A stretch of DNA of 64,000 nucleotides, taken from an uncultured delta proteobacterium. GTDB taxonomy: Bacteria; Desulfobacterota; Binatia; UBA9968. Position 1 is the first letter of the stretch, and each line of letters starts with the position of its first letter. A program made the translations under genes and the position numbers. The notes beneath the pieces are model-generated. The model was given only the letters and a program-made list of their open reading frames with translations, was not told where the DNA came from and searched no databases. The stretch is taken from positions 128,001 through 192,000 of the forward strand of contig CAVXEP010000019.1 in NCBI GenBank assembly GCA_963760795.1. Direction: 5' to 3'. Positions 1-64,000 of the stretch are shown here, one piece after another.

Positions 1-534
1 GCGATCTGCGCGGCTTCACGCCCATGGCGGAACGGCTCGATCCCCGAGGACGTGGTCGAGATTCTCAATGTCTATCTGAGCCATGTCGTTGATCTCGTCT
101 TTGAGTTTCGCGGCAATCTTGACAAGTTTCGCGGCGACGGCTTCATGGCATTCTTCGGCGCGCCGCTGGCCCATGGCGACGATGCCGCGAGCGCGGTACG
201 CTGCGCCCTGGCTTTGCAGGAACGGCTCAAAAGTATTAGCTTCGCGAAGTTTCCCGACCTCCGTCTGTCGGCGGGCATCGGCATCAACAGCGGCGCGGTG
301 ATCGCCGGCAACGTCGGCTCGGAACGGCGCGCCGACTACACGGTGATCGGCAACGAGGTCAATCTGGCGCAGCGCTTCGAAGCCAACGCCGGGCCGGGCC
401 AAGTTCTTATCACCGGCGCCACCTACGAGCGGGTCAAAGAATCTATCGATGTGCGCGATCTTGGTCGCTTGCGCGTGACCGGCATGCAAGACGGGGTGAT
501 GGCTTACGACGTGCTGCGTTGGCGCGCGGCGTAA
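1..534 (+). CDS. class III adenylate cyclase, C-terminal catalytic domain (5' truncated by window; indel near 42-45)
   Basis: DLRGFT in frame 3 at the window start, then DKFRGDGFMA, GINSG and DYTVIGNEVNLAQR; the K/D specificity pair indicates ATP. Confidence 0.88.
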   Translation, partial: AICAASRPWRNGSIPEDVVEILNVYLSHVVDLVFEFRGNLDKFRGDGFMAFFGAPLAHGDDAASAVRCALALQERLKSISFAKFPDLRLSAGIGINSGAVIAGNVGSERRADYTVIGNEVNLAQRFEANAGPGQVLITGATYERVKESIDVRDLGRLRVTGMQDGVMAYDVLRWRAA

Positions 535-579
535 TTGATTTAGCAACAACGAAATTAGTAACAGGAGAAATCGCAAGTT

Positions 580-1032
580 ATGAAAATAATTTCTCAGCGA
601 TCGGCGGTGATCATCGCGCTAGCTGGGCTGGCGCTCGTTCCACTGCTTGCCGGCGCGCTTACGCCGCCGGTTTGGGCCGGGCAGGCCGAGCAGTTCACGC
701 CCGAGTTTCACGGGCTGCACAAGAACTTCGACCCCAAACACACGCCGAAAATCGTCGCGCCCGACAGCGTCAAGCGCGGTCAGTGGTTCGATGTCACGGT
801 TTCGGTCGGCAGCGGCAGCGAGCATCCGTCGTTGAGCGAGCACTTCGTGCGCTATATCGCCCTCTACATAGACAGCGCGGAGATCAGCCGCGTCTATCTT
901 CATCCGGTCTATTCGTTCCCGAAGGTCACATTCACCATCGCCCTGGATCGCGGTGGCGTGCTGCGCGCTTTGGAGGAACCGACCCATTCGTCGGCGTGGG
1001 AAGGCTCAAAGAAAATATCCGTGCTGCCTTAA
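580..1032 (+). CDS. exported superoxide reductase/desulfoferrodoxin-fold (SORL-like) protein
   Basis: RBS AGGAG, signal peptide ending VWA, KHTP...HPSLSEHF.RYIALY...H..AWE pattern; no Cys in the protein. Confidence 0.65.
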   Translation: MKIISQRSAVIIALAGLALVPLLAGALTPPVWAGQAEQFTPEFHGLHKNFDPKHTPKIVAPDSVKRGQWFDVTVSVGSGSEHPSLSEHFVRYIALYIDSAEISRVYLHPVYSFPKVTFTIALDRGGVLRALEEPTHSSAWEGSKKISVLP

Positions 1033-1727
1033 CTGGTTTGAAAACTATTTTTTTTGCATGCGCAGGCGACGCTGGTGCTGTCGCCGCTCACCGTGACTTC
1101 CTGGGTCGTGGTTCCCAAGGTTTCCTGCCAAACTTGCAGCGTGTACTTGCCCGGCGGCACGTTCTCAAGAACAAATTCACCCGCGTCATTAGTAACTGAA
1201 TAAAAGGGATGTTCGGCAACCACCACCCAGCCGCGCATCCACGAGTGCAGGTCGCAGTCAACGCGCAGCACCTCGGGATGTTTGAAGCCGATGGCAATCG
1301 TGCGCGCGTGCGGTTGCGCCCGGTTAAACGGCGGATTTTCTTTGCCGCCGCTCCTGACGTTGTGCATCAGCCGGTCGCTGTTCAAAAATTCCACGGTGCT
1401 GCCCGCCGGCACGATGACCACGCGAGGAATGAAGTCGCACTTGATCTGATCCATTTTCACTGGGGCCGGGTTGGCAGGCCACTTGGCGCCGGCCGGTACA
1501 CCTTGCAGCGACACGACGGCGTTGTGAATGCCGTTGTTGGGCGACAGCAGCAAGTTGCCGGCTGTTTTCTCTTTGCCGCAGAGATACTGGTCGATGGTTA
1601 CCGCGATTTTCTTTTGTTCCACCGCGGCGCCGCTGTAGCGCACGCTACCCTTGATCGTGCCGGCGCGGGCTATGCCGCAAAGCGCTGCGATACCGACAAT
1701 AAACGAAGCGATGCGAAGAATTTTCAT
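1029..1727 (-). CDS. exported cupredoxin-like / carboxypeptidase-regulatory-like domain protein
   Basis: signal peptide, MHNV and CDLHSWM copper-ligand pattern, VPPGKYTLQVW beta-sandwich; C-terminus possibly affected by a poly-T indel. Confidence 0.7.
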   Translation of the reverse strand: MKILRIASFIVGIAALCGIARAGTIKGSVRYSGAAVEQKKIAVTIDQYLCGKEKTAGNLLLSPNNGIHNAVVSLQGVPAGAKWPANPAPVKMDQIKCDFIPRVVIVPAGSTVEFLNSDRLMHNVRSGGKENPPFNRAQPHARTIAIGFKHPEVLRVDCDLHSWMRGWVVVAEHPFYSVTNDAGEFVLENVPPGKYTLQVWQETLGTTTQEVTVSGDSTSVACACKKNSFQTS

Positions 1728-1739
1728 AAAATGTGACCT

Positions 1740-2630
1740 TTAGCTAAAGCCGTAGAGCCGCGCCGGGTTGTCGACCAGGATATTCTTTCTGATTCCCTCA
1801 TCGGCAGCAAATGCCGCGAGCAAATCCACTAAGTCGCCGTCGTTGGGCGTGTGGCCAGGGGCAAAGTTGTTCGAGTGCGGCCAGTCGGTGCCCCAGATGA
1901 CGCGATCAGGCGCGACGGCTATCACCGCCTGGGCGTAGGGAATCACTTCGACGAAGGGCAGGCCGAAATAGGAATGCACAAGGGTCTCGCAAATTTTGTC
2001 GGCGCCGCTGACTTTGGTCCAGACATGTTTGAGTTTCATCAATTCGAGCAACAGCTGAAACCCTGCCTGCCGCAATCCCTCGGCGGGCTTCACTCTTGCG
2101 ATATGATCGATGATCACCGGAATCGGCGACGTTCGAATTCGTTTTTCTTGCTCGATGAGGTTTTTCATGTCGATGTGCAGGTCGACAGACCAGCGGAGGT
2201 CGGTTATTTTTTCGATGCAGCGGTCGAGCACTTCAAGCCTAACATTGCCACGCGGCCGGTCAAGCAGATTAAATCTCACGCCGCGGATGCCCCCGTCATG
2301 TAATCGTTGGAGTTCATCCTCCGGCGTCTGGTCATCGATGCGGCCGACGCCACGGAACTTGCCGCGGGAATTTTTAATCGCGTCCAGCGTTGCGCTGTTG
2401 TCGAGGCCGTGCACGCTAGGTTGGACGACGACGGCACGCTCGATGCCGATCACCGCGAGCATTTTTTGATAATGCTCCAATGGCGCCGCCGGCGGCGTGT
2501 ACTCATGGGTTGACAGGAACGGAAACACTTCGGGCGGCCCGAAGACATGAAAGTGGGTGTCGCAGGCGTTAGGCGGCGGTGTGAACTTGGGTTTGCGCGT
2601 GTTGGGATCGGGCGGGTAACAGTAGGGCAT
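1740..2630 (-). CDS. amidohydrolase_2 family, 2-pyrone-4,6-dicarboxylate lactonase-like
   Basis: ACDTHFHVFGP, VVVQPSVHGLDN, IDHIAR and WGTDWPH motifs. Confidence 0.8.
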   Translation of the reverse strand: MPYCYPPDPNTRKPKFTPPPNACDTHFHVFGPPEVFPFLSTHEYTPPAAPLEHYQKMLAVIGIERAVVVQPSVHGLDNSATLDAIKNSRGKFRGVGRIDDQTPEDELQRLHDGGIRGVRFNLLDRPRGNVRLEVLDRCIEKITDLRWSVDLHIDMKNLIEQEKRIRTSPIPVIIDHIARVKPAEGLRQAGFQLLLELMKLKHVWTKVSGADKICETLVHSYFGLPFVEVIPYAQAVIAVAPDRVIWGTDWPHSNNFAPGHTPNDGDLVDLLAAFAADEGIRKNILVDNPARLYGFS

Positions 2631-2788
2631 GGTGGCTATCTCCATGTTGGCGCTGGGCAATGTTTTAACTTAGCGGCAAGGGTAAGTCCACCAACATTGA
2701 GGGCTTGAATACGCTTTGGTCTCAAGAGTAGTATTGGGTTCGCAAGTTGTCGAGTTCGAATTTCGAAATCCGAGAGGCTGGAGGACAC

Positions 2789-3667
2789 ATGGCAAAGTTT
2801 CGCATACAGTCGCACGGACGCTTACAAGAGTGGGTGGCGGAGGAGAAAGGTTATTTCGCCGACGCCGGCCTCGATTACGAATTCTTGGTCACGCCGATCG
2901 TCACTTGGTCGGCCGGCGTGAAGACCGTCGAAGCGGCGCCCGCCGATATCCAGCGGGGCGCGTTCGAGTCCATTGAGGATGGGCGCGGCTGCAATCTGAG
3001 CGCGGCTTGCCACTGGACGGTCAACATGGCGGCGGCGGCGGATCATGGCAAGATGTGGGGCCGGGCATACTCGGTCTCGCCGTCGGGAATCTTTGTGCCG
3101 CCGGACTCCCATCTGCGCCAGCCTGAAGATCTCGCCAATGTGCCGGTGACGGTGGGCTATCATTCCGGCAGCCACTTCTCGTCGCTCCAAGGTCTCGAAC
3201 ATTTTCTCACTCGGGAGCAAATCAAACTACACTTTGGCGGCCTGCTGCTCGACCGCTTGGCGCTGCTCCTCGATCGCCAGGTGCCGGCGGCAAATTTGTT
3301 TGGCGCGCCGTACTACGTCGCCGAGCAGTTGGGTTTCACCAAAATCATCGATACCACTTTTATGATCGCCCATCTGGTTTCCGGCGACGCCGACTTGAGC
3401 GACGTGGAGCGTTACTTCGAAGCGCTGCGCCGCGCCCAGCAAGATATCGATTTCGAACCGGAGGCATTCAAACACTATTTCCTCCGCGAGTTGCCCGAGC
3501 GCTACCATGGACTGGTCGACACGCGACGCTTTGGCCCCGGCGAACGGATCGTCTTCGAGCCTTACCCGCGCGCCGCCTTCCAGCGCACACGCCAGTGGAT
3601 CGAGTCGTGGAATCTATTTCCACCCGAACAGAAGGGCGACGCCGGGTACGACGTGGCGGTGGTTTAA
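2789..3667 (+). CDS. NitT/TauT-type periplasmic-binding-fold protein (no signal peptide)
   Basis: RBS GAGGA before ATG 2789; WVAEEKGYFADAGLD and PEDLANVPVTVGYHSGSH. Confidence 0.7.
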   Translation: MAKFRIQSHGRLQEWVAEEKGYFADAGLDYEFLVTPIVTWSAGVKTVEAAPADIQRGAFESIEDGRGCNLSAACHWTVNMAAAADHGKMWGRAYSVSPSGIFVPPDSHLRQPEDLANVPVTVGYHSGSHFSSLQGLEHFLTREQIKLHFGGLLLDRLALLLDRQVPAANLFGAPYYVAEQLGFTKIIDTTFMIAHLVSGDADLSDVERYFEALRRAQQDIDFEPEAFKHYFLRELPERYHGLVDTRRFGPGERIVFEPYPRAAFQRTRQWIESWNLFPPEQKGDAGYDVAVV

Positions 3668-3682
3668 AAGGAGTAGAAAGTA

Positions 3683-3780
3683 TTCACCACGAAGATCGCG
3701 AAGCGGTGGGACGATCAGGAAGGTGGGTTTATATCCCGCTCCTACGAAACCTTCATGATCATCGTGTCCCTCGTGGTGAG
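3683..3780. repeat. intergenic palindromic element (CACCACGAAG...TCGTGGTG family), copy 1
   Basis: ttcaccacgaag at the left end and ctcgtggtgag at the right end, between convergent genes. Confidence 0.6.
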
Positions 3781-3819
3781 TGGGATTCGAGTTTTTCGGC
3801 GAGCTCCTCAACCTTACAT

Positions 3820-4656
3820 TTACGCGGCGGTGTGGCGTTTGACCCAGTCGAGAATCACCTGGTTGGTTTCTTCCGGCGCTTGCCAGAAGAAGCCGTGGGA
3901 TTGGCCTTTGAGTATTTTGAGTTCGGCGCCGGGAATTCTGTTCTTCAGTGCTTCAGCTTGTAACAGATGGTTGCTGCGCGCTTTGTCGTTGGTGCCGATC
4001 ACTACGAGCGTGGGAACGCTGACGTCACCTAAACGATGGGTGGCTTCCCAGTTGTGACGGGCGATGCTCAAGTGGATATATTCGGACAGGTTGGCGTGAG
4101 TCGCGCGTGCTAGTTTGAAGAATTCTTCGATGCGCTCCGGGCGAGCGGCGCGAAATTCATCGGTGAAAAAGACTTCGGACTCGCAGTACTCGTCATGAAG
4201 AAATTTTTCAAAGCCTTTTTCAACCAAGCCGAGCACGAGCCAGTGAGGTAAGCCGGGAATGCAGTCCGGGCCGGGGCGAGTGACCAGGCCCGAGCCGCTG
4301 GCGGCCATGATCAAGCTCTTTGCCCGCCCGGGAAAATTCAGCGCCAGGGTCAGGGCGACCCGGCCGCCCATGGAGTGGCCGAGCAGGTGGGCTGAGGGGA
4401 TTTCTAGATGGTCGAGCAGCGCCACCGCATCGTTGGCCATCTGCTCGATGGTGTAGACTTGCTGGCTAACTCTGGTGCGCGGACAGCCGCGGGGATCGTG
4501 GAGAATCAGCTGCATGGCCGGCGACAGCGCCGGCACTTGGTGGGGTTTCCAAACCTCGCCGGAAAACGCCGTCGACGGAAAGAGCAGTAGTGCATCGCCA
4601 GCGCCGTGGGTTTCGTAGTAAAGCTCTGTGCCTGTGGGCAGACTGGCGACGGGCAT
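3820..4656 (-). CDS. alpha/beta hydrolase
   Basis: GHSMGG nucleophile elbow, HDPRG, C-terminal GQSHGFFW His. Confidence 0.9.
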   Translation of the reverse strand: MPVASLPTGTELYYETHGAGDALLLFPSTAFSGEVWKPHQVPALSPAMQLILHDPRGCPRTRVSQQVYTIEQMANDAVALLDHLEIPSAHLLGHSMGGRVALTLALNFPGRAKSLIMAASGSGLVTRPGPDCIPGLPHWLVLGLVEKGFEKFLHDEYCESEVFFTDEFRAARPERIEEFFKLARATHANLSEYIHLSIARHNWEATHRLGDVSVPTLVVIGTNDKARSNHLLQAEALKNRIPGAELKILKGQSHGFFWQAPEETNQVILDWVKRHTAA

Positions 4657-4880
4657 CGATGCGTCCTCTAAGCATGTCTAAGTTTGTGCTGGTCGATTTG
4701 TCCAATCCGTACAATCTTTTCGCTTGAATGAATAGTCTATTACCGCGAAAGTGCGCGGATTTGAACTCCGGGCAATGGCAATCCAGGGTGACAGGAGATT
4801 GCCGCGTGGCATTCCCCTAAAACAGCAACGCGGAAGACCATTGCCGATCTTCCGCGTTGATTCCGAACCGTGGGGAATAA

Positions 4881-5750
4881 CTATTGCTTGATCGCGGCGG
4901 CGCGCCGTTGCAAGGCGGCGTTACGCACGGCGCCGTAGAGGTCAACTGTGGATTCAGCCACCCGCTCGAAGCGGTCGAGATTGAGTGAGCGCTCGTTGAC
5001 CGTCTCGGTAATAGTGGCTGCGAGGGAGCCCCACCAGGGGATAAAGTAAGACGGTGGGAACATCGCCGCGTCGAAGGCATAACCGAAGCCGTCACGAACA
5101 TTTAGCGGCGGCAGAAGCGGCAGAACTAGATAGGGACCCGGTCCCATGCCCCAGACGCCGAAGGTCTGGCCGGTGTCTTCGTCTTTTTGTTCGATGCCGA
5201 AGGCATCCTTTGCTATATCGAAAAAGCCCACGACCCCAACCGTACTATTGACGGTAAATCGCACCAGCTCGATGCCAGCGCCGGCGAACTTCAATTGCAG
5301 GGTGTTATTGACCACTCGGCGGACGACGTCGAGGTTGTCGAACATATTGCGAAATCCGCGTTGTACCATGTCAGGTAAAACAAAGTCCCAGCCGATGGCG
5401 ATTGGCTTCAACAGAAAGCGATCTAGGATCTCCCGGTTAAAGTTGAACATCTTTTCGTTGAAGCCTTCCCAAGGGTCCTGATCGAAGTCATCCCCAGCGG
5501 CGGCAGCTGTCATGTTCGGTTGGATGGCCATCTCAACTTCAATGGCGCCGGCGTCGGCAGCCAGTGCGACGATCACCTCTGGATTGTCGGCGGATTCCGA
5601 TGCAGCGGTAATTTCTTCCGCCTGTGCGGTCCCGCCGGGGATAGCCAGCAGGCCAATCGAACTGGCGAGCGCGCCAGCCATCCATATTTTCAATAACCAC
5701 CGGCAATATGATTTATACATCCCCTTCTCCTTCTCCAAGATGGATTTCAA
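4881..5750 (-). CDS. mlaA: VacJ/MlaA family lipid asymmetry protein
   Basis: DPWEGFNEKMFNFN, RFTVNSTVGVVGFFD and EDTGQTFGVWGMGPGPYLVLP motifs. Confidence 0.88.
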   Translation of the reverse strand: MKSILEKEKGMYKSYCRWLLKIWMAGALASSIGLLAIPGGTAQAEEITAASESADNPEVIVALAADAGAIEVEMAIQPNMTAAAAGDDFDQDPWEGFNEKMFNFNREILDRFLLKPIAIGWDFVLPDMVQRGFRNMFDNLDVVRRVVNNTLQLKFAGAGIELVRFTVNSTVGVVGFFDIAKDAFGIEQKDEDTGQTFGVWGMGPGPYLVLPLLPPLNVRDGFGYAFDAAMFPPSYFIPWWGSLAATITETVNERSLNLDRFERVAESTVDLYGAVRNAALQRRAAAIKQ

Positions 5751-5823
5751 TGATCGGAACTACAGCAACCGGTCAAGTTAAACACACTGACTATCATATC
5801 GTGCCACTGAATGCAGCTTTATG

Positions 5824-5839
5824 AGCCAAAATCATGCCA
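5824..5839 (-). promoter_or_regulatory. possible sigma-54 promoter upstream of mlaA
   Basis: minus strand TGGCATGATTTTGGCT has GG and GC at the correct -24/-12 spacing, with one deviation at -14. Confidence 0.35.
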
Positions 5840-6048
5840 GCGATCGGCTCTCTGTTCTAACGCCCCGGCGAGCAAATAGAGGAAATTACAGCCAAAGTAG
5901 TAGTCAGACCCAGACGATGCTTTGACAACTGCGGGCGCCTAAAAGTCGCAATACTGTAAACGTGGTTACATTGTCGGGCAGCCGAGTCGCCTTTGGCCTG
6001 GTTCGGTAAAAGTTTGCAGCAATTAGTTGAATCGGCTAGTTTGTCGCT

Positions 6049-7254
6049 GTGGCGGAAATCGACAAACCGAAAACCGTGGTGCTTGGGGTGACCGGCGGCA
6101 TCGCCTGCTACAAGGCGGTGGAGCTGGTGCGTTTGCTCGTCAAGGCCGGTCACCGCGTTCAGGTGATCATGACCCGCGGCGCCATGGAGTTTGTCACAGC
6201 GCTGACCTTTCAAACCCTTTCCGGCCATCCTGTGGCTACGGAAACCTTCAACCTCACGCAGGAGTCTGAAATCGGCCATATCAATTTAGCCGACTCGGCC
6301 GATCTGTTCGTGATTGCGCCGGCGACGGCCAACATCATCGGCAAGATCGCCAACGGCATCGCCGACGATCTTTTGACGACGGTGATCATGGCGACCCAGG
6401 CCCCGGTATTGATCGCGCCGGCGATGAATATCCATATGTATGAGAATCCGATGCTGCAGGAGAATCTGCGCAAGCTAGGCCGGGTCGGTTACCATATTTT
6501 AGAGCCGGCCGAAGGTTTTCTCGCTTGCGGCTACGAAGGCAAGGGCCGGCTGCCCGATCCGGAAAAGATTGCCGACGAGGTCGAGCGCTTGCTCGGAAAA
6601 ACGGACTTGGTGGGTGAGCGGCTGTTGATCACCGCTGGGCCTAGTCGCGAGCCTCTCGATCCGGTGCGCTACCTGTCAAACCGGTCTTCCGGAAAAATGG
6701 GTTATGCGCTGGCACGGGCGGCGGCACGGCGGGGCGCAGAGGTGGTGCTGGTGAGTGGACCCACCGCGCTGGACTGTCCTGCCGGCGTTCGCCTCATCCC
6801 TGTGGTCACGGCCGCCGACATGCGTGATGCCGTGGTTAAAGAGTTCGCCACGGCGACGGCGGTGGTGATGGCGGCGGCAGTAGCTGATTACCGGCCGGTG
6901 GTGACCGCGGATCGGAAGATCAAGCGCGGCAAAGGCCCCATCGAGCTGCGCCTGGAACCCAATCCCGATATCGTCAAAGAGCTTGGCCAGAACAAAGATG
7001 GCAAAGTGTTGATCGGCTTCGCCGCTGAGACCGAAGATCTGACCGCCAACGCCGCCAAGAAGCTGCGCGAAAAAAATCTCGACATGATCGTCGCTAACAA
7101 CGTCACCGAAGCCGGCAGCGGGTTTGACGGCGACACCAACATTGCGACTATTCTCGACCGCACCGGCGCGTCGCAGTCGCTACCGCTGATGAGTAAAGAT
7201 GAGTTGGCGGACCGCATCTACGATCATTACCTCGCCCTCAAAAACCGGCGTTGA
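6049..7254 (+). CDS. coaBC: phosphopantothenoylcysteine decarboxylase/ligase
   Basis: GVTGGIACYK, APATANIIGK, PAMN, ITAGPSREPLDPVRYLSNRSSGKMG and IGFAAET. Confidence 0.97.
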   Translation: MAEIDKPKTVVLGVTGGIACYKAVELVRLLVKAGHRVQVIMTRGAMEFVTALTFQTLSGHPVATETFNLTQESEIGHINLADSADLFVIAPATANIIGKIANGIADDLLTTVIMATQAPVLIAPAMNIHMYENPMLQENLRKLGRVGYHILEPAEGFLACGYEGKGRLPDPEKIADEVERLLGKTDLVGERLLITAGPSREPLDPVRYLSNRSSGKMGYALARAAARRGAEVVLVSGPTALDCPAGVRLIPVVTAADMRDAVVKEFATATAVVMAAAVADYRPVVTADRKIKRGKGPIELRLEPNPDIVKELGQNKDGKVLIGFAAETEDLTANAAKKLREKNLDMIVANNVTEAGSGFDGDTNIATILDRTGASQSLPLMSKDELADRIYDHYLALKNRR

Positions 7255-7578
7255 GATCGGCAAGCCGGTAAAATATTTTGTCGTGTCTCTTATTGCCGAT
7301 CTGACGCTGCTTGCCGTTACTTAACTGCCAACCCAGGCGATCGAAAACAAGTGTCGCGATCCGCTCTCCGGCGGCCGTCGGGTGAATCTCGACCCCGGCT
7401 ATATCGATCTCCTCCGAGTCATTCTCGCTTCGACCAAAATTGCCAACCAGCGCATCTAACCGAATTCCGGCATCTGCGCCGAAGCGACTCGGCGACAGCT
7501 CTTCAATCATTGAGCTAACTTCGTATTGCTTCGCGCCGGTGTCGGGTGGTACGATCCGGCGGTGAAAGGATCGCGCTG

Positions 7579-8343
7579 ATGTCCGAGCCGAGCGACGCCG
7601 AAGAATTGGCCGCGTTAACCACCACGCTCAAGCGCCATCTCCAACGCCGGCAACGGGCCGGGTTGCGCTATTTGGCGAACGCTCTGCCAGCGCCAATGAA
7701 ATCCGTAATCTTTAATGAAGAACCTAGCATCATGAGCGGCACTGAATCAGACATGCTTGCCGATACCAGCAGCGCTCTGCAAGCCGAGAGCTTGGACGAT
7801 TTGCGCGCCGTCATCGGTGATTGCCAGCGCTGCAAGCTATGTTCAGGCCGGACCCATATCGTTTTTGGCGTCGGCAATCCCCACGCCAAGCTGATGTTTG
7901 TCGGCGAAGGGCCAGGCCGCGACGAAGACTTGAAGGGCGAACCGTTCGTCGGCCGGGCGGGACAGCTGTTGACCGACATCATCACCAAGGGCATGGGGCT
8001 TAAGCGCGAAGATGTTTACATTTGCAATGTGGTCAAATGCCGGCCGCCGGAGAACCGCAATCCCGAGCCGGACGAAGTCGCTGCCTGCGAGCCGTTCTTA
8101 AAAAAACAGATCGATATCGTCCGGCCGCAAATCATCGTTGGTCTGGGAAAATTCGCCGTGCAAACGCTACTCAATAGCAAAGCGCCGATCGGCAAACTGC
8201 GCGGCACTTGGGCCAGCTACCACGGCATCAAGCTCATGCCGACGTTCCATCCGGCTTACTTGCTGCGCAACCCGGCGGACAAAAAGCTGGTGTGGGAAGA
8301 TATTAAACTGGTAATCAAAGAGATGCGTGGTGAAGACGCTTAA
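7579..8343 (+). CDS. uracil-DNA glycosylase family 4 (4Fe-4S)
   Basis: CQRCKLC, GEGPG, PFVGRAG, KCRPPENRNP and TFHPAYLLR. Confidence 0.93.
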   Translation: MSEPSDAEELAALTTTLKRHLQRRQRAGLRYLANALPAPMKSVIFNEEPSIMSGTESDMLADTSSALQAESLDDLRAVIGDCQRCKLCSGRTHIVFGVGNPHAKLMFVGEGPGRDEDLKGEPFVGRAGQLLTDIITKGMGLKREDVYICNVVKCRPPENRNPEPDEVAACEPFLKKQIDIVRPQIIVGLGKFAVQTLLNSKAPIGKLRGTWASYHGIKLMPTFHPAYLLRNPADKKLVWEDIKLVIKEMRGEDA

Positions 8344-9643
8344 AGCAATTCTATTCATTAGCCTAGTCGCTATGGGCGCGGGCGTGTTGGCGCAGTCCAA
8401 GGACGCGGCTGTGCCCCATGTCGATCTGATCGCCATCGACGGCAGCATCAATCCGGCGGTGGATGATTTTATCCGCGAAGGCATCGCGCGGGCGAAGCAT
8501 AATGGCGCGCGGGCGCTGATCATTCAGCTCGACACTCCCGGCGGGCTGCTCAATTCCACGCGCACCATCGTCAAGGAAATGCTCGGCGCTCAGGTTCCGG
8601 TCATGGTCTGGGTCGGACCGAGCGGCGCCGGCGCGGGCTCGGCGGGAGTGTTTATCACTCTGGCCGCCCATATCGCGGCGATGGCACCGGGCACCAACAT
8701 CGGCGCGGCCCATCCGGTGGCCGGTGGCGGCCAGGAAGTCAAAGGCGTGATGGGCGAGAAGATCGAGAATTTCACGGCATCGTTCAGCGAGAGCATCGCG
8801 CAGAAACGCGGCCGCAACGCCGAGTGGGCGATCCAAGCGGTACGCAAGAGCGTGGCGATCACCGAGAGCGACGCACTCAAGAAGAATGTCATCGACATCG
8901 TCGCCAAAGACATTGACGATTTGCTCAAGCAAGCCGATGGCCGCAAGGTCGATCTCGACGGCAAAATGCAGGTGCTGGCGCTCAAAGACGCCAAGGTGAA
9001 TCGCCACGACATGAGCCTGAAGCAGAAGGTCTTGAATACCCTGGCCGATCCCAACATCGCTTATCTGCTGATGATGGCCGGTCTGCTGGGATTGTATATG
9101 GAGTTTTCCCATCCCGGCGTGATTTTCCCTGGCGTGGCTGGGGCGATTTGTTTGTTGCTGGCGCTGGCATCGTTTCAACTTCTGCCGCTCAACTACACCG
9201 GTCTCACGCTGATCGCATTGGGGATAGGGTTGCTAGTTTCGGAGATGTTCGTGCCTAGTTTCGGCGTCTTAGGAATCGGCGGGATTTTTGCGCTGGCCAT
9301 CGGCTCGCTGCTTCTTTTCGATACCGAAAGCTCGGATCTGATCGTCGACCGCGCGATCGTTTTCACCGCGGTGGGCACGGTGGGGGCGATCATGCTTGGT
9401 TTGAGCTATTTAGTATTTCGCACCCAGCAGGCCAAGCCGACCATGGGCATGGCAAGTTTGATCGGCAAGATCGGCGAAGTCAGAGCCGAGCTCACGCCGG
9501 CAGGCAAGATTTTTGTCCATGGCGAATATTGGAACGCCCGCGCCGAGACGCCGATCGAGGTGGACGCCAAGGTCGAAGTAATCGGCTACGAGGGTATGAC
9601 ACTCAAAGTGCGACGGGCGGCGGGTGGCGAACTGGTAGGTTAA
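8327..9643 (+). CDS. nfeD: NfeD family membrane-bound serine protease
   Basis: LDTPGG, AGSAG, MAPGTNIGAAHPV, transmembrane region, C-terminal OB fold GEYWNA. Confidence 0.92.
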   Translation: MVKTLKAILFISLVAMGAGVLAQSKDAAVPHVDLIAIDGSINPAVDDFIREGIARAKHNGARALIIQLDTPGGLLNSTRTIVKEMLGAQVPVMVWVGPSGAGAGSAGVFITLAAHIAAMAPGTNIGAAHPVAGGGQEVKGVMGEKIENFTASFSESIAQKRGRNAEWAIQAVRKSVAITESDALKKNVIDIVAKDIDDLLKQADGRKVDLDGKMQVLALKDAKVNRHDMSLKQKVLNTLADPNIAYLLMMAGLLGLYMEFSHPGVIFPGVAGAICLLLALASFQLLPLNYTGLTLIALGIGLLVSEMFVPSFGVLGIGGIFALAIGSLLLFDTESSDLIVDRAIVFTAVGTVGAIMLGLSYLVFRTQQAKPTMGMASLIGKIGEVRAELTPAGKIFVHGEYWNARAETPIEVDAKVEVIGYEGMTLKVRRAAGGELVG

Positions 9644-9658
9644 CAACAGGAGGTCGAC

Positions 9659-10411
9659 ATGTTTGGTTTCGGACCGATAGCGACATTTCTCGTCATTGCG
9701 GTTGCGGCGCTGGTCAGCGGCATCAAGATTCTCAAAGAGTATGAGCGCGGCGTGGTGTTCCGCCTCGGCCGCATGGTCGGCGCGCGCGGTCCGGGGATGG
9801 TTTACGTCATTCCGGGCATCGAAAAAATGGTCAAAATGGATCTGCGCACGGTGACCATGGATATCCCGCCGCAGGACGTGATCACCCGCGATAACGTTTC
9901 GGTGAAAGTCAACGCGGTGCTTTATTTTAGGGTCATCGATCCCAATCTGGCGGTTCGGGAAGTGGAGAATTATCTTTTTGCCACCTCCCAACTCGCCCAA
10001 GTGACGCTGCGCAGTGTCTGCGGCCAGGGCGAACTAGACGAACTCCTGTCCGAGCGGGAAAAGATCAACAGCCGCATTCAAGACATCTTGGATAAGCAGA
10101 CCGATCCCTGGGGAATCAAGGTCGTGTTGGTTGAGCTGAAGCATATCGATTTGCCGCAGGAAATGCAGCGCGCCATGGCGAAGCAGGCCGAGGCCGAGCG
10201 CGAACGGCGTGCCAAAGTCATCCACGCCGAGGGTGAATACCAGGCTTCGCAAAAGCTCGCTGACGCCGCCGGAGTCATGGCTTTGCAACCGATGGCGTTG
10301 CAGTTGCGTTATCTTCAGAGTCTGGTCGAAATCGCCTCGGAGAAAAATTCGACGACGATCTTCCCCATACCCATCGATCTATTGACGCCGTTCTTGAAGA
10401 AGGACACTTAA
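9659..10411 (+). CDS. slipin / SPFH (stomatin-like) protein
   Basis: [27 protein letters not shown] and [15 protein letters not shown]; canonical partner of nfeD. Confidence 0.94.
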
Positions 10412-10468
10412 TTCCCTCCGGGGACAATCTCGATTAGACTGATCTCGCTCCTGCCGATCTCGATTCAG

Positions 10469-10486
10469 GGCACGGCATGCCGTGCC
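10469..10486. repeat. REP-like perfect palindrome GGCACGGCATGCCGTGCC
   Basis: 18-nt self-complementary sequence in an intergenic region. Confidence 0.5.
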
Positions 10487-10553
10487 GTAATCGTATCGTC
10501 ATGCCGGCTCTTGTGTGAATCAGGCGGGTGGAAAATGAAAACGGATTTCTTTT

Positions 10554-10622
10554 AACACGAGAGATCACGAAGGACACGAAGGGTTCGGATGAACCGAAAA
10601 TTCCGAACTTCGTGCTCTTCGC
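10554..10622. repeat. intergenic palindromic element (CACGAAG family), copy 2
   Basis: cacgaaggacacgaag-ggttcgga...tccgaac-ttcgtgctcttcg. Confidence 0.6.
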
Positions 10623-10694
10623 AGATCCATTCGCGGTCGCAGAAAATTGTAATTTTCAATAGCTCGGCACGCAATCCCCTATTTTATCGGCCAG

Positions 10695-11736
10695 ATGGAT
10701 CTCAAAGAATTCGATTACCGGTTGCCCGAGTCGTTGATCGCGGCGTTTCCCAGCCGGGAGCGCACGGGCTCTCGGTTGTTAGTCATACGCCGCGCCACCG
10801 GCGAAATCATTCATAGCGTGTTTGCCGAGCTTGGCAGCTTTCTCGATGCCGGCGATCTTCTGGTGCTCAACGACGCCAAGGTCTTTCCGGCGCGTTTGCT
10901 GTGGGACGAAGGACAGCGGCGGTAAAGTCGAAGTTCTCCTGATTGAGCGCTTTCCCGACGACGGCCGGACCTTATGGATCGCCATGGCCGACGCCGCCAA
11001 GAAGCCGCAGGTGGGGAGTCTGTTGCGCTTCGGCGCCAACATGACGGCCGAGGTGATTGGCGATCTCGGGCGCGGCCGTTATGGTTTGGAATTTCATCAC
11101 GATGGCGAGTTCGACGAGCAGTTGGAAGCCCTCGGCGAACCGCCGTTGCCGCCCTACGTGCGACGCACGCGCGATTCGGAATCCCTCGATCGCGAGCGCT
11201 ATCAAACTGTTTACGCGGCCCAACCCGGTGCCATCGCCGCGCCCACGGCGGGATTTCATTTCACCCCGGAGCTACTGGCCGAGCTTGGCGCCCAGGGCAT
11301 CGATCACACCTTGTTGACCCTGCATGTCGGGCCGGGTACTTTTCAGCCGGTGCGCGCGGCGGAAATTGAAAATCACCGCATGGAAGGGGAGCGCTACTCG
11401 CTCAGCGCGGCCAGCGCGGAAAAAATCAATCGCACTAAGCTGACCGGCAAAAGAGTTGTCGCCGTCGGCTCCACCAGCACGCGCACGTTGGAATGGATCG
11501 CTTTGCAGAAGGGCGAGCTGGTCGCCGACGAGGGCATCGCCAGGCTGTACCTGCGCCCGGGCGACAAGTTTCGCGTGCTCGACGCCCTGATCACCAACTT
11601 TCACCTGCCCGGTTCGACACCGCTGATTCTCGTCGCCGCGTTCGCCGGTCTCGACCTGGTAAGGCGCGCTTATCGCGAAGCGATCGAGCGACAGTATCGA
11701 TTTTACAGTTACGGCGACGCAATGCTCATCTTATGA
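10695..11736 (+). CDS. queA: S-adenosylmethionine:tRNA ribosyltransferase-isomerase (indel near 10900)
   Basis: FDYRLPESLIA/LVLNDAKVFPARL joins PLPPYV, RYQTVYA, AAPTAGFHF, TNFHLP and YRFYSYGDAM. Confidence 0.95.
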
Positions 11737-11857
11737 AATTTTGGATTTTCGTCTGCGGGGCCGCTTTTCGATTTTGGATTGTCGGATATCGGACTCAATG
11801 TCGCAAGAATTGCTGCGATGGCGATTCAGCCAATCCACCAATCCAAAATCCAAAATA
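11735..11857. repeat. inverted heptamer-repeat hairpin (ATTTTGG / CCAAAAT) between queA and tgt
   Basis: attttggattttcg...ttttggatt on the left and aatccaccaatccaaaatccaaaat on the right. Confidence 0.6.
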
Positions 11858-11862
11858 GGTTG

Positions 11863-12972
11863 ATGGGCAATCATTTCACACTAATCAAGAATGACACGAG
11901 CACCAAGGCCCGCCTCGGTCGCCTAACCACGCCGCATGGGGTGGTCGAAACGCCTTGCTTCATGCCGGTGGGGACGCAGGGCACGGTCAAGGCGGTGTTG
12001 CCGCGGGATTTGCATGAGTTGGGGTGTCAGATCCTGCTCGGCAATACGTACCATCTGTATTTGCGTCCCGGTCATGAGCGGATTCGCCAGTTGGGCGGGC
12101 TGCATCGCTTCATGAACTGGCCGGGGCCGATCTTGACCGATAGCGGCGGCTATCAGGTGTTCAGCCTCGGCGCCATGCGCAAGATCACCGAGGATGGCGC
12201 GCGCTTTCAATCGCATATCGACGGCTCGTCCCATCTGCTGACGCCGGAAAAGGCGGTGGAGATTCAGGAAGCTTTGGGCAGCGACATTGCGATGGTGTTG
12301 GACGAGTGCATCCCGCACGACGCGGCACGCAGCTATGTGCGCGAGTCGACGGAGCGGACGATCCGCTGGGCCGAGCGTTGTTTGAATGCGCGCCATCGGC
12401 CGGCGCAGTTGATGTTCGCCATCGTTCAGGGCGGCATGTTCGAAGACCTGCGGCGCGCTTGCGTCGACGCGCTGTCGGTGATGGCATTCGACGGCTTTGC
12501 CGTCGGCGGCCTCGGTGTCGGCGAGGGTGAAGAAAAGCTCAATACCGTCGGCGCGTTCACGGTAGACTTATTGCCCGAGGATAAACCGCGTTACTTGATG
12601 GGCGTCGGCCGGCCGCAGGATATCATTCACGCCGTGCGCGCCGGCTTCGATATGTTCGATTGCGTGATCCCGACCCGCAACGGCCGCAACGGCACGTTGT
12701 TTACCTGGCAAGGCAAAGTCAGCATCAAACGCGCCGAGTTTGCCGACGATGCGCGGCCGCTGGACGAGAACTGCGGCTGTTATAGCTGCGCCAACTTCTC
12801 GCGCGCCTACCTGCGCCATCTGTTCATGGCCGGCGAGATCCTCTCGGCGCAGCTAAATTCGCTGCACAATCTTTACTTTTACCATCGCCTCATGGATAAG
12901 TGTCGGGAAGCGATTCGCGACGGGCGCCCGGAGCTATGGGCCGAGCTCGTCAAGTTCGCCGAAGCTTCATAA
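11863..12972 (+). CDS. tgt: tRNA-guanine transglycosylase
   Basis: FMPVGT, NTYHL, DSGGYQVFSL, LDEC, RYLMGVG, FDCVIPTR and the CGCYSC zinc site. Confidence 0.97.
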   Translation: MGNHFTLIKNDTSTKARLGRLTTPHGVVETPCFMPVGTQGTVKAVLPRDLHELGCQILLGNTYHLYLRPGHERIRQLGGLHRFMNWPGPILTDSGGYQVFSLGAMRKITEDGARFQSHIDGSSHLLTPEKAVEIQEALGSDIAMVLDECIPHDAARSYVRESTERTIRWAERCLNARHRPAQLMFAIVQGGMFEDLRRACVDALSVMAFDGFAVGGLGVGEGEEKLNTVGAFTVDLLPEDKPRYLMGVGRPQDIIHAVRAGFDMFDCVIPTRNGRNGTLFTWQGKVSIKRAEFADDARPLDENCGCYSCANFSRAYLRHLFMAGEILSAQLNSLHNLYFYHRLMDKCREAIRDGRPELWAELVKFAEAS

Positions 12973-12993
12973 GAAAACCCTTGAGGAGGAATT

Positions 12994-13329
12994 ATGGTCG
13001 ATTTTGCTTACGCCCAGGCGGCGCCGGGCGCTGCCGGACCGGGACCGTTGATGACGATATTCCCGTTCATCATTATTCTCGTCATCATGTATTTCATGGT
13101 GTTTCGGCCGCAGCAGAAGAAGCAGAAAGAGCACCAGGAGATGCTCAATAAGATAAAAAGAAACGACGAGGTGATGACCTCCGGGGGAATTTACGGTAAG
13201 GTGACCGAAATCAAAGATCAGGTGGTGACCCTCGAAGTTGCGCCGAACGTGCGTATCCGCGTGAATCGTCCGCAGATCTCTGCCGTTATTACCGCCGACA
13301 AGGCATCAGCCAAAGACGGAAAGGATTAA
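12994..13329 (+). CDS. yajC: preprotein translocase subunit YajC
   Basis: YFMVFRPQQKKQK and VMTSGGIYG; position in tgt-yajC-secDF. Confidence 0.95.
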   Translation: MVDFAYAQAAPGAAGPGPLMTIFPFIIILVIMYFMVFRPQQKKQKEHQEMLNKIKRNDEVMTSGGIYGKVTEIKDQVVTLEVAPNVRIRVNRPQISAVITADKASAKDGKD

Positions 13330-13333
13330 TCGA

Positions 13334-14963
13334 ATGCGACGGGGTGTTCTTACCCGAGTGATTATTTTCTCGGTTCTGGCTCTGTTGTCGGTGCTCTTTC
13401 TCGCGCCTAACTTTCTCGGCAAAAAAGATAGTACCGGCAAGACCGAAATGCCCAACTGGTGGCCTGATTTCTTGCCGTCGGATGCGATTCATCTCGGCCT
13501 CGATCTGCAAGGCGGCAGCCATCTGGTGCTCGAAGTGAAGCTCGACAAAGCGATCGAGAATCACATGGAGCGTTTGAAGAGCGATCTCACCAACAGTATT
13601 CGCGACAAGGGAATTTCGGGGGTATCGGTGGAGCGCGTCGAAGGCACGCAGCTGCAAATCAAGGCGGCGACCGCGAGCGTCGACCGCGTGCGCAGCATCC
13701 TCAAAGCCGATTTCGCTAACTTGTCCGAGGCCAAGACGCCGCAGACGAGCGCCACCGGGACCGATTTCTTCATGACGCTCAACCGTGAAGAGAGCTCGCG
13801 CGTTGCGCGATTATATCGTCGATCAATCGCTCGAAACCATCCGCAACCGCATCGACCAGTTCGGCGTCAGCGAGCCGGTGATTCAGCGCCAGGGGCTCAA
13901 CAATATTCTCGTCCAACTTCCCGGCATACAAGATCCGCAGCGGGCCAAGGATATCATCGGCAAGACCGCGCTTTTGGAGTTCAAGTTGGTCGACGACAAC
14001 GTCAATCCGGAAGATGCGGTGAAGAGCGGCGCGCCGCCAGGGCGGCAGGTGCTCTTCGGCCAGGTCGGTAAAGGCCTCGCCGGTGCAAGCCCGGCAAAAG
14101 TTCCCTATGTCCTGGAAGCGCGCACGCTGATGACCGGCGAATATATCAAAGACGCGCGGGTGCGTCCCGGCGAGCAGCTGCAAGGCCCCTATGTCGAACT
14201 CATTCTCAACGACCAGGGCGGGCGGCTATTCGAACAGATCACCGCGGCTAACGTGAAGCGGCGCATGGCCATCGTGCTCGACAACAATGTCTACTCGGCG
14301 CCGGTGATCCAGGAGCGCATCGGCGGCGGCCGGGCCTCGATCACCGGCAGCTTCGACATCAAGGAAGCGCGCGATCTATCGATCGTTCTGCGCGCCGGCG
14401 CGCTGCCGGCGCCGGTGGAGATCGTCGAAGAACGCACGGTCGGGCCTTCGTTGGGGCGCGACTCGATCACTCAGGGCCTGACTTCGTTTGTCGTTGGCGG
14501 CGCGTTGGTGGTCCTGTTCATGATCGCTTACTACAAGGGCGCCGGCTTGGTCGCTGACGTGGCGCTGGTCTTCAACGTCTTGTTCATGGTTGCCATCCTC
14601 GCCGGTTTCCAAGCGGTATTGACGCTCCCGGGCATCGCTGGAATTGTCTTGACCCTCGGCATGGCTGTGGATGCCAACGTGCTCATCAACGAACGCATAC
14701 GCGAGGAGATACGCGCCGGCCGAGCGGTACGCTCGGCCATCGAGGCGGGCTATCAAAACGCCTTGCCGGCGATCTTGGACTCCAACATTACGACGTTTCT
14801 TTCGGGTGTGATTCTCTTTCAGTTCGGCACCGGGCCGATCAAAGGTTTCGCCGTGACGCTTTGCGTCGGCATCTTGACCACGGTGATCACGGCGGTTTAT
14901 TTGACTCGTATCTATTACGACTATCGCATCGGCGCGCGCCGGCTGGAGCGCATCAGCATCTAA
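13334..14963 (+). CDS. secD: protein translocase subunit SecD (indel near 13790)
   Basis: LGLDLQGG, IRNRIDQFGVSEP, LRAGALPAP, ERTVGPSLG and VDANVLINERIREE. Confidence 0.95.
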
Positions 14964-14971
14964 GGGAAGCA

Positions 14972-15896
14972 ATGGAAATCATCAAGCCTGGCAGTAAGAT
15001 TCCGTTTACTCGTTATCGCAAAATCGCTCTGATCGCTTCGACGACCGTCAACCTGGCGGTGCTGGCCTTTCTCTTCTTCAAGGGGCCGAATCTGGGCGTC
15101 GACTTCGCCGGCGGCACGATGGTGCAGTTGAAGTTTCAACAGAGGACGACGATCCCGGATATCCGCCAAGCCTTGGAGACGATCGATCTCGGCGGCAGCA
15201 CGATTCAAGAATTTGGCCAGGAAGGCGCCTTCGAATTTCTCGTCCGCGTGGAAAAGGTCGGGGTCGAGGTCGCCGCGCTGGGCGATCAGATGAAAAAGGC
15301 GCTAACGGCAAAGTTCGGCGCCGATAAAGTTCGAGATCCGCCGGGTCGAATTCGTCGGCCCGAAGATCGGCGAGGATCTGCGCTGGCGCGGCACGCTTTC
15401 GGTGATCGCCTCGACGGCCATGATGGGCGTGTATATCTGGATTCGCTTCGCCTCGGCGTTCGGTGCGAAGTTCGGTCTGCATTTCGGTCTGGGCGCGGTG
15501 ATCGCCTTGATCCATGACGTGTTGGTGACCGTCGGCGCCTTGATGCTGGCCAACTACGAATTCGATTTGACCGTGGTCGCGGCGTTGCTGACCATCGTCG
15601 GTTTCTCGGTCAACGATACGGTGGTTATCTGCGATCGTATCCGCGAGAACTTGCGCAAGATCCGGCGCGAAAGTTTGGAAAGTATCATCAATACCAGCTT
15701 AAACGAGACTCTGAGCCGGACGATACTGACCACCGGTACGGCTTTATTAGTCTTGTTGGCGCTCTACCTGCTCGGCGGCGCGGTGATCCGGCCCTTCGCT
15801 TTTGCGCTATTGGTGGGCTTTATCTCCGGCGTGTATTCGACAATTTTCATCGCCAGCCCGGTCATTCTTTTGTGGGAGAAGTCGTTTAGGAGATAG
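14972..15896 (+). CDS. secF: protein translocase subunit SecF (indel near 15327)
   Basis: LGVDFAGG, EFVGPKIG in the shifted frame, ALIHDV, GFSVNDTVVICDRIREN and TLSRTILT. Confidence 0.95.
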
Positions 15897-15923
15897 CAGC
15901 AACCAAGGAAGATAAAGATAGTT

Positions 15924-16052
15924 TTCACCACGAAGACATGGTCGACAGACTCACCACAGTCTCCGGTCACGACAGGTTTCGGAAAATTTGTTCCGAACTT
16001 CGTGACTCTCTTCGACTTTGCTCAGGACATGCTTCGTGTCCTTCGTGGTGAG
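15924..16052. repeat. intergenic palindromic element (CACCACGAAG family), copy 3
   Basis: tcaccacgaagac...ttcggaaaatttgttccgaa...cttcgtgtccttcgtggtga. Confidence 0.6.
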
Positions 16053-16083
16053 ATGGGATTTTTCATCGTACTCGTAACCTTCC

Positions 16084-17807
16084 ATGCCGCATGATCTTGC
16101 CAAGCGTTGGCGCTTGAAACCGAGCGATGAAGCGACGGTCAAGCGCTTCGCCGAAGAACTCAAGCTTTCGCCGCTGATCGCGCGCATCCTGACCTTGCGC
16201 GGCTTTACCGACAACGACGCGACCCGCTGCTACCTGTCATCGAGTTTACGTTCGGATTTGCCGTCGCCCTTCGAGATGGCGGATATGGACGCGGCGGTGG
16301 ATCGCATCGTCGCCGCCGTGACAAGCGATGAACAGATCGGCATCTGGGGCGATTACGATGTCGACGGCACCACCGGGGCGTCGGTGCTGGTGTCGTTTTT
16401 GCGCGAGATCGGCGCTAAGCCGTTCTACCATGTGCCCCATCGCATCGAAGAGGGTTACGGTCTCAACGTCGAAGGCTTAAAAGCGCTCAAGGATCGCGGC
16501 GCCGGCCTGGTGATCACCGTCGACTGTGGCATTTCCAACGCCAAAGAAGTTGCCGCCGCCAATGGCTTCGGCCTCGATCTCGTCGTCGTCGATCATCATC
16601 AACCGCCGGAAGAGCTGCCGCCGGCGGTGGCGGTGGTGAATCCGCACCGCAAGGATTGCCGTTTCCCCGACAAAGGCATGTGCGCCGCCGGCTTGGCTTT
16701 CTACCTGGTCATTGGCCTGCGCGCCAAGTTGCGCGAAGCGGGCTGGTTCAAGCACGGCGCCGCTCCCGATATTCGCCATTTCCTCGACATCGTCACACTC
16801 GGCACCATCGCCGACATGGTGCCGCTCAGGGGCGTCAACCGGACGTTGATCAAGCGCGGGCTCACCGAGTTGGGGATTTCTTCGCGGCCCGGCGTGGTCG
16901 CGCTTAAAAAAGTCGCCGGGATTCCTGACGGCGATGTCACCGCCGGGCAGGTAGGCTTTCGCTTGGGGCCGCGCATCAATGCCGCGGGGAGGGTGGATTA
17001 CGGCATCAAAGTCGTCGAGCTGCTTACTACCGATTCCGCTGAAATCGCCCAGCGCATCGCTCAAGAGTTGGAGGAGCATAACCTCGAACGGCGCGCCATC
17101 GAAGCGGAAGTACAGCAGCATGCCCTGGCGCAGGCCGAAGCGGCGGTTGCCGCCGGTAACCGCCACTCGCTGGTCTTGGCCGGCGAAGGCTGGCATCCCG
17201 GCGTGCTCGGCATCGTCGCGTCGCGGGTGGTCGAGCGCTTCTATCGCCCGACGGTGGTGATCGGATTCAATGACGGCGTCGGCAAGGGCTCGGCGCGCAG
17301 CATCCGCGGCTTTCATATGGTCGAGGCGTTTCACGCCTGCGCCGATCATTTAGATAAATTCGGCGGTCATGAGTTCGCCGGCGGCTTGTCGATCCGGCCG
17401 GAGCAGTTGGCGCCGTTCGCCGAAGCTTTCGAGCAGGCGGCGCGCCGAACTCTCTCCGCCGAACAACTGTCGCCGCTGTTGGAGATCGATGCGCAGTTGG
17501 ATTTCTCGCAGTTAACTTTGCCGTTGATGCGCGAACTGGAAGTCATGCAGCCCTTTGGCGTCGGCAATCCGGAGCCGGTGTTCACCACCGTTAACGCGGA
17601 AATTTGCGAGCGCAAAGTGTTTTCCGCCGGCGTGCGCTTCCGGTTGCGCCAGGCGGGCAAAGTGGTCAGCGGCGTGATTTTCGGCGTCGGCGATGAATAC
17701 CCCGGACAGCCCGGCGAGAGCATCGACGTGGCTTATCGTTGGCGGAAAACGAATGGAATGGCACCAGCGTGGAGTTGAAGATCGCCGATATGCGGTTGGC
17801 GAAATAG
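16084..17807 (+). CDS. recJ: single-stranded DNA exonuclease RecJ (indel near 17740)
   Basis: GDYDVDG, EGYG, ITVDCG, VDHH, GTIADMV, PRINAAGR, GSARS and FGGH; C-terminus ENEWNG in the shifted frame. Confidence 0.95.
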
Positions 17808-17829
17808 GCGATAGTGGCGAAGGCGGTGA

Positions 17830-18110
17830 ATGAAAATGTTTAACGCGATCATGATCAGCACATGTTTAATGCTGCATTCGTCCAAGTGGCGTTCGCCGCC
17901 GAGCCTGGCGGCAAGCCGGAAAAGCGGACGTCGTGGTCACCTACGCGCAGCCGAGCGGCGCGTTTACGCCGATCTGGGTGGCCTATGAAGCGGGGCTGTT
18001 CAAGAAGTATGAAAAAGAATTTCCCAAAGTGAAAAACGCCGATCCCAAAGAGTTCTGACGATAATTCTTTCGTCGACGCCTTGACCAAGTCAGGCTTCTG
18101 AAAAATCTGC
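17830..18110 (+). pseudogene. internally deleted NitT/TauT solute-binding protein remnant
   Basis: N-terminal TYAQPSGAFTPIWVAYEAGLFKKY abuts C-terminal EFPKVKNADPKEF..DNSFVDALTKSGF. Confidence 0.6.
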
Positions 18111-18164
18111 GGCATGAAGTAGCCCGGACGCCAACTGCCGAACCGACAACGGGGAAGTCCAACC

Positions 18165-18868
18165 ATGGGAATTCAAAGCCGCAGGGATATCGTTTATCTG
18201 GCGCTGGCCGGCTTCTTCGTCACCAATGCGATCCTCGGCGAACTGACCGGCGGCAAGCTCTTTACCTTCGGTCCGTTTACCTTGAGCATCGGCGTGATTC
18301 CCTGGCCGGTGGTGTTCATCGCCACCGATTTGATCAACGAATACTTTGGCCGGGAAGGGGTAAGGCGGCTGACGTTCATGACCATCGGACTGATCGTTTA
18401 CGCTTTCGTCGTCTTGTTTCTCGCCATGCAGGTTCCCGCGGCGTCCTTCTCTCCCGGTGACCGACGCGCAGTTCCAGGCTGTGTTCGGCCAGTCGCTGTG
18501 GATTATTGTCGGCAGCGTCATCGCCTTCGCGTGAGCCAACTGGTCGATGTCTTCATTTTCTGGCTGGTGCGCCACAAGACCGGCGGCAGATATCTGTGGA
18601 TGCGCGCTACGGGCTCGACTGTAGTCTCGCAGCTGATCGACAGCATCGTCATCATCGGCATCGCCTTTTGGCTGCCGGGCAAGAGTGCAAGACCGCGGAA
18701 TTCCTCACGGTGGCGGCATCGAACTATTCCTTCAAACTGATCGTCGCGCTCAGCGTCACGCCGCTGCTCTACGCCGGCCACGCCGCCATCGATCGCTACT
18801 TGGGCAAGGAAGAGGCGCATCAGTTGATCGAGCAGTCGGCTAAGGTGAGTGAAGAAGGAGTGCTGTAA
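18165..18868 (+). CDS. queuosine precursor transporter, YhhQ/VUT family (two indels)
   Basis: KLF, FIATDLINEYFG, SQLVDV and LWMRATGSTVVSQLIDS; close to queA/tgt. Confidence 0.85.
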
Positions 18869-18938
18869 CGCGCATCGTGGCCGCTTGGTTGGTCGACTTT
18901 GGCGAAGTATAATTCGGACTTGATCCAATCGAAAAGGC

Positions 18939-18960
18939 AGCGCGGACATTCCTGTCCGCG
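18939..18960. repeat. REP-like palindrome GCGCGGACATTCCTGTCCGCG
   Basis: cgcggaca/tgtccgcg stem in an intergenic region. Confidence 0.5.
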
Positions 18961-19188
18961 TTGTTGGTCCGGACGAGAACCTTGAGTGTCTCGCCGGTGA
19001 ACCTTGAACCGGCGCTCTTGCCTGCCGCCATTTTTATCCGCATCTATTCTTTCCCAGCACGCCGAGATCCGGACTTTTATTCTTTTCAAAGTTGTCCAAT
19101 ATTGGACAGCAATCTGTTCCAAGCCAGGTTACGTTAAACAGGATGGGTTGAAAAACCTATGGGATTTTCGAGATCTGTAATGGCGCGC

Positions 19189-19285
19189 AAGAGGTAGAAG
19201 ACCGGGCCACCTAGACAGCGGTGACACGGACTTCGGTTCCGGTTCGACGGCGAATGTATTTCCCCGGTTCTGCCCCCTTCCTCTT
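19189..19285 (+). ncRNA. candidate structured leader RNA
   Basis: outer pairing aagagg..agaccggg / cccggttct..cctctt and an inner cUUCGg tetraloop stem; family not recognised. Confidence 0.3.
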
Positions 19286-19325
19286 CCAAGATTCACAGGC
19301 CATCGGAGCCTGAGATGGAGAGTTT

Positions 19326-19943
19326 ATGCATCCTATAATATTGGTCGCCATTCCCTTGGGGTTGGTGATTCTGGGTATGATACTGAACAGCATGGACCTC
19401 GGCTTCAGTCAACCGCCGAGTTCGACGGAACAAGATCCGGTCAAGAAACTCACGGCGGAAAAGGAGTCTTACCGCAAATTCTTCGATCTCCAGAGAAGCC
19501 GGTCGGTGACGCGCCAGAAACGGGTCGGCCAGTATGGCTGGTTGGTGATGGTTGCCTTTATCGGCGCCTTCATCTGGCTCTACGCCGATACCGTGAACAA
19601 GACGAGCCTTTCGACGCGCATCGCCGGGCTGCAAACATTGGCCACCGAAGAGGGCAAACAGATGGTGCTCTCGGTGACCCTAAGCGACGGCAACAATGTC
19701 AAATACCTGATCAAACTGCCCGAGGCCGGCAAAGCACAGGTCGCCACGGGAGAAGCGGTTAAGTTAGAAAAGGTCTCATCGTGGGAGATCGAAAGATTGG
19801 GCACGGCACTCAGCACCGGCGATAATCCCTTGACGCTCGGCGTCGCGCTGAAGCTTTCCCAGCTCGCCGTCGATCCAAATAGCCGCGAGATTTCCCCAGT
19901 CCCCAAATCAGACCTGAGGCGCGCCCGATCGCGCCTCAGGTGA
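19326..19943 (+). CDS. hypothetical membrane protein (2 TM)
   Basis: RBS GGAGAG, two hydrophobic segments, host-like codon usage. Confidence 0.7.
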   Translation: MHPIILVAIPLGLVILGMILNSMDLGFSQPPSSTEQDPVKKLTAEKESYRKFFDLQRSRSVTRQKRVGQYGWLVMVAFIGAFIWLYADTVNKTSLSTRIAGLQTLATEEGKQMVLSVTLSDGNNVKYLIKLPEAGKAQVATGEAVKLEKVSSWEIERLGTALSTGDNPLTLGVALKLSQLAVDPNSREISPVPKSDLRRARSRLR

Positions 19944-20418
19944 TTGCCATTTATTCTACGTTCCGAAATTCCGGAAAGTTATATTTCCCCTCCGAATCCG
20001 TCGTTGAACTTTTGAACCGTTGAACCTTTGAACGGGCCGGTCTTTAAATGTTTTGAGCGAAGTGCAGTGATTGAACGTCTGCAACGAAAACAATCGCCTC
20101 GACCCCACGCAACTCATTCCCCGATCCGTCTACAGACCAGCTCTTTTTTATTGAAAAGCCGACGATGCGTGTGTTAGAAGCAGTCCGTGCCGCGAATTAT
20201 TGCTGCAAAACAAAATACCGTGCTCGTGATCGTAACTGCTCAATCGTTCGTGAATGATTGAATCGGCAAAGACCATTCGGAACAGCCTAGCTTTATTATC
20301 GCCAAGAAAGCCTCTTGGGGCCAGGTTTAGTATTGATTCCAATCAGCTAGAGGGACGGTAGGCCTATCGATTGTTTTAATTGCATCCCACAGAAATATGC
20401 CAGGTTTAGGAGCAATGC

Positions 20419-21174
20419 GTGAATCTTATGACCGGCTCGAAAAAGGAAAACATAGACCTCATCGCGACAAAATGCCGACGGCTCGTCAAATATCTCGAAG
20501 CAAAAAATAACATCTTGCTGCTCACTACGAGCACTCGGTACAAGGAGCATCCCTGGGATATCCCAAAGACTACCGAACTCGCGCTTCGAATCAAAAAGCA
20601 TTTGAAGCCAAAAGGAAAGCATGTAACCGTGCTCGACGTTGCCAATCTCAGAATACATACCTGCGAAGGAAATATTAGCGCAAAGCGTGGCAACAATTGC
20701 GGCGTGCTCGAAGCGAAGCTGCGCGACAATGGGAAGAACCCGACGGGCCAGCATCGGTGCTGGGCCTCTATCAATAACAAGGATGACCAACTCTATAAGA
20801 TCAGCCGCGAATTATTCAAATCGCAAGCGGTGGTCTTTTTCGTCTCCGTCCGATGGGGCCAAACGAACAGCGTGTATCAGCGCCTCTTCGAACGCCTTAG
20901 CTGGATCGAGAACAGAGTTACCTCACTTGGAGAAAAGCCGATACCCCAGTTAAAGAAGCTCGAAGCCGGCATCGTCCTGTTCGGTCACAACTGGAACGAC
21001 GAACAAGTTCTGAAGACTCAGAAACAGAACTTCGAATGGTTCGGATGGAAAACCCCCGAGGCGCTTAGCTTCAACTGGCAATACACCAATGATGCGGATG
21101 AGGAATCTCCCGAGTCCTACAGTGATGCTGTTGCGGAATTCGGAGTGCTGCTACAGTTAGCGCTCCCACGCTAA
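20419..21174 (+). CDS. flavodoxin-like / NADPH-dependent FMN reductase family protein
   Basis: LLLTTSTR...KT, IHTCEG, and SQAVVFFVSVRWGQ...YQRLFERL flavodoxin-fold pattern; RBS AGGAG. Confidence 0.65.
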   Translation: MNLMTGSKKENIDLIATKCRRLVKYLEAKNNILLLTTSTRYKEHPWDIPKTTELALRIKKHLKPKGKHVTVLDVANLRIHTCEGNISAKRGNNCGVLEAKLRDNGKNPTGQHRCWASINNKDDQLYKISRELFKSQAVVFFVSVRWGQTNSVYQRLFERLSWIENRVTSLGEKPIPQLKKLEAGIVLFGHNWNDEQVLKTQKQNFEWFGWKTPEALSFNWQYTNDADEESPESYSDAVAEFGVLLQLALPR

Positions 21175-21219
21175 TCCACTAGGCGGGGCGCGGAACGAAT
21201 CGAAGAGTAGCCTGATTTT

Positions 21220-22251
21220 TTGGAGGTAAACGTGCATTTCACAGGCAAGCACTGGATAATTTACGCGAGCGTTTTTCTAATGGTGATGCTGGCGATGCTC
21301 TCGGCACCGCAGGCTCAGGACAAGCTGCTGATCTCCTACGGAGGTCATAATGAGACCGTCGGTCCCATGTGGGTCGCAGTGGACAAGGGCATTTTCAGGA
21401 GATACAGCCTCGACGTGAACATGCTCCAGGTGCGCAACGGCCAGATCAGCTTAACGGCAGTGATGGCAGGGGATGTTCAGGCCTTTTGGCCCGCGGTTTC
21501 TTCGGTCATCAGCGGCGTCTCCGGAGGAGCAAAGCTCGGCTGCGTCGCCAGTCCCTTCAACAAGATCGCGCGGGAGCTGATCGTGCGACCGGAAATCGAC
21601 TCGCTTGCCGCCCTGCGGGAGAAAATCTTCGGGGTGCAGAGCATCGGCGGCGGCTTCTGGTTGCAAACCATGATCGTTTTGGATCGGCTCGGCGTCGATG
21701 CCGACAAGTACAAATTGCAGATGCGTGTGATCGGCGACGAACCGACGATTCTCCAAGCCCTGCTCGCCTCGAACATCGACGCGGCGGTGATCACCCAGGC
21801 TTCAGCCGCAGTGGCAAAACGGGCCGGTTTACGCTCCCTGGCGAATACCACGGAGCTGAAGGTTCCTTATCAAGGAGTGGGAATCTGTACGCGCAGCGAC
21901 CGAATCGCTAATTCGCCGGACCTGATCATGCGCTTGGTAAAAGGCATGGTCGAGGGCGTGGTGTTTATTCAAAGCCCGCGCAACAAACGGGAGGTCATGG
22001 ATGTGCTCAAGAAGCATCTCCGGCTGAGCACAGACCAGGACGCCGAGACCTCTTACAACGCATTGCGCACGGTGTCTTCCCTCGACGTCGCCCCCGATCC
22101 CGAGGCTTGGAAAAATATTCAAAAGTATGTTGCCCGAGTGACTCCTAGAGTCGGCCAGTTGGATATTCATCAGATCATCAATGGTAATTTCGTCAAGACG
22201 CTCGAAGAAACCGGCTTCGTCGCCGAAGCTAAAAAGCGCCACGGACTCTAG
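21220..22251 (+). CDS. NitT/TauT family ABC substrate-binding protein
   Basis: signal peptide, PMWVAVDKGIFRRYSLD, C-terminal NFVKTLEETGF. Confidence 0.85.
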   Translation: MEVNVHFTGKHWIIYASVFLMVMLAMLSAPQAQDKLLISYGGHNETVGPMWVAVDKGIFRRYSLDVNMLQVRNGQISLTAVMAGDVQAFWPAVSSVISGVSGGAKLGCVASPFNKIARELIVRPEIDSLAALREKIFGVQSIGGGFWLQTMIVLDRLGVDADKYKLQMRVIGDEPTILQALLASNIDAAVITQASAAVAKRAGLRSLANTTELKVPYQGVGICTRSDRIANSPDLIMRLVKGMVEGVVFIQSPRNKREVMDVLKKHLRLSTDQDAETSYNALRTVSSLDVAPDPEAWKNIQKYVARVTPRVGQLDIHQIINGNFVKTLEETGFVAEAKKRHGL

Positions 22252-22379
22252 GGGTATGAAAGCGCGCCGAGCAAAAGTGCCAGGTTCAATACCTCGTGGT
22301 CGGGGCATGGTCGGAGTCGTGCAGTAGCTGGGGTCAGGGCTTGCTTTGTAAACGAATGAATCGTGTTTCCAATCGCTGG

Positions 22380-22610
22380 GGGTTGATTCCCCGCAGCTTG
22401 GTGCGCTTTGAGTCCGACGTAGGATGGGTGGAGTCCTTCGACTTGGCTCAGGATAGACTCCGCGATACCCATCATTCCGAATGGTGGGTATCGGTGCTTT
22501 GCACCTCCGCCCACCCGACAATTCCATCCGAAGTGCGTTGCTTCGATACCCCGTAGCTTGCTGCGGGATAGTTCCATTTCGTTCAAAAGGTTCCAACCGT
22601 TCAAGAGCTT
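22380..22610. repeat. cluster of REP-like / IS200-IS605-end-like hairpins
   Basis: gtaggatgggtgga, gatacccatc...tgggtatc, cttcgacttggctcagga, ccccgtagcttgctgcggg. Confidence 0.5.
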
Positions 22611-22757
22611 TGAAAGCCAGCCTTAGTCACGAGGAATGGCCGAAATTGTTGTTCCCGTCGTTCCGCTGGGAGACACTAACTAAATGTTCACCAGCGCCGC
22701 TGGTCGTGTTATGGATAGCTTCATCCTCATTGCCAGCCATGCCAGGAAGGAGTAGCC

Positions 22758-23919
22758 ATGCGCGACGGTTTTAAGATTTTCGATTCGGACACGCACCTCA
22801 ATCCTTTGGCCGAAACTCTGGAGCCCTACTTCGATGCGGCCATGCTCAAGCGGCTGCCGGAGTGGGCGAGCTGCAAGGTGCCGTTTCGCACTGGCTGGGC
22901 CGGCGAGATTCTCGAACCGCCGTATCGGCACCGTTACCAGTTCAAGAAAAGAAGCCGGCTGGCGTGAGCAGCTGCGTATTCTTGGCGAAGCGGGACCGCG
23001 GGAGCATATCGAGCCGCACTTTCCGAAGTTCATGGGGAGCCGCTTTCCGACGCCCGGCGGGTCGGATCATGACGCTGACGCGCGCATCCGGGACATGGAC
23101 GAGGAGGGCGTGGACGTTCAGCTGATGCTGCCCGGACTGCCGCCGGCCACGGACGAGGTCGAGATTGAGATCGGGTTTATTCGGGCCAACCACCGCTTTA
23201 CCGATGACTTCTGCGCTAAGCAGCCGCATCGTCTGAAGTCTCTCATCGTCGTCAGCAGCAGAGCGATCGAAGCATCCGTGCAAGAAATCAAAGCCTGGGC
23301 GCGCGCGCCCTGGGCCGCAGGCATCCATCCCAATTTGGCAGAGGGCGTTCCCATCGACCACCCGGACCTGGAGCCGATCTGGGCCGCGGCCAATGACGCC
23401 GGACTGTGCGTGGCGCATCACAGTTTCACTGCCGGCTATCCCGGCTATCGCGATCTCTGGGACAACCCGTTCATCGGCCGGACGGCATCGCATCCGTGGG
23501 GCGCGATGAGAGCAATCACTGCATTCTTCGGTGCCGGGATCATGGATCGGTATCCGAACATTCGCTACTGCATTCTTGAGTCCGGATTCGGCTGGCTACC
23601 GTTTTGGGCCGCGCGGATGGACGATCAATGCGAATACATGGCTTACGCCCTGCCGAAGAATCTCGCTCGCAAACCCAGCGAATACATGACCAGTGGGCGC
23701 TTCTTCGCCAGCGTGGTGATCCACGAAGGCGAGAAGATGGCGCGCATGGTCACCGACTTCCTCGGCGACAATGTCTTGATGTATTCGTCCGATTACCCCC
23801 ACGCTGAATCCCGCTTTCCCGAGTCCACGAACAAGGTGCTGGGGTGGAAATCTTTGGGAAACCAGGTCATGGGAAAAATGCTCTGGGACAACGCGACCCA
23901 ATGCTTCGGCGCGCCCTAG
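22758..23919 (+). CDS. amidohydrolase_2 family protein (indel near 22950)
   Basis: FDSDTH, RIRDMDEEGVDVQ, ILESGFGWLPFW and SSDYPH. Confidence 0.85.
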
Positions 23920-24072
23920 AAACTTTTCGACAATTTCGAGACCACTCGATAGGTGATCAGGATCAGCCGTCTAGAGTTCTAATACAGACTAGCAAGAGTT
24001 GTTTGACGGCTCTCAGAGTGGATGATATGAGCGGCCATTGAGATCTATGAGTCAGGTAAAGAGGGAACTTTC

Positions 24073-25173
24073 ATGTACCGTCGCCTGATTGGCAGCACAT
24101 TATTTCTCGCCTTAAATCTCTGCAGCCCAGCAGTAACTCTGGCCGCCTCAGCTAGTTCATGGGATTCGATTCTGGCCAAAGCACGGACCGAAGGAAGTGT
24201 CACAGTTTCCGGTCCGGGGACAGCGGATGCCCGGCGTTCCCTAACCAAGCCGTTCGAAGATCGTTACGGTATCCGGGTGGAATACGACGGTGGCCGGGGT
24301 TCCGATCAGCGCACCCTGATCATCAACCAACGGGCGGCTGGAATACATCAAACCGATGTGTGGCTCACCGGTTTCGGTACAGTCGAGGGCCTCGACGTAC
24401 GGGCGTTTTTTGAGCCTCTGGAACCGCTCTTGCTCCTTGCCGACGTGAAAGCCACCCAGACTTGGCTCAATGGACATTTGTGGTACGACGCCAAGGATCG
24501 GCGAATCTTTGGACATGCCGCGAGACTGTTTGGCGGTCTTGCCGTGAATCCCCAGAACGTTAGGGGTGAAGTGATAAAGTCATTCAAAGACCTGCTGAAA
24601 CCGCAGTACAAAGGTAAGATTATTTCCGATGATGCGAGAGTTGCCGGAGTCGGCCAAGGTTTTTTCACCTACCTTTATATGGGCAAGGAGTTAGGCTTTG
24701 GGCCAAACTATATCAAGAGACTGATTGAAGAGCAGGATGTCACCTTTACTCGGAACGCTAGGCAGGCGGCCGACTGGATCGCCAACGGGCGCTATTTGTT
24801 CTGGCCTGCCCCCGATACCCGGCCGGTTGCCGAACTGCAGGGGAAAGGAGTGCCCATCGAGCACCGCTGCCTGGAAGATGGCCAGTGGCTCTCCATGGGC
24901 AGCGGTGGCGTCGGGGTGTTCACCAAGGCACCGCACCCGAGCGCAGCCGTCATTTATCTGAACTGGTTACTGAGTAAGGAAGGACAGGCGAATTATGCCG
25001 AAGGGGGAGACACGGCGAGTCGCAGGGTCGATGTGCCGGCAAAAATTTCCTCGTGCTTTGTGCCGAAAGCGGGCAAGAATTATTTCTGGGTCGACAGAGC
25101 GGACGCGCTTGAGATGCGAAAACCAGGCGGTGAATTGGTGCAGTTTTTAAAAACCGTCTACACGAGAAATTGA
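24073..25173 (+). CDS. extracellular solute-binding protein (Fe3+/polyamine-type ABC)
   Basis: signal peptide, DLLKPQYKGKI and APHPSAAVIYLNWLLSKEGQ. Confidence 0.85.
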   Translation: MYRRLIGSTLFLALNLCSPAVTLAASASSWDSILAKARTEGSVTVSGPGTADARRSLTKPFEDRYGIRVEYDGGRGSDQRTLIINQRAAGIHQTDVWLTGFGTVEGLDVRAFFEPLEPLLLLADVKATQTWLNGHLWYDAKDRRIFGHAARLFGGLAVNPQNVRGEVIKSFKDLLKPQYKGKIISDDARVAGVGQGFFTYLYMGKELGFGPNYIKRLIEEQDVTFTRNARQAADWIANGRYLFWPAPDTRPVAELQGKGVPIEHRCLEDGQWLSMGSGGVGVFTKAPHPSAAVIYLNWLLSKEGQANYAEGGDTASRRVDVPAKISSCFVPKAGKNYFWVDRADALEMRKPGGELVQFLKTVYTRN

Positions 25174-25233
25174 CGATGGACGATTGGTCGCGAAAATAGA
25201 AACTTTACTGGCGCAGTCGAGAGGAGAATACCT

Positions 25234-26325
25234 ATGGGGCTGATCATCGATGCTGATACGCATGTCGCGGAGTCCGAACATATGTGGGCGTTGTTGGAGA
25301 AGGAGCTCCACGCTCGACGGCCGATCATGATGCAAGTTCCCGACGACACCGTTTACGGCTCGAGCAATGCTTTTTGGTTGATCGACGGTAACATCGTGCC
25401 CAAGCCCGCCGGCAGAGGCGGCAACCGGCTGATTACACCCTCGGCATCCAAGAAGGAGTCATCGAGGACGGACATACCTATAGAATCCAGAGAAATGAGC
25501 GCGCCGAGTTTGCGCCTGAAAGACATGGACAAGCTCCACGTCGATGTCCAGGTAGTCTACCCGACGCTTTTTCTAGTTTATTTGACCGACGACGTGCAAT
25601 TAGAAATTGGCTTGTGCAAGGCCTACAACCGCTTCATGAGCGAGGCTTGCTCGAGCGACGGCAAGCGCTTGAAGTGGGTGGCCGTCCTACCGCTGCGGTC
25701 CGTTGATGAGTCGCTCAAGCAGATGAAGTGGGCCAAGGATCATGGCGCCGTGGGGTTGTTTTTCCGCGGCCTTGAGAAGGACCTCAACTTGGACGATCCT
25801 TATTTCTTCCCAGTATACCAGGCGGCCATGGATCAGGATCTGGCCATTTGTATCCATACCGGGGCCGGCTCACCGGTGATGTCGAGCCTCTTCAACGTAG
25901 ACCGTCATTCAGTATTTTGCCATGGCCGGCTACTTCCCTTGATCGCTTTCAGAAACCTGGTGGCCAATCGGATACCGGAGCTTTTTCCGAAACTAAGATT
26001 CGGCTTCATCGAAGCTTCCGCCAGCTGGGTACCGTTTCTCCTCCATGCCTTAAGACGACAGTTCCGCGGGCGATGGTCGGAGTTGTCGAGCGCCGAACTG
26101 TTTCACAAATACCGCTTCTACGTGGCTTGCGAGGCCGACGAGGACGTTGCGTACCTATCTCATTATATCGGCGAAGAAAATCTGATTATCGGCTCGGATT
26201 ACGGCCATAACGATCCTTCGGAAGAAGGCGACCTTGTGGGGACGATAAAGGCTCGTGAAGATATCCCGCTGCACCTGGCGGAAAAAATTCTTTCCGATAA
26301 TCCCAAACGATTATATAACTTGTAG
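25234..26325 (+). CDS. amidohydrolase_2 family protein
   Basis: IDADTHVAE, DVQVVYPT, FIEASASWVP and GSDYGH. Confidence 0.87.
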   Translation: MGLIIDADTHVAESEHMWALLEKELHARRPIMMQVPDDTVYGSSNAFWLIDGNIVPKPAGRGGNRLITPSASKKESSRTDIPIESREMSAPSLRLKDMDKLHVDVQVVYPTLFLVYLTDDVQLEIGLCKAYNRFMSEACSSDGKRLKWVAVLPLRSVDESLKQMKWAKDHGAVGLFFRGLEKDLNLDDPYFFPVYQAAMDQDLAICIHTGAGSPVMSSLFNVDRHSVFCHGRLLPLIAFRNLVANRIPELFPKLRFGFIEASASWVPFLLHALRRQFRGRWSELSSAELFHKYRFYVACEADEDVAYLSHYIGEENLIIGSDYGHNDPSEEGDLVGTIKAREDIPLHLAEKILSDNPKRLYNL

Positions 26326-26565
26326 AAATTTTTTGGCTGATGATTCTGCTGGGAAACTTGGAGGCCGGGTTCGGTTGGGAGAGGTGTGGCCATTGTAGCG
26401 CTAGCCAGCCGCTCATCCGCTGGGTTCTTCGCACTCACGCAAGTGATTGAGTTGACGCCGGGGCGGTGTATTCGCGATTGAGATCTAACGCCAAGGAAAC
26501 AGGGCCATCCAGATCACCATGCAGTTTCCCACCGGGACATTCGTCTCGGAGGTGAAGTCCGACAG

Positions 26566-28296
26566 ATGTCCCTTCGTAGGCCAGCTGAAAGAGCGAGAGA
26601 TTTTCATCTGTTCGCTAGACTCAATGGCACCACCCTGGGCTTCGCATTACTGATAGCGGTCATCGCTTGCTTCACGGCATACCCAATCGGTCTGCTTTTT
26701 TTGGGCAGTTTCCAGGTCAACCCACTCGGACAACCGATCGCTTGGGGGCTAGAAGGGTGGCGCATGGCGTTTGGCGACGCCGCGGTGCCGAAAGCACTCT
26801 GGAACACTTTTATCCTCGGCTCTGCTCGCGTCGCGATTACCACGGTCTTATCGGTTTTTTTCGCCTGGGTGATTACCCGAACGGACACACCGGGAAAGAA
26901 CTTTATCGAGTTCATGCTCTGGCTCGGATTTTTTCTGCCTTTGCTGCCGATGACGTTGGGATGGATATTATTGTTGGATCCCAACTATGGCCTTATCAAT
27001 AAGCTGGCGGTGGATTGGCTCGGAATGTCCCGCGGCCCTTTCAACATATATACCTACGGCGGCATTGTTTGGGCCCATCTCGCCTTTAGCACCTGCGTGC
27101 GCTTTATACTTTTGACACCCGCCTTCAAAGCGCTCGACGCGACTTTGGAGGAGGCGGCTCAAGTGGCCGGCAGCAGCGCGCTTACCACGCTAATGCGGGT
27201 GACCGTTCCGGTACTGCTGCCCGCGGTCTTGGCGACGACGATGTTGAGCTTCATCAAGAGCTTGGAGTCGATGGAAATCGAGATCGTGCTGGGCGTTCCC
27301 GCGCGCATTTTCGTGTTCTCAACGTTAGTGTGGGACTACGCGCACTTTCAGCCGCCGGCCTACCACGCTGCGACGGCGCTGAGCAGTATTTTTCTCGTCG
27401 CCGTCTTTGGTCTCATCTGGTTGCAACGGATTATGCTCGGCGGCCGGGATTACACAACGGTTGGCGGTCGCAGTTATTCAGTTCGGGTCCAGAGCATCGG
27501 GCGCTGGCGTTGGGTCACCTTCGGCGTTTGCATCGCTTTCATCTTTGTCATGATCGTCTTACCGATGGCTGTCCTGATCTTGGGGACGTTTATGAAAGCG
27601 TTCGGCTATTTCTCAATTCCCGAGCCATGGACTGTCAATAACTGGTCAGGCGCGTTTGCCGACCCGATCCTATTGCGCTCCTTGCGTAATACCTTGATTT
27701 TGGGGGCGGGAGCGGGTGGATTGGGCGCGCTGGTTTACGCAATCCTGGGCTATAACATTGTCCGCTCCCGACTCATGGGTCGCCATGTGCTGGACTTTCT
27801 CGCCTGGCTGCCATGGGCATTGCCCGGCGTGCTGATCAGCTTGGCGCTACTATCGGCGACATTGGGTATCGGCAAGGCGGTAACGCCGATCTACGGAACG
27901 CTTTATCTGCTGATCTTGGCGATCATTATCAAGGAACTGCCGTTGGGCACGCAGATCTCCAAAGCCAGCGTCATGCAAATCGGCAAAGAACTCGAAGAGA
28001 GTTCGTTTGTCAGTGGCGCTTCCGGCGCCCGAACCTTCGGTAAGATCGTTATTCCGATCTTACTGCCGGCGATTTTAGCGACCGCTCTAGTGGTATTTGT
28101 CTCAGCGGTACGCGACATCCCCGTGGTACTATTGCTTTCTTCGCCATCGTCGAGGCCGCTCTCTCTGCTGATGTTGGATTACATTGGGGGTGCCGAAACC
28201 GAAAAGGCTACGGTGATCGGAGTTTTCATCGTGATTATCATTGTCGTTGCTGCTTTAATGGTCCGTTTCCTCGGCCTCAGAAAACATATCGACTAG
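26566..28296 (+). CDS. FbpB-type ABC transporter permease (duplicated EAA domains)
   Basis: about 12 TM; LEEAAQVAGS and ELEESSFVSGA loops. Confidence 0.9.
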   Translation: MSLRRPAERARDFHLFARLNGTTLGFALLIAVIACFTAYPIGLLFLGSFQVNPLGQPIAWGLEGWRMAFGDAAVPKALWNTFILGSARVAITTVLSVFFAWVITRTDTPGKNFIEFMLWLGFFLPLLPMTLGWILLLDPNYGLINKLAVDWLGMSRGPFNIYTYGGIVWAHLAFSTCVRFILLTPAFKALDATLEEAAQVAGSSALTTLMRVTVPVLLPAVLATTMLSFIKSLESMEIEIVLGVPARIFVFSTLVWDYAHFQPPAYHAATALSSIFLVAVFGLIWLQRIMLGGRDYTTVGGRSYSVRVQSIGRWRWVTFGVCIAFIFVMIVLPMAVLILGTFMKAFGYFSIPEPWTVNNWSGAFADPILLRSLRNTLILGAGAGGLGALVYAILGYNIVRSRLMGRHVLDFLAWLPWALPGVLISLALLSATLGIGKAVTPIYGTLYLLILAIIIKELPLGTQISKASVMQIGKELEESSFVSGASGARTFGKIVIPILLPAILATALVVFVSAVRDIPVVLLLSSPSSRPLSLLMLDYIGGAETEKATVIGVFIVIIIVVAALMVRFLGLRKHID

Positions 28297-28585
28297 CGTC
28301 GCGTCACTCGGAATGGCAATTCGTAACGCCGCCGGCGCTGGGCAGGCGGTCAAAGCATGGGGGCTACTATCGATGGGTTGACCAGCAAGGTGTTGGCGCG
28401 GATACCCCGGAGACAAGGGCTTGGGGAAATAGCTGTAGCGAAACGCGACCAAATGCTTCGGCGCGCCCTAGAAGGTTTTCGGCAATTTTGAAGACTATAT
28501 TATTGGACAGCCAGTTCCAGACGATCCAAATGTTCCCGACGTTCAACCGCTTCGCTCCGTGCAAAAGGAATCCGGCGATTTTATG

Positions 28586-28696
28586 TTAACCCCGCCTCTT
28601 GAGGCGGGCCAACTAAATGGGGTTTCCAAAGGGGGCGAGCATCCCCTTTGGTCAAGGGCGGGGTTAAATCCCCGCCCGCGAAGTGACTTCGTTTAA
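28586..28696. mobile_element. MITE/REP-like composite hairpin element
   Basis: three stems: cccgcctc-tt-gaggcggg, ccaaagggg..cccctttgg and gggcgggg..ccccgccc; TTAA at both ends. Confidence 0.45.
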
Positions 28697-29598
28697 CGTT
28701 GGCCGCGAAGCTTATCTAAGCGTACGAAAATAATTATCGCGAGTGCAATTAACAGTGCGACGACAATCACCAGTCGGTAATTATTGACGGGTGCGGGTGG
28801 CTCTTCCCAACTGGGAACAGTCGCCAAATTAGTCTGGAACTTTGCCTTTGCAAAATCGTAGACATAAACGTTTTGCCACTCAAAGCAGTGGATTGGCTTG
28901 GCGAAATCTAGGTTTTCTCTTCGTGTTTCCGACGGAACATCGCTTGCCTTATAGATGCAGGTCTTGAACTCCAGCGCGACGTTTCTGACGCCGCTGCCGG
29001 TGACGAACGCGCCGGCGGGATAGTCGGCCATATAGACAACCGGCGCTTTCGGTTTCATCACGCCGTAGTATTTCTGCGTCCGGTTGTCGTAGGAGCCGGG
29101 TTTGTTCCAGCGCAATAAATAAAATCTACCGTAGTCAGGATCGCTGTTGTAGGCGGGATCGGTGTCCTGCGAATCGATCACCCATTGGCGAAAGCAAAAA
29201 GGAATCTGCTCGCCGAAGCTTGCAACGGTGTCGCTGACGATCCGTACGGATCTTTGCCTTCGCGATTTTTCGCGCGTTTCAAAAACGCAGCCTTTCTTGA
29301 ATTGTACGATGACGTATTTCTCCAGCGCGGCCACGACATCGGTTTCATATTCCATGATCACGCCATTGCCGTAGGTCGGATGATCGGGGTTATCGCTGAA
29401 CCAAATCTCGTTCACCGCCTTGGTCAAGGTAAATCTTTTGAGATCGCAGCTGTCGGTCGCGTGGCAGTCCGGATTCAAGAAGACCTGCTGAGTCTCCGAG
29501 AGCGTGTGCACATGGCCTATGCCGGTAAAGTCTGCATAAGAAATACCGGCTAGTAATGAGAACAGCAGGATGCATGAAAAACAGAGGAATCGCTTCAT
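28693..29598 (-). CDS. hypothetical secreted protein with C-terminal membrane anchor
   Basis: signal peptide, several Cys, Pro-rich linker, C-terminal TM and basic tail. Confidence 0.7.
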   Translation of the reverse strand: MKRFLCFSCILLFSLLAGISYADFTGIGHVHTLSETQQVFLNPDCHATDSCDLKRFTLTKAVNEIWFSDNPDHPTYGNGVIMEYETDVVAALEKYVIVQFKKGCVFETREKSRRQRSVRIVSDTVASFGEQIPFCFRQWVIDSQDTDPAYNSDPDYGRFYLLRWNKPGSYDNRTQKYYGVMKPKAPVVYMADYPAGAFVTGSGVRNVALEFKTCIYKASDVPSETRRENLDFAKPIHCFEWQNVYVYDFAKAKFQTNLATVPSWEEPPAPVNNYRLVIVVALLIALAIIIFVRLDKLRGQR

Positions 29599-29676
29599 TG
29601 AGTCGAGATCCTTTACTTGCGCCCAGGATATTTCACTTCAGTGCTTGCTAAGTCGAGATCCTTCGCTTTCTCAGGA

Positions 29677-29710
29677 TGACCTGACCTCAGCTTTAACTGA
29701 GGTCAGGTCA
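29677..29710. terminator. perfect 14-bp stem hairpin at the stop of the APC permease
   Basis: tgacctgacctcag-ctttaa-ctgaggtcaggtca; no clear U tract. Confidence 0.4.
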
Positions 29711-31547
29711 ATTGCAGATCATCAGGTGGCAGTCTCTCGGCAATTTCTTCATCAACCCTTTGATCACATGGCCGCGCAGCATGTGGTAGAAGGCTGAGCG
29801 GCGCGATGCGCCGATGATCACTGAATCGACGTCGAGGACTTTGGCGGCGTTGGCGATCGCTTCGGCGGCGTTGTGCGACACCGACCAGATTGGCAGGATC
29901 TCGATTCCTTTATCGCGCACGGCCTGTAACACCGTTTTTAGAGTTTGGACTCCCTGTTCATTGGGCGCATGGGGCGTGTTCCCGGCAAACAAACCGGGCC
30001 ATTCTTCCACGTAAATGCAATAGAGCGCCGACTCTCCCTTGCCTTTTACGCGGGTGATCGCTTCTTGCACCAAACCGGGGCTCTGATCACGCAATGCCAA
30101 TAAGGTTGACGACGAGTAGAGCGGCTTGACGTCAACCGCCTCTGATAGTGTCATTAACCCTTTCAACTCATCTTCCACCAGGTTTTCCGACGCGTGGTAG
30201 GCGCGCGCTTGTAGACGCTGAATAAAAGGAACCTGCACCAGAATGTCGAGGAACCACGCGCGGCGGACACCGACAGCGGTAAGCATGCCGATCAACGTGA
30301 TCGCGCCACCGAAGTAAGTGGCCAGCGGTTTCTCCACGATATTGATCGCCCAGGCCACCGCGACCATCAACGTCGTGAAGACGCCGATCCAGAATCCAAG
30401 ATCGCGTCGGCCGAGCCTCCATCGAATAGAATCGAGACTCAATGATGAAAAAACAAAGGCGCCGAGTAGTCCGAAGGCATACATATCGCCCAAGATCTTC
30501 ATTTGTCCGCCCGACCCAACGATAACGAGCATCGGTAGGGAGAGTTGCCAGGACGACGGCAATATGCGGTGAATTAAACGCATTGTTGCGAAGCGCGATG
30601 ACTCGCGGCAAAAAACCGCCATTCACCAGGGCGAGAAACACATGGTAGGAGCCGATGATCGCGGTGTTGGAGGCGAACAGCAGTAAGCTTGAAGCGGTCA
30701 AAACCACAGCGAGCTTGAGGCCCAGGCCGCCGACGATCATGCCCAATTGCGATATGAATCTCTCGCTCTCGGTCGCCTTGAAGTGCTCGGGCAAGAGGCC
30801 GATGGACAGAGCGGTGAGGACCGGCGCAGTGATGACCATGGTGACTATCACCGCTGTCATGGCCCAGCGAGTAGTGCGCCGCAGGGGAAATTTCATAGTT
30901 GGACTCAACTGGCTGATGCTTTCCAAACCGGAAAACGCCAGCCAAGCCGAAGAAAATCCGACCAGCAGCTCATAGTGAGAGATTTCTTTGCCGGTGCCTA
31001 GACGGCTGAGAACCGTGCTCCACTGTGCGCCGTCCATGGTGATCAACGCAATGGCGATGACTACCATGTTGACGAAAAACGAAGCGCAGGCCATGACCAT
31101 CGCCACGGTGGCGCTCTCGCGAATGCCGACGATGTTGAGCGCGGCCAAGACTCCGACGCCCGTACAGGCGAGCAAAACGATATGGGCGTCCAACGCCGGG
31201 AAGGCGCTGCCAACATATTGAAAGCCCGCAACCGCCGAGATCGCGGTGGTCAGAAAATAGTCCACCGTGATCAGCATGCCGCCCAGGCAGCCCCAAATCG
31301 GGCCGAAGGCTTTGGTCGTGATCGTCACTACGCCGCCACCCTCGGGGTTGCGCCAGGAGATTTCGATGTATTTAAGCGATAGCAGGATGAAGCCGCCGGT
31401 GGTCAAGAGCACAAAAAACGGCGTAGCGTCTTTGACATGACCGTAAAGAATGCCCGGGACATAGTAAACCGAGGTGCCGATATCGCAGAACACCACTGCC
31501 CAGGCCAAAAACCAATTGAGTTGCCGAGTATCGCGGGTCGGTTTCAT
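29708..31547 (-). CDS. APC-family permease with C-terminal USP-like domain, paralog 2 (indel near 30540)
   Basis: AVVFCDIGTSVYY, PEGGGVV, AFSGLESISQL and GASRRSAFYHMLRGHV; collinear with 31638..33476. Confidence 0.85.
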
Positions 31548-31637
31548 AGAATGTCGACGAAGGATCGTTTAGGAATAGATGCCCACCGACGATAAGGCAA
31601 GCGTGATTGTGAACGTCACGAAAGCGCGCGAAGGATG

Positions 31638-33476
31638 CTAGTTGCAGATCATCACATGACAATCATGGGGCAAACGCTTCATGAGACCTTTGATCACATG
31701 ACCGCGCAGCATGTGGTAAAACGCCGATCGCCGGCTCGCGCCAATCATGACTGTGTCGACGTCGAGGACTTTGGCGGCGTTTGCGATCGCCTCGGCGGCG
31801 TTGTGCGATACCATCCAGATGGGGATCGCTTCGATATTCTTGCCGCGCGTCTCCTGCACGGCGGCACGCAATGTGCGCAGCCCTTCCTCGTTGGGCCGAT
31901 GGGGCGTGTGCCCGTCAAACAGTCCGGGCCATTCCTCGACATATACGCAATAAAGCGCCGTCTCGCCAGCGCCCTTGGATCGGCGGATTCCTTCTTGCAT
32001 GAGCCGTGGATTTTCGCCGCGCAAGGCCATTAGGGTAGAAGAAGAATAGAGGGCTTTGATTTCGACGGCATCGGCCAGTCTGACCAGCCCTTTAAGTTCC
32101 TCATCGACCAAAGCTTCCGAAGCCTGGTAAGCACGGGCTTGCAAGCGCTGGATCCAAGGAATCTTGTGCAGCAGATCGAGAAACCACGAGCGGCGCACGC
32201 CGACGGCGACGGTCATGCCGATCAAGGTCAGGGCGCCGCCGAAGGCGGTGGCCAATTCCTTTTCGACCAGATTGATGCACCAGGCCACGGCGATCATGAC
32301 GGTGGTCAGGACGCCGATCCAAAAAGCGAGATCGCGGCGCCCGAGACGCCAACGAATGACGTCCAGGCTGAGCGATGAAAAGACAAAGGCACCGAGCAAG
32401 CCGAACGCGTACATCTCGCCGAGCAGTGCGAGCTTGCCTTGGGTGGCCAAAATCACCGCGATGGGGACTCCAGTGGCAATCGAAATGGCGATGTGTGGGC
32501 TATTGAAGTGGGCGCTGCGTATGGCGATGATTCGGGGCAAAAATTCCAAACGGGTCAGTGCTAGAAAAATATGATAGGCACCGATGATCGCCGTGTTGGC
32601 GGCAAAGAGCAGCAACGTCGAAGCGCTCATGACCACTGCGAGTTTAAGGCCCAACCCGCCCGAGACCATGGCGACTTCGGAAATGAAACGTTCGCTCTGG
32701 GTCGCCTTGAACTCGGCCGACAACAGATGGATCGACAACAGGGTCAACAACGGCGAGGTCAATAGCGTGGTCACGATCACAGCTAACATCGCCCAGCGCG
32801 CCGTGCGGCGCAGCGGGAAGCGCATGTTCGGCGTCAATTGACTGATACTTTCCAAGCCGGAGAACGCCAGCCAGGCTGCTGCGAAGCCAACCAGCAATTC
32901 GCGATAGGACATTGATTGATCCGGCGTGAAGCTGGCCAGCGCTCGCCACAACTGCGCCGGTGAAAACTGCCAGAGGGATACGGCGCCGACAACCAGGTTC
33001 ACTAAAAATGCCGCCAGCGCCATGATTAGGGCGACGGTGGCGCTCTCGCGAATGCCGATGACGTTTAATATCGCCAAGGCGACAAGTCCGACGCAAGCGA
33101 GCACAATGATGTGGCTGTCAATGAAGGGCACCACGCTAGCGATGTAGTGGAAGCCCGAGACCGCGGAGATCGCCGCGGTCAGAAAATAACTGGTGGTAAT
33201 CAACATGCCGCCCAGGCAGCCCCACATGGGACCGAAGGCTTTGGTGGCGATGGTGACGACGCCGCCACCTTCGGGGTTACGCCAACTGATCTCGATATAC
33301 TTCAGGGCGAGTGGGATGAAGCCCAGAGTCGTTAACAAGACGAAAAATGGAGTGTTATCGCCGACGTTGCCGTAGAGGATGCCCGGAACGTAGTAGATCG
33401 AAGTGCCGATGTCACAAAAAACTACCGCCCAAGCAAGGAGCCAGGTCAGTTGTCGAGTGTCCCTCGTGGGTTCCAT
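31638..33476 (-). CDS. APC-family permease with C-terminal USP-like domain, paralog 1
   Basis: about 12 TM, same motifs as paralog 2, intact 612 aa. Confidence 0.88.
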   Translation of the reverse strand: MEPTRDTRQLTWLLAWAVVFCDIGTSIYYVPGILYGNVGDNTPFFVLLTTLGFIPLALKYIEISWRNPEGGGVVTIATKAFGPMWGCLGGMLITTSYFLTAAISAVSGFHYIASVVPFIDSHIIVLACVGLVALAILNVIGIRESATVALIMALAAFLVNLVVGAVSLWQFSPAQLWRALASFTPDQSMSYRELLVGFAAAWLAFSGLESISQLTPNMRFPLRRTARWAMLAVIVTTLLTSPLLTLLSIHLLSAEFKATQSERFISEVAMVSGGLGLKLAVVMSASTLLLFAANTAIIGAYHIFLALTRLEFLPRIIAIRSAHFNSPHIAISIATGVPIAVILATQGKLALLGEMYAFGLLGAFVFSSLSLDVIRWRLGRRDLAFWIGVLTTVMIAVAWCINLVEKELATAFGGALTLIGMTVAVGVRRSWFLDLLHKIPWIQRLQARAYQASEALVDEELKGLVRLADAVEIKALYSSSTLMALRGENPRLMQEGIRRSKGAGETALYCVYVEEWPGLFDGHTPHRPNEEGLRTLRAAVQETRGKNIEAIPIWMVSHNAAEAIANAAKVLDVDTVMIGASRRSAFYHMLRGHVIKGLMKRLPHDCHVMICN

Positions 33477-33582
33477 GATGCCAGTAAAGATGGTTGGAGC
33501 TGTTCTATTTCGAGGGCCAGGTGATAGGCTCTTGCATTGATAACGCCCTTCGACTTATCATGCAACTCAACATCCCGATCCT

Positions 33583-34698
33583 ATGGCCCTGCCGGTTCAA
33601 TACTTTCAGAAGCTCGTTGAGAGTTCTCCTGACATCATCATTTCGGTCGACAAGTCCGGCACGATTACTTTCTACAACGACGGCGCGCGGCAGAATTTGG
33701 GTTTTTCCTACGACGAAGTCTTAGGCAAAAACGTTTTAGAGATTTATCCTAACCTCGAAGAGGCGCGCAAAGTCATGAAGACAATGCGTGCCGACGACGG
33801 TGACGGCAAGGGCCGGGTCAGAAACTTCGAAACGGTTTTCAAAACCAAACGCGGCGAGCAGATGCCCGTGGCCATTTCCGCTTCGATTATTTACGACGAT
33901 CAGGGCCGCGAAATCGGCTCCATCGGCTTTGCCAAGGATATTCGCGAAATCCGCCGGCGCGACCGTTTAGTAACCCTGGCCGAGATCGCCGTCGGGTTGT
34001 CCCATGAGATCAATAATTGTTTGGAAGTCCTGGTCAATCAGACCGAGTTGATGAAGAAATATGTCGAGCGCGTCGCCAGCGACGAGGATTATATCGTCGA
34101 GTCGGACCGCCTCGACTCGGTGGCGTCCCAGGTGCGCAAGATGCAAGACATCACGACGCGCATGGCCAAAATGGCCGAAGAGGGCGAGTACGGCACCACG
34201 GAGTATCTCGACGGCAAGATGATGACCGATCTCCATGTCGATGCCACGGCTGGCGAGAAACCCTGCGTCCGGCCGGCGCCCGACGCGCGCTTTCCTTTGA
34301 GCGGTCTTAACGTTTTGGTGGTCGACGACGACGCGGGCATATGCCAGTCGCTCAAGCAGCTGTTGGAGTCGGAGCGCTGCTGCATCGAGACCGCGGCTTC
34401 CGGTGTCTACGCCATGGAGTGGTTGGGGCGGCGTCGTTTCGATGTCGTGTTGAGCGATGTCGTCATGCCTGACATGGATGGTTACGAGCTCTATCAAACC
34501 GTCAAGAAAAACACGCCCGAGCTTCCTGTAGTCTTGATGACGGCGTTCAATTACGACAAAGACCACATCATCAAGCGCAGTTGCCTCGAGGGTTTGCAGG
34601 GCGTGATCTTCAAAAAACCGGTCAATCCGACCATGCTCAAAAAAGTCTTGCTGCAACAATGCCGGCCCGAGCCGGTACCGCCGCCCGCCGCGCCTTGA
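33583..34698 (+). CDS. PAS-HisKA-receiver protein lacking HATPase domain
   Basis: PAS/PAC, LSHEINN H-box, REC (VVDDD, SDVVMPDMDG, KKP). Confidence 0.85.
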   Translation: MALPVQYFQKLVESSPDIIISVDKSGTITFYNDGARQNLGFSYDEVLGKNVLEIYPNLEEARKVMKTMRADDGDGKGRVRNFETVFKTKRGEQMPVAISASIIYDDQGREIGSIGFAKDIREIRRRDRLVTLAEIAVGLSHEINNCLEVLVNQTELMKKYVERVASDEDYIVESDRLDSVASQVRKMQDITTRMAKMAEEGEYGTTEYLDGKMMTDLHVDATAGEKPCVRPAPDARFPLSGLNVLVVDDDAGICQSLKQLLESERCCIETAASGVYAMEWLGRRRFDVVLSDVVMPDMDGYELYQTVKKNTPELPVVLMTAFNYDKDHIIKRSCLEGLQGVIFKKPVNPTMLKKVLLQQCRPEPVPPPAAP

Positions 34699-34734
34699 TA
34701 AACTTGATAGTCAATCGCTCAACTGACCGCGCCC

Positions 34735-35070
34735 GTGAATAAAGAAGAATTCTACAACCAGGGGATGGAGCATTTCGCTGAAGATCGCCTGGACGATGCG
34801 GTTGCCGCCTATCTCCATGCCCTCGATGAAGATCCCAATTACGCCGAGGCGTTGCATGCGTTGGCGATGACCTACGCGCACCAAGAGAAAGTCGATCAAG
34901 CCATCGACGTAGCTAAACGCTTGATCGCGGCGGCGCCGGAAGATGAACTCGCCTATACCAGCTTGTCGATCTTCTATCAGCAGAAGGGCATGATCGCCGA
35001 AGCCGAAGAGGTTGGCGCCAAGGCCCGTACCCTCGGTTGGAAGCGCCAGCTCGCCGAGAACAAACGCTAG
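34735..35070 (+). CDS. TPR protein
   Basis: AYLHALDEDPNYAEALHALA and PEDELAYTSLS repeats. Confidence 0.8.
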   Translation: MNKEEFYNQGMEHFAEDRLDDAVAAYLHALDEDPNYAEALHALAMTYAHQEKVDQAIDVAKRLIAAAPEDELAYTSLSIFYQQKGMIAEAEEVGAKARTLGWKRQLAENKR

Positions 35071-35269
35071 TCCACGTTTCGCAGTTCACTCACACTCACT
35101 CACCATCGATTACCAAGAGGCGGCAAGCCGGTGTCTAACACGCTGCGCTAAAACGTGCGCCGGCGCATCGAACACTTGCGTTCACAGGGGAAAACTTTAA
35201 CCGGTCTTGTGTTTGTGGGACGCCACGGCTGGCGGAAATCCGCCAGCCGAATATCGAAAACGGCGCCGC

Positions 35270-35455
35270 GGATCGAAACGAACCGCGCAAGGGTAAACCG
35301 GAATCCGGAGCACAAACTTCGAAACCGAGGCCCAATAAATTCGAAATCAGAAAATCCAAAAACGCCGAATCCGATTCCCCTGTTTGGAACCCTTGCTTGT
35401 GTTTCATTTTCCATAGCTTTGAATTTGTTTCGGATTTCGTGCTGCGAATTTTTCT
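35270..35455. repeat. 7-8-nt periodic inverted repeat region (CGAAAT / ATTTCG)
   Basis: aattcgaaatcagaaaatccaaa ... tttgaatttgtttcggatttcgtgctgcgaattt between convergent genes. Confidence 0.5.
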
Positions 35456-35470
35456 AGGTGCATTTCCAAA

Positions 35471-36700
35471 TCAGCTCTCACCGACAGCTTTAGCGTCACG
35501 TAAACTCGTACGGAAGTTGACCACATAGCCGACCAGACCGATGGTGAGTGCGCCGCAAATCGCCACCGTCCAAGGTGCGCCGATCCAGGTGGCGATCAGG
35601 CCGAAGGGGAAGCTGCCCATGGGGCCGAGGCCGCGATTGATCAAACCGAACATCGACATGATGCGGCCGCGGTTATGCTCGTTGGTGTGGAATTGCAGAA
35701 GCGTGGCGACCGCCGACAGGAATGTCGTTTGGAAGCCGCCGGCGATAAACAAAAACACCAGCGACAATGGAAAGCTGCGCGAAGTGGCGAATAGGGCGAT
35801 CGAGACACCGAAGCCGGCGGCGAGGCCAAACAGCAGCCGCGCCGGCCTGGGGAAGCGGCGCACTGAGGCGAGTGTCAGCCCGCCCAAGATCGCGCCGGCG
35901 CCGGGCGCCATGAGCAGCATGCCGAGACCGGGAGCGCCGACATTCAAGATCGTCTGCGCGAACACCGGCATGAACTGGGTGTACGGCTTGGTGCAAAAGC
36001 TGACGACGGCGAGGACCGTGAAGAGTGCGAGAAACATCGGCGTGTTCCATGCGAGCCTCAGACCGTCGATCATATCGCGTGTAAGACTGGTCTTGCCGCT
36101 TGCCGGCTCGGTAGCAGGTATGTGGATGAGAAATATCGTGACCAACACCAGCAGATTACCGATAGTGGCGAGAAAGAAGCAGCCTTTGGTATCGATCACC
36201 GGGATTAGCAGACCTCCGATGGACGGTCCGAACAGCATCGAGCCGTTAAAGACCATTTGATAGAGCGTGACCGCGTTTGGCAAGTCTTCGCGCGGCACGA
36301 GATGATGCAGGATCGACTGGCGCACCGGCTGCTCGAAGGAAACCAGCAAGCCGGTGAACGCCGAGACCAGTAAAAGATGCCAGACCTGGATTAGCCCGAG
36401 ATGATGCATGACGCCGAGAAAAAGCGCCATCGCGACGAAGCAAATTTGGGTTAGCAAAAAAATGGTTTTTCGGTCGGTACGGTCGACCACGGCGCCGCCG
36501 AAGGCGGAAAACAGCACGCGCGGCAACCCGAGGCAGAGTCCTTCCAGACCCAAGTAAAAAGGCGATTCGGTGAGTTGAAATATCAGCCAAGTTTGCGCCG
36601 TGGTTTGCACCAGGGTACCGGTATGGCCAAAAAATAGGCCGAGCCAGTAGATCAAGTAGTCGCGGTGGCGAAAGGCGCGGAACGTGGTGTTCAGAAGCAT
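35471..36700 (-). CDS. MFS transporter (MFS_3/EntS-like)
   Basis: FRAFRHRDY, GGAVVDRTDRK, RGRIMS and 12 TM. Confidence 0.9.
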   Translation of the reverse strand: MLLNTTFRAFRHRDYLIYWLGLFFGHTGTLVQTTAQTWLIFQLTESPFYLGLEGLCLGLPRVLFSAFGGAVVDRTDRKTIFLLTQICFVAMALFLGVMHHLGLIQVWHLLLVSAFTGLLVSFEQPVRQSILHHLVPREDLPNAVTLYQMVFNGSMLFGPSIGGLLIPVIDTKGCFFLATIGNLLVLVTIFLIHIPATEPASGKTSLTRDMIDGLRLAWNTPMFLALFTVLAVVSFCTKPYTQFMPVFAQTILNVGAPGLGMLLMAPGAGAILGGLTLASVRRFPRPARLLFGLAAGFGVSIALFATSRSFPLSLVFLFIAGGFQTTFLSAVATLLQFHTNEHNRGRIMSMFGLINRGLGPMGSFPFGLIATWIGAPWTVAICGALTIGLVGYVVNFRTSLRDAKAVGES

Positions 36701-36844
36701 GAAGGTAGTCTTATTGCCGCGCTTCGTGGAGTTTGCATTGGCGCAACCGGCGCTTTAGCCCGAACGGGTATAACGCGCGATCATGACCGCTGCGGGTTGT
36801 TGGCCATCGGCGCGATGCATCGTTCTAGGCAAGGGAAGAAAACT

Positions 36845-36919
36845 TGGTGGTCCCAACGGGAATCGAACCCGTGTTCCCGACGTGAGAGGCCGGTGTCCTA
36901 ACCGCTAGACGATGGGACC
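36845..36919 (-). tRNA. tRNA-Glu(CTC)
   Basis: GGTCCCA acceptor stem, anticodon arm ccggc-CT-CTC-AC-gtcgg, GGTTCGATTCC, encoded CCA. Confidence 0.96.
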
Positions 36920-36920
36920 T

Positions 36921-36996
36921 TGGCTGAGGAGGCAGGACTTGAACCTACAATCGCCTGATTCAGAGTCAGGTGGCTTACCAATTAGCCGACTCCTCA
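36921..36996 (-). tRNA. tRNA-Gln(CTG)
   Basis: TGAGGAG acceptor stem (U1-A72), cctga-CT-CTG-AA-tcagg, GGTTCAAGTCC, encoded CCA. Confidence 0.96.
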
Positions 36997-37051
36997 AATT
37001 CGCAGCGAATTCAAAGTAGAAGAATTGATTTACAGAGTCAAGTTGGCGGAC

Positions 37052-38467
37052 TCAAGCTTTGGCTCGCTCAACTGCTTGTTTGAGTCGAGCAATGCTGCGG
37101 TCTTTGCCGAGCACCGCGATGACATCGTGGATGCCTGGGCTTACGGTCGATCCGGTTAGCGCGACCCGCACCGGTTGCGCTAGTTCGCCCATCTTCAGGC
37201 GCTGTTCTTCGAGCGTGCTGGTGAAGGCATGCTCGATGTTGGCTTCGGTGAATTCACTCAGCGCCGCTAGTTTGCCGGCCAGGGAGGACATGCTGTCGGC
37301 TGCGGCTGCGGTCAAAAACTTCGCCGCGGCGTTCTCGTCGTAGACGATTCGGTCGTCGAGATAGTACCGCGCCATCTCCACCAGCTCGACCAAAGTCTTG
37401 GCGCGCTCGCGCAAAGTTGCGATCATCTTTTCGAGCCACTGGCGATCCTGAGGTACTGGATAGCCCTTCGCTTGGATATACGGGACGACTTCTTCAGCCA
37501 GTTGAGACAGTGGTTTGGTCTTCAAATAGTGAAAATTCACCCAGAGAAATTTTTCGGGATTGAAAATGCCTGCAGCCTTGCCGACATGTTCCAAGCTGAA
37601 CATGTCGAGCAATTGCTGGCGCGTAAATATCTCCTGGTCGCCATGGGACCAGGCCAGACGGACGAGATAATTTACCACCGCCTCGGCTAAGTAACCCATG
37701 TCGCGATAGGTGATGACCGAAGTGGCGCCATGGCGCTTGCTCAGCCGCGCCTTGTCGGTACCCAAGATGAGCGGCACATGAGCGAATTGTGGTAGCGGAC
37801 TGCCCAAAGCTTGGTAGAAATGAATCTGCCGCGGCGTGTTGGACAGATGGTCGTCGCCGCGGATGATATGGCTGATCGCCATGTCGATGTCGTCGACGAC
37901 GACGCAGAAATTATACGTCGGCGTGCCGTCGGTGCGGGCGATGATGAGATCGTCAAGCTCGCGGTTTTCAAAGACGACATCGCCCTTGATCAAATCTTTG
38001 ACCACCGTCGTGCCCTCGCGCGGAGTGCGAAAGCGGATGATATAGGGCGTGTCGGTGGGCAGCGCCGCAATCACGCCTTCTGCGGGCCGGCAAGTGCCGT
38101 CATAGGAAGGTTTGCGTTTTTCTTTCATCGCCGCTTGGCGTTTGGCGTCGAGCTCCGCGGCACTGCAAGTGCAGGGATAAGCTTTGCCCATGGCCAAGAG
38201 TTCCTGGACCTTTTGCCGGTAAAGCGGGTAGCGCTCGGTCTGATAAAACGGCCCCTCGTCGTAATCGAGTTCGAGCCACTTCATGGCGTCGAGAATCGCC
38301 TGGATCGCCTCGGGGGTCGACCGTTCGCGGTCGGTGTCTTCGATGCGCAGGATAAACTTGCCGCCATGATGACGCGCGAAGAGGAAATTAAACAGCGCGG
38401 TGCGCGCGCCGCCGATATGGAGGTAGCCGGTCGGGCTGGGAGCGAATCGGGTTCTGACTTGTGCCAT
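37052..38467 (-). CDS. gltX: glutamate--tRNA ligase
   Basis: RFAPSPTGYLHIGG, RIEDTD, IRGDDH and RLSKR. Confidence 0.97.
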   Translation of the reverse strand: MAQVRTRFAPSPTGYLHIGGARTALFNFLFARHHGGKFILRIEDTDRERSTPEAIQAILDAMKWLELDYDEGPFYQTERYPLYRQKVQELLAMGKAYPCTCSAAELDAKRQAAMKEKRKPSYDGTCRPAEGVIAALPTDTPYIIRFRTPREGTTVVKDLIKGDVVFENRELDDLIIARTDGTPTYNFCVVVDDIDMAISHIIRGDDHLSNTPRQIHFYQALGSPLPQFAHVPLILGTDKARLSKRHGATSVITYRDMGYLAEAVVNYLVRLAWSHGDQEIFTRQQLLDMFSLEHVGKAAGIFNPEKFLWVNFHYLKTKPLSQLAEEVVPYIQAKGYPVPQDRQWLEKMIATLRERAKTLVELVEMARYYLDDRIVYDENAAAKFLTAAAADSMSSLAGKLAALSEFTEANIEHAFTSTLEEQRLKMGELAQPVRVALTGSTVSPGIHDVIAVLGKDRSIARLKQAVERAKA

Positions 38468-38520
38468 TGCGTGAAGCTAACAGGCGGCTGAAATGGCGTC
38501 AACGGCGCGTTATGAAATCG

Positions 38521-38544
38521 CCGCGGATATGCTAATATCCGCGG
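38521..38544. promoter_or_regulatory. perfect inverted repeat in the gltX/glnS divergent promoter region
   Basis: CCGCGGATAT-GCTA-ATATCCGCGG. Confidence 0.45.
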
Positions 38545-38571
38545 AATTAAAGTAATCCTGGGGTAGCTAAC

Positions 38572-40290
38572 ATGGCAGAGGGAGACAGTAGCAAAGATAG
38601 CTCGGCGAATGAGTCGGTGCCATCTCATTTCATTCGTAACATTGTCGTTGAGGATATTCGGCAGAACAAAAATCACGGCCGAGTCCATACTCGGTTCCCG
38701 CCGGAGCCCAATGGCTACTTGCACATCGGTCACGCCAAATCGATCTGTCTCAATTTCGGCTTGGCTGCCGAGTTCGGCGGCAAGTGCAATCTGCGTTTCG
38801 ACGACACGAATCCAAGCAAGGAAAATGTCGAGTACGTCGATTCGATCAAAGAAGACGTCCGCTGGCTAGGGTTCGCTTGGGACGGAGAATATTACGCCTC
38901 GGATTATTTCGAGCGGCTCTACCAGTTTGCCGCGCAATTAATTCACGCCGGGATGGCGTTTGTTTGCGATCTCAACGCCGAGCAGATGCGCCAGTATCGC
39001 GGCACGCTCACCGAGCCGGGCAAGCCCAGCCCCTATCGCGACCGCTCGGTGGACGATAATCTCGACCTGTTTCAGCGCATGCGCACCGGCGAAGTGCCGG
39101 ACGGCGGCCGCACGTTGCGCGCCAAGATCGATATGGCGTCGCCCAATATCAATCTGCGCGATCCGGTCATGTACCGGGTGCTGCGCGCGACCCATCATCG
39201 CACCGGCGATAACTGGTGCATTTATCCAACCTACGACTTCGCCCACGGCCAATCCGATTCCATCGAAGGCATTACGCACTCGATTTGCACGCTGGAGTTC
39301 GAGGATCACCGGCCGCTGTACGATTGGTTTTTGGATCGACTGGCCGTGCATCATCCGCAGCAGATCGAATTTGCCCGGCTCAATCTAACTCACACCGTGT
39401 TGAGTAAGCGTAAGCTCCTGCAACTGGTCCAGCAAAAGCTTGTGGCCGGCTGGGACGATCCGCGCATGCCGACGTTGGCCGGCATCCGCCGGCGCGGTTA
39501 TACGCCGGAAGCGATTCGTAATTTTTGCGAGCGGATCGGCGTGGCCAAAGGCAACAGCACCGTCGATATCGCCATGCTTGAGCATAGTCTGCGCGAGGAT
39601 CTCAACAAGCGCGCGCCGCGCGTGATGGCGGTGTTGCGGCCGATCAAAGTCGTCTTGGAAAACTATCCTGAGGGTCAGGTCGAAGAGTTGGAAGCGGTCA
39701 ACAACCCTGAAGACCCTAGCGCCGGCACGCGCAAAGTTCCGTTCTCCCGCGAGCTTTACATCGAGCAGGACGATTTCCGTGAAGAGCCGCCCAAAGGATT
39801 TTTCCGTCTCTCACCAGGCACAGAGGTCCGTCTGCGTTACGCCTATATCATCAAGTGCAACGAAGTCGTAAAAGATCCCAGCAGCGGTGAGGTGCGCGAG
39901 TTGCGCTGCACCTACGACTCGGAAACGAAAAGCGGCTCGTCGCGAAGCAAGCGCAAAGTCAAAGCGACAATCCATTGGGTATCCGCATCTCATGCCGTCG
40001 AGGTTGAAGTCCGACTCTACGATCATCTTTTCGCGGTGGAGGACCCCGATGACGTACCGGAAGGCGCCGATTGGCTCGCTAACATCAATCCCAGTTCCCT
40101 GGAGCGTCTCGTCGCGTGCCGTGTCGAGCCCAGTCTCGCTGGCGCAAAAATCGGCGAGCGCTATCAGTTCGAACGGCTGGGGTATTTCTGCGTCGATCGG
40201 GAGTCGACGGATCAACGAAATGTGTTCAATCGCTCAGTAACGCTGCGGGATACATGGGTGAAAGTGGGGAGGGTGAGGAGGAGCACCTAG
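38572..40290 (+). CDS. glnS: glutamine--tRNA ligase
   Basis: [41 protein letters not shown] and QFERLGYF. Confidence 0.97.
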
Positions 40291-40382
40291 CGCCAGTTAG
40301 AGGATGTAAGACCTTTTTGGAGAAATTCCAGTCTTTAGTCATTGATTTGGATGATTGACAGGTCGCCGCGTAGTTCACCGGT

Positions 40383-41654
40383 TTAAAATTTATACCCCAC
40401 TGATACGATGACAAAGTTACTAAACGTTTCATACTGATCTTTGCCTGGAGCGCCTGCGAAGGGTATTCCGGTCGCAGGTGTCCCTTCCAGCTCGTTGTTG
40501 GTTATCCGGCGAGTTTTGTAGAATACCGCTTGATAACCCAGGTCGAAAGAAAATTTTTCCCATTTATAGCCGATACCTACATTCAAGGTGAGTTTGTCTG
40601 CATCGGGGATGCTGGGATTTTGTGTGCCGTTTGGTATCGGAGTTTCTTCAACCGCGAGTCCGCCGCGCAGTTCAATATTCTTAGTTAGGCTATAGTGGCT
40701 GCCAAATCTGACCGTACTCGTGTCTTGCCAATTTTGTGGAAGATTAAAACCGGGCAGCGGCCCGCTCTTAAATGTCGCTTTGAATGTCTTAAATTCGCTC
40801 CAGCGGGTAAATTCATAGACTAATTCCGCGCCCCAGGCCGGTGTTATTTGCCAGTGTGCACCGGCGTTAATAACGGGTGGCAGCGGTATCGGCTGAACAT
40901 CTGCTTTCACTTTCTGGCCACCCAGCACTCCACCAAGTTTCGCGTCGGCATCATCGAACCGAATATCTGTCCGTCCACGATAGCTGAATCCAAACTTCCA
41001 GTTATCCAAAGGCTTGATTAATAGACCGACGTTGTATGCGAACGCATTCGTTGTGTCGGTCACGCGCAGGTGCGCTTCTGCCGCTCCAGGCGCGAACGTA
41101 CAAGCCAGAGTGTTAAAGCAAAGAGAGCGAGAGAATAACCCTGACGCATGGACGAAACTAGCACCGGCGCCAATCGACAGTATCGGCGAGGGATGCCAAG
41201 ATAGCGATGGAGTGACATACAATGTTCGAAGCTCCGTACGTTCGGCGGCGAAACGGGTGAAGTCCCGCTCATACGTTGTCGCAAGTCCAAAAGGTGTGTA
41301 GGTTCCGATACCCGCCGAAATGTCAGTGCCGGGGATATGATAGTTGGCGAAGAGGCTCCCGAGGAAGTTGTCGTCGTGTTTGTTTACTGCCTCTCGGCCA
41401 CTATTCTCCACCGAACTTACGGCCCCAATATACATTCCATTGAGGAGAAGGTTGTTCCCAGGCACTTCTGAAAGCGCAGCAGGGTTATAATAGACGGCAG
41501 ACGCATCATCAACGCCGGCAGTCATGGCATTGGAGAGAGACAGTGCTCGAGCGGTCTGGTGTGGTATCATGAACCCGCCCGAAATCGCCAAGTCGTTTCC
41601 GTTAAGCAAAGTGACCAATAATAGACCGTAAAATCCTAATCTCGTGTTGGCCAT
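40383..41654 (-). CDS. FadL/OmpP1 outer-membrane channel for hydrophobic compounds
   Basis: hatch motif NAMTAGVDDASAVYYNPAAL, TPFGLAT, WSEF, PSIPDAD, C-terminal YKF. Confidence 0.88.
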   Translation of the reverse strand: MANTRLGFYGLLLVTLLNGNDLAISGGFMIPHQTARALSLSNAMTAGVDDASAVYYNPAALSEVPGNNLLLNGMYIGAVSSVENSGREAVNKHDDNFLGSLFANYHIPGTDISAGIGTYTPFGLATTYERDFTRFAAERTELRTLYVTPSLSWHPSPILSIGAGASFVHASGLFSRSLCFNTLACTFAPGAAEAHLRVTDTTNAFAYNVGLLIKPLDNWKFGFSYRGRTDIRFDDADAKLGGVLGGQKVKADVQPIPLPPVINAGAHWQITPAWGAELVYEFTRWSEFKTFKATFKSGPLPGFNLPQNWQDTSTVRFGSHYSLTKNIELRGGLAVEETPIPNGTQNPSIPDADKLTLNVGIGYKWEKFSFDLGYQAVFYKTRRITNNELEGTPATGIPFAGAPGKDQYETFSNFVIVSVGYKF

Positions 41655-41743
41655 CTGATTCCTTAGAAAATCGTTGACTCTTAGAGCCGGACTTTGTATA
41701 TCAATGCAAACAATTGCCAATGATTGCCATAAGTGAGGAGCCA

Positions 41744-41935
41744 ATGCAAGAAAATTTACTAACGGCCGAGCAGGTCGCTCAGTATCTGAAAGTGGATAAA
41801 TTCACGGTCTACCGTTTGGTGACCAAGAAAAAGATTCCAGCTTTCAAAGTCGGTAACCAATGGCGATTCGATAAGAAAATTATCGACGCTTGGCTTTTGA
41901 AGAACTCGAACATGGGAGATCAGACAAATCTTTAA
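41744..41935 (+). CDS. excisionase-like helix-turn-helix (HTH_17) regulator
   Basis: RBS GAGGAG; LLTAEQVAQYLKV..TVYRL....IPAFKVGNQWRF. Confidence 0.88.
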   Translation: MQENLLTAEQVAQYLKVDKFTVYRLVTKKKIPAFKVGNQWRFDKKIIDAWLLKNSNMGDQTNL

Positions 41936-42013
41936 TATGAACAACGTTAGGGGAGTTAGGATCGCCCTAGCAAAGTTGCTGAGTACCCCCACTAGAATTC
42001 GCGGATTGGCGTA

Positions 42014-43276
42014 GTGATGCACTCGAATGAGAGAAAAGTAGCCATTACCGGTCTTGGGGTTTTATCCCCAATTGGGATTGGAAAAGAGCTGTTTTGGGAG
42101 GGTATCAAAAGTGGGCGTTCGGGCATCAAACCGATCACAGCGTTCAACTCGGAAACCTTTCCGGTTCGCATAGCAGGTGAAATTTGCGATTTTGATCCTC
42201 ATTCTTTTTTCCCGCAAATCCTCCTTCGACGGCTGGATCGTTTTGCCGTGATGGGACTAGCAGCCACAAAGCTCGCAATGGAAGACGCCGCTCTACCCGA
42301 TAAATTTAGCGAGGACGAAAGCGATAGGGTCTGTGTTCGAATCGGGACCGCAATCGGCGCTTTGGCCCATGCGGAGGAAGTTCATTCGATCTTCATTGAG
42401 AAAGGGGCTAGGCGCATCCCGCCTTTTTTTAGTAGCTTAGTCTTACCAAGTTCACTTGCCACTCAAATCGGTATGTTTTGTGGCGTACATGGCTCAATAT
42501 CCACGATAGTCTCAGCGTGTGCATCCGGAACTTCGGCTATCGGCGAGGCATTTAGGCTGATTCGGCGAGGTGAATATGATGTGGCCATCACTGGTGCATC
42601 GGACGCGCCGATTACACCTTTGGTCATTACAGCGTTCTCCTCAGTTGGCCTTCTGTCATCACGTAACGATGAGCCGACTATGGCCTGTCGTCCATATAGT
42701 ATCGACCGCGATGGGATTGTGCTTGCTGAAGGTGCAGCCATCGTTATTCTCGAAGAAATGAATCATGCTCTCTCTCGTGGTGCTCGAATTTATGGGGAAA
42801 TTCTTGGTTATGGGGAGGCTTTTGATGGCTTTCACACCCACCATCCGCTTCCCTCAGGTGATTTCTGCGTGAGAGCGATGTCTGCCGCACTTAATGATGC
42901 TCACCTTAACTGTGACGACGTCGATTATGTGAATCCGCACGGAAGTGCATCAATTCAAAATGATAAAGCAGAAACGATGGCGATAAGGAAAGTTTTTGGC
43001 AACCATGCAGGGCAACTTTGTGCGAGTTCGACGAAGTCCATTATTGGTCACAGTCTCGGAGCTTGCGGTGCGTTAGAATTTCTCGCCTGTGTTTTAATGT
43101 TAGATCGTCAGTACATTCACCCAACCCTCAACTTAACCAGCCAGGATCCGGAGTGTGATCTTGACTTCGTTCCAAATGTTGGACGAGCGACGTCTGTTCG
43201 AAACATCATGAAATTGTCGAGCGGATTTGGTGGTTACAATGCTGCCTGCGTACTCGGCCAAGGCGATCATAGATAA
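42014..43276 (+). CDS. stand-alone FabF-like beta-ketoacyl synthase
   Basis: VAITGLG, SACASG (Cys), VNPHGS and GHSLGA (His-His), SGFGG. Confidence 0.9.
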   Translation: MMHSNERKVAITGLGVLSPIGIGKELFWEGIKSGRSGIKPITAFNSETFPVRIAGEICDFDPHSFFPQILLRRLDRFAVMGLAATKLAMEDAALPDKFSEDESDRVCVRIGTAIGALAHAEEVHSIFIEKGARRIPPFFSSLVLPSSLATQIGMFCGVHGSISTIVSACASGTSAIGEAFRLIRRGEYDVAITGASDAPITPLVITAFSSVGLLSSRNDEPTMACRPYSIDRDGIVLAEGAAIVILEEMNHALSRGARIYGEILGYGEAFDGFHTHHPLPSGDFCVRAMSAALNDAHLNCDDVDYVNPHGSASIQNDKAETMAIRKVFGNHAGQLCASSTKSIIGHSLGACGALEFLACVLMLDRQYIHPTLNLTSQDPECDLDFVPNVGRATSVRNIMKLSSGFGGYNAACVLGQGDHR

Positions 43277-43277
43277 C

Positions 43278-45449
43278 GTGTCCTGGTACATTATAAATTA
43301 TTTGTTCGGGGCTTTGTCTTCACTTGTTGCTGGACTCTTCATTTTATATCGAGGAGAGACGCGAGTGTCGACGAGGCGAACCTGGTTCGCCCTTTGTGTA
43401 TCTGTCAGCGGCTGGCATCTCGGTCGTTTTCTGATGACTCAAGCCGCAACCGAGGTTGTTGCCCAATACGCAACGCTGATAGTTTATCTTGGAGCGATAC
43501 TGATACCTCCAACGTATTTGCATTTTGTACTTTCTTTATTGACAGAAGAAAAGCGACATTTGAGGCTGTTAGTTGTGGCGTATGGTGTTGCCCTGATCGA
43601 GTTCTTTTTCTACTTTCATGGGTCGCTCTTGAGTGGAGTACGGCAGTATTCATACGGAGGATTCTACGAGATCCCTGGGGAGTTTTACCTGGTATACGTT
43701 GCTAGTTTCGTCGCCTTGCCAATCATAGCGTTCGCTAAATTACTCGACTCTTTTCGCCGCACCGATGCGGTTGTGAAGAGAAACCAACTCAAATACGTAA
43801 TTTATTCAACTGTGATTGGGTTCGTTGCGGGCGGCATGTCGTTCACTCCATTCTTTACGTCGCAAGTGCCACCCTTTGGGGCGCCTCTAGTCTATCTCTA
43901 TACTTTGCCTATTACCTATGCCGTTACGCATTATCGGTTAATGGATATCAGCGTAGTCATTAAGCGAAGTGTCATTTACGCGGCGTTACTTGTAGGACTG
44001 TTAATCCCGTGTTTCCTAGTCGTCATTTGGGGACAGCATCTTGCCTTTGACGCCGTAAATGTCAATTTTTCTGTCGCGATTCTTCTTTTATTCATAACTG
44101 TCGGTTTTTTATTTCCCAAAGTTCGCTTCAGAACCGAAGATGCGCTAGAGCGAGTGCTGTTCAAGAAGGGATTTGACTACCGTGAAACCCTGCTGCGCTC
44201 CAGCCAAGACATGGTCTCAATCGTCGAAATCAAAGCGCTATCTGTAAAACTCGTTGAGACTATCGGCAAGTCGCTGCGGATTGACAAAGTTTCGCTTCTG
44301 CTCAGCAACGAAGGGAAGGGCAGTTACAATTTAGAAGCGAGCGTTGGCCTCGACTTCGAGCATCCGGAGCGAATACTCTTGTCGCGCGATGGACCCTTGA
44401 TCAAGCTCTTGCAGAGCCGCAAAGAGCCGATCATCAAGGAGGAGCTAGAGTGGGTGCCGGTGGGACCGGAGACGCCGCAGACGATTGACACCATGGGCAA
44501 GCTCGGCGCGGAGATCAGTTTGCCGATCATCTCGAAGGAAAAGCTCATCGGTATTTTGAATTTGGGCCACAAAGAAGACAAATCTCTTTACTCGGATGAA
44601 GATTTGGAATTGCTTTCAACCCTAGGGAATCAGGCGGCGATCGCCATCGAAAACGCCCGGCTATATGAAAATCTCAAACAATCCCAAGTGACTCTGCGGC
44701 GAGCCGATCGGCTTTCTTCGTTAGGTTTGTTGACCGCCGGGCTGGCCCATGAGATCCGCAATCCGTTGGTGGCGATCCGCACCTTTACACAACTCTTGCC
44801 AGAACGCTACAATGACGCGGAATTCCGCGATGGGTTTCAGGGTTTGGCGCTCAAAGAGGTTGACCGCATTTGTGGTTTGATCAACGATCTGCTCAGTTTC
44901 GCGCGCCCGTCTAAGCCCAATGTCGCGCCGGAAAATATCAACGATGTGGTCGACAACATCGCGCGTATTTTGGAGGCTCAGGCCAAGGAAAAAGGCGTTG
45001 TCATCGTTCGCGACTTCGCCACCGAGGTTCCCAAGGCCTGGATTGACAGAGAACAGATGAAGCAGGTATTTATGAACCTCATACTCAATGCGATCCAAGC
45101 CATGGACGGAGAGGGTTCCATCACAATCTCGAGCCGGGAGGTTACGCGCCGAGGCACGGCGCCGGTCGGGCAGTTTGTCCAGGTGGAGGTGCGCGATACC
45201 GGTGTCGGTATTCCGGACGATAATCTGGAGCATATTTTCGATCCGTTCTTTACCAGCGGCAAGGAAGAAGGCAGTGGCTTGGGGTTGGCCGTGTCTCATC
45301 AGATTGTCGAGGAACATGGCGGTTTTCTCACCGTGGAGAGTAAGGTAGGACAGGGAACCGGGTTTTTTGTCCATTTGCCTGTTAGCGCTCCGGTTCGGGC
45401 CGGCGCGAGCGGTATGGCTAACACCCACGAGCGGTACGGTTTTCACTGA
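43278..45449 (+). CDS. sensor histidine kinase: ~7-8 TM + GAF + HisKA + HATPase
   Basis: hydrophobic N-terminal 290 aa ending YAVTHYRLMDI, GAF (YSDEDLELL), AHEIRNPL, N/G1/F/G2 boxes; start approximate. Confidence 0.92.
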   Translation: MSWYIINYLFGALSSLVAGLFILYRGETRVSTRRTWFALCVSVSGWHLGRFLMTQAATEVVAQYATLIVYLGAILIPPTYLHFVLSLLTEEKRHLRLLVVAYGVALIEFFFYFHGSLLSGVRQYSYGGFYEIPGEFYLVYVASFVALPIIAFAKLLDSFRRTDAVVKRNQLKYVIYSTVIGFVAGGMSFTPFFTSQVPPFGAPLVYLYTLPITYAVTHYRLMDISVVIKRSVIYAALLVGLLIPCFLVVIWGQHLAFDAVNVNFSVAILLLFITVGFLFPKVRFRTEDALERVLFKKGFDYRETLLRSSQDMVSIVEIKALSVKLVETIGKSLRIDKVSLLLSNEGKGSYNLEASVGLDFEHPERILLSRDGPLIKLLQSRKEPIIKEELEWVPVGPETPQTIDTMGKLGAEISLPIISKEKLIGILNLGHKEDKSLYSDEDLELLSTLGNQAAIAIENARLYENLKQSQVTLRRADRLSSLGLLTAGLAHEIRNPLVAIRTFTQLLPERYNDAEFRDGFQGLALKEVDRICGLINDLLSFARPSKPNVAPENINDVVDNIARILEAQAKEKGVVIVRDFATEVPKAWIDREQMKQVFMNLILNAIQAMDGEGSITISSREVTRRGTAPVGQFVQVEVRDTGVGIPDDNLEHIFDPFFTSGKEEGSGLGLAVSHQIVEEHGGFLTVESKVGQGTGFFVHLPVSAPVRAGASGMANTHERYGFH

Positions 45450-45765
45450 TAATGCGGACCTTAGTCATTGATGAGTCTGTGGGCGTTTACAAAACGCCGA
45501 CTTCAACCAGCTGTTGCAAAGCGCGATTGCGCTCGAGGAAAAGACCAAAATCGCCGGCGGCCAGATTCACGCCTTGCACTAAACGGTAACCCCGTTTGAT
45601 TGGAAGAAAAACGGACGCTTCAGACCAATTTGCTCCGACAAAAAACAGCTGGCGTACATCGAACGATCGTTGTTCGATTGTCATTCTTGTCACTTTTTGC
45701 CCACCGTTGACAGTGTCAAGGTTGCTTCCCGCAAGCTAACTGTTTGAAAAATAAACGCTGCGAAT

Positions 45766-45781
45766 TGGCCTGTAGGTTGCT
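45766..45781 (+). promoter_or_regulatory. sigma-54 promoter 1
   Basis: TGGCCTGTAGGTTGCT has exact -24/-12 spacing; IHF-like site 45737-45749 (reverse TTTCAAACAGTTA); SD GAGGAG just downstream. Confidence 0.7.
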
Positions 45782-45804
45782 GATAGACAGCTCTGAGGAG
45801 TACC

Positions 45805-46053
45805 ATGACATGTTGATCAGCCAGCCCGGACCTTGGCCATGACCTCGGTCAAGGTGGCCCTATGGGGTCGGTCGCCGATTGCTTGAACGCCCACAGCGTT
45901 CGGCCCGAGGATAGCCGCCTGCTGCTTGGTGCGTTGTTAGCCAAACATTGGGTGGAAAAAAACGGCGACCGCTTTATCACGGACCAGCCCAAGGCGGAAA
46001 TAGACATGGTTAGAATGGAGTTCCCGATTGTTGAGTACGGAAAAAAAAACTGA
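45805..46053 (+). other. small sigma-54-driven ORF or RNA of uncertain nature
   Basis: SD + ATG ACA TGT TGA, in frame with the 63-aa ORF 45862..46053 that ends 1 nt before the next start. Confidence 0.35.
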
Positions 46054-46054
46054 C

Positions 46055-47467
46055 ATGAGTCAGCCCTTATTGTTGGTGGTGGACGACGAAGCCGGCGTGC
46101 GCCAATCGCTGCAAATGGTGTTCAACAAGATTTACCGGGTTTTGGAAGCCTCGTCCGCCGATGAAGCGATGCAGAAGGTTACCGAGGAAAGGCCAGACGC
46201 TGTGCTCTTGGACGTCATGATGCCGGGCGCCGACGGCCTCGGTGTGCTCAAGCAAATCAAATCTATCCACCCCGACTGCCAGGTGATCATGCTCACCGGT
46301 ATCAATACCGCCAGAACGGCATTTACGGCCAAGGGAACTGGCGCCTTCGATTATGTGACCAAGCCATTTGACGTGGAAGAACTGCGTTTGCGCGTCGAGC
46401 ATGCGCTGGAAAAAGTCCAGCTGTCGAGAGAATTGGAGCGCTTGAAGGAGGAAGTCGGCCGCAAGTACGGCATCGACTTCATCATCGGCAAGTCCAAGCA
46501 AATCACCGACGTCTTCAAAGCGGTCAGCATGGTGGCGGCGAAAAAAAGCACGGTGCTGATTACCGGTGAAAGCGGCACCGGCAAGGAACTCATCGCCAGG
46601 GCGATTCATTACAATAGTGACCGGCGCTCGAAACCTTTCGTGGTGGTGAACTGCGCCGCCTTGCCGGAAAATTTGATGGAGAGCGAGCTGTTCGGTTATG
46701 AACGAGGCGCTTTTACTAACGCGTCGCAGAAGAAGATCGGCCGCTTCGAACTCGCCCATGGCGGCACGTTTTTCCTTGATGAGATCGGCGAACTCGACAT
46801 CGGTGTCCAAGCGAAGTTTCTGCGCGCTATCGAACAAGAGACTTTCAGCCGTCTTGGTGGTACGGACGAAATCAAAGTGGACGTGCGCATCATCGCGGCG
46901 AGTAACCGCGATCTGGAGCAGATGGCCAAAAACGCTGAGTTCCGGCCGGATCTGTTCTACCGGCTCAATGTGATTTCTTTGTTCTTGCCCCCGCTGCGCG
47001 AACGCCGTGACGATATTGTCTTGTTGCTCGACCATTTCTTGCGCCTCAAATCCCAGGAACATTCGATCGCTGCCAAGACGCTGTCCCCTGAGGTTGTCGA
47101 CTTTTTCACGTCTTATCCTTGGCCAGGTAACATTCGCGAGCTGGAGAATTTGATCGAACGCCTGACGATTTTGACGCCTCAAGAAACCGTGACGCTGCGC
47201 GATTTGCCGCCGAGCTTGCGCTCGACGGATCAAACCGCCACGCTCAAAGAAGACGTCTTGAGCGGTTCGCGGCCGCTGAGCGACGCGGTTGACGAGTTCG
47301 AGCGCGAGCTGATCGTCAAAGCCTTGCAGCGCACCGGCTTCAATCAGACCAAGGCCGCATTGATTCTCAACACCAGCCGGCGCATCCTCAAGTACCGCAT
47401 CGAGAAACTCAAGATCCACAATCCCAACGATGAGGACGACGATGACGAGGTGAAATTATCGTCATAA
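46055..47467 (+). CDS. sigma-54-dependent response regulator (NtrC/AtoC family)
   Basis: REC, GESGTGKE, ESELFG..GAFTNA, FLDEIGE, WPGNIRELEN and Fis HTH. Confidence 0.95.
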   Translation: MSQPLLLVVDDEAGVRQSLQMVFNKIYRVLEASSADEAMQKVTEERPDAVLLDVMMPGADGLGVLKQIKSIHPDCQVIMLTGINTARTAFTAKGTGAFDYVTKPFDVEELRLRVEHALEKVQLSRELERLKEEVGRKYGIDFIIGKSKQITDVFKAVSMVAAKKSTVLITGESGTGKELIARAIHYNSDRRSKPFVVVNCAALPENLMESELFGYERGAFTNASQKKIGRFELAHGGTFFLDEIGELDIGVQAKFLRAIEQETFSRLGGTDEIKVDVRIIAASNRDLEQMAKNAEFRPDLFYRLNVISLFLPPLRERRDDIVLLLDHFLRLKSQEHSIAAKTLSPEVVDFFTSYPWPGNIRELENLIERLTILTPQETVTLRDLPPSLRSTDQTATLKEDVLSGSRPLSDAVDEFERELIVKALQRTGFNQTKAALILNTSRRILKYRIEKLKIHNPNDEDDDDEVKLSS

Positions 47468-47557
47468 TTGGACATTTTTGTTGCCTTCAGCTTCCTTAAC
47501 GGTCCCTTCTTGCGGGAAAACTCCCTCTAAATTCAATCCCTTACCTAAAACCCCTGG

Positions 47558-47573
47558 TGGCATGCGCCTTGCT
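47558..47573 (+). promoter_or_regulatory. sigma-54 promoter 2
   Basis: TGGCATGCGCCTTGCT; IHF-like ATTCAATCCCTTA at 47531-47543. Confidence 0.75.
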
Positions 47574-47587
47574 GAAATAGCTTCGCT

Positions 47588-48697
47588 ATGGATGCCAGCA
47601 AACCCAACATATTAGTCGTCGATGACGAGATGGGACCGCGAGAATCGCTCAAGATGATTCTCAACCCCTATTACAATGTGCTTATCGCCGACCGGGGCGC
47701 CCAGGCGATCGAGATGCTCAAGCGGCATCCGGTGGACCTGGTGACCTTAGATCTCAAGATGCCGGGGCTGACCGGCATCAACGTGCTGGAGAAGGTCAAA
47801 GCCCATGATCCCGACATCGAGGCCATCATCATCACCGGCTATGGCTCGCTCGACACGGCCATCGAAGGTTTACGCCTGGGCGCGTTCGATTATATCTCTA
47901 AGCCCTTCGACGTGAACCACATCCTGTCGCTGGTCCGGCGTGGCTTGGAACGGCGCACCGCGAAGGCCAAACTGCGCCAGGTCAAGTCCGATTTTCTCTC
48001 CAACGTTTCCCATGAACTGCGCACGCCGCTCAGCGTGGTTGTCGGCTTCGTCTATCTGCTGCTCAACCAGGTCATCGGCAAGCTCAGCGAGGAACAGCAG
48101 AAGGTTCTCGAAACCGTCTACCGCAATTCGGAAGAGCTTTTGGAGTTGATCGATAACGTGCTGTGGATGACTTCGCTCAACGCCGGCGACGCCAGCGCCA
48201 GTGTCGAGAAGTTCGATGCCCGCGATCTCGTCAAGGAATCGGTTGACCGGCACGAGAAGATGATCCGCGATAAGGGCTTGCAACTCAATGTGCAGTTCGC
48301 CGACGGCGATTTGTCGATGGTCAACGACCGCGCCAAAGTCGAACGGGTTTTTCAGAATATTTTTAATAACTCAGTCAAGTTCACCGCGGCAGGCGAAATC
48401 ACGATCAATGTCGGCGCGTCGGCGGACCGCGCCGCTATGGATTTTGAAATCATCGACACCGGGGTCGGTATCGAGCAGGACAAAATCGCCACGATTTTCG
48501 AACCGTTTCATCAAGCCGACAATTCGTCGCGGCGCGCCTTCTCCGGTTTGGGCATCGGGCTCACGGTGGCGCGCCGCATGGCTGATCTCATCGGTGGTAA
48601 ACTAAGCATCACCAGTAATCCCAACGTCGGGACCCGAGTCCTCATGAGCTTCCCGGCCCAGGCGGCGCTGGCCGCGCAACAGAGAAAATATGCTTAA
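47588..48697 (+). CDS. hybrid receiver-histidine kinase (REC-HisKA-HATPase)
   Basis: VVDDE/DLKMPG, SHELRTPL, NNSVKFT, DTGVGI and GLGIGL. Confidence 0.92.
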   Translation: MDASKPNILVVDDEMGPRESLKMILNPYYNVLIADRGAQAIEMLKRHPVDLVTLDLKMPGLTGINVLEKVKAHDPDIEAIIITGYGSLDTAIEGLRLGAFDYISKPFDVNHILSLVRRGLERRTAKAKLRQVKSDFLSNVSHELRTPLSVVVGFVYLLLNQVIGKLSEEQQKVLETVYRNSEELLELIDNVLWMTSLNAGDASASVEKFDARDLVKESVDRHEKMIRDKGLQLNVQFADGDLSMVNDRAKVERVFQNIFNNSVKFTAAGEITINVGASADRAAMDFEIIDTGVGIEQDKIATIFEPFHQADNSSRRAFSGLGIGLTVARRMADLIGGKLSITSNPNVGTRVLMSFPAQAALAAQQRKYA

Positions 48698-49391
48698 CCC
48701 GAAATTTATCCGCTGCCGCAACTGTGATGCCGTGCATCATGTGACAGCGTTTGATAAAGCGCCCAGCTATTCCGTTTCAGCCGGCAAAGCCAACGAAACG
48801 GCGGCCAACGATTGGCATGATTTTATGAGCAGTCATGCCGGCCATCGGCTCGAACCGCTTGAGGCCACCGGGCAGAGCTATTTCTCCGACGGCCCGAGCT
48901 CCGATCCCATGGCCACTGGCTTTATCGAGGCTACCGACGGCAAGGAGACCGTCTTACTGCGGCGGGTTCGGTCGACTATTCAGGAGCCACTGCGGTTTGA
49001 ATGGGTTCCAGGCCGACTGGTCCCGGGAGAGTCGACTCTCGACGTACAGGAAAACTCGCTGCGCAAGGAAATGAAACTGCATTTTCCCTGGGCGCCGGCA
49101 GAGCCTTTGTCCGACCAGAAAATCGATTTGTTCGTGCACCTTTATCGCCAGGTCGTCAGCGGCCTCGACGCCCGCTCTGTTTACAGCCGCGAGTTCACCC
49201 TGGTCGATGACAATATCGTTTACGGACAGCTGGACGCTGCCGCCTGGAGCACGCTCCTGGACAATTGCCGAAGCTGCTTTACCACGGACGAGGTGGCGGC
49301 GTTACGCCGATTCATCGAATGCCACCGCGACGCGGACGATGTTTTGGCAGTGGTGATCCGGCGTGGCATGGTCGTCGAGCAACGGCTGTAA
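48690..49391 (+). CDS. hypothetical protein with CxxC and HxxH (possible Zn site)
   Basis: IRCRNCDAVHH...SHAGH; overlaps the upstream stop. Confidence 0.7.
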   Translation: MLNPKFIRCRNCDAVHHVTAFDKAPSYSVSAGKANETAANDWHDFMSSHAGHRLEPLEATGQSYFSDGPSSDPMATGFIEATDGKETVLLRRVRSTIQEPLRFEWVPGRLVPGESTLDVQENSLRKEMKLHFPWAPAEPLSDQKIDLFVHLYRQVVSGLDARSVYSREFTLVDDNIVYGQLDAAAWSTLLDNCRSCFTTDEVAALRRFIECHRDADDVLAVVIRRGMVVEQRL

Positions 49392-49752
49392 CCTTGCCGC
49401 TATTGCCGACCTCACTCCTATAACTTCACGGACCAAAGCACGCAACCCGGCTGCCATTTCTGAAACATCTTCGATAAGGCATCGGTTGACGTGCCCCTCG
49501 CCATTGGGTGAACTCACTCCTTTCTACATCATTCACGGCGAAATGTTCGGACTAGTTTGTCGCGTTCTTGGCTAGCTCGCTGTCGCCCACGCGATTTTTT
49601 TCTGACACTGAATCGTTTGCTTGCATGCTACTGCCCAGTGGTGGCATATCCGTCTTGTACAGTCGGCGTCCTCGATTCGCGCGAGGTATAAGCGCTTTCA
49701 CCGTGCCGACTGTGAGTGAAGCAAACTGGAGAATCAACGGAGGCAATGCAGC

Positions 49753-50902
49753 ATGGCGCAAGATTTTGTCGGTACTAAACGCTGGGTAAGGCAGGCCACT
49801 TCCTACGAGCTTTACATGGACGAGCAAAATCTGCCGATCCATCGCGGCACGGTGGGGTTTTACGACATTCGCGATCTGACTTTGGCGCCTTGGAAGCGCA
49901 TGGGCGCGCAAGGCGCGTTCATCGACCTTAACGGCTGTGGCGGTCTTCAGGGGATGTACGTTATCGAGGTGCCCAGTGCCGGCGTGATTACTCCGGAAAA
50001 GCACATGTACGAGGAGATCTTCTACGTGCTTGAGGGGCGCGGCACGACGGAGATCTGGAACGACGGCGATGGCAACAAGACGCAGACCTTCGAGTGGCAG
50101 CAGGGTAGCCTCTTTTCTCCACCGCTGAATACCTGGCACCGCATCGTCAACGCCACCTCCAGCCCGGCGTTGCTCCTCAGCGTGACCAATGCGCCGCCGA
50201 TCTTTCACCTGTATAGGAGTCAGGACGCGCTGTTTAACAATCCGTACCAATTCAAAGATCGCTACGATGGCAGTGCGGATTACTTCAAAGCGCAGTCAGA
50301 ACTCGGCAAGGATCCGCGCCACGGCCGGGCGCGCAACTACGGTAACATTATCCCGGACGCCGACCGCGTCGAGCTGCCGCTTGACGGTCAGCGCGGCGTC
50401 GGCCACCGGACTTTCTTTTGGAACCTGTCCGGCAATAGTTTTCAGGGCTTCATCGCCCAGTATGCGCCCGGCCGCTACTCCCGCTGTCACAACCATGAAG
50501 CCGGCCCGGTGCTGTTGTGCTTAGGCGGCAAGGGCTACACGATCACCTGGCCCGGCGAGGCGGGGACCACGCCGTGGAAAGACGGCAAGGGCGAGTTGGT
50601 GCTACGCCAAGACTACAAGCCCGGCGGCATCGTCAGTGCCGCCCCCGGCGACGCCGGCTGGTTCCACGGCCACTATGGCGCATCGAAAGAACCTTTGCGT
50701 GTGCTCGCCTTCCTGGGCGGCTTTCCCAGGCGAGTCATGGGTGTGCCCGGCGTCGATTGGCGCGGATTGAATCTCGACATAAAAGAGGGCGGCAGCACCA
50801 TCGAGTACCGCGACGAGGATCCGTATATTCGCAAGATGTTTCAAAGAGCAGTTGGCCAAGGAAGGCGCAGCGTTCAATATGCCTGAAGAAGCGTATCTGT
50901 AA
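49753..50902 (+). CDS. bicupin domain protein (indel near 50843)
   Basis: EKHMYEEIFYVLEGRG..PPLNTWH and a second cupin HNHEAG..GWFHGH. Confidence 0.8.
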
Positions 50903-50983
50903 GGGATTAGAACGGGCAAATTGGAGAGATGGTTATGTCAGCTTCACCCGAGTCCCCGAAGCCGACCCTCCGACCCATTACGG

Positions 50984-51375
50984 CTACTTCGTCCAGAACG
51001 GCATCAGCGAATAGAATAGCAGTGGAATTGCAAGGACCGGGACGATCCAGACGAGCGCCAGCGGGATTTTCCGGGTGACGTGTTCCGGCAGGAACGTAGC
51101 GAGCACGCCGAGCACGGTGGCGCCGAGCATCGACGTAGCTGTCCAGCCGTACCAGTACATTACCGGGCCTTCGCCCTGGCGCGGCCGCGCATAAAACAGC
51201 TCCACCCGGTCGGTTGCGGGATGATAGGAGAACAGCGGCCAGCCCATCATGTCACAAACCACGTAGAGCGCCGCCGCGGAAAAGCCGAACACGATGGCGA
51301 AGGTCTTAACGCTGTGGACGACGCCAGAGATTTAGACGCGCTCCCGGCCGGCGTGGTGTTGGTTGGCGTGCTCAT
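50984..51375 (-). CDS. small membrane protein (indel near 51330)
   Basis: 3 TM; ATGA overlap with the upstream gene. Confidence 0.65.
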
Positions 51376-51874
51376 GAGCCAAATCCCCTGACGTTGTTGA
51401 CGACGTGACCGACCAGGAAATTAAACCAGCACCCCCGGCGAGATACATGGTCACCCATTTACGCGTGCTGTCGTAGTCCGCGTGCTGGGAATTCTTCCAG
51501 AGGTACCAATAGATCGGCAGCAGTCCGAGGCCGATAGTGGCGAGGTGTTCCTTCATTTCGAAGAAGCCCTGTGTCTTCCAGAAGCCCTCCTGCTCGATCG
51601 GAACGCGGACGTAGATGCGGTACTTGGTGTAGATCCATGCGCCGAAGATGAAAGTCACGATCCATAGCACGCAGACCGCGGTGGCGTAGCCGGCACCCTG
51701 CACCGCGCGGAAGCGGGTAACGAAACCGGCGCCTGCCGCCTGGCGCACCGGTATGAGCACCGACATCGCCTGATGCGTGAGCGCTCCCAGCAGAGCGACC
51801 GCCAACAGTCCATGGATGATCAGCAAGATCGTCCAGTACGTGTTGACGGATATGTAATCGAATAGGTCGTCCAT
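51372..51874 (-). CDS. membrane protein, 4 TM with intramembrane His (indel near 51435)
   Basis: IHGLLAVALLGALTHQA and EMKEH; RBS GGAGG. Confidence 0.65.
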
Positions 51875-52424
51875 CGTTGCCTCCCTTCATCCTTGCATGC
51901 CTTGCTGGGGCGCGTCCTCCTTCACGATCACTATTGGCGGACCCGTCTGTTCGTCCTTGTCCGTTCCACACCGGGCCTGTGGATCGGGCAGATTTGGAAC
52001 TTGATCGTCCTCGGGCGCGTGCCCTTGCCGGTTTCCAGATGGACAGCTACCGACCCCTCGTTTTTTGGCGGAGAGTATCCGCTAAACAAGCGCTGTGTCA
52101 ACTTAGGCTTGGTTTGATAATCGTGATCGGGATCAAGATTGGGTCCTGGGCGTCGCTTTGGAATCTAAACAGTCAGAGCGATCATCTCAAGGAAAGCGGC
52201 AATGCCAGGCTTCGCTTCTTTGATAATTGCTATCTGCACCAATATGAGAAAACAAAACTCAGGCCCGACCCTGAATCCGGACTGAATCCCCGCGACCCTG
52301 AATACTAAATCTTGCCTCGAAGGAATGATGGAACCCATCCGCTAGGAAACTCTGGTCAATTCAAGACTCGCTTTCAAACCTATTTGCCGGGAATCCTCCA
52401 GTAAGCCGTGTTGCGTCCCTGGAT

Positions 52425-52856
52425 TTAAGTAACTAGCGGGTTTTGCCAGCGAAGATTTTTGACACGCGCGAAATCGCCGTCGGTGGAGCAGAGAATCAGT
52501 CCATGCTCGATCGCCAGAGCGGCGAGATGGGCATCCGGGACGAGGTTCGCTTACGTGCCGGACGCTTTCAGGAGCTCGCCGAGCACATCGCGATGCCGCT
52601 TCGTCGCCTCTGGTATCCAGGCTACCTCGCAGGCAAGTCATGCTTCGACTTGTTTCCATGCGTCCACCATCGTCGCAGCCATTTGGAAGACGCGTGAATT
52701 GGTGACGATGCGGAGAAACGCGAGCAAACTATGCCACGGCAAACCGACCCGCGAGGCGCCGTTGAATTGTGAATCGAGCCAGGCGCGCGCGCTGTTGTGT
52801 TGTTGGAACGAACGAACATGGGCGTAGACGAGCAGGTTAGCGTCGACAAAAATCAT
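52425..52856 (-). pseudogene. vapC: VapC PIN-domain toxin with two in-frame nonsense codons
   Basis: MIFVDANLLVYA...VEA*LACE...SGT*ANLVPDAHLAALAIEHG..STDGDFAR..WQNPL. Confidence 0.8.
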
Positions 52857-53101
52857 CTAAAGGACTCGCCTTCGGCCACCGCGAGAACTTCAGCGATGTT
52901 ATCCACGTGGCTACTCCGGGTTGGGCCAAGGTCCACTGAACGAATCCAAAAGACCTTGCGCTTCTTGGTCGGCGTCGTCAGGTTTTTCACGCCCTCGCGA
53001 AGTGCTAAGTTGCCGAGGTCTTTGAATTTTAGGCACCGCCCTTTGCATAGCCGTTTGAGTGATGCAACGACCTCGTCTTCCAGGGTGATGGTGGTACGCA
53101 C
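52853..53101 (-). CDS. vapB: VapB-type antitoxin (ribbon-helix-helix)
   Basis: MRTTITLEDEV...ALREG; overlaps the vapC start. Confidence 0.75.
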   Translation of the reverse strand: MRTTITLEDEVVASLKRLCKGRCLKFKDLGNLALREGVKNLTTPTKKRKVFWIRSVDLGPTRSSHVDNIAEVLAVAEGESFR

Positions 53102-53208
53102 GCATCAAAACAAAATCGAGTTGATACTTTGATGCAAGGCCGATAGTTGCACCGACTAGCGCCGGCCCGAAGCTCGATTTGGCCTAGAAGAAATGGGGAG
53201 TGGTTCCC

Positions 53209-54003
53209 CTAATCTCCCGCCAATCGTGCAAAGCGTTTTTTCATTAGGTCAATTTGCGTGAGATAGCGCTGCAGGCTGTGTGTGCCGCAACTGTCGCCGG
53301 GTTTTACGCGAAAACCGCCGGCGGCGAAAGTTTGTCCCCTTTGCAATCCGCAGAGATGAATCACGGCAGCCAGTTTTTGTTTTTGTCCAGGGCTGGCTTT
53401 AAGTGCGCGGCGAGCCGTCAAAGTATCGACCACGCTCTGGTGCAGATAGGCGGCGGTCAATTCGACTGCATGGCTCGGCAAGGTTCGAGTATAGAGGCCA
53501 TTAAACCAACAGGAATCCGAATTGTTTCCCGAATCCTTGGTCGCGACTTTGTGATCGCGGATGCAATACCTGCGCGCCTCGGCGAAAGTTCCGTCGGTCA
53601 GTTGAAACATGCCGAGGGCGCTCGAGGCCGGCCGATAGATCTCCAAAGGATTCCACGACCATTGCCAACGCCAGTAGGTGCGCGCAACGGGATTGCCGTC
53701 GCTCTCGACTTGCGCCAGCGCGGCGAGCAATTCCGGCGAGATAATGCTGGTGGAGTACTCCTCAAAAAGCGCGCCGTAACTCTGCCATGTCGAAGCCGGA
53801 GTTTTAGCCATGGAGCCACTGACCGGAGCGAAGAGCTCACCGGGTTTGCGGATCACCTGATAGACCAAGTTAAGCGTGAAGAACCCGGCAAGGCCAAGAA
53901 TGCACCACCAAACGATGCTTCGATTCCGGAGGAGTTTGGTAACGCGCCTCGACTTTCGCCTGGGGTACCGGACACCGCTATGGACGGTAGTTGTCACGGG
54001 CAA
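53209..54003 (-). CDS. lytic transglycosylase (SLT domain), membrane-anchored
   Basis: LAALAQVES.GNP.A and SSALGMFQ. Confidence 0.8.
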   Translation of the reverse strand: MPVTTTVHSGVRYPRRKSRRVTKLLRNRSIVWWCILGLAGFFTLNLVYQVIRKPGELFAPVSGSMAKTPASTWQSYGALFEEYSTSIISPELLAALAQVESDGNPVARTYWRWQWSWNPLEIYRPASSALGMFQLTDGTFAEARRYCIRDHKVATKDSGNNSDSCWFNGLYTRTLPSHAVELTAAYLHQSVVDTLTARRALKASPGQKQKLAAVIHLCGLQRGQTFAAGGFRVKPGDSCGTHSLQRYLTQIDLMKKRFARLAGD

Positions 54004-54368
54004 AGATTAACCTCTCGGTGACGATGCAACAAGTCTACATTGTGCTTTTAGGAATCTGGATTAGCAGCAACAATCGCTGAAGAGCGAACGCTACTGACGG
54101 TGCGGGGGGCGGTAAGGAAAATAAGCGATTCTTAGCGATTACAAGCACTGTTTTGACAAGCCCCTGACGTTGGTTCCACAGCGACAATGGCACATCGAAA
54201 CAACCCCTAGGTGTGCTGGCTTTCCCGGTGACTTTCCTAGGCGGTCGCGGGTGTACCCGAGGTGAATTGCGGGCGAAGTGTCATGAGTATGGCCTCAGCA
54301 CTAAATTCGACTGAACGGGATAAAGAATCTTTCCCTCCGGCAACTGAATTCAAGTGGGATAGGTCATC

Positions 54369-55076
54369 TCAAGAATTGGGCTCTATCGACCGCCTGGCGA
54401 GCGCCGCGGAGTTGGTTTTCGTTTCCGTTAGGAGACCGCCCAACTTGCTGAGTCTGTAATGCGATGATCCGTATACCAAACCGTCATCTAGCCGGCAGCC
54501 CAGGCTAACCGTCAACAGGAGTTGGCTGCGATATTCCATATCCATCTTGTGCTCGATCTCGATTTGATACCCGTCGATGAGGCCGGCCGGCGTGCTGAAC
54601 TGCGACGGTGAAATCCGTTTTACTAAATGGGTCACACGGCCGGACCGTTTGAGCTTGCCGGTCTCAACACTATACATTTTGTAGCCCGTCTGGCGCAGAA
54701 CGGCGCCGGTGGAATCGAATTCGGCGGGTAGCACGCGCAGTGCCGGTTCATAGATGACATAGCTCTTGCTGTTGAACAGGTCGAGCCGATCCATAATCAG
54801 GGCGCCCGAGCTGCTGCGCAAAGAGATGCGTCCGTAGTCGCCGAAGCTGAGCTTCCATCTTTTTTCATCCATAGGATCAGACTGGAATGTCACCGGCACC
54901 AGTCGTCCCTGGTCCTTGCCGTCGATGATCTTGAAATCCTTCCGCGAGCTGGTGAGAGGTATCAGTTCAGTGGCAGTGACGTGCTGCGGTAGGGATAGCG
55001 GCGGTGTGATGCCGGCGAACGTCGCCGTGGCAGCTAACAGCGCAAATACGAGAACGATGAGTGGTGGACAATGCAT
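54369..55076 (-). CDS. hypothetical secreted beta-rich protein
   Basis: signal peptide ending TFA; RBS AGGAG. Confidence 0.65.
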   Translation of the reverse strand: MHCPPLIVLVFALLAATATFAGITPPLSLPQHVTATELIPLTSSRKDFKIIDGKDQGRLVPVTFQSDPMDEKRWKLSFGDYGRISLRSSSGALIMDRLDLFNSKSYVIYEPALRVLPAEFDSTGAVLRQTGYKMYSVETGKLKRSGRVTHLVKRISPSQFSTPAGLIDGYQIEIEHKMDMEYRSQLLLTVSLGCRLDDGLVYGSSHYRLSKLGGLLTETKTNSAALARRSIEPNS

Positions 55077-55530
55077 CGGGTGCGGATGCTCCTATAATCA
55101 AAATTACAAAGGCACTGAAGCAAGAACAACCGCTTCCGAGTCACCATTGTGTCCTATAGTTTATCTGGATAATTACGAAAAGTAAGTAGGGGGGTGCTCG
55201 CGACTGCGTTTGGCGGAGCTCAAGGGTGGCTTTCATCCGGATTGATTCTTAGTCTCTTAGAACGGCAGACAGAGTTGACTGTCCTAATAGCGGGACACGA
55301 AGCGGCGACCAAAAATAGTGCATAAATTCCTGGCGAGGGAGTTTGTCACACTTTTTTTGGTGCTCGATCTACCGGTCGCCTGGCGGTGGACGTCGCGCAA
55401 TCAGTGGGTGGGTGGACTTCGAAGTATTGGTCGTTTTCTAGCAGGCCGTGCGCAGTTACCCTGCGGCATTTTTATTATTCCTGGGCGTCATCTTCCCGTA
55501 ATCCCCTTCCGTTGGAGAGTGTGTCGCAAC

Positions 55531-55620
55531 TGTCATTCGGAGGCGAAGCCGGAGAATCTCGTCATGGTAAATGGTAAATGGCAGACAAGACGCGTTCTCT
55601 CGGTGCGCTCGGGATGACAG
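55531..55620. repeat. TGTCAT...ATGACA REP-like element (related copies at 29603-29680)
   Basis: tgtcattcggaggcgaagccggagaatctc ... ctcgggatgacag; gagatccttcgc..ctcaggatgac. Confidence 0.45.
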
Positions 55621-55753
55621 GAATGGGGATTTTCGCGTTCCGAAAATGTCTATTGCCGGAGAGGGCCAAGGGGGAGGGGTAGTTAAAACTTGATTACAAC
55701 CGTCATTATAGAATCGCCGGGCTGTGGCTCGGTCGCCAGCGGCCAGCGTAAAA

Positions 55754-57002
55754 TCAAAGCAACTCTCTGATGGGAAAAGAGAATAGCTCAAAGAACTTTT
55801 CCTTAAATCCACGCGAGTCCCACTCTTGGTAGGATATTTTTTTGGCATGTTTGAGGTCTTCCTCAAAGATCTCTTCGAGACGGTGCGCGAAGGCGCTGTC
55901 GTAAACTGTAAGATTCAGTTCTTCGTTCAGAGCGAATGATCGGTTGTCGAAGTTGGTGCTGCCGATGGTTGCCCAAATGCCGTCCACGACCATGGTTTTT
56001 GCATGCATAAGAGCGGGCAGATATTCGAAGATCTGAACGCCGCCGAGCAGCAGCTTGCCGAAGTTACTCCGGCTGGCTCGATAAACAATTTTGTGATCTA
56101 TCTTATCCGGTACCAGCACGGTTACTCGGACACCCCGGGCAACGGCCTCGAGCAGAGCGTTGACCATCCGATCGTCGGGGATGAAATATGGATTGGTAAT
56201 CGAGATTGATTTTCTCGCGGAGGCGATGGAGATCAAAAAAAGCATGTAGTTTTGAAAGCTGCCGCCGATCGGCGAGCTCTTGACGATTTGCGCCGAAATT
56301 TTTCCGCGCGGCTCGAGGCGTGGGAAATAATCATCGCCGCCGAGCAGCGTTCCGGTCGTCTCCAGCCAACTCTCGGCGAACGCAGCTTGGAGGTTTTTTA
56401 CCAGTGGTCCCTCGATCCGCGCATTGGTTTCGCGCCAATGATTTGCCGTGCGGCCGTCTCCGGTCCAGGCATCACTTATTCCATACCCGCCGGTGAACCC
56501 GACCCGACCATCGATTACGAGAATACGTCGATGGTTGCGATAGTTGTATCTCAGCAATTTCCAAATGAATAATACCTGCGGTGCTTCGACCCTGCGGAAC
56601 AACTCCACCTGACAACCGGCATCGCGCATTATCTCGGGTATCTCAGCGGGCGTATTGGTTCCATGGCTGTCTAAAAGTATGTTGACGACGACCCCTGCCC
56701 GGCAACGTTCGGCAAATGCTTTCGCCAATTCGTAAGCGATCGAACCGTCTTCGTAGAGGTACTGGGCGAAGGTGATCGAGCGTTTAGCGAGTTTTATGTC
56801 GCGTAACATTGGCGGGAAGGTTTCATCGCCATTGAGCAAAATATCGACGCGGTTTTCGCCGACGATCGGCGCATCTGTGTGGGCTTCAATGGTAGGGAAA
56901 AATGATGGTTCGCCGAGAGTCAATTCCGGGATTTTGTAGACCGGGAGTACTTTGGCGCAACTCGATACCAGACATATCACAAGCAACCAGACGAGTTTTC
57001 AT
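55754..57002 (-). CDS. cardiolipin synthase-like phospholipase D, predicted lipoprotein (indel near start)
   Basis: RNHRRILVID and MHAKTMVVD motifs, GSTNFDNRS; lipobox-like VSSC. Confidence 0.85.
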
Positions 57003-57406
57003 AATCGAGGACTCCACAAAGTTAGTTGACCGACATATTAAAACAAGTTGAATATCTCAATTCAGCACTCCGGGATCATCTCAATACCCGCTGGTCAACA
57101 CCCAGGGCTGAGACCCTTCAGCACGCATTGTTCGGTTTTGGGGGGTCGGGGCTGAGTATGGAATATTCTGAAATGACGGGCCAGCTTCTGCTCTGTTTGC
57201 TTCTCCCGATGCAGACGGCGCCCCAACTCCGTGGTTGTGAGCTCACTCAATTCCCGCGCCAGATACGCGAAGTGCGCTCTGTCCGCGACCCACTGCTGCT
57301 ACCCTCCTGATTGAATCAACGCTCTACGGGTCGATTCGCGCAAGGCACAGATCGCTTCAACCAGCCGGGCGAAACTAACCGTCTGGGCTTTTTATCGCCA
57401 TTGCCT

Positions 57407-57799
57407 TCAGGAAATAACCGCGATCGCATTGATCTCCATCAGCAGCTCTGGGCGCGCCAATGCCACCACCTGCACCATCGTGCTGGTTGGGAAGTTTGAT
57501 CCCAGGACCTCACGCCGCGTTTCGTTTATGTCGCGGTGATTACGCACATCCGTGGTGAAGACGTTGAGCGCGACGACATCGTTCATCGTGCCGCCGGCGG
57601 CTTCGACGGCGCGTTGAATCTTGCCCAATATGAAACGCGTCTGTGCCCGCGCATCGCCGGCGCCGACGACCTTGCCCTCATGATCTGAAGCCGTCTGCCC
57701 GGCGATGAATACCATCCGCCCCGGCTGGGCAATGTTGACCAGCGAATAACTCCCGCGCGGCACTGGCAAGCCATCGGGATTGAGTGCGGTCTTTGCCAT
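57407..57799 (-). CDS. RidA/YjgF family protein
   Basis: YS..VFIAGQ, PTSTMVQV.ALA and MEINAIA. Confidence 0.88.
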   Translation of the reverse strand: MAKTALNPDGLPVPRGSYSLVNIAQPGRMVFIAGQTASDHEGKVVGAGDARAQTRFILGKIQRAVEAAGGTMNDVVALNVFTTDVRNHRDINETRREVLGSNFPTSTMVQVVALARPELLMEINAIAVIS

Positions 57800-58200
57800 C
57801 GGAATATCCTCCTTTTAACGTAGTGAGCTTTAGATCTTTAACAGGTTATGAGCAAGAGTTTCGGACCACTCTATTACCTTGCCGGACCAACTCGCCCAGA
57901 GCCAGTTTCCCCACGATGCTTACGCCAGCTGTTCCACTGTCGCTGCTGACGGATCGCCTTTTCACCAATTCGCCATGACGATCGGATGATGATGACAAAT
58001 ACCGTTCCGTCCAGAAAATAGAAAGTGCTAAGGATGTCCCCAGCGTTCGGCGATTAAGCCGCAGATAGTGGTGAGACCGAGCTTAGCGAGGACTGCGAGC
58101 TCGAGAGGATTCTTACGGTGCTAACCGGCGTCACTGCGCTTTCGGTTCTTGGAATCGTCTGTCTTAGTGAGTATTCTACGCGGCAGAGGTGAATTGTTAG

Positions 58201-59421
58201 ATGCTTCCTCAAGAACACAACGAGCTATTGACCAGGACCGCGGCGGGGACGCCGATGGGAAATCTTATGCGGCGTTATTGGATTCCGGCGCTGTTATCCG
58301 AGGAGATCCCGGAGCCTGATTGTCCGCCGGTGCGGGTGCCCATCCTAAGCGAGAAGCTGGTGGCGTATCGCGACAGCCAGGGACGGGTGGGGTTGTTGGG
58401 AGAGCACTGTTTGCATCGCGGCACTTCGCTGTTTTTCGGGCGCAACGAGGAATGCGGCCTGCGCTGCATTTACCATGGCTGGAAATACGACACGGACGGT
58501 AACGTGCTCGACACGCCGGCGGAACCGGCCGGCAGCGACTTCAAGACCAAGCTCAAACATATCGCCTATCCGACGGTGGAAGCGGCGGGGATCGTCTTTG
58601 CCTATCTGGGACCGCGCGACAAGATGCCGCTGTTGCCGAACTACGAATGGGCGCAACTGCCCAAGGAGCAGACCTACGTCACTAAAGCGCTGATGGATTG
58701 CAACTACTTGCAGGGGCTTGAAGGCGAATGCGATTCGTCGCACCTGTCGTTCTTGCACCGGGAGTTCGGCGCCACAGGTCGCCGCCAATTGTTCGCATTG
58801 GATTCGGCGCCGGCCTATGAAACCGACGAGACCGACTTCGGCGTGCGCTTGATCGCGACGCGCAATGCCGGACCCGACAGCCAGTACGTGCGGGTGTCGA
58901 GCTTTGTCATGCCGATCGCCTGCTGGGTGCCGGCGCGCAACCGCGAGACGCATATTTATGTGCCGGTCGACGACGAACACGCGTGGCGCTACGATCTGGG
59001 TTTTCTGCAGGACCGCAAGCCGACGCTAGAAGACTGGAATCGCAAAACTCAAATCGGCCCCGACTACCGCAAGATCCGCAACCTGCAGAATAACTATCTG
59101 CAAGACCGCCAAGTCCAGGCGACGGTGAATTACACCGGCATCGAAAACTTTCTCAATCACGACGGCTGCGCCACCGAGACCATGGGACCGATCTATGATC
59201 GCTCGCGCGAGCATTTGGGGGTGAGCGACAAGGCGGTGATCGCCGTGCGTAAATACCTCATCAATGCGGTCAATGAATTTCAGACCGGTAAAGAACCGCC
59301 ACACATCGTGCGCGACGCGGCGCGCAATCGCTTCCCGCACATCGATACGTTTGCGCAAACCATCCCGGCGAATATCAACTGGCGCGATCGTTTCGCGCAT
59401 CTGACGTTCACCGCGGCGTAA
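58201..59421 (+). CDS. Rieske non-heme iron oxygenase (phthalate 4,5-dioxygenase/LigX-like)
   Basis: GTPMGNLMRRYWIP, CLHRG..CIYHGW and EGECDSSHLSFLH. Confidence 0.9.
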   Translation: MLPQEHNELLTRTAAGTPMGNLMRRYWIPALLSEEIPEPDCPPVRVPILSEKLVAYRDSQGRVGLLGEHCLHRGTSLFFGRNEECGLRCIYHGWKYDTDGNVLDTPAEPAGSDFKTKLKHIAYPTVEAAGIVFAYLGPRDKMPLLPNYEWAQLPKEQTYVTKALMDCNYLQGLEGECDSSHLSFLHREFGATGRRQLFALDSAPAYETDETDFGVRLIATRNAGPDSQYVRVSSFVMPIACWVPARNRETHIYVPVDDEHAWRYDLGFLQDRKPTLEDWNRKTQIGPDYRKIRNLQNNYLQDRQVQATVNYTGIENFLNHDGCATETMGPIYDRSREHLGVSDKAVIAVRKYLINAVNEFQTGKEPPHIVRDAARNRFPHIDTFAQTIPANINWRDRFAHLTFTAA

Positions 59422-59484
59422 AGCAGCGGGGCAGACCGAACTTGGCCTTTCCGGATGCGCGCCGGCCTTGACCGTCAGTTCCGC

Positions 59485-60618
59485 CTAGGGGATCAACTGG
59501 CGCGCAATCTCCATGGCTGGCCGGCGGTACTTATTGATGGCGTCTTCCAAGTGATTTTGTAGCTTGTAATAGCTCTCGAGGGTGAGCGAGTCCTTGGCGG
59601 CATGGACGCCAAAGGCCCTGAGCGACTTGGTGTCGACGTCGAGCCGGCGCGTCGCCTGGCCGATCGCTGTACCGAAAGTCTCCTGGCCTTCTTTGCTGAG
59701 CAGCCAATTGATAAACACTTTGGTCGCATTCGGATGAGGCGGGTTCTTGACGATGGTCACTGTACCGCTGCCGTTGCTCGTGTAAGTGCCTTCCTTGGGT
59801 ACTGGCAGCGCTTTGACCGGCAACCCCGCTTTAAGGAACGGCTCGAGAGTGTAGTAGGATATGCCGATGGTCAGTGAGATTTTTCCCTTGGCCAGCGCCT
59901 CGCCCAACAGTCTCTGATTGGTGCTGACCAGGAGATCCTGCTGGACGAGTCTCTTGAGAAATTCCTCGCCCTTGATCATCCATAAAAACGTCCAGGTGGA
60001 GTGGCCGGCGCCGGGGTTGCGCGGATCGAGAATGGCGATTTTGCCTTTCCACTTGGGATGCAACAGGTCGTCATAGGAGCGGATCTCTTCCGCTTTCACC
60101 AGTTCCGTGTTGTGCCAGAGATTGTCGCTGGTGAAGGCTTCGAAGGAATAGATAAACCGTTTGCCGCCCTGGTTGTCGCCCCAGATGTGGCCGCCCCACC
60201 ATTGTTTGGGATCTTTGACTTCCGGCGAAATCATATAGGGTTCGAACGGTTCGGCGATGGCCGGCTCGACGAAACCGTAGAGCATGGTGTCGGTGCCGCC
60301 GATGCTGAGATCGAAGTTGCGAATCCCGGCTTTGTACTCTTCGGCGATTTTCCTGACGTTCTGCGGCCCGCGGCTCGGCGACAATTCAATCTCGATGCCC
60401 GGGAATTTGGCTTTGAACGCCGCTTCGAGCTGTTTCCTTAGATCGGCGCTGGCCGGAATCCCGGCGACGAGCTTGCCTTCTTTCTTCGCCGCCGCCACGG
60501 TGCGCTCCCATTCCGCCGTGGCGCCCGTCTGGGAATGCGCTCGGTTCGAGATCAATAGCAGGACGCCCTGGGCGCCGACCAAACTCCAAATCAGTAAGGC
60601 GGTCAAAGTTGTTTTCAT
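59485..60618 (-). CDS. extracellular solute-binding protein
   Basis: signal peptide, AAAKKEGKL, DLLHPKWKGKI and PPHPNATKVFINWLLSKEGQ. Confidence 0.85.
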   Translation of the reverse strand: MKTTLTALLIWSLVGAQGVLLLISNRAHSQTGATAEWERTVAAAKKEGKLVAGIPASADLRKQLEAAFKAKFPGIEIELSPSRGPQNVRKIAEEYKAGIRNFDLSIGGTDTMLYGFVEPAIAEPFEPYMISPEVKDPKQWWGGHIWGDNQGGKRFIYSFEAFTSDNLWHNTELVKAEEIRSYDDLLHPKWKGKIAILDPRNPGAGHSTWTFLWMIKGEEFLKRLVQQDLLVSTNQRLLGEALAKGKISLTIGISYYTLEPFLKAGLPVKALPVPKEGTYTSNGSGTVTIVKNPPHPNATKVFINWLLSKEGQETFGTAIGQATRRLDVDTKSLRAFGVHAAKDSLTLESYYKLQNHLEDAINKYRRPAMEIARQLIP

Positions 60619-60689
60619 AGCGGTTCCTTTCCGCTTAGTGGATACTGTTTCCATTGCGGTGACTTGTGCTGCAAGCGCATCCGGCACAC

Positions 60690-61655
60690 TTATGCCCTCA
60701 GCGTTTGATGAAAAAACAGCTCTTCCAGCGCCGGCTCGCGATTAAGCAGCCCTTGTTGGATCTGGCAGCGGATCAATGCCGCGAGGGATTTACGAGTGGA
60801 GTCGTCGAATGTATAGCCGTACGGGTCGTAACCGATAACCTCCCTCAGCCAGCGCGCTTCGTCTCTTTCTTCATCGCTCATGTACTTTTCATCCAGAGCA
60901 CGCGCTTTGCGGAAGGCGGCAAGCAGGCTGTCGATGACCCAAGGGTGCTTCTCCACCAGCTTTTCCTGCAGGACCAGCGTATGGATCACCGGGATCACTT
61001 GGGTGCGCCGAAAGTAGTCGGCTTCCTCGCGGCGGTGGTCCGAGAGCAAACGGCGTAGTCTAGGATTTTTTGCCAGCGATCCGTAGGGCTCCAAGGCGGC
61101 GTCGATGACGCCGTTCTCCACCAGTTCGATGGCGTGCTCGCGGGTTCTCGGCGCAGCGATGAAGTTCACGGTAACCGACTTCGGCGGCGCCACGTTGGCC
61201 TCCTCGCCGACATCGGGCTCCGCCACGTACCACGCCATTTGCTCTGGTGCGACGCCGTATTCGTCCTGGAGCAGCGCGCGCAACCAAACGGCGGTAGTGG
61301 CGTTGTAGCGATGGGCGGTGACGCGCTTGCCCTTGAGCTCGGATGGATGGCTGAGGGTGGAGGCCGTCGAACAATAAAAGCAGCGATGACGAAACTGGCG
61401 CGCCGGAAAAACCGGCAGGCCGCGAAGCGGCATGCCTCTCATGCGCGCTAGAATCAGCGAGGAGGTCGAACATTCGCCGCCGTCGATGGCGGCGCCGAGG
61501 ATCGCCCGATGGCGCGCGCCGGTATTATCCAGGCCGTCGCCGAATTGGCTCTCGCAGCGCAATTGTATCCCGTCGGGCTGAACACTGCCGTCGAACAACG
61601 CGCGGGTCCGCGGCGTTACCGCCATACCCAAGGTAAGGTCGATTGAATCCGCCAT
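60690..61655 (-). CDS. 4,5-dihydroxyphthalate decarboxylase-like protein
   Basis: RTRALFDGSV.PDG, LPVFPARQFRH, TAVWLRALL.DEYG and PVIHTLV. Confidence 0.75.
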   Translation of the reverse strand: MADSIDLTLGMAVTPRTRALFDGSVQPDGIQLRCESQFGDGLDNTGARHRAILGAAIDGGECSTSSLILARMRGMPLRGLPVFPARQFRHRCFYCSTASTLSHPSELKGKRVTAHRYNATTAVWLRALLQDEYGVAPEQMAWYVAEPDVGEEANVAPPKSVTVNFIAAPRTREHAIELVENGVIDAALEPYGSLAKNPRLRRLLSDHRREEADYFRRTQVIPVIHTLVLQEKLVEKHPWVIDSLLAAFRKARALDEKYMSDEERDEARWLREVIGYDPYGYTFDDSTRKSLAALIRCQIQQGLLNREPALEELFFHQTLRA

Positions 61656-61992
61656 GTCATGCCTCACGAAGCCTCACATCCAAGCCAGCCGCGATTTTTC
61701 TTTCATCCGCAGCGCATGCGCATTGCAGCCCCAGGCGCTTATTCGTTCGGAAAAGTGGCGCATTTTTTACCATTGATAGCGAAAAGAAATTCTGACCCGC
61801 GCGCGAACATCGCACAGGATCGGCGCCGTTGCAATTCTCCCGGGAGTACCGAGCGATCTCACTCACTTCAGTCATGCATATCGGCCGCCGCAGGTGGGGG
61901 ATGTCTGGGGCCAGGTCTGCATCGCTAAATTAACCGAGGACCGTCCAACCTCTCCAAGTTTCAAAGCCGAATTTTACCTCGCGAATGTTCAC

Positions 61993-63048
61993 CTAGCGGT
62001 CTGGCAAGCGTTCTCCGCCGGCGATCCGGTTGAGCAGGATGACTACCTCGGGGTCGCGGGGAACTTCTTGGATGACTTTTTGCAGCTCCTCGGGCATCAG
62101 CGGCGTGGGTTCTTCGCCGACGAGCTTGCGAAACGATACGGCGAAACCCGGATCGTTAAGCGCTTTGCGCATCGCTGCCTGTAAAACTTCCGCTCGATCG
62201 CGCGGCGTGTTCGGCGGTAAAACGATCGCCAAGCCGCTCAGGCGAATGGCGCGCTGCAGCGCCAACACTTTTCTCTCTTTATCCGACTTAGCGAAGGTTT
62301 CAATTTCCGGCAGATGCGCAAACCTGGGGTGACGGTTGCCCTTGGGGGTTTCGAGGACGGCGTGAAAGTCGACGAGCGCTTTATCCACCCATTCCGGGGT
62401 GCGCTGCATGATGGAAGAGACCAAATTTGACCGTGCATCGACTTCGCCGCGCTGTATCGCTAAATCGATCTCCGGGCCGGAATAACCGACCACGAACTTG
62501 GGATCTTTGAGGCCCAAGAGGAACGCGAACAGCCGGCCGGTGATGTAGATCGTGTGGCCGATGGATTGAGCGCCGATTCTAATGCCGGCGGCGCTGCGGA
62601 GTTTTTCGAGACTGCTGCCGCCGACTTCCCTGCGCGTGAAAAAAATATGCTGCGTCATGGTATCGGTGGAGCCGAGATAGATGAACTTGTTGAGATCGTA
62701 GAGCACTCCGGTCTCGCCCTGGATCGCTGCCGCCACCAGGGTGTTTCCCATGCTGCCAATGATCAAACCGTCCGGTTTTGCCATGCGGAAAACATGGTTG
62801 GCGGCCTTCCGTCCACCCCCGCCGGGCATGTATTCGGTTACGATTGTCGGATTTCCTGGAATATACTTTTGCAGAAAGGGCAGGAGCGATTTTATCCGCA
62901 CGTCGCTGGTGCCGCCGGCGTCGCTGCTGACGATGACAGCGATTGTCTTACCTTGATAAAAGGGTGCCTGAGCGTAAATGGCATCATTGAACACCGCTGT
63001 AAACGGCAACAGGAGCGCCAAGCGGCGCAAGAATGTTGGCCGCTTCAT
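61993..63048 (-). CDS. tripartite tricarboxylate transporter (Bug/TctC-like) binding protein
   Basis: FYQGKTI, IPGNPTIV.EYMPGGGG, KPDGL and LAIQRGEVD. Confidence 0.85.
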   Translation of the reverse strand: MKRPTFLRRLALLLPFTAVFNDAIYAQAPFYQGKTIAVIVSSDAGGTSDVRIKSLLPFLQKYIPGNPTIVTEYMPGGGGRKAANHVFRMAKPDGLIIGSMGNTLVAAAIQGETGVLYDLNKFIYLGSTDTMTQHIFFTRREVGGSSLEKLRSAAGIRIGAQSIGHTIYITGRLFAFLLGLKDPKFVVGYSGPEIDLAIQRGEVDARSNLVSSIMQRTPEWVDKALVDFHAVLETPKGNRHPRFAHLPEIETFAKSDKERKVLALQRAIRLSGLAIVLPPNTPRDRAEVLQAAMRKALNDPGFAVSFRKLVGEEPTPLMPEELQKVIQEVPRDPEVVILLNRIAGGERLPDR

Positions 63049-63135
63049 CCTCGACCCTCCCGGTGAATGACGCAGACCAGCATCGCGGACTCTACCCGCT
63101 TATCGTGGGCGAAAGCGCGTGTAGCAAGGCCATTG

Positions 63136-64000
63136 TCAGCCCCATAGTTCTTGGCTCGCCAACTTGGCTCCTTCGGACAACGCATAGAGTTTAGCGAAAG
63201 CGAGACTGGCATCGGGGAGATGGCGCAAGCCACAATCGGTGCAGGCGATGACATTTTCTTTGCCGACAAGTTTGGCGAAACGCACGATGCGCTCGGCGAC
63301 CAGTTCGGGATGTTCGATGAAATAAGCTGATGTCGTCGATCACGCCAGGGAAGAGAATTTTGCCTTCCGGCAATTTAGTTTCTTGCCAAATCTTCCACTC
63401 ATGGCCATGGCGCGGGTTGGCCGATTCGATGGTGATACCGGTGACGTTGGCTTTAAGCACGATATCGATGACGTCGCGGAGCGCGATGTCGCGATGGTGC
63501 GGTCCTTCGTAGTTGCCCCAGCAAACATGGATGCGCACTTGTTCGCGCGGAATCGTTCTTAAGCGCATAGTTGAGGCACTCGACATGGCGTTCGATGACT
63601 TTACGAAATTGCTTGACGCTCAGGCTGGCGTAGTCCGTGTTGGCGCCGGAAGCCAAGTCCGGGCAGTCGAGTTGCAAGATGAAACCGGCGTCGACGATGG
63701 CCTGGTACTCTAGGCGCATGGTATCGGCGACCGCTTGCATGTAGCTTTCTTCGTTGGGGTAGAATTCATTGCGGAAAAAGCGCACGAAACAGCCGGGCGA
63801 AAGGGCCGACATAAAGACGTCGTGGGGTTGGGGCGTCGTTATCGCCGCGGCCAGCCGGGCGATGTCGGTTTCCACCGCGGCAAAATCACTCCAGCCGATG
63901 GGACCGGTACAGACATAAGCCAGGCCGCCGTTGTCATGGCCGTCGCTCTGGGCGCGCGCCAGGTCATGAAACTCGGCGATGTCGGTGCGGTAGTGGCGCG
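63136..64000 (-). CDS. cobalamin-independent methionine synthase II family protein (5' truncated; indels near 63560 and 63325)
   Basis: LQLDCPDLA, HVCWGNYEGPH, IESANPRHGHEW, PGVID and IACTDCG zinc ligands. Confidence 0.85.

Follow-up and report, generated by a model that had tools for sequence, protein, structure and literature searches.

A variable ketosynthase and 7TM-sensor cassette upstream of a conserved sigma-54 relay is a candidate lipid-signal locus in uncultured Binatia

Introduction

Does a ketosynthase whose gene runs directly into that of a membrane-sensor kinase make the molecule that this kinase detects? The question is raised by a locus in an uncultured member of the Binatia, for which the original prediction held that the enzyme makes an acyl-derived signal, that a FadL channel moves it across the outer membrane and that the membrane domain of the kinase senses it, with sigma-54 output instead of LuxR. 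Here we add to that proposal a swappable enzyme slot, a match between enzyme and sensor clades, borders in nucleotide identity, a conserved sigma-54 promoter and recurrence of the gene combination in Elusimicrobiota. All coordinates are positions in the window, the whole stretch of 64,000 nt that was analysed, and + and − denote the strand.

Results

Pfam and NCBIfam searches found every gene of the original prediction at its proposed position. The operon-like locus reads fadL (−), HTH_17, FabF-like ketosynthase (KS), HisKA_7TM-GAF kinase, NtrC-type activator, REC-HisKA-HATPase kinase and a gene for a 233-aa protein that had been overlooked. The fadL gene (40383–41654, −) encodes an outer-membrane channel of the FadL/TodX family (PF03349, Toluene_X, 205.6 bits with a gathering cut-off of 29.7); the longest open reading frame extends to 41744, and we chose the ATG at 41654 as the likely start from aligned intergenic sequences. 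On the E. coli-type FadL equivalog NF007988 the protein fell short (87 vs 585). A sigma-70-type promoter for the HTH-KS-kinase operon (TTGACT, 17 nt, TATATC; 41674–41702, +) appeared as TTGACT and T.TATA at 80% consensus in 31 aligned loci. Three direct repeats with 10-bp spacing (TGCAAAC, TGCCAAT, TGCCATA; 41705–41731, +) follow the −10 box ahead of the HTH start, and their columns read ..TGC.AA.., ..TGC.AAA and ...TGCCATA at the same consensus in these loci. They are a candidate operator, to which a regulatory protein would bind. The HTH_17/excisionase-family DNA-binding protein (63 aa; 41744–41935, +; TIGR01764, 54.6 bits) has an N-terminus, MQENLLT..., common to the 31 loci where the HTH gene was found, with a mean identity of 0.68.

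The KS gene (42017–43276, +; ketoacyl-synt 155.7 bits, Ketoacyl-synt_C 108.9 bits) encodes a FabF-like (KAS II) enzyme, the candidate signal synthase. As predicted, the kinase gene (43278–45449, +; 723 aa) begins directly after the KS stop: the TAA occupies 43274–43276 and orthologue N-termini (MSWY...) place a GTG start at 43278. Pfam delimits HisKA_7TM (~43314–43949), GAF (~44247–44654), HisKA (~44721–44909) and HATPase (~45045–45383) domains in the kinase, with PF16927 scoring 33.4 bits (cut-off 28.6) alongside GAF, HisKA and HATPase_c. The mentions of HisKA_7TM that we found in the literature list a sensor domain and name no ligand. Assignment of the kinase to PrsK (PEP-CTERM) or AtoS failed (133.2 vs 300 and 248.4 vs 646).

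The locus is widespread in the family and adjoins glnS at the same site in relatives. An orthologue of the 7TM kinase is present in 46 of the 89 other genomes of the family, all genomes being metagenome bins and related genomes being non-independent samples. The slot 5' of the kinase holds an enzyme gene in all 37 evaluable loci: a KS in 22, a fusion of a LuxD-like acyltransferase with a BioC/Mtf2-like methyltransferase in 12, and an unknown protein of class-II-aldolase-like fold in 3. All 22 KS-type loci have the KS adjoining the kinase, and the distance from KS stop to kinase start is −4 to 27 nt in the loci with full coordinates. Some loci carry accessory genes for DesA-like desaturases or SDR proteins. 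In at least eight further loci, a non-lipid input module occupies the corresponding position (VTC-domain protein, MFS, PhnD-like binding protein, sCache/HAMP kinase), so that the conserved relay is not bound to enzymes of lipid type.

The combination of KS, HisKA_7TM kinase and NtrC was also found in Elusimicrobiota. Four loci of this type encode NtrC, KS, a B12 radical SAM protein and a HisKA_7TM-GAF kinase, with an ICMT methyltransferase in one of them, and their KSs are sister to clade C of the Binatia KSs with 95% support. In another lineage, the distant locus L167 has a FabH-like KS III (KAS III) gene that overlaps the start of a 7TM-GAF kinase gene. Judged by these genomes, the association between an enzyme and a 7TM kinase recurs independently.

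The signal hypothesis would lose its footing if the KS were the housekeeping FabF. Our trees unite 13 housekeeping FabFs in a tight clade (99–100% support) that excludes all 22 locus KSs, whose branches are longer. On TIGR03150 the window KS reaches 467.5 bits, under the equivalog cut-off of 493.75, and a separate FabF in the same genome scores 644.1 bits. Hence, by placement and score, the window KS is evidently a paralogue and not the housekeeping enzyme. This placement and the wide recurrence of the gene combination, two computational checks set by the original prediction, both favour it. It belongs to the KAS II type (NF005589, 448 bits with a cut-off of 387, plus PF00109 and PF02801) and aligns end to end with FabF structures (E 1e-111). 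Cys168, His308, Lys340, His345 and the gatekeeper Phe404 are present in it, and the Cys, both His, the Lys and the gatekeeper Phe are retained in 22 of 22 locus KSs, so that the enzyme looks catalytically competent. The alignment to FabF structures also bore out the reported deviations at pocket motifs (LSSGFGGYN, DGFHTHHP), and the locus KSs depart, in a manner specific to each clade, from many residues shared by at least 12 of the 13 housekeeping FabFs. An ACP neighbour is indeed lacking: none of the 26 PP-binding matches of the genome falls in the window, the nearest lying ~44 kb away from the KS. Within the window, the KS also has no neighbouring thioesterase or other enzyme for product release.

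Enzyme and sensor have diversified together. The tree of the 7TM domains splits deeply into four clades, each with members from several genera, and the KS clades A (with the window KS), B and C correspond to sensor clades with no exception. Enzyme types mapped onto the 7TM tree need 3 changes, the minimum; mapped onto the NtrC tree, which follows genus, they need 12. Among 18 genomes, KS and 7TM distances were strongly correlated (Mantel r=0.91, p=2e-4), KS and NtrC distances were not (r=−0.16), nor were those of 7TM and NtrC (r=−0.01), and the kinase domain of the same 7TM protein correlated with NtrC (r=0.90). Sensor clade A partners two unrelated enzymes, KS-A and a 495-aa protein, which is a point against the synthase/receptor reading. 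Co-variation of enzyme and sensor is also to be expected from direct protein contact or from sensing of a membrane-resident product within the same cell.

Nucleotide identity profiles delimit a hypervariable cassette of fadL, HTH, KS and the 7TM domain (40300–44200). Compared with the related genome G003, identity is 0.41–0.66 within these borders and 0.80–0.91 in the flanks; compared with G019, it is 0.43–0.52 at 42100–43900, 0.89–0.98 in the flanks and 0.94 again from 44200. For the KS and 7TM domain by themselves, the two close relatives together show a drop from 0.84–0.98 to 0.41–0.52. The right border is the same in both comparisons and coincides with the 7TM/GAF junction inside the kinase gene. 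The G+C content of the cassette is 0.48–0.50, compared with about 0.57 elsewhere. On this evidence, the KS and the 7TM sensor domain have evidently been swapped as one block between close relatives, as would be expected of a matched signal maker and receptor.

The output half is conserved. The activator (46055–47467, +) has the REC, Sigma54_activat (AAA+) and HTH_8 domains of the NtrC type in Pfam and is 85–98% identical within the genus. It did not reach the equivalogs NtrC (443.4 vs 558.6) or AtoC (474.3 vs 714), and it was below the cut-offs of PrsR (404.4 vs 502.6) and LuxO (345.7 vs 800). The second kinase (47588–48697, +) consists of REC, HisKA and HATPase domains, has no membrane or sensor domain in Pfam, and is 77–95% identical within the genus. 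Most relatives carry an intact REC-AAA-HisKA relay gene, X628. The 579-nt gap between the sensor kinase and NtrC genes, whose content had gone unnoticed, holds the decayed C-terminal third of this gene (45487–46038, +): tblastn with 32 X628 proteins matched residues ~473–628 at 25–31% identity (best E 2e-17), and there is no long open reading frame within 45487–46038.

A sigma-54 promoter (TGGCATGCGCCTTGCT; 47558–47573, +), with one mismatch to the consensus, precedes the second kinase gene and is found in the same place in 29 of 31 evaluable loci. Directly 3' of the NtrC stop, and 72 nt 5' of the −24 element, lies an imperfect palindrome (TTGGACATTTTTGTTGCC; 47468–47485, +), conserved as GGACAwwwTTGTyC in many aligned loci; we regard it as a candidate binding site of the activator. 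The 233-aa gene (48690–49391, +) overlaps the stop of the second kinase gene and is present in 21 loci. Its product has an N-terminal CxxC...HH motif and no Pfam or NCBIfam match, and its AF2 model (pLDDT 85) gave a best structural match of Z 5.2, which is not meaningful. None of 31 loci has a sigma-54 promoter 5' of the enzyme operon, so there is no sign here of the positive feedback that typifies many autoinducer systems.

FadL/TodX channels are encoded in nearly all loci. The gene is variable (mean identity 0.56), and its tree needs 11 changes of enzyme/sensor type with a minimum of 3, i.e. it does not co-vary with type. It is also kept in loci whose input module contains no lipid enzyme. 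The proposed role of FadL as a specific mover of the signal is therefore unsupported.

Discussion

The locus is best explained as modular. A variable specificity cassette comprises the enzyme and the 7TM domain of the following kinase, and a conserved output comprises the GAF/kinase half, the relay protein of most relatives (decayed here), the NtrC activator and the sigma-54 promoter driving the second kinase and the 233-aa protein. As in an autoinducer two-component system, the putative synthase adjoins and co-evolves with the sensor domain; as in a pherotype locus, a candidate signal gene and a sensor half are variable, a kinase half and a regulator are conserved, and the variable part is discordant with the species tree. 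On balance, and by a modest measure, we think it probable that the cassette is a polymorphic synthase/receptor pair for a self-made lipid signal feeding the sigma-54 relay, with a chemistry that is a prediction. The KS would draw on the acyl-ACP and malonyl-ACP pool of the cell and produce a hydrophobic acyl-derived molecule, which would enter membranes, where the cognate 7TM domain would recognise it. Next, the kinase would set the phosphorylation state of NtrC, which would turn on the sigma-54 operon. We infer that the enzyme product is the ligand and that it leaves the cell; any part played by FadL, the signalling direction and the extent of the regulon are likewise presumptive. The synthase-receptor idea has thus gained strong, if indirect, support from joint diversification and exchange, and its signal molecule is still a prediction. 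Quorum sensing would be a fitting label only if such a signal diffuses and acts in a density-dependent manner. Because synthase and sensor are exchanged jointly between near-identical genomes, lineages would differ in the molecules that they 'speak', much as pherotypes do.

The same co-variation would equally fit a membrane-resident ligand. The 7TM domain could read an enzyme-made lipid or the state of the bilayer, and the relay could adjust the envelope within the same cell, as in DesK, with no cell-to-cell signal. The enzymes are lipid-metabolic (KS, LuxD-like acyltransferase, desaturase and SDR accessories), the sensor lies wholly within the membrane, and neither a release enzyme nor an autoinduction promoter was seen. 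However, discrete types are exchanged between genomes with about 84–98% identical flanks and the 7TM form occurs in only about half of the family, which points to an accessory recognition trait rather than housekeeping homeostasis. The fusion in 12 loci, predicted to form methyl esters, would suggest a released neutral product, and the enzyme lies outside the sigma-54 output promoter and so is not the regulated effector. We therefore consider membrane feedback unlikely, though it deserves attention. Less probable still is a kinase that detects environmental lipids or hydrocarbons admitted by FadL and processed by the enzyme. The near-constant presence of FadL/TodX channels speaks for it, as do AtoS and AtoC as the best NCBIfam matches of kinase and activator (far below cut-off) and an alternative input module of a periplasmic binding protein and MFS transporter that looks like nutrient sensing; but condensing enzymes, like an acyltransferase-methyltransferase fusion, serve biosynthesis rather than catabolism, no beta-oxidation or activation genes are adjacent, and FadL does not follow sensor type.

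The enzyme might instead act as a protein co-sensor that binds the kinase and reports acyl-ACP/malonyl-ACP status, with co-evolution through an interface and not a ligand. This would agree with the tight gene coupling and the strong KS-7TM distance correlation, but three unrelated folds in one slot are hard to fit with one interface and the catalytic residues are strictly retained in all KSs, which makes it a quite improbable reading. We give hardly any credence to a chance neighbourhood of a spare FabF and unrelated two-component genes: the KS does score above the KAS II subfamily cut-off, but its adjacency to the kinase is invariant in KS-type loci and extends to other phyla, and the exact match of KS and sensor clades already contradicts such a reading.

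Several known systems resemble the proposed synthase/receptor cassette in part. In the alpha-hydroxyketone systems CqsA/CqsS-LuxO of Vibrio and LqsA/LqsS of Legionella, the synthase gene lies beside that of a kinase with a membrane-embedded domain that binds the hydrophobic autoinducer, and the Vibrio cascade ends in LuxO, a sigma-54 activator of the NtrC type. With this precedent, an output through sigma-54 in place of LuxR is not as exceptional as originally claimed. The conserved promoter supports such an output. The Binatia locus shares the adjacency of putative synthase and membrane-sensor genes with both systems and the activator type with Vibrio. It differs in its KAS II ketosynthase, CqsA and LqsA being PLP-dependent acyltransferases, and, compared with CqsS, in its HisKA_7TM-GAF receptor and an activator that falls short of LuxO (345.7 vs 800). 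To our knowledge, the Vibrio and Legionella systems do not have polymorphic cassettes in which entire enzyme families are exchanged. In comQXP of Bacillus and agrBDCA of staphylococci, a hypervariable signal gene changes in step with a likewise hypervariable membrane sensor part, against a conserved kinase domain and regulator, and the borders lie inside the kinase gene. The Binatia locus has the same split and in-gene border. The signals of those Firmicutes systems are modified peptides, whereas the variable gene here encodes an enzyme of lipid or small-molecule type in an uncultured lineage of Gram-negatives, with entire enzyme families taking one another's place. The DesK/DesR membrane thermosensor likewise ties a multi-pass membrane kinase to a fatty-acid-modifying enzyme, which is its regulated output; here, one sigma-70-type promoter serves both the lipid-type enzyme and the sensor, and the genes driven by the sigma-54 output are different ones.

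PpyS and DarB are FabH-like (KAS III) enzymes. Photopyrone (PpyS-PluR) and dialkylresorcinol (DarABC-PauR) signals are built by ketosynthases from fatty-acid-derived acyl units and received by cytoplasmic LuxR solos (PMC7154725). The Binatia locus also has a ketosynthase as candidate signal maker, but of the KAS II type and with a 7TM kinase as receptor; the distant L167 pairs a KAS III with a 7TM kinase. Other reports describe LqsA as a signal synthase (PMC8023197) and, for PhcB/PhcS of Ralstonia, a methyltransferase that makes a fatty-acid methyl ester (methyl 3-hydroxymyristate or methyl 3-hydroxypalmitate) sensed by a histidine kinase (PMC8578825, PMC11960443). The LuxD-methyltransferase fusion of 12 relatives could make a similar ester; unlike PhcB/PhcS, the window has a KS and not a methyltransferase, and its output is NtrC and sigma-54 and not the LysR regulator PhcA.

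A wider proposal is that HisKA_7TM-GAF kinases form a receptor class, so far overlooked, for lipid-type autoinducers that the cells make themselves, in uncultured phyla including Binatia and Elusimicrobiota. The Binatia systems would be pherotype-like, with KAS II, LuxD-methyltransferase or class-II-aldolase-like synthases swapped together with the 7TM domain via recombination inside the kinase gene, and the different signals of relatives would feed one sigma-54 relay. We put this forward tentatively and think it somewhat more apt to fail than to hold. Should the signal reading be right, it would provide the first function for the HisKA_7TM sensor domain, extend the list of known signal synthases to FabF-type ketosynthases and LuxD-methyltransferase fusions, and show, beyond the peptide systems of Gram-positives, a signal and a receptor that diversify together in one exchangeable unit. 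It would also open signalling between cells of an uncultured soil lineage to direct tests, since the cassette is small (about 2.4–3.9 kb) and carries its own reporter promoter. The clade-specific changes in the KS pocket form a natural series on how product specificity is set.

Gene content of the locus

The locus lies between glnS (38572-40290) on its left and a cupin gene (49753-50886) on its right. It opens with a FadL/TodX-family channel on the minus strand (40383-41654; Pfam Toluene_X, 205.6 bits), followed by a 63-aa HTH_17/excisionase-type protein (41744-41935; Pfam and NCBIfam), a FabF-like ketosynthase (KS) of 419 aa (42017-43276, stop codon at 43274-43276) and a 723-aa kinase (43278-45449) with HisKA_7TM (hereafter 7TM), GAF, HisKA and HATPase_c domains in Pfam, whose GTG start at 43278 is backed by the N-termini of orthologues. 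Beyond a gap of 579 nt come an NtrC-type activator (46055-47467), a REC-HisKA-HATPase kinase (the second kinase, 47588-48697) and a 233-aa protein (48690-49391) without a family match in Pfam or NCBIfam. The Pfam and NCBIfam matches and the ORF coordinates confirmed the gene arrangement of the original prediction, which had read 40383-49391 as a candidate lipid-signal synthase/receptor system. Its claim that the KS deviates at pocket motifs was upheld by alignment to FabF structures, and the absence of an ACP neighbour held as well, with none of the 26 genomic acyl-carrier-protein domain matches inside the window. NCBIfam scores ruled out a PrsK/PrsR or AtoSC identity for the kinase/activator pair. 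The window's genome is a metagenome bin (88.9% complete, 6.2% contamination).

The ketosynthase is distinct from housekeeping FabF

Only one of the 11 KS-like matches in the window's own genome, encoded elsewhere on the contig, passed the FabF equivalog cut-off of 493.75 (644.1 bits). The window KS scored 467.5 bits, below this cut-off, and is 42% identical to the genome's housekeeping FabF. We built a tree of 39 proteins, including 13 housekeeping FabFs of the window's and related genomes and 22 KSs from the locus. The housekeeping FabFs formed a tight clade (99% support; 100% in a repeat tree with 41 rows), and all 22 locus KSs fell outside it on longer branches, bearing out the proposal that the KS is not the housekeeping enzyme. 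Cys168, His308, Lys340, His345 and Phe404 are retained in every locus KS, and dozens of positions that are conserved in at least 12 of the 13 housekeeping FabFs are altered clade-specifically. The locus KS is distinct from housekeeping FabF. Another contig of the same genome (G000:C3:186963-207817, L004-L007) carries 4-5 divergent KS genes with small ACP-like frames, probably a polyketide or aryl-polyene-type gene cluster.

The locus recurs at one chromosomal site with a replaceable enzyme

Using the sensor part of the kinase (474 aa) as a query, we found orthologues in 12 of 31 genomes of the genus (2 of them truncated by contig ends), in 46 of 89 other genomes of the family, and in 2 of 5 and 0 of 28 genomes of the order's two other families. 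The related loci all come from metagenome bins, mostly named Candidatus Binatia bacterium and some with older delta-proteobacterial labels. The gene combination recurs in the same order throughout the 41 loci fetched for comparison: gltX, glnS, fadL (minus strand), HTH, enzyme, 7TM kinase, X628 (a 628-aa REC-AAA-HisKA relay protein), NtrC, second kinase and 233-aa protein. X628 is intact in 73 of the 89 other family genomes; the genus, family and X628 tallies take in the unpublished genomes G004, G082, G085 and G093. No intact X628 was found in the window's genome or in its nearest relatives G003 and G019. Decayed remnants were detected by tblastn in G019 and in the window (~45487-46038, best E 2e-17), where the 'intergenic' gap between kinase and NtrC (45450-46027) reads as a decayed X628 gene. 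One locus (L065 of G018) has a single TAA stop within the 7TM kinase at the GAF domain (~11400), either a pseudogene or an assembly error, and most genomes of the genus carry a ~845-aa 7TM-GAF kinase paralogue with 22-27% identity (for example G000:C32:526086-527252, L061).

In all 37 loci where the interval between HTH gene and kinase is present, a single enzyme gene fills it. The enzyme is a KS in 22 loci, a LuxD-like acyltransferase-methyltransferase fusion in 12, and a 495-540-aa protein without a family in 3. The methyltransferase of the fusion is nearest to the BioC, DVU_1556 and fatty-acid O-methyltransferase families; its type is placed inside the window's genus by the unpublished G004, on which the other 11 such loci do not depend. 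The 495-aa protein (L063, 8442-9929; family of ~500 aa) is widespread, with over 380 homologues. Among the 120 listed, none has a Pfam domain, any protein name given is only 'hypothetical', and one is named as coming from a Bacteroidetes bin. Its model (pLDDT 90.5) predicts a Rossmann-like N-terminal domain and a C-terminal domain of the class-II-aldolase-superfamily fold (Z 14.2, rmsd 2.9 over 172 residues). The protein has conserved His and Cys clusters, and a protein atlas search with it gave no usable match. Some loci have a DesA-like desaturase or an SDR beside fadL. In L082 (G072), a type A locus in the nomenclature used below, fadL and HTH are separated by an additional KS gene (record coordinates 11883-13100) that is long-branched, runs on the opposite strand and shares 45% identity with the window KS.

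At least 8 further Binatia loci (L149, L150, L151, L153, L158, L162, L164, L169) have a different input module at the same chromosomal site, consisting of a VTC-domain protein, an MFS transporter, a PhnD-like periplasmic binding protein and an sCache/HAMP kinase. These loci retain the X628-NtrC-kinase core and fadL and/or the HTH gene.

Enzyme and sensor domain co-diversify

Mean pairwise identities across loci were 0.79 for GlnRS, 0.77 for NtrC, 0.70 for the kinase domain, 0.57 for GAF, 0.56 for FadL, 0.51 for KS and 0.41 for 7TM. Four deep clades make up the 7TM tree, with ~0.8-1.2 changes per site on their stem branches. Every one of them includes several genera, and members of the window's genus occur in all four. 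The three KS clades pair without exception with sensor clades A, B and C (defining types A, B and C; the window is type A), the LuxD fusion with sensor clade D, and the 495-aa protein with a sub-branch of sensor clade A. Mapped on the 7TM tree, the enzyme types require 3 changes, the minimum. The NtrC tree, whose branching reflects genus, requires 12.

Mantel tests over 18 genomes (5000 permutations) gave r=0.91 (p=2e-4) for KS and 7TM distances, r=-0.16 for KS and NtrC, r=-0.01 for 7TM and NtrC, and r=0.90 for kinase domain and NtrC. The 7TM domain tracks the KS and the kinase domain tracks NtrC; hence, the halves of one kinase follow different partners. Between the window's genome and G003, identity is 0.97 for NtrC and 0.93 for the kinase domain, falling to 0.48 for KS and 0.35 for 7TM. 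The Mantel p-values are overstated because related genomes are not independent; the clade-level match of enzyme and sensor is independent of them. Enzyme and sensor form a single evolutionary unit, separate from the other parts of the locus.

Nucleotide identity to G003 is 0.80-0.91 up to ~40300, 0.41-0.66 at ~40300-44200 and 0.86-0.91 beyond; identity to G019 is 0.89-0.98 in the flanks, 0.43-0.52 at 42100-43900 and 0.94 from 44200. Both comparisons share the right border, at the 7TM/GAF junction. The left border differs, since the region of low identity includes fadL in one comparison and largely excludes it in the other. Along the block, G+C dips to 0.48-0.50, compared with ~0.57 elsewhere. 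The window's genome, G003 and G019 carry types A, B and C, and all three lack an intact X628; if this loss is shared, the cassettes were exchanged after it. Chimerism of the assemblies could affect single borders; it does not explain the pattern, which over 40 separate bins show with intact reading frames.

On the FadL tree, the types require 11 changes, where 3 would be the minimum, and neither clade A nor clade B clusters. FadL is almost the same in a type A and a type C genome that belong to one genus, and it is kept in most loci with the non-lipid input module. FadL is a constant companion of the locus, outside the specificity unit.

Promoters and RNA libraries

A near-consensus sigma-70 promoter (TTGACT, 17 nt, TATATA-like) is present in 31 aligned loci, 20-30 nt beyond the fadL start codon (41674-41702 in the window). 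In these loci, three direct repeats of TGCCAAA-like heptamers with 10-bp spacing come next (41705-41731 in the window), just 5' of the HTH start. In none of the 31 does a sigma-54 promoter precede fadL or the HTH gene. Upstream of the second kinase, a sigma-54 promoter (TGGCAY-N5-TTGCT; 47558-47573 in the window) is present in 29 of 31 evaluable loci. The window contains no exact match to the sigma-54 consensus, and allowing 2 mismatches gave 23 matches against 30.6 expected, so that the scan alone carries no meaning; the 47558 site alone gained weight, because it is conserved across loci. A palindrome-like GGACAwwwTTGTyC lies directly after the NtrC stop, 72 nt upstream of the -24 element in the window, and the combined palindrome and sigma-54 pattern matches only this locus in the window's own genome. 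Generic scans for promoters (8 against 7.1 expected) and terminators (18 against 11.5) did not exceed shuffles.

Given the conserved sigma-54 promoter, the targets of the output include the second kinase and the 233-aa protein. The latter, which has an invariant N-terminal C9, C12, H16, H17 motif and gave no meaningful fold match in a structure search (best Z 5.2), may itself act as the relay's effector.

Six RNA runs contained small shares of the window (at most 0.23 of sampled words). Soil and rhizosphere metatranscriptome contigs match the window at 93-99% identity over the HTH gene (41605-41939), the gap, NtrC and some stretches of the kinase, and leave KS and 7TM almost uncovered. These contigs may represent DNA or sequence of relatives and were not counted as proof of expression.

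A candidate self-made signal and its alternatives

The simplest account of the data is that the product of the enzyme would be the ligand of the 7TM domain encoded beside it, and the pair would form an exchangeable cassette that sets specificity and feeds into a conserved sigma-54 relay. Hydrophobic, acyl-derived molecules are indicated by the lipid-type enzymes, by the fusion that would form methyl esters and by a sensor embedded in the membrane. We lean slightly towards a self-made lipid-type signal with a cognate receptor. The molecule would be made and released, perhaps carried by FadL, and the response would be social rather than cell-internal. Against a self-made signal, no autoinduction promoter is visible at the locus and no release enzyme adjoins the KS; membrane-lipid feedback inside the cell is a less probable reading of the same lipid-type enzymes and membrane sensor, though one to be taken seriously. 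The pairing of two unrelated enzymes with sensor clade A and the non-lipid input module in the same place in some loci also speak against a self-made signal. Sensing of foreign hydrophobic compounds would likewise employ a membrane-embedded sensor and appears improbable. The strict pairing of enzyme and sensor clades could reflect direct contact of the enzyme with the kinase, which we consider quite unlikely; a complex prediction for KS and 7TM domain gave no answer (score 0.00) and has no weight for or against. That these genes are neighbours by chance is scarcely credible alongside their conserved order.

In the peptide pherotype loci of Firmicutes, discrete types cut across species, and the Binatia locus mirrors this pattern. 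The CqsA/CqsS-LuxO cascade is among the nearest chemical analogues of a self-made lipid-type signal. Further analogues are PhcB/PhcS (PMC8578825, PMC11960443) and the ketosynthase-made photopyrones and dialkylresorcinols (PMC7154725). In passages of an archaeal census, HisKA_7TM appears as a sensor domain and no ligand is named (PMC5847659). Neither of the two papers matched for Binatota and quorum sensing carries these terms in its title or abstract, and the best 15 of 97 papers combining at least three of ketosynthase, histidine kinase, quorum sensing and signal synthase included no comparable system.

Relatives of the kinase outside Binatia

Outside Binatia, 8 loci encode full-length relatives of the kinase (23-35% identity), and 6 of these include enough upstream sequence for the gene context to be judged. 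Four of these 6, from Elusimicrobiota or a related bin, combine NtrC, a KS, 1-3 B12 radical SAM enzymes and a HisKA_7TM-GAF kinase, with an ICMT-family methyltransferase added in one. In the fifth, NtrC is accompanied by a FabH-like KS III, the end of which overlaps with the start of the kinase; the sixth has only a divergently transcribed PorV/FadL-like outer-membrane protein. A weakly supported branch (76%) separates all 26 kinase-linked KSs from housekeeping FabF, and Binatia KS clade C has the Elusimicrobiota KSs as its sister group (95% support).
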